This document shows, piece after piece, positions 1 through 26,028 of a stretch of 26,028 bases of DNA. A model generated the notes under the pieces. That model was not told the origin of the DNA and did not search any database. It worked only from the letters and a program-made list of their open reading frames with translations. Numbering within the stretch: the first letter of the stretch is position 1; each line of letters starts with the position of its first letter. The translations under genes and the position numbers were made by a program. The stretch comes from Paramecium tetraurelia (Eukaryota): contig CT868013.1 of assembly GCA_000165425.1 (NCBI GenBank), forward strand, positions 248,001 through 274,028, given 5' to 3'.

Positions 1-543
1 TTAAAATAAATTTCAAATGATAAATTTACAAATAATAAACGGTGACACAACTGATTATAACCCTTTACCTAGAGATGTTAATAATAAAGTTAATGATGGC
101 GTTATTAGTATTAATCTTTAGTTTGGAAGAGATTAATAACTGTCTATTCTGAAAATCATATAATTAATCATTATAATAGAATAAAGTATTATCATAATTG
201 TATAATGGTTTTAAAACGATTTTTTAAGATCTCTTAAAATACATAAATAAATTAAGCCATATCTACAATTTATAATAGAAAGGAAATGCTTTAATTTATA
301 AATCCAATGTTTGCAAATAATTTGAAAGCTACTATGATAAAAATTAAGAGAATAAACAGTGAACTAAATTAATCTATAGTAAAACCACCCTTAAGTCCAA
401 ATTCTAAAAGAAAAAATAAAATAAATATTTAGAAATTTGACTAACGTTGGAAGTATAACTGGATTAATTAGTATACTATCTAATAATTCTCACATATTAA
501 ATTCTGGTCTGTATATAGAACAGAAGGAAAATTGATTTTCTGA
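1..543 (+). CDS. 3' end of a hypothetical protein (partial)
   Basis: In code 6 the frame starting at 301 is open (NPMFANNLKATMIKIKRINSELNQSIVKPPLSPNSKR...EGKLIF) up to TGA 541-543. No recognisable domain, and the 5' structure was not resolved. Confidence 0.4.
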
Positions 544-1125
544 CAAGATAAGAATATGCACCGAATGCTTTATTATAAAATACTTTTAAACTTTATATAT
601 ATATTGTATACAATTATAAGTTTAAATATATAGAATGTAAAATTAAAAATATTTGTATTGAAATTTCTTTAATTTACTCAAAAACAGCCATAGAATTATT
701 CTAGTTTAAACCATATTTAACCAAAAAATAATTCGATTAAGTAAATTTAAAGAACACATTATAAGAATTTTTGATAAAGAAATTGAATTCTGATCAACTT
801 TAGATAAATTGTATAAAATTGATTATAAAAAAAAAAAGTTTATTATGAATTCTCAAAATAATTTTATTCTTTTAAGGAAGCCTTGAAATTCATATATTAA
901 TTAGACTGATTAGCATGTTATCATAAATTCATATCCATTTATTCTTCTAAACTAAAAGAATTGAAGTAGTCAAAAAAAGTTATGTTTGGTTATATCTCAA
1001 ACATAACCATTTTTGTTAAAAATTCTTTGTGTTATGCTTTTTAGTTAAATTATGGAGTTATATGAATATGTTAAACAATCTGGATTGATTTCCTTTTATA
1101 GTTATTTAATATATTGAATTTATTT

Positions 1126-3027
1126 ATGAATCATCCATTAGTAAATATACCATTAACTTAGGGAATAAAATGTAGAAAATTGTGTCAAGCTATTGATTTA
1201 TATGGGATAAATCCAAATTTATTGATTTTTGGTAATCAAAAATATTCAAGTATACTTGGAAGCCTCCTGACAATAATAGCTTCGACATTGACATTCGGAT
1301 ATTTAGTGTAGTAAGTCTAAGAATTGGTGTACAAGTAACTCCCTTAAACAATATTATCAGAACACTTAGTAACTGAAACTTCTGTACACATTTATAATAT
1401 ATAGCCATTTCCATTGGAAAATCATAATTTTACATTATCAATATCAGTTGCTAATATGGAACAAAATCCATTAAAGACAATTGATAAATACTTTACAATT
1501 AAGGTTGAAAATTGTTAAAGATCAAGGTAACTTAATACAACAACTAATAAAATCGATGTTGTTAATACGTATGCGTAAAGTTATAAATTAGATGTATTAA
1601 TTATCCAACAGAGGCTTGCGCGTCAGATAATTTCGTAACAGATATCTAAAAAGAATATTTCAGTAAAATTCGATTAGGAACGGCTTAGTGCATCAAGAAA
1701 GATATCTTGTAAAGTAAACCACCTGTAATGATATATCATCAAATTAGGTACTATAAGGGATTGTTTCAGGAAATTTATACTCCTACATCACTATTAAGTT
1801 TTCAGCATGTAAGAATAGTACAGAGAAATAGGATTGTGCTTCAAGGGATGAGATTAATAAAGAATTAATTAATGGTTATTATGTTGTTCATATGAGTGAT
1901 TCTCTAATTTAAATGAGTAACCCTGAGAGTATCCAAAAAAACTTCATAAAAATGTAGTATACATAATTTTCAATATCAACCTCCAAAACTATATATCAAG
2001 GATTCAGAATTATCCAATCATTGACTGATGATGGTGTATTAATTAACAATGTTGTAGAAGACTCATTTTTGGTTCAATAGTACTATTAAGAATCAACTGC
2101 AGATTATAATGAAGATTATTTAATCTTACATAGTCTAATACTTGATAATAAATACACCAATTATTAAAGATCATACATTAAGTTACTGACCATCTTAAGT
2201 AAGATTGGAGGATTGTGGTAATTAATATTTATTTTCTTTGGTATTATTTCTAAACCATTTATTTTAACTGAAATGAAAATCAATTTAGCAAATAAATTAT
2301 TTAGATTTCAGTAAGAGGAGAATGATCTAACTTAAAGCATAAAGAGAGATGTGAGTATGAAATCGAATGTAGAAAAATATGTGAGATAACCATAACATAA
2401 ATTGTCAAGTTCAATATCAAGTATTATACAATTTTTATTTGGGTGCAACAAGGCAAGAATAAAATAATTGGATTAAGCAAATCTGAAAATCCAAGAAAAT
2501 TTAGATGTGGTTGAAATAATGAAAAAATTTTAGGAATTTGACAATCTGAAATCGATAATTTTGACAACTAATTAGAGAGTCTTATTTGATATTATTCCAA
2601 TTCCATTAATAACGAATATATAAAATAAAATTGAAACAGATTCATAATCAAGTAATTTAATTATTTTAGTAAAGGTTAGCGTCAGTCCAAAGATAATTTT
2701 GAAAGATTTATTGAGGCTTATAAATCATTTTGTTAAATTCGTGATATGTCTGATACAATTGAAAATATTGGATAAAAAATAATTACCCATTTGGATTAGG
2801 ATATGATTAAACTGTTTTATGAATATCATTTGGACTCAGAATAGAAATAGGTTCTATAATTATTATCTGAAGAGAGGAAATCTAAAATTTTAGATAGAAA
2901 CTATCTAGATTCTGAATCAAAAATAAGTTTATCTCCATGTAATTCAAATCATTAAGAAGTCCAAGCCGTAAAGATATTTCTTAATAACTAACAAATTAAA
3001 AGAAAATTAGGAAGTTTATAGATGTGA
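1126..3027 (+). CDS. Ciliate-type membrane protein with two TM segments and a large intervening loop
   Basis: ATG 1126; AIDLYGINPNLLIFGNQKYSSILGSLLTIIASTLTFGYLV (TM1); ILSKIGGLWQLIFIFFGIISKPF near 2190-2260 (TM2); cytosolic ENLDVVEIMKKFQEFDNLKSIILTTNQRVLFDIIPIPLI; TGA 3025-3027. Candidate introns at 1141-1161 and 1384-1404, with others not mapped. Confidence 0.75.
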
Positions 3028-3404
3028 TAAATTCATTCTTTAATCACTATTTTTTTCAATTTTTACCCTAAATTTATATTTTCTTTCTAAATACCTCATT
3101 TTTCTATTCATTTATTTTAATTGGAAGATATTAATTTAAAATAGTCACAATAATATTAAGGTTTGATAATTAATATATAAATAGAAATGAATACATATAC
3201 AATTTCATTCTGAGTAAAATTTAGTTGAAAAATAAATAAATAAAGAAAAGGAAAGTATAAATTATTTGAAATGTGGATTGTATAATCACATAGACTAATC
3301 AAATACGTAATGAGTATTCATAAATTATTTATATAGGAGTTGTAGAATTGTGGTTGAAATAAAATTAAATGAAATAAAATAATAAATTATATATAATATA
3401 TAAA

Positions 3405-3737
3405 ATGTCTTTCAAATTCATATTGAGTAATAAGAGTCAATATTCAAAGGATCGCAATGTTAATATAGATTATAGTCCTGTTTTTAATATGTAAAACTAA
3501 TAAATATTGATTTAGTTAGTTGTAATAAAAATTGAATATTTTTCCAATTTTTAATGAAGATCATTAAGCTACAACTCCTGGATTTATCATTGAATATGAG
3601 AAAGTATGAATTGTTCATATATAAATTTAGCCTGCGTATGAAAGCAATTTAAACTATCATTAACAATTATTTAATCAAAAAATTGAATAATTATAAATAA
3701 AAAATAAATAATTGGTACCATTATCTATGAGTATCTT
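3405..3737 (+). CDS. Hypothetical protein, 5' part (runs into N gap)
   Basis: ATG 3405 MSFKFILSNKSQYSKDRNVNIDYSPVFN. The frame is maintained by GT-AG introns 3491-3515 (25 nt) and 3604-3630 (27 nt). Confidence 0.5.
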
Positions 3738-4388
3738 NNNNNNNNNNNNNNNNNNNNNNNNNNNNNNNNNNNNNNNNNNNNNNNNNNNNNNNNNNNNNNN
3801 NNNNNNNNNNNNNNNNNNNNNNNNNNNNNNNNNNNNNNNNNNNNNNNNNNNNNNNNNNNNNNNNNNNNNNNNNNNNNNNNNNNNNNNNNNNNNNNNNNNN
3901 NNNNNNNNNNNNNNNNNNNNNNNNNNNNNNNNNNNNNNNNNNNNNNNNNNNNNNNNNNNNNNNNNNNNNNNNNNNNNNNNNNNNNNNNNNNNNNNNNNNN
4001 NNNNNNNNNNNNNNNNNNNNNNNNNNNNNNNNNNNNNNNNNNNNNNNNNNNNNNNNNNNNNNNNNNNNNNNNNNNNNNNNNNNNNNNNNNNNNNNNNNNN
4101 NNNNNNNNNNNNNNNNNNNNNNNNNNNNNNNNNNNNNNNNNNNNNNNNNNNNNNNNNNNNNNNNNNNNNNNNNNNNNNNNNNNNNNNNNNNNNNNNNNNN
4201 NNNNNNNNNNNNNNNNNNNNNNNNNNNNNNNNNNNNNNNNNNNNNNNNNNNNNNNNNNNNNNNNNNNNNNNNNNNNNNNNNNNNNNNNNNNNNNNNNNNN
4301 NNNNNNNNNNNNNNNNNNNNNNNNNNNNNNNNNNNNNNNNNNNNNNNNNNNNNNNNNNNNNNNNNNNNNNNNNNNNNNNNNNNNNNNN
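3738..4388. other. Assembly gap (N run)
   Basis: Run of n bases. Confidence 0.99.
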
Positions 4389-4395
4389 AGTACAA

Positions 4396-5357
4396 TCAAG
4401 ATAAAAAATAAGGATGTTTCAAAACTTCACTGCAATTAATTCTTTTTGAAGAGACTAAATATATATGTGTTAGACAATAAATGAATTAATAAGGGATCAG
4501 TTTTCTAATTCAAAACAAAATTAATAAATATCATACTTAGTTTCTTCCCTTATAAATGTGGTATATAAGGTTAGCATCCCAATTCTGCCTTCTCTAATTC
4601 ATTAGGAGTACCCAACAATTTACATATTTCTACTATCTAATCAACAGTATTATGTCCAAAAAACAATTGTTTACCCAATTCCAAATGAGCCAAAATACAA
4701 CCAGCTGCCCATATATTGATTTTCGTATTATAAAATATCTATCCAAATAATAATTCTGGTGCCCGATAAGCTCTAGAACATACGTAACTCAAACTCTTTG
4801 ATCCATCGATTTTTTTTGAACTTCCGAAATCAGCTAGATAGATGTTACCACTTTAATACAAAATGTTGACTGGCTTAAGATCTCTATGCATTACCTCTTA
4901 TTCCTCCAAATATTCCAACGCTTAAAATATTTATTTGGCTACTCTTTTTAATGGGACTCTTATTGCATTTTTTAGATTTCCTTGATATAAATCCATAACT
5001 AAATGCAAATATTTGACTTTATTTTCAACAGTATAATAATAATCTCTTAGAGGTGCTATATGAGGGTGATGCATATTCAGATGTATTTCCAATTCCCTAT
5101 TGATTTATTTTGGATCTTGGAGTACTTTCTTTATTGCATAATAACCACCATGCAGCTTATTTTCAACAATGAAAATAGTGCTATAACTACCTTATCCAAT
5201 TTAGTCCAATATTTAATATTTTATGTTGTATTAATGTTCTATTGATTCAGAGACAAGTATTTAGGAATCTGATTCTCTCTTGAGATGTCGATAATTAATT
5301 AATGTTTCTCACTTGGGGTTACCTTCTTTTTTTTGATTTAATTTAATTCAATTACAT
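4396..5357 (-). CDS. GSK3/shaggy-like CMGC Ser/Thr protein kinase
   Basis: GQGSYS G-loop, [68 protein letters not shown], then TGA at 4398-4396. The start is uncertain: ATG 5357 joins the kinase frame only through a 34-nt intron (5312-5279) or a frameshift. Confidence 0.9.
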
Positions 5358-5486
5358 ATATTTTTATTTAATATATCAATATAATTCAATTATTTTTCAC
5401 AGTTATTCTACTTACTTATTATTTGCTGATTATGTACTTTTTATCGAATAATTATAAACCTTCGAATTGAATATAATTTATATCAA

Positions 5487-7085
5487 TGAGAATTATGATT
5501 TTAGAGATCTAGGATTACTTTACAAGCATGATTTTAATATGATTAAAATTAGAAGAGCTTAAACTCAATTTCTATCTGTTAAATAATGTAATATAAATGT
5601 AGATATTTCTCATTTTATTAATTTTTTTAGATCCCTCTCAAATTTAGATGTTTCAAAAAATATTATTTTTAGCATTAGATGCATCTAAAAGATTGCTAAA
5701 ATAGCAGTGTTTATTTATATTCCAAATCTGGTTTTATAATTATAAAATGATAATTCCTTTTCCAAATTTCGCATTTTAATTATCGTCTAATTTATAACAA
5801 TTAACTCTTATCAAACTCATTTTGAGTATTTACCTGCTCTAATTTATGGCTCTTTTTTTGCTATAAGATGTTTAATTCTGTTGGAACCATTAATCCATAT
5901 TTATAAAAATTAAATTCTACTTTATTATTCATTAAAATGAATTGTAATTAAATTTTTATTGATTAACTGAGATGTCCTGATTTTTAATCAAAGAATAAAC
6001 ATGCTTCACTTAAACGCCCTCCAAAATACTCATAGAGTTTCATAATGAATTAATTAATTCATAAACCAAGAATTATAAGGAATTAATATAGTGTACAGAA
6101 ATATTCATCATCAACTGATGTTCTTTGCTAATCTTTCGAATAACCATAAGTTTTGAATTTAACAATATCATAATTAAGGGATAGGAAAATTTTAAACAAG
6201 TCAAAGAAGACAGGTTTATGTTCAAAATCTAAAAGTAAGGAGAAATATCAACAATTGTCTAGTTAATATCACGAAAGGAAACGATCAAACACCTACCATA
6301 TCAATTCTCTTGCTAAAACAGCGTTGCTATTTGTAAATCGTTAAGATAAGAGAATGAAAACAATTGAAAACTCGGATAATCTTTTTGACCTTAAATACTT
6401 GGAATTATTGCGAAGTACTTAATAGAGTGGCAAGCATAATCCTTTAAATACAATTACAACTTTACCAAATTACAATTATGAATCGACTTTGATTTCTTGT
6501 GTGTCTTAACCAAGCACCTCTTTGTCAAATTAAATCAATTTGGTTAAAGAATATGTTTCTGAAATTAATCAGTACAATGTTAAATGGTAGGAATCTGAGA
6601 AAATAACAAAGAACATCCCAAAATTATTATTAGAAAAATATGCTACTTCAGATGACACGTCATTATATTTAGAATCCTCAAGATTTAAAATCGAGAGGAA
6701 CTTTAATCAAATTTATAAATCAGGTAAGTTTCGATGGCTATATCCTGGTGAAGAAGCAGCCATTTTAGAAGGCATTGAATCATTTCTAAATGAATGTTCT
6801 AAAAAGATATCCTTATTGATGATGAGCATATAGAAGATTTTAAAATTGATTATTACTTAAAAGAGGTTAGAATATTTATTTAACTATCCTATCTGCATGA
6901 AGTAAATTGAAGCTCATTGGAAGATTATGGCTACACTATTTAAATTGAAACAGCAAAATCATATATACAAAAATTAAGTAACAAATAAGTTATGGAAAGA
7001 CATTCAAGCATCAAAAACATTATTTTTAGATTTAAATCTAGAGAATAATAAATTGGCTCTTTTTGTCAAGCAATTATAGCATTGA
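5487..7085 (+). CDS. Hypothetical protein (start uncertain; weak LRR-like segment at the N-terminus)
   Basis: Long code-6 reading (SLSNLDVSKNIIFSIRCI...SGKFRWLYPGEEAAILEGIESFLNECSKK...ALFVKQLQH) ending at TGA 7083-7085. The 5' boundary was not resolved. Confidence 0.55.
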
Positions 7086-7149
7086 ATTTTAAAGGATTTT
7101 TCAATATTTTATTTTTCATCAAAATTATAAAAAAAAAATACGACTTAAT

Positions 7150-9350
7150 TCATAAAAACAAATTAGCTAAAAGTAATCTCTTTTTTCCTCTCCTCATAAC
7201 TTTTGTTGCATCTCTTCTCGAAACCAATTAGTATTCTTCTGGAATCTAAAACAATGACTTTATTTAGTTATCTTCCATATCTAATTATTTGTATGCTTAA
7301 AATGTCACTACAGCATCAATAGTAAAGTTGATAGGAATTTCAATTCTAATTGGAAATCCTTTATCGTTAAGTAATTACTTAACACTCTCATTTGATAAAA
7401 CTGTTTTTAAAGATTACATAAACTCATTCCCATTTGATAGCATTTTTATAATAGGAAGAAACTGCTAAAAATTTAATGGAAATGCTTGACTAATATAAAG
7501 TTAGCAAGATTCTGATGATTCTATATATTTAATAAATATTTTACTTTTTTGATTCTCATTTTTTATATTGCCTTGTATTTTTTTCTTTATTTATTCATTT
7601 TCTTACTTAAAAGAAGGTGAATTAACAAATAATTAATCTCCTACTATTTGACTTGTAATTTATTCCAAATTAAATCTTGCACTTGTAGGATTCTAATCCA
7701 TAGATTAATTTAAATATTAATCTAAACTCATATAATAATGTTGTTGATGCTTCTTATTGAAATGTTATGATGTTTGTATTCGAAATTCGTATTTCTAACA
7801 GATCCAATTATGTATTTTTTAGCTCACGTAATTTCCAAAGAAATTCTTGCTTTTAATTAATTCACATCCAATAACCTTCATATCTCCACTTACACTTTCA
7901 CAATTTACCAAGTCCTTCAAAATTTGATTCTTTTCTTCAGGATCTATTTCTTGCTAATTTAATTTTATAATCTTACAATAGGATAATAGTATATCTTTTT
8001 CGCTCTATTTAAAATAGTGACAAATTTACAATTCGAACTATTTTCCTTTTTCTAAACTGATCCCATTAATGGATTATAAATTACTGTGAGATCTCTTCTT
8101 TTAGTTTTATAATTCTTCGTCCCTGCAAAAGTAGAGTCCAATCTCAAAGATGAACCTTCATTAATAAACATATTACCTCTCTTATAGATTTTGTAAGTAT
8201 CATTGGGAGTGAACTTGGAGATGAAAGGAATAAAGCTAGATTTGAATTCCCACTTCATTTCGAGATAGAAATCATTGATTTTTAATAGTTCTTAATCAAT
8301 TTAATTGCGTTCCGATTACATGTCAAATAATTTTTTGGAAACTAAGTAATCAAACAATAATGATGTAGTCAATAAGTCATTTTGAGCAACAGTTTCTTCT
8401 ATTGGACTCCACCCATCAGTATCTTTAATAGAAGGGTCAGAACCATTTGATAATAATAATCGAATAGTTGAAAATTGGTTCTATTGTTACTACAATTTTA
8501 CAGCTAATAGCAGTGGTGTATTTCCATTGATATCTTTCATATTCAATATATCAGTTCTATACTCTTTTTACAATAGCAATACAATTTTAGTCAATAATTA
8601 AATGTTTCTATTAAAAACAGCTTCAATTATTTAATTTAAAAGGTCTTTTTCATTTAGTTTAATTGAGGGTTGTTGAGCAAATGAATCATTACATGGAACA
8701 TCAATAGTAAATTGACTATTATTTAATGATTATTGGCATGATCTATTATTTACAAAATTAGAACTGCTATTATTATTGATGCTAGTTTAATGAACATTTG
8801 TTAAAAGGAACATTAATGGAGAATTCACTTATTTAAAGGATTGATCGAAAGAATGGTCACCAACTTCTTTAGTCCTTTTTATAAAACTTAGTGTATTATG
8901 ATTGCTTTCGGAAATAGGAGATGATTATCTTTGAATAGAAGGAGATTTATTTAACTTAATGGATTAATCATCTTTGTTTATTTAGATTCTGCTAATTTAT
9001 TTTCCTTGCCAAAACTTTTTAGATTTTATTTCATTAAACATTTTAATTTTTTCATTAAAGAAACTATTCTTATATTAGCATAGAATGTTTGATTTTTTGT
9101 TCTCATCTGATATATCAAATTCTGATAGTTATATTTCAGAAGAATCATCGCAAGATGATTCAGAACTTGATTCCTCTCTTCTTTTATTGATTTTAAAACA
9201 AGTCTGTGATTTACGAGAACTAGTTCCACTAATACTCCTGAGACAAACCGTCTTATGCTTAAATTTCAGTGGTAGATCATGTAATTTATCTAATTTCTCT
9301 TTTATAGAATCTTAATAAGCCTCTTCATCGCTGTATTCGAAAGTTTACAT
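7150..9350 (-). CDS. ANKRD13-family protein (ankyrin repeats plus GPCR-chaperone-type domain)
   Basis: ATG 9350; ankyrin motifs KDINGNTPLLLAVKL and DPSIKDTDGWSPIEETV; DFYLEMKWEFKSSFIPFISKFTPNDTYKIYKRG|SSLRLDSTFAG (intron 8176-8156); FPLNFQQFLPII; GFPIRIEIPINFTIDAVVTF; TGA 7152-7150. Confidence 0.85.
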
Positions 9351-9449
9351 CTGATATATTAATATTTTTAATACTCATAATTTATAATAACAAACATGAA
9401 ATCTAATCATAATTGACATTCAACTAGTATAATAATTCTCAAAAATCGT

Positions 9450-10143
9450 ATGAATTAAACTCCGTAACGATTAGCACTTAATGCAACCAACTTCTCAAGC
9501 TATGTTTCATAATTTTTAAGCACTTCCAAAGGTAGAGATAAATTTATGGCAATATTATAATATTCATTTGATTTTTATCATAGTTGCACAAAACATTCAA
9601 ATTTACTCTATGATCAATAATTAGGTTCATAAAATTAATTCAAATGTCATGTAGTAGTTGAAAAATTCAAATATGTATTATACATTTTTCATATATAGAG
9701 TATTTCCTAAAGCCGCAAAATATTCACTCTACATTTAAATATACTATGTAAGTGATAACTTTTTGTGGATTATTTTAATTTTAGCGTAAAGGTATAATAT
9801 ATTTATGTTAGAATCTTAGCAAAATATTGGAAAAAGAAATAGAAGCAAGATGGAAGTAAAGGAAAAATTCTTTTTCCTAAATGAGAATAATAATCAATAT
9901 GTTGAGATTAATCATATTTATAATTTTAGAGTCAAGTAATTATTGACTAAAATTGATAATTAGTAAAGAGAATAGGGTTTTGTTGAATATGACAAAAATA
10001 CTGACTTAAGATACATCAAAAAGATATAACAAACATCGATTAAACTGAAAATGAAGAGGAGGTTTGAAATTCTGGATTTAATTTTATCGGTTCTAAGATT
10101 CTTCATGCTGACTAAATCTTTAAAAATAACAGAGTATCAATGA
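9450..10143 (+). pseudogene. PEX11-like peroxisomal membrane protein, disrupted
   Basis: ATG 9450; FLSTSKGRDKFMAILQY (PEX11 N-terminal GRDK motif); SISQSRKIF followed by TGA 9753-9755. YYVSDNFLW resumes in another frame, then EARWKQRKNSFS and RRFEILDLILSVLRFFMLTKSLKI, with TGA 10141-10143 before any final TM helix. Confidence 0.6.
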
Positions 10144-10266
10144 GAAAAAGATTGTTATTTAAATTGACAATTCTTCAAAGTTGGAGATTTAGATAAATTT
10201 GAAATTAAAGAAAGGATTTGCATCATCTGGTAAAATGGATGATTCGATTATTTAAATTATATTATA

Positions 10267-11102
10267 TCATGGTTTTGGTTGATGGAAATTAGTTTTGCAT
10301 CCTTCACTACATCTAATGCACTTATTACAGCAAGTATAGTAATCATCTGCTCCACATTTTTTACAAGAATAAAATTTTAATTTGCCGCTGTGAAATAAAC
10401 AAGAATCCTAAATATTAGAATAAGGTTATACTATATAATTCGTTCTGGGGTTATATAATAGATGACATTATTAGCACTCCTTTTTCGAACATTTTTGTAA
10501 TTGCAATTCAGCATATTTAGAAATTGATTTTAAAATTTATGAGATGAGTAAGTTTTTTTGATTTCCAAGCTCTTCTTTTTATTTATGCAAGTCTTTTAAT
10601 AATTAAGGGTCATTTTATTCTATTTTTGGTGATACTTCTTCATCAAATTGCATTAATGAATTTTGGGTATCCATTCCTTGATTATGAATTATATTTGTAT
10701 GAGATGGTTGTTTTTAATCTTAATGCAGAAACTCATATAAATAATTTACGGCATTAGGAACCAACTACTTTTATTACTCAAATACAGAACTAGTAAATAT
10801 CTGTTCTCTTTCTTAATCAATCAATAATTATTGCTGCTTTAAGTATTCCATTCTTGTTATTTATTTTTCATATTGCTATTTAGTTTGTAATAACTTCTGC
10901 TCCTCTTCTTTCTCGTTTTAAACATATTCATCCAGTTTCTTTTATAATACATCATTCTCTTTAACCAGTGATTCTATTTAAAATCAATTAAAGTACGAAT
11001 TGTAGTATTGTAACTTTAAACTATTAGTTGAGCATCCTATTCACTCATCATTGGATTATCAGATAAGACACTGCTGGTAAATGAGTTTGTCTCCTCTTGC
11101 AT
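10267..11102 (-). CDS. Coiled-coil protein with a C-terminal CHORD-like Cys/His zinc-binding domain
   Basis: ATG 11102 MQEETNSFTSS; Q/E/K-rich heptads; C-terminus ECQQCHLLYNPRTNYI|DSCLFHSGKLKFYSCKKCGADDYYTCCNKCIRCSEGCKTNFHQPKP*. Introns near 10995-10975 and at 10431-10408. Confidence 0.75.
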
Positions 11103-11155
11103 TATTTTAAAATAATTTAATTATTTTGTCAATAATAATTGATACACGTATAAAT

Positions 11156-12034
11156 ATGTTTAAGATTTTGGCCTTACTCTTAGTTGTTAAACTCTATGCA
11201 ACCGATCTAAACACATAGAATGCTGAAGCTGAAGCTTAATAATAATCACAGCAATCAGGATAAGAAATTGAAACAGAAGGACAGAAGTACATCAATCTAT
11301 TAACAAAATAGAGTAATTGCAAAATTAACTGCTTGTTGGGTCTTATCAGTTTAGGAATTATCAGAAGAGTAAAAATAGGTGAATGAAATTATAAAGAGTT
11401 AATCTAATTAAAACAGAGAGTCCATCTTTTATAAAATATAGACAACAATGTTGGAGGATTGTTATTCGAGGGCTCCAGAGGAAGAATTGAATAATGTGAT
11501 GAAATCCATTTAGGAAGATAAAAAGAATTACAAATCATTCAAATAATAATTACCTGATTTTAGTTTTGATGTTTTTAATAGTTCTTCATTTGATTGGACT
11601 TTTACCAAAAATGATGAAACTTTGATTAAATATATTAGGGTATAAAAGATTTATATTATCTCTTAGAGATTTGAGGAATGGGTTGCTTCAAAGAACACTG
11701 TTACAAACACAGTTCAATAGCCAAATTAGCAAAAAAGAGTTTTCGATGAGTTAAAGAAGAAAATTTCAGAATTGAGTAAAAAGAGCTAAGCCAAGGAATT
11801 AGAAACTGATAATAAAGATTAAATGGATAGATATCAATTTTATCTCTCAAAATAATAGGGAATGAGAGATCCAATTAATTATCTATTTGCAGGAATTGCT
11901 ATTTTTTGTTTCTGTTTAGTATTTTATATAGGTATTATACATTAATTATTTTAGTTTATTCCAAAGTAAATTAATCTAACTAAGATCCAAGATTAGATAA
12001 AAAGAATAAGAAATAAAAATAAAAAAAAGAGTGA
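11156..12034 (+). CDS. Type I membrane protein (signal peptide, C-terminal TM, basic tail with KxKxx-like end)
   Basis: MFKILALLLVVKLYA signal peptide; luminal domain with two Cys (LTACW, LEDCY); TM YLFAGIAIFCFCLVFYI; tail DKKNKKQKQKKE*, TGA 12032-12034. Short introns near 11286, 11640 and 11932. Confidence 0.7.
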
Positions 12035-12069
12035 TTACATATCTGCATTTTTATTAATATTTTATTTAA

Positions 12070-13046
12070 ATGTAATAATATTCACCGCGAGCAATTGTTT
12101 GGATGACATATCTAAACTATTTGCCACAAGATTAAGCTCAATAATTGCCATTCCTTAAAAAATAATAGCAACTCTACAATTCTTATCTGGATGAACTCAT
12201 TAAAAAGGAACATTTAGAGATTTTCACTATTTTGAACAATATAGACTCTGATCAGAATTCTCTCAGTTTTAATGAATTTTTGAACATAAAGACCCAAGTC
12301 GTCAATTCATGTATGGATTTTCATGAATATAATGAAAATGAGCAACTATATGAATTGATCGAAAAAGATGTTCCGTATCTTTTTTATACAATCATTTTAG
12401 TCGAACTTTACCAAAACAATCTATCCTGAAGGAACAAACCAATGCCAAGTTCTCTTAATATTTTTTCACTGACTAATATAAAAGGAGAAAACAACAAAAT
12501 GACACTAATCCAACCCATGCAGATATCCTCATGCGAATTTTATATATTTATGGCAAACTTAATCCAGCTATTAAATATATGTAAGGAATGAGTGATCTGC
12601 TTGCTCCTTTGTATTTGATAATCAAAAATGAAACAGACACATTCTTTTGTTTTACTAAAATTATGGCTCAAATTAAAGATGCATATATTTCCACTCTAGA
12701 TTTTACAAACACTGGAATCAGAGGGCTCTTACTCAAATTTGAAAAATAATTCCAATAAAAAGAGCCAAAGTTATATAGCTATTTGCATAGCCTTGGTATT
12801 CATCCTTATATGTATGGATACAGATGGATTATAACTTGCATGACACGTGAGTTCTATCTTGATTAAATCTATTAGATTTGGGATCTAATGTTACATGATC
12901 GCAATATCCATGATTTCATTATCAAATTTGCCATTTCCATTCTTAAATATTTGAAACCCTAGTTAATTGAAGCTGATTTTAAATTGGCTTTTGATATTTT
13001 GATATACAGTGAAAAAGATGTCAATCAAATTCTCAATTTTATGTGA
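12070..13046 (+). CDS. TBC-domain Rab GTPase-activating protein (TBC1D13/TBC1D22-like)
   Basis: RAIVWMTYLNYLP; Arg finger IEKDVP|RT (intron 12375-12400); Gln finger KYMQGMSDLLAP with Q encoded by TAA 12582; TFFCF; YRWIITCMTREF; IWD; TGA 13044-13046. Confidence 0.93.
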
Positions 13047-13758
13047 TCCTATTAGTTTATACATGTTTATACTATCTAATTAATTATCTATCTAATTATT
13101 AAATTTAAAATTTGATTGACACTTTTAATCAATCATTTAAATATAATAGATTATTTTTCTATTTTTCGGTTTAAAACCATGTTATGAATGAATTTATAAA
13201 AACTTTAATGTTTCAACTCAAAATTGGTTTTAGGTAAATCACTCTGAATCACTTAAAATTTCTTATTAAGATAAATAGAATAAAATGATATGGACTAATT
13301 TATTCAAATCAATTTTCCTTTTCTTAATCTGTTCAAAAATGAGTAAATTTAACACTTTAATGTATTATATCGTTTTTGAAATAAAAAATCAATATACCAA
13401 AAAATTTTTTTCTATAAACTATAATAAATTATATATCTGTCGAGAAGCAATAACAAAGATTAAAATTTAATTGTAATCAATCTCTTCCATCATCATTTTC
13501 TTTACTTCAACCAATAAATCAAGAAATATGAATTATTTTTATATTATTTTAGAATCAATTAAAATATATTCCAATAAGTCTCAAAAGTAACTTACTATAA
13601 AAACTTTAAATAATTCTGGACTATTTATTAAATTAAACTGTATTTTTACAGATTATTTTTCAAAAGTTTAATTAATTTTATAGAATATGTATCCAAAACC
13701 TCAATTTCAATCAATAATAATATAGATATAAATGTAATTAATTAGTATTTTAAATAGA

Positions 13759-16200
13759 TCAACAAAATGATAATATTCTAATATTTCTCTAAACTATTTT
13801 GTTCATTGTTAAATCTCTTCTTGTTTTGAACTTCCTTTTTTTCAAACGACTTTCAATAAATTATTCAGCCAATGTATTCTTTCTTGTTTACTTTATTAAA
13901 GGAATAGCTGGTTGATATAAAGCATCCTGTTCTTTAAATTAATTACTTTCTACCGACGAGCTCTACTACAAAATATATTATTTTGTTTTATTAAAACTAG
14001 TCTATGTCCAAGGTCGACATGGAGCTGCTGTTATATTCACATTACTTCCATGTTGTTGATTATCCAAAAATTATTAATTTCTTGATTTAATTCTTCCTCT
14101 TTAAGTTGAATCATTCGGATTATAAAATGAAGATTAGGTTACTTGTTAATTTTTTTGGGCAGCCTATTTTTCTGAATTTGGAATCACTTTAATGGTATTT
14201 GATTAAATTTTAATTTACTTTTTGGATTAGAGAGTGCTCTCATTTTTTAATAATTGAACACTTTTCTCCTTTTTTTAAATATGTATTTTATCTCTACCTT
14301 TTTCGAATATTTCGAAACTACATTATTCAATTATTTTTCTATTGGAATTTATTTCTTTCAATTAAAAATGAGTAAATGATAGTCTTTGATCTTCAATTAT
14401 GCTTAATTCATTTTATAAACAAAGGATTAAATGTTTATTAAAATATCCATAATTTAATAAAATAGAATCCAAATTTATTTACCTTAAAATGATCTTCTTA
14501 AATGACATTAAAACTAGCATTTGAGACTAACTTCCAATTATTATTTTTGGATCCAAATAAACTTAAAAATCGTTATAATAATATTCATCTCCCTCAATTT
14601 CAATGATTGATTATTAAAAATCATCATTTTAATATTTAAACTTACTAAGTTCTCCTGAACTGGTTAGAATAAAAATATTATTTTTAAGAGAAAGCCATTT
14701 CTTAATTTCAATTTTGAAGGTAAATTACTTTAATAATTAAATGTTGTTGTCTTTCATTTTTAATAATTTAAAAACATTATGCTCGTCAATTGTTAATATG
14801 CAGATATCATTATTTATTACTTTGAATATAGTGGAAAGTTTAATCGAACATCTATTATAATTTAATTCAGAAATACTTCTATTAAAATTAGGTAGTTTGA
14901 ATAGCAGTATTTATCCTTGTTAAATGTAAACAAATAAATAAACTTAATTAAAATCAATTTCAATAAATTTGAGATTTATTATTTTATTTTTTACTAATGC
15001 TCCTTCGCTGTTGTGTAAGCGATCACCACTTATAGCAATATTGATTGTTTCCCCTTTAAATTTAAGGATATCACTTGTTTCAGTCAAAAAATAATAAGTT
15101 TCTTAAACAAAATGAGCTTGAATAATAGTTTGCTTTGTTTTGATGTAATGAGTATTAAATTTATTGGGGGATGACATTTAAATTAAGCTATTGTTATCAA
15201 ATAAAAATTAAGGATCAGAAATTCCTTCTATTAAACATCTAATATCAGATTTATGCTAATAAAGTAAGCGTTGCTCTAATTGCCTATTTAGGATATAAAT
15301 ACTTTGATGAAAGCTTGCAAACAACCTCTATTAATTGATTATAAATAGGTTTTTATACTAAAGACCTATTTTATAAATCTATAAACATTGCCATGTTTTA
15401 ATAGAAAAGAGAGATATTTCATTATTTGAAGAAGCCCAAAACATATTCTCATCATTTTTATCATTATGTAATTAATCAACATTTGATCCGTGTTCGATCT
15501 CAAAAATATTAATAGGCTGATTTTAATTGTACAATGTCCAAGTATAAATCTTCCCATCCTTTGTACCACAAATAATATAATACAATGCAGGAAAATATAG
15601 TAAACAAGTTATACTATTTTTGAAATTGGTTATGTTTGCTTTTTCTGATATCAATTAATAATTTTGAGAATAGACTTTTAGTGTAGTTTATTCCCATAGA
15701 AATATTAATGAATGTTATAAAGAGAATCCAATGAAGTATTTATTGGAATTTGTAAAGCATAATTTGTTCAATAATATTACTTTAATCTACAATGAAGTTT
15801 TTTTGATTTCCATAAAAATCTACTCTATTTTACTATCTTAAACAACATATAAGGAAATAGTTTCATCTATAAATTGAATTGCAATAGGGTAGGAGGTAAT
15901 GACAGATATTTTATTGAAAAAGACGAGATTTGATGAAAGAATATAGATTTACCAATCATCAAACAGAATGAAGTATATATCATATTTCTTTGAATAAGTG
16001 ACTTTAACAGGCTTATAATGTTATGCAAAAGTATTATATTGAACGTAATGGCTAACCGAATAGTTGAGTGTATTTATATCCTGTAACAATTTTCCATTCA
16101 TTACTAGTAAATTCAAAGAGGACTTATATAATATTTGTAAATCTCCTTTTATGCTTGTTATTTCAGTTGGAACGTAACCTAAATTTAAAGTTAAAGACAT
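13759..16200 (-). CDS. Large hypothetical protein, beta-rich (possibly a divergent beta-propeller) with a low-complexity C-terminus
   Basis: ATG 16200 MSLTLNLGYVPTEITSIKGDLQILY, with many short hydrophobic beta-strand-like segments. Frame continuity was checked over 14400-13759, ending at TGA 13761-13759. Internal introns were not mapped. Confidence 0.6.
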
Positions 16201-16273
16201 TTTATATTAATTAATTAAAAAATAATGAAGAGATAAATCTAATAAAAAATATCTGAACATTTATATATTAACA

Positions 16274-17276
16274 ATGGATTAAAATTATATAGCTCCAGAT
16301 GCATGTGTCCTTGAGATGGACTCTGAAGTTTATATTCACAACATTAAAGAATTGAGAGTTTCGACAGGTGATAAAGTCAAAATCTGTGCTGTTATGAAGG
16401 CAGATGCTTATGGACATGGAATTGAAGTTATGATGGATACTTTTGTGAAATCAATAGTCGAATATATTAGTGCTATTGACAATTATGAATTTAGAATCTT
16501 GTAAAAATGGTTTAAAGAACACAATGTTCAACATGTTAGATTACTTAGGATTGCACCAGACACCAAAGAAGAATTAATAGAATTTATCATTAATAATTGG
16601 GATGTAGAGGAAGTCTTTGGATCATTAGAAAAAGGCCAATATTTCTCAAAAATTAGTTCTGAGATATCCAGAAACTTGGAAGAGAATTGATGTCCAAATA
16701 TAATAAAATAATATATGTCCAAAACGCACATTAATGTTGAGACTGCCATGGGTAGAATGGGTTTTAGAAAAGTTGGTGATTTCAAACTCACCCAATAAAT
16801 CACTAATTTAAAAGTAGTGGGAATTATGACACATCTAGCCAGAGAATATGAGGCTCCTCCAAATGATGAAATAGCCACTAGAGCATAAGTGGATTTATTC
16901 AAAACATTCATCTCTTAATTAAACTTAGAACCAACCGTCATTAAACATGTAGCTAATTCAGCGGGCTTTGACAAAAGAAATATACATAATTTGATATGGT
17001 TAGAGCTGGCTCTATTGCCTATGGGGAAGATAAAAATTAATTCTAAGACCCAAGAGGAATAATTAAACCTATTTTTCATAAATGAAGAACAAGTGTTGTA
17101 ATTATTTTAAGATTCCTCCTAATAGTCCTATTGGTTACAATGGGATTTAAAGAACCAGATAGAGAATCAACAACAGCAATACGAGTTGGTTGGATTCCCA
17201 TAATATGGTTTTAGTTAGGAGAAAAAGATTCCCTAAAATTGGGAAGACCACAAAGAATATGCTTGTTGTTGATATA
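16274..17276 (+). pseudogene. alr: Bacterial-type PLP-dependent alanine / broad-spectrum amino-acid racemase, disrupted
   Basis: KICAVMKADAYGHG (PLP Lys codon 16397), HINVETAMGRMG, VVGIMTHLA, HVANSAG, FDMVRAGSIAYG, PPNSPIGYNG (catalytic Tyr codon 17136), IGKTTKNMLVVDI. In-frame TGA at 16688 and 17083, and frame changes near 16970 and 17105. Confidence 0.88.
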
Positions 17277-18062
17277 AAATAAATTAAAAATCTTTAAATT
17301 CTACACTTTATTATATAAATTGTTATAATTAAGGATATTTAACAGATGAATTTTTAGTTATTAAACTTTAAGATAACTTTAAACTACCCTTTTTTCTTGG
17401 TGTAATTTTAGTTTCCAAACTAATTCAAATAAATTTAAACAATATAAATATCCAACGTAATTTTTTATGATATTTAAGGAGCTAAAAAGCCAATCATCAC
17501 TTTTAAATCAATTATTATTTTTTCACCCTCTAATATATAATTTAAGGATTCAAGTGACATTGGTAATTTATTCCAGATATCAAGTTAATAAAAAAAGGAG
17601 CAGCTTGAATTTGACAAAGTTCTGAATACTTTTGATTAAGCGACAAGCAAATATTTGGATGATGCATAAAAGTAATAACTATTATTACAATAGTCCTTTC
17701 AAATCTTTATCTACAGTTGTGAGAAGAGAAATATTAGATAAAAATGATGTCTAATTTGATTAATTTAATCTGAATATGATAAGATCCTAATTTCTGCTTA
17801 TATTTAATTATTTATCTTCAATTATTATTTTTTTATCATTCTTCATGATGCAATCTGTGACGAGTTTTTGATAATTGAACCACTCGAAAGAATTCAATAT
17901 TCTTCATAAACAAATTTATAAAATAAACAATCATAAATTTCAAGATTATGATTGAATAAACAAAAAAGAGGTTCTAATCCAGGGAAAACATTTCTTAATT
18001 ATTGAAAAAAAATTAGCATATATATTAATAACTTGATTAATAATTAAATTCTATTTAATCAA

Positions 18063-18599
18063 TCAGAAAGCGTAATATGCTTAAATCTTTAAAAGTGACA
18101 TATGCTCGTATAAAGTATTTCCATCTTTGTTGTAGAATCTTAATTTTGAGACTGATAATTAGGAAAATTTGACAGCCATTACACCTGGAGGGGCTGAACC
18201 TTCATATATTAATGTTTCTGTCATTCTATCATCTCCAATTGCAAATACTTGCATATGGGTTATCCTGCTATCATAATCGTACATCCAAAACCTAATCTTA
18301 TTTATTAGATATGATTATAGAAATTCTATAATTATTGTACCATGTAACGGAACGGCAACATGCCCAACTACTCCATTATATGGAAAATAAATTAAATCTC
18401 TTATAGGACTATTATCTATAATTGGCACTATAAACATATTAGTCCTAGCAGTTATTTACATTGCTCCATTATATAATTGGATTACATTCTTGTAATTCCT
18501 TCTTAATATTGCCTTTGATGTAATATTGTCTAAACAAAAAGTCCCATTTACGTCTAAGGCAAATATGCAGAGAATGAAAAAAATAAGAAATATTCTCAT
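18063..18599 (-). CDS. Secreted ~178-aa protein with a discoidin/F5-8C (galactose-binding-like) type domain
   Basis: Intronless 537-nt code-6 ORF; signal peptide MRIFLIFFILCIFA; IIIEFLQSYLINKIRFWMYDYDSRITHMQVF and VSKLRFYNKDGN resemble the BTBD9-type F5/8C pattern. Confidence 0.75.
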
Positions 18600-18816
18600 T
18601 CATTCATAATTAAAAAGACATTTTTTTTTGTCCATTAATAAAGAAAGTCCACCATATTAATTAAATTTACTTCAATAAAGTTCCAACAATTATTTCACTC
18701 ACTTTCCAGAAAAATTATTTAATTGAAAGAATAGCTGGAATTTGGTAAAGAGATTATAAAGAATAATCTGCTTTTAAAATTTACCTCAATTCAATATTTA
18801 AAAAATTTCTGTAGAA

Positions 18817-18966
18817 NNNNNNNNNNNNNNNNNNNNNNNNNNNNNNNNNNNNNNNNNNNNNNNNNNNNNNNNNNNNNNNNNNNNNNNNNNNNNNNNNNNN
18901 NNNNNNNNNNNNNNNNNNNNNNNNNNNNNNNNNNNNNNNNNNNNNNNNNNNNNNNNNNNNNNNNNN
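18817..18966. other. Assembly gap (N run)
   Basis: Run of n bases. Confidence 0.99.
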
Positions 18967-19125
18967 TAAAACAAATTTGGATATAAGAAATTTTTCCCAT
19001 TATCCTAGAAAATATAAATAGTTCTATTTATTGAGAAGAATACTAATTTTCTGTTTTTATTTTTCTTACCATCTTAGAGATTTTTCTGTGTATAATTGTA
19101 ATAGAAAAAGGAAATATTTTTTATA

Positions 19126-21704
19126 ATGAGAGCTTGTACCAATCATCCTTAAGAAAAAATTCAAAATATTTGTATAGCTAACCATTAATGCAAAAGATTT
19201 TTATGTTAAAAATGCTAAAACAGCCATGGAGTAGGAGATTTAGATAAATTAAACATAGAGGACTTTAATAAAATAATCCAAAATCAATTTGAGTTATTCT
19301 AATAGAAATCTAAATCACTCCAAATAGAACGACAAAAAAATGAATTTAAAGAATTTATAAAAGAAGCCAAGAATAAATTTGAAAGATTAGATTAAGAGAT
19401 GTCCAAATAATTTGAGATGATAGACAAAGAAGAACAGTATTATTTTGAACTTATAACATCTCACTCTCCTAAAGTAAATTACTCAGATTAGAATATAAAT
19501 TCTTTAATTGAGATAATAAGAAAAAAATTAGAAAATTGGAATTTTTACAAAGATGGTTTTTTTCAATAATTAATGAGGATTAAAAATAACTTAGAAGAAA
19601 CCTTATCTTAATGCTTAAATAATATAATTACATATAAGTAAAAATATGATATTATGTAAGTTCTTTGGATTGTAAAGGATTAAAAAGATTTTGTGCTTAA
19701 TTGCAAGAAACTCAGTTTTAAGTTATATACACAAAAAATATGGAAATGGTTTACGTTTTAGATGGAGAAATCCTTAGATGGTAATGAAAATATATATTTT
19801 TTGAAGCGATTCAATAGAAGATTATAACAATAAACCTTAGATAATGAAAAATTTATAATAGATTAAGCATCTAAAGTGGCATGGCTCATTTAATTTGGAG
19901 TATAAAAAGTAAGGAGTATGGTACCCAACTTGGAAAGGCCTTAAAATTGATGCTGGAGGGAGTTATTTAAATGGATTAAAGTAGGGAAATTGGAAAGAAT
20001 TAGGTTAAAATTATTGGGAGTATTTTAATATTTTATCTTAGAAAAGCTGAAGTGTTTTAATAGGGGAACTATTAAAATAATTAGAAGAAAGGTGTTTGGT
20101 AAATCATTCGCAAAAATAAACAAACGTAATTATAGTCTAACAATTATTTAGTCATGAAAGTACTTATTCAGATCATGGAGTAAAGATTGGAAGAGGGTTT
20201 GACTTACATGATAATTATCATGAGTATTTATTTATACTTAGAATAGAGGAAATTAAGTCATTTTTAATGGAGAATACAAACAAGGGAAAAAAATAGGCAA
20301 ATGGAATACTCTGTTAAAGGAAAAATTATTATGTAAGATTAATTCATAATTTATCAGGTAGTGGGGAGTACGATGAATAAGGAATAAAACGTGGTTAATG
20401 GGAAGAATTGCATAATAATTTTTTTGAGTAATAAATAATCAAATTTTAGATGTAATGATTTAATTGAGTCAGGATTATACTTAGGCTCATAAATTGGATA
20501 ATTACCAATTTCACAGAAATCTGGATAATGGAATATAAAATTTGAAGGCAATGTTATGTTAAAAATTAATATAAATTTAAAGTGGTGGCGGATAATACCA
20601 AAATGGATTTAAGAATGGATTATGGACAGAAGTGCATGATTAATTTTCTCAGTATTGAATTATTATATTTATAGATAAAACTAAATTTTTTACTAGGGGG
20701 CGTATAAAAATGGAAAAAAAGTTGAAGATTGGAAAATACTATATAAAAGAGAAGAAGCGAGTAAAGCAGATTTAATGTAAGATATAAATATTATTAGAAG
20801 TGGTGGAGGCAAATATGATGAAAATCAGTTAAAAACTGGTAATTGGAAAGAATTGCATGAGAATTTTCATATGTAATCGTGATAAACATATTTCAGTTAT
20901 GGATAGATTATATATTAGGGTGTTTATAGTAAAGGGAAGAAGCAGTAAAAATGGGTTATTTAGTATCGTTCCCAAAGCGAATAAAATATCATAGAAATGT
21001 ATATTATTTAAAAAGAAACTTAGAGGCGGAGGATTATATGACTCGGAAGGACGGAAGGATAACCTTTGGGTAGAATTACATTAAAATTTCTCAGGGTATT
21101 TGATATTAAAATTAAAAATAGGCAAAGAGAGGTTTTATTGAAGGGGAAATACAAAAATGGAAAAAAGTATGATAAATGGGAAATTTTATAGATGATGGAT
21201 AATAAAGACAGAATATAAGGAATATGTAATGAAAAGTACATTCTAATATTTTAGAGGAGGAGGATGTTAACGATGAAAATTAGTTGAAACATGGCAAATG
21301 GACTGATTTGTATGAAAACTTCAATAAGTAATAATCGTGAATTAAGTAGTGATGCTCAAGTAAGATATAAAGGGGAGTATAAAAATGGTAAGAAACAAGG
21401 TGCATGGAAAATTGACCTTAGAGAAACAAAGGTAGCAAAAATTGAAATGACAATGTAAATGAATTTTAATTTTGACTTAGTGGAAATGGAGATTATGATG
21501 AAAATGGTAGAAAGACTGGTGAATGGGTAGAATTAGTAGATGATTATGATAAGTATATCAGATATTCTATTTTGAAGATGGAAACAAATCATTTATAAAG
21601 GAGTATATGTTGAAGGTGTGAAGGTAGGAGATTGGAATTAGTGGATAAGGATAGGTAATAATGGCAACTTTATACCGTATCTAGAAGATGGACTTAAGTT
21701 GTGA
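19126..21704 (+). CDS. B-box-like zinc finger, coiled coil and tandem MORN-like repeat protein
   Basis: MRACTNHPQEKIQNICIANHQCKRFLCQKCQNSH; coiled coil to about 19650; about 8 units of GGGxYDxxGxKxGxWxELxxNF|xxVxxxGxYKNGKKxGxW; about 15 GT-AG introns; TGA 21702-21704. Confidence 0.85.
19950..21650 (+). repeat. Degenerate intragenic tandem repeat, ~210-230 bp per unit including two introns
   Basis: Recurring ggwggwgg...tatgatgaaaat...aaatgg...gaatt...aattt and ggrgartayaaaaatggwaaraaa motifs starting near 19955, 20152, 20358, 20583, 20801, 21024, 21255 and 21481. Confidence 0.8.
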
Positions 21705-21729
21705 AATCAATAACAAATAAAAAATTTGA

Positions 21730-22731
21730 TCGATTATTATGGAGTTGATATTTCTGTATTGGCCCAAAACAAGTTGATTTCTCTATAGTATTTATAATAT
21801 CTTCCAAGATATCCATTCTTTTTGTTGATGTTATATTCGTACTCCAATAAGTTAGTCACTTTTTGTTCTTTTTAGTTTCAAATTTCCTTTCTTCGTTTGT
21901 TCGTATAAATATATTTAGTAAAACAATATTAATATACAACTATTTTTATGAATACTTCCTTTCTCTTCCCTATTATCTTTTGTTATAGAATTATAAAATT
22001 ATTGCCTAAATAAAAAAGTTTTTCCACAAAAATATGAGACACTGAATTGGGAATTGGTTAATTTTATCTAAAATTTTAGATTTAATATTTTACTTTTAAT
22101 CAAATATATATTTGAAATTGATGTAGTTAGGTCGCTAAAATGCTAAATTCTTGAGATGAAATCTGATGAATTATATTTGTCAAATATACCTTAAAGCCTT
22201 TTTGATAGATAGTCAATTTAATGACTTTTATTAGTAAATAGTAAAACCGATAATAAAGATTCCTCAAGNNNNNNNNNNNNNNNNNNNNNNNNNNNNNNNN
22301 NNNNNNNNNNNNNNNNNNNNNNNNNNNNNNNNNNNNNNNNNNNNNNNNNNNNNNNNNNNNNNNNNNNNNNNNNNNNNNNNNNNNNNNNNNNNNNNNNNNN
22401 NNNNNNNNNNNNNNNNNNATTCCAGAATTATATCATGTGACAGATCGGTCACTCCAGTATTTATTACTTGTAAACCACATATAATTAATATTTCTTCTTC
22501 ATTTTCACAACAACTCAATATTAGGGAGATTGAATATTAGTTTAGTTCATACAAGTTAGAGTTTATAAGTTGTAAACGTAATCAGAACAAAAATAAATGA
22601 GGGGGAACTAGTCCCAAAATATTATGACTAAAACATTCTAATTTTAGCATCCTCAAAAATAGCAATTTCTTTTTGATCTTCGATAATAGAAAATGATGTG
22701 CGCCTATTTCAAAAAATTCAGCATCGCTCAT
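21730..22731 (-). pseudogene. Probable degenerate hypothetical gene spanning the gap
   Basis: Protein-like code-6 stretches on both sides of the gap (LILSCCENEEEILIICGLQVIN; LEESLLSVLLFTNKSHQIDYLSKRLQGIFDKY; KRMDILEDIINTIEKSTCFGP) that I could not join into one frame. Confidence 0.3.
22269..22418. other. Assembly gap (N run)
   Basis: Run of n bases. Confidence 0.99.
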
Positions 22732-24700
22732 TATACTTTATATCGTTATCACTATATATAGTATTTTGACAACTTTCAAATATCTTAATAACTTTTACTT
22801 TACTTATTTTTTTATACATTACTACACTACTTAGAGTAACCATACATAAATTGAATTAATTCATTTATATTACAAATGACTTATTTACTATTTTGTTTCA
22901 GATGAATTCCTATTTGAAGAAAAATTGATTATGAATTAGAAATATTTAACCCACTAATGAAAAAAGTAAGAGTTAATTTAATTTCATAAAACTCAGTATA
23001 ATAATATTCATATAACCAATATCTCAAAAGGAAAAGTTGATTATAGTATCAAAATGATGTAGTTTATTTTGATTGAGAAAGATCTCTATATGAATTGTTT
23101 TTTCTAACATTGATTTTTTTAGTTATTTTATTCTGTTTATTTCACTCAGATATATCTGCAATAGAATAAAAAGAAAATAAAGCCCTCAAAGATAGAAGAA
23201 AATTTCTTTTGAGTTAAGTTTATAGAATATAACAAAATAATGATAAATATTTGATCAAATTAATATCAAATTATCAATAAACGTAATTAATTATTATTTT
23301 TGAATCTGTTAAATAACACTAAGATTTAAAAAGTTGTATTTTAAGTTGTCCTTTCTATGAAATCATTGGGATTTCAAAATGGTATTAGATATAAAATTGT
23401 TAAAAATGACCTTTATTAAAAATAACAATAACTTCAAATCCTAGTTTAAAATTAAGATGATATAAGGAATTATTATTATAAATTATCATAAAATAATTCT
23501 TTAATGAATTAATATTTAATTGTTTGAAGGTAGATATTATTGATGAATTTAAATAAAATGAAAATATATTCAGGGTAACATTAATAAAATAAAACTACTA
23601 TTTAAGATAAGATGTTTATATAATTTTCAAAAATAATAAGTCATGTGTACTTGTTAGACTTGGAGATTATATTTTCAATCAAAAAAAATATTAATTAAAT
23701 TAGATTTTTCAAATTATTTGAAAAGGAGAGTTTTACAGGCAAAATATTTTTAAATTGAAATATTCGCAAAGGAACATTCAACTGTCAACTATGAAATCAA
23801 TAAGTTATTTTAATTATTTTAACTTATTTTCTAACAAATTAAAATATCATTCATGTCTCTTATTTCTCTAAACTTAATTTAATATTAAATATACAAAATT
23901 GCATTAATTAAAATATTCTCATTAGATAATCTTTAGAGTGCAACATGTATCTCTTAATCAAATTTAATTCCTACTCTGTTCAAAAATAATCTAACACTTC
24001 TCTTTGAATTGATTATTCCTTATGAACTGAAGCATTATCTATCATTACGCCTAAGGCATCAGTAAGTTTTCTCCATCTCCCCAATTATGTATATTCTTTA
24101 TTTAAATTTGTTCTGCCTATTTTAAAACTTTGTTTCTGTTATTGTCATAGTCTTAAATACATGTTCATTTTTGATACGACGATTATAAAATTTTTTGATG
24201 ACTTTTTTAAAATCTGTTTAATGTGAAATAATTTTAGAAAATGGGATTTCGGTTTTGATTTTAACCAACTTGAGTTCAGCTTTATAAAGTTTAAAGTTGG
24301 AATTTTTTATTAAATAAACAGAATTGTATCTTCTAACGACAATGAATGATTCCACACCCTAAACTACTTCAAACTTAATTATAAAGTAAAAGATCATTAT
24401 AATTTAAAGACCCTCCATTAAAATAATGATCACTTTATAAAATCTCTTAATATAATCATTTATACTTGTATCTATTGAATTGATTTTGTTCAAAATTTCT
24501 ATTATCATGCATTAATTTCATTTGAAATTCTTAAATTTAGAATAATTATAAAAATTTGTTAATAATAAATTAATAAAAAAAAGTTTTATATCAATTACTC
24601 ATGCGATACTAATTTCAAAGTTTATTAACTTCTAAAATATTTTAATTTAATTTTTAACTACATTTGAAATCCGAAACAAAATTCTTGATTAAAACAAATA

Positions 24701-25560
24701 ATGAAAGTAAATAAAATAAAAAAGTTGATATATATTCAAGACGTCAATGTTGCTATTGGATCAATGGATTCTGCATATTTTGGAATTTTAATAACAAAGT
24801 TATCATATGCAGAAACCAAGTATTTTGATAATCACAACAGAATATCTATTCAAATTTATGACTCATTAGGTCTTAAGGAACAAACAATCTGAAGTTAAAA
24901 TAGGTTAGTTGTTTTAAAAAGTTACAACTGTAAAATTGTTTGAATACCTAAAAAACCATGGGGATTGAAGAACAGCATTTTTCAGATAAAGTATGGATGA
25001 CAAATGTGTTATATTCTTTAAAGAGTAATCATCCAAAATTTACAAGCTATATGACAGAATGTATATCAGTACTTACTTTAGAGGACATAAGGTATGAATT
25101 ATCTAATGGATTATTCAATCTTTTAACACCTCTCATGGTCCTTCTTGTTATGAAAGAAGCTTTTAAAGGTCAAAAGAATAATAGAGTGCATTCAGATTGT
25201 AAAGAGTGAAAAATGTTAAAGTAGAAGAAACAATATTTATGAAATATTATGCGATAAAAACTGTAAATCAACTATTCTCATTTGATATTAACTTAATCAG
25301 AGTAATGTGATTGACATAAATGTTGAAATTGTTGTATGTGAGTATTTTAATATTACAATAATAGTTTAACCTCTATTATTAGACCTAGATAATAGATTTA
25401 AGTTTTGAAAATTTTAAAAAACACAAGAGTTAAAAGACTTTTTATGTCTATTACTTTCCTTTTAAAATAAATAGGAGAAGAAAAACTTATTAGAAATAAC
25501 TTTAATAAAAATAAAGTTAAGCATTCAATAAATATAGTAAGGAAATTTTTGATTGGTTGT
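24701..25560 (+). pseudogene. Degenerate coding remnant of unknown family
   Basis: Successive protein-like fragments (24701-24892, 24958-25209 and beyond) separated by TGA codons or frame changes. Confidence 0.35.
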
Positions 25561-26028
25561 AATGAAAGTTAGAACAAATGAAATGAATGAAAAGATGTTG
25601 TATAATTTTTCAAATAAAATGATTTTTTTATAAGCTTTAAATTTTGTTCATTACCTTTCATTAGTAAAGATCAATCGTAAAATAATTATAAAAATAAAAA
25701 TACAAATGTAAATATATTTTTCTGAATAAAATTTTTTTTTCGTGTAATTTGTTTTAATAAATATGAATTCTATGGTCATCTAAATATTAAGAACATTTTA
25801 GTAATTTTATCATAATGTCATAGCAGAAAAAGAAAAACAAAGAATATTATTAATTTGTGATGTGTAAAAAGCTGTTACAAGAATTATTAATTTTTTAATG
25901 GCAATATCAGGATAATTACATTTTACTTTTTTTTGGGCTATGTATTTTCGTGTTATTAATAATGAACTTTTTCTTCATCAGTATTAGAAGAAAAAAAGAA
26001 TCCATTTTATATTTAATTTGCATTAATC

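Follow-up and report, generated by a model that had tools for sequence, protein, structure and literature searches.

How a protein of bacterial type comes to be written in the DNA of a ciliate, and whether anything is still made from it, are the questions raised by this locus. It lies in a stretch of 26,028 nucleotides of Paramecium tetraurelia, which we refer to as the window. The initial annotation had recognised a bacterial-type amino-acid racemase at 16274-17276 and considered it a horizontally transferred gene. Our analyses make it very probable that this segment is a pseudogene, derived from a fold-type III PLP racemase that passed from a bacterium to an ancestor of several Paramecium aurelia-complex species.

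When TAA and TAG are read as Gln (code 6), the plus strand of 16274-17276 codes for a protein of fold-type III, the alanine-racemase family. The family match is far beyond chance: Pfam Ala_racemase_N (PF01168) hits 16274-16981 with E 1.8e-23 (83.8 bits), and the P. octaurelia protein finds the window in tblastn with E 2e-118, the window copy being 80% identical to that protein (P0004). The NCBIfam model alr (TIGR00492) gave E 1.8e-19 on the window piece, its 69.9 bits lying below the curated cut-off of 168, and Ala_racemase_C (PF00842) matched the C-terminal piece only weakly (E 0.019, 15 bits; cut-off 25). Every racemase motif listed in the initial annotation was found, the series being spread over all three frames, across two TGA stops and without the C-terminal end of the protein, a state that the initial annotation had only hinted at by advising repair of the frames. 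Frame +2 holds AVMKADAYGHG (16388-16420), MGRMG (16748-16762), GIMTH and HVANS; DMVRAG is in frame +1; and frame +3 has IGY, with its Tyr codon at 17136-17138, and NMLVVDI, which ends at 17276. Lys42 in AVMKADAYGHG aligns to the PLP lysines BsrV K74 and EcAlr K34. The TAA at 16502-16504 is in frame, as had been read from the sequence, and encodes Gln77, a position at which the P. octaurelia ortholog also has Gln. The protein had been said to lack a signal peptide, and this stands, with an in-frame TGA upstream of the ATG and Met1 aligning directly after the point where the bacterial relatives have their leaders. Rfam gave no match over 13000-18800.

Measured against the intact 398-aa P. octaurelia ortholog, the window copy carries five frameshifts, two in-frame TGA codons and several small deletions (Table 1), and tblastn breaks the match with the P. 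octaurelia protein into pieces in frames +2, +1 and +3, interrupted by stops. At the 8-residue insertion, the bacterial relatives have the shorter length, as the ortholog does. The ortholog has an in-frame C-terminal beta domain with the catalytic tyrosine, and the window copy does not. In the search for a remnant of the C-terminal 57 residues in 17277..17800, the best local score was 27 against a shuffle mean of 27.3, and 157 of 300 shuffles scored at least 27; the best candidate, NQGYLTDEFLVIKLQ against NQVQLGDEVVIVGKQ, is suggestive by position only and was rejected, its score being no better than chance. The N-terminal part is only mildly degraded, with five private changes per 111 comparable columns in the window copy, one in P. 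octaurelia and three in P. pentaurelia, and for that reason not too much should be made of the far longer terminal branch that the tree gives to the window copy (0.18 vs 0.004). These disabling lesions, set against an intact ortholog and reproduced in independent reads, are those of a unitary pseudogene: the window copy is not a working gene, and no racemase is made from it.

Table 1. Features of the racemase pseudogene and its surroundings, in window coordinates.
Feature	Position	Strand	Remarks
Conserved Paramecium gene, 813 aa	13759..16200	-	head to head with the pseudogene; open frame with 51 TAA/TAG codons; weak WD40/beta-propeller Pfam matches
Spacer, neighbour ATG to racemase ATG	16201..16273	.	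73 bp
N-terminal two thirds of racemase pseudogene	16274..16969	+	frame +2; ortholog residues 1-224; Ala_racemase_N match
PLP lysine codon of AVMKADAYGHG	16397-16399	+	in the frame +2 segment, which also holds GRMG, GIMTH and HVANS
Net 24-nt in-frame insertion/replacement relative to ortholog and bacterial relatives	16679..16723	+	8-residue gap in ortholog
First in-frame stop, TGA	16688-16690	+	inside the net 24-nt insertion
9-nt direct repeat ATGTCCAAA	16690-16698 and 16715-16723	+	flanks the net 24-nt insertion
Frameshift 1, +2 to +1	16970..16971	+	within ANSAAL/VKKKYTQFDM of the ortholog; from frame-aware alignment
Frame +1 segment (KKYTQFDMVRAGSIAYGED...RTSVVIILR)	16972..17112	+	contains the second stop
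Second in-frame stop, TGA	17083-17085	+	Trp (W262) in the octaurelia and pentaurelia proteins
Frameshift 2	17113-17114	+	followed by frame +3 segment PPNSPIGYNGIQRT to 17156
Catalytic-Tyr codon	17136-17138	+	in PPNSPIGYNGIQRT; ortholog Y282, BsrV Y299, E. coli Alr Y255
Frameshifts 3, 4 and 5	17157, 17191, 17213 (region 17157..17276)	+	with small deletions
Pieces of the same region	17157..17276	+	DRESTTAIRVG (frame +1), GFPQYGF (frame +2), RRKRFPKIGKTTKNMLVVDI (frame +3)
Expected site of the last 57 residues, including the BsrV Pro391 equivalent	17277..17800	+	remnant not detectable above chance

The search for an intact homolog among ciliates led to P. octaurelia, whose copy P0004 is known from a deposited protein model. 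It keeps the catalytic pair Lys42/Tyr282, passes TIGR00492 with 175.1 bits against the cut-off of 168, and is predicted to take up the racemase fold (mean pLDDT 93; TM 0.82-0.84 to solved racemases). P. pentaurelia has a 316-aa protein model and P. primaurelia models of 152 aa plus 56 aa, and these run into out-of-frame sequence at places unlike the breaks of the window copy; both the intactness of the first and the breaks in the other two are read from deposited models, in which annotation errors are possible. Short Logan fragments (40-107 aa) were not counted as further pseudogenes, standard-code gene calling probably cutting ciliate genes at TAA and TAG.

The initial annotation also placed the protein nearer to the broad-spectrum racemase BsrV than to typical alanine racemases, and that claim stands as a likeness and fails as a membership. 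The Bsr family (V. cholerae BsrV, Aeromonas Bsr, P. putida Bar, P. mirabilis Lyr) shares its fold-type III two-domain architecture and its Lys/Tyr catalytic pair with the ortholog, whose K42 and Y282 correspond to BsrV K74 and Y299. Bsr proteins are exported, as are the bacterial relatives of the Paramecium protein, which itself is without a leader; the window copy no longer works. Aeromonas Bsr, Lyr, BsrV and Bar make up five of the top seven PDB matches of P0004 by sequence and all of the top seven by structure, and the E-values are 1e-42 to 1e-36 for the Bsr type against 3e-18 and 3e-15 for Alr and DadX. The best NCBIfam model is that of Bsr, NF009879, and the clade and Bsr have in common Arg at BsrV 119, Tyr-Asp/Asn and not Tyr-Gly, Ser-Met-Asn and not Met-Asp, and a residue other than Tyr at BsrV 391. 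That the ancestral enzyme was itself a true member of the Bsr family is, however, unlikely. With NF009879, whose cut-off is 434 bits, P0004 scored 190.7 and the window piece 78.1, whereas V. vulnificus and P. putida reached 767 and 529; identity of the Paramecium protein to BsrV is about 28-30%; and in the tree it falls outside the 100/100 Bsr clade. The Bsr fingerprint is reportedly defined by Espaillat et al. in 2014, and the pair Arg173-Asn174 is said to be functionally important. The first of these residues is kept, as R153, and then comes Met154 in place of Asn174; the insertion at BsrV 169 is absent (22 of the 22 full-length clade rows tabulated), and at BsrV 165 the ortholog has Asn and not Ala. 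The BsrV numbering was checked on the V. cholerae open reading frame, which has K74, R173, N174, Y299 and P391; the title of PDB entry 4beq names an R173A, N174A double mutant. Strict Bsr membership is contradicted, and the clade is the sister group of Bsr.

E. coli Alr and DadX (TIGR00492, NF002970) belong to the same family and have the same catalytic residues, the ortholog only just passing the former model. They retain Tyr-Gly, Met-Asp, the gating Tyr (EcAlr Y343) and a Lys that is presumably the carbamylated one, and the clade differs at all of these. At the position of BsrV Pro391, E. coli Alr, DadX and other typical Alr rows have Tyr, and rows of the bacterial clade have T, S, V, C or A and, in one case, Tyr; the P. 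octaurelia ortholog has Thr380 there, and the corresponding part is lost in the window copy. PMC4542195 connects this position with broader specificity. Because Thr380 replaces the gating Tyr carried by strict alanine racemases, the intact enzyme may be expected, as far as its residues can tell, to take substrates other than, or besides, alanine. The bacterial clade, with Thr, Ser or Ala at the gating position, could represent secreted racemases of a new specificity class. A literature search of titles and abstracts returned nothing relevant on any characterised member of the Francisella/MAG clade, and no member of the clade has a close solved structure (best PDB identity ~30%).

The bacterial character of the gene, claimed from its motifs, is borne out by its position in a careful tree of 52 rows. 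There, the Paramecium pair (support 100/100) lies inside an 11-row clade of Francisella and MAGs (100/96), which is itself inside a 24-row clade (100/99), and the latter is sister to the 13-row Bsr clade with BsrV and Bar (97/94); the successive nodes around Paramecium have support of 100/96, 98/93 and 100/99, and E. coli Alr and DadX stand apart, on the other side of the tree. Members of the clade are Francisella, low-GC Pseudomonadota MAGs, Lentisphaerota, Omnitrophota, Spirochaetota and Desulfobacteraceae. The named relatives that match best come from bacteria and are 47-55% identical, and since the nearest bacteria are no closer than this and the stem branch of Paramecium is long (0.67), no specific donor can be named. 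All seven of the full-length bacterial relatives examined have hydrophobic N-terminal leaders, of Sec or Tat type, and the beginning of the Paramecium proteins falls close to that of the mature bacterial ones. Gene neighbourhoods of the relatives are ordinary bacterial ones (queFCDE, hisF, argS, ppk), and the six loci examined have no conserved neighbourhood hinting at a pathway. Among eukaryotes, the named holders in three database searches are Paramecium aurelia-complex species only, matches from metagenomes not being assignable. Horizontal transfer with integration is supported because the tree nests the Paramecium genes, with strong support, in a clade of the donor domain, and the gene is rare among relatives of the host.

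The same tree bears on the alternatives of long vertical inheritance among eukaryotes and of a move from a protist to bacteria. The length of the stem branch is in keeping with such a history, the nearest bacterial relatives are low-GC MAGs whose lifestyle is not known, and the many relatives from metagenomes could include eukaryotes, the AT-rich, leaderless P0041 for example. We nevertheless consider it very unlikely: several successive nodes of the tree set Paramecium within bacteria, which represent five or more phyla, the genes of the bacterial relatives have the operon surroundings and export leaders usual in bacteria, the named eukaryotic holders are confined as described, and the window copy runs without intron-like interruption over a colinear 700 nt. 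A transfer from bacterium to ciliate, probably a single one, would account for this pattern.

In Paramecium, introns are very short and IESs are bounded by TA, and the breaks in the window copy might on that account belong to a functional gene, as tiny introns, unexcised IESs, TGA codons read through or sites of programmed frameshifting, or else as errors of assembly. We sought sampled words of 15300-18300 in 24 listed runs and aligned contigs of four. All of the words were present in 14 of the 24 runs, from seven studies. In X1 (study P1) and X10 (study P4), one contig of 12,434 nt each spans all 3,001 bases without a single difference or gap; both carry the same organism label as the window, such near-identical contigs may be the very source of this DNA, and their agreement rules out sequencing or assembly error, not strain-level polymorphism. 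In the other two aligned runs, the stretch is covered by several identical contigs plus variant contigs. The breaks are not an assembly error, the sequence being identical in contigs of two other studies. Two observations from the runs lean towards a working gene. A 28-nt TA-bounded insertion behind 17711, of the IES kind that Paramecium removes from germline DNA, is present in two of them, and runs X15 and X16 hold a second version of 16409-16775, about 4% different, with TGT instead of TGA at 16688-16690. That variant, however, bears an extra C behind 16667, which shifts the frame. The offsets in the window copy, moreover, are of 1-2 nt among small deletions and not segments of 20-30 nt bounded by GT..AG or TA..TA, there is no AG in ~16685-16741 to close an intron around the first TGA, and none of the four aligned runs contains the joints; introns and IESs as the cause of the breaks were rejected on these grounds. 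At 17083, a TGA stands where octaurelia and pentaurelia retain a Trp, and no trace of the C-terminal 57 residues was found. Taken as a whole, a functional gene in the window is highly improbable. The contig depth of X16, a run labelled 'RNA?', is higher over 16108-17117; this was not accepted as transcription, depth being given per contig, the run possibly being DNA and the second variant adding to the sum.

The surroundings of the pseudogene tie it to the host. It had been described as lying head to head with a host-type gene at a distance of 73 bp, and this is correct given that the neighbour starts at the ATG at 16200, which yields a protein of 813 aa, equal in length to its P. octaurelia ortholog. 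Orthologs of the neighbour are 94% (P. octaurelia), 90% (P. pentaurelia) and 78% (P. sonneborni) identical, and in the first two species the neighbour and the racemase are found on equally long contigs; the flanking genes encode a protein kinase and ANKRD13, and the IES-like insertion behind 17711 likewise speaks for host DNA. Codon usage, too, is that of the host: Gln is encoded by six TAA and three CAA in the racemase of the window, and by 50 TAA plus TAG and 22 CAA plus CAG in the neighbour. One TAA of the racemase, at 16886-16888, is Gln197, nearly invariant across the family. The overwhelmingly bacterial distribution of the family and a GC content of 32% against 24-25% in the flanks would suit bacterial contamination or a chimeric mis-assembly, an idea that we give practically no credence and that the initial annotation had already argued against, since the seven in-frame TAA codons of 16274-16981 stand where the ortholog has Gln, in other runs the segment shares one contig with the ciliate DNA on both sides of it, orthologs are annotated in three other Paramecium genomes and the nearest bacterial sequence is only ~55% identical. 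The data support integration of the racemase segment in DNA of Paramecium aurelia type.

A history that would fit this evidence begins with a donor in the clade of exported racemases, bearing a signal peptide or a Tat leader and sister to BsrV/Bar/Lyr. After the transfer, the leader would have been lost, giving a cytosolic product, and the gene would have adopted the codon usage of the host with TAA and TAG for Gln. It probably stayed intact in P. octaurelia, and the window copy has since decayed, through the frameshifts, the TGA codons and the deletions, and has lost the last ~57 residues. A more specific form of this history has a sister family of Bsr, exported in bacteria, captured once by the ancestor of the P. 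aurelia complex, stripped of its leader, made cytosolic and recoded, kept in P. octaurelia and now on its way out, separately, in three or more species, namely this genome, P. pentaurelia and P. primaurelia. We put it forward tentatively, as somewhat short of an even chance; if true, it would offer a natural series of gain and then loss for an enzyme of prey-derived D-amino acids in a bacterivore.

A transfer of Ala_racemase_N into P. tetraurelia has been in print since 2016. Supplementary Table 2 of Naranjo-Ortiz et al. 2016 (PMC5169069) has A0BSC6_PARTE as such a transfer from Bacteria, with Proteobacteria and Firmicutes as donors and the remark 'low alignment length'; that entry may or may not be this locus. 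The accessible parts of the paper do not give pseudogene status, an intact ortholog or the placement relative to Bsr. S. pombe alr1/alr2, the bdelloid rotifer Adineta vaga and the events of PMC5169069 are likewise cases of a bacterial racemase gene in a eukaryotic nuclear genome.

The initial annotation proposed that a bacterivore could use such an enzyme to salvage or detoxify D-amino acids of its prey. A present-day role of this kind is ruled out here because the racemase copy is a pseudogene, and with the gene dead in this genome, the locus is silent on the present D-amino-acid metabolism of its bearer; the intact enzyme elsewhere may have a part in handling D-amino acids from bacterial prey. 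Overall, the value of the locus is comparative. A bacterial racemase appears to have been domesticated completely in a ciliate, where it took on the code and codon usage of the host, gained a conserved neighbourhood and gave up its export signal, and then to have been dispensable in some sister species. The locus should help to date and model what becomes of transferred genes after the whole-genome duplications of Paramecium, and it draws attention to the exported racemases of a sparsely distributed bacterial clade beside the Bsr family.

The racemase feature is real, and its family assignment in the initial annotation holds. In the ciliate code, 16274–16981 gives 236 residues, with a single TGA and with Gln at seven TAA codons, and matches the Pfam model Ala_racemase_N (E 1.8e-23); the NCBIfam model alr (TIGR00492) matches at E 1.8e-19, and the top NCBIfam model is NF009879, that of the broad-spectrum racemases (Bsr), with 78 bits. 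All the racemase motifs listed by that annotation were found, but they are spread over three frames, not one. A tblastn search with P0004, the 398-aa P. octaurelia ortholog, splits the match among frame +2 (16274–16978), frame +1 (to 17193) and frame +3 (17112–17282), and frame-aware alignment then locates the lesions collected below. Behind NMLVVDI, we found no trace of the last 57 residues, 157 of 300 shuffled sequences reaching or exceeding the real score. The longest frames would encode a 138-aa stub and out-of-frame sequence; the N-terminal part is only mildly changed: of 111 comparable columns, five carry a substitution private to this copy, compared with three for P. pentaurelia and one for P. 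octaurelia. Judged from its sequence, the gene is dead in the window genome, and this copy would yield no enzyme.

Features of the racemase locus and its surroundings (window positions)
Feature	Position	Strand	Remark
Racemase pseudogene	16274–17276	+	ends with NMLVVDI
Neighbour gene	13759–16200	−	813 aa; head to head with the pseudogene
Net 24-nt insertion with TGA	16688–16690 (TGA)	+	flanked by 9-nt direct repeat; frame-aware alignment
Frameshifts	16970, 17113, 17157, 17191, 17213	+	frame-aware alignment
TGA stop	17083–17085	+	Trp at same site in P. octaurelia and P. pentaurelia
Small deletions, several	within pseudogene	+	frame-aware alignment
N runs (scaffold gaps)	3738–4388, 18817–18966, 22269–22418		

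The breaks are real. All sampled words of 15300–18300 are present in 14 of the 24 listed sequencing runs (seven studies), and at least half of them in 18, and contigs from four runs were compared with this region in detail. In both X1 and X10, a single 12,434-nt contig spans all 3,001 bases with no differences; this agreement rules out sequencing or assembly error but not polymorphism, because these contigs may come from the same source strain as the window. The main contigs of X15 and X16 are likewise identical to the window and are accompanied by a second version of 16409–16775, approximately 4% different, in which several changes (T56S, Y71C, D96A and K120Q) restore P. octaurelia residues, the TGA becomes TGT through 16690 A>T, and 16667 is followed by one additional C; the source of this version is a second haplotype, another strain or a related species present in these samples. 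No joints indicative of splicing or excision across the pseudogene were found in any of the four runs. At 17711/17712, X15 and X16 carry a TA-bounded 28-nt insertion, absent from X1 and X10, one end of which fits TAYAGYNR, the consensus of Paramecium IES ends; it is typical of such elements and apparently a germline one that these two runs have retained.

The closest protein to the window racemase is P0004, with 80% identity across the whole query, the other annotated Paramecium homologs being fragments of 152 and 56 aa in P. primaurelia and a 316-aa protein in P. pentaurelia. The deposited models of the latter two species (P0012 and P0195; P0189) contain stretches that appear out of frame, at sites differing from the window's breaks, and P0189 has H48Y within the AYGHG motif; as deposited protein models, they suggest either independent decay into pseudogenes or faulty gene models. 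Flanking frames of the window encode a protein kinase and an ANKRD13-type protein, and the neighbour gene has orthologs in P. octaurelia (94% identity), P. pentaurelia (90%) and P. sonneborni (78%). In the first two, the neighbour and the racemase homolog lie on contigs of equal size (296,109 and 356,910, respectively), which suggests that they share a contig and that the linkage is conserved. The Gln codons of the racemase (six TAA, three CAA) agree in usage with those of the neighbour (50 TAA or TAG, 22 CAA or CAG), and the TAA at 16886–16888 encodes Q197, a Gln nearly invariant across the family; the gene has thus been using the host's code for a long time. GC content of the window is approximately 25%, and the very low value of 3500–4500 is an artefact of the first N run. 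Downstream of the pseudogene, a 178-aa open frame (18063–18599, minus strand) has a hydrophobic N-terminal leader and no Pfam match.

Of 1.84 billion representative proteins searched with a profile, 119 reached E ≤ 1e-30, the top ones being metagenome proteins of 38–44% identity; those with complete N-termini bear Sec-like or Tat-like leaders. One of the Logan proteins (P0039, 1420 aa) is a fusion with a racemase domain of this clade embedded at residues 277–657 (42% identity). Species-representative bacterial genomes contain 173 stretches that encode relatives, the nearest (50–55% identity) in metagenome-assembled genomes (MAGs) labelled Burkholderiales, Pseudomonadota or 'Neisseria'; the GC of these loci (L001–L006 and L010), 30–44%, is unusually low. 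Next come Francisella sciaenopsi and F. philomiragia (48%) and a Lentisphaerae MAG (47%). The bacterial genes are set among ordinary bacterial genes, with hydrophobic leaders in all seven examined. For the trees, we took 44 of the 80 loci, sampling each genus once or a few times, and then removed L008, L020 and L038 for frameshifted matches; E. coli K-12 Alr and DadX, the ordinary alanine racemases, were included as well, together with every fifth of the length-filtered representative proteins. The quick tree (91 rows) and the careful one (52 rows, LG+C20 PMSF) are concordant: the Paramecium pair (100/100) is nested among bacteria, in a clade of 11 rows shared with Francisella and MAGs (100/96), itself within clades of 18 (98/93) and 24 rows (100/99). 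The transfer is real and probably ran from a bacterium to Paramecium.

In both trees, the sister group (97/94) of the 24-row clade is a 13-row Bsr clade (100/100), to which the BsrV ortholog of V. cholerae and Bar-type sequences of P. putida belong; E. coli Alr and DadX lie outside the two. Among PDB sequences, the best matches of P0004 are Aeromonas Bsr (4bf5, E 1e-42), a Thermoanaerobacter Alr (4y2w, 2e-40), the lysine racemase Lyr (4dza, 3e-38), BsrV (4beu, 7agz and 4beq, ~1e-37 to 1e-36), Bar (4dyj, ~1e-36), E. coli Alr (3e-18) and DadX (3e-15); the top seven structural matches of its predicted AlphaFold fold (pLDDT 93) are Lyr, Aeromonas Bsr, BsrV and Bar, at TM 0.82–0.84. P0004 falls below the cut-off of NF009879 (190.7 bits vs 434) and barely above that of TIGR00492 (175.1 vs 168). 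Residues can be compared in BsrV numbering, since translation of the V. cholerae ORF from its second ATG gives K74, R173, N174, Y299 and P391. The Paramecium/MAG clade resembles Bsr at the first four sites tabulated and differs at the other three, among them Asn174, a position reported to matter in Bsr racemases. The label 'BsrV-like' thus stands as far as the PDB and fold matches and the sister relationship go but fails on NF009879, Asn174 and membership of the Bsr clade itself.

Residues of the Paramecium/MAG clade and of reference racemases (BsrV numbering)
Position	Paramecium/MAG clade	Bsr	Alr/DadX
119	Arg	Arg	Leu/Met/Val (typical)
299–300	Tyr-Asp/Asn/Glu	Tyr-Asp/Glu	Tyr-Gly
346–348	Ser-Met-Asn	Ser/Thr-Met-Asn	Met-Asp
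391	small residue (Thr380 in P. octaurelia)	Pro/Ala/Thr	Tyr
174	Met	Asn	Leu/Ile/Met (typical)
169	no insertion	one-residue insertion	no insertion (typical)
165	Asn	Ala	Lys (E. coli Alr and DadX)

Transfer of Ala_racemase_N into P. tetraurelia has already been flagged in print: PMC5169069 counts Paramecium among the recipients of such transfers within the SAR group (stramenopiles, alveolates and rhizarians), and its supplementary Table 2 has an entry for A0BSC6_PARTE that names Bacteria (Proteobacteria, Firmicutes) as donor and remarks on a 'low alignment length'; this protein may be that of the racemase locus described here. Literature searches on alanine racemase, or racemase horizontal gene transfer, in Paramecium gave nothing else relevant. 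What this analysis adds is the pseudogene status, the intact P. octaurelia ortholog, the conserved linkage and the placement sister to Bsr.

The ancestral gene and that of P. octaurelia would encode a cytosolic, dimeric, PLP-dependent two-base racemase, with Lys42 and Tyr282 of the partner subunit as the putative catalytic pair. According to PMC4542195, the residue at BsrV Pro391 goes with an active site that is opened and a specificity that is broader. The odds that the enzyme accepts more than alanine are about even, and a plausible role would be the use or disposal of D-amino acids from eaten bacteria.
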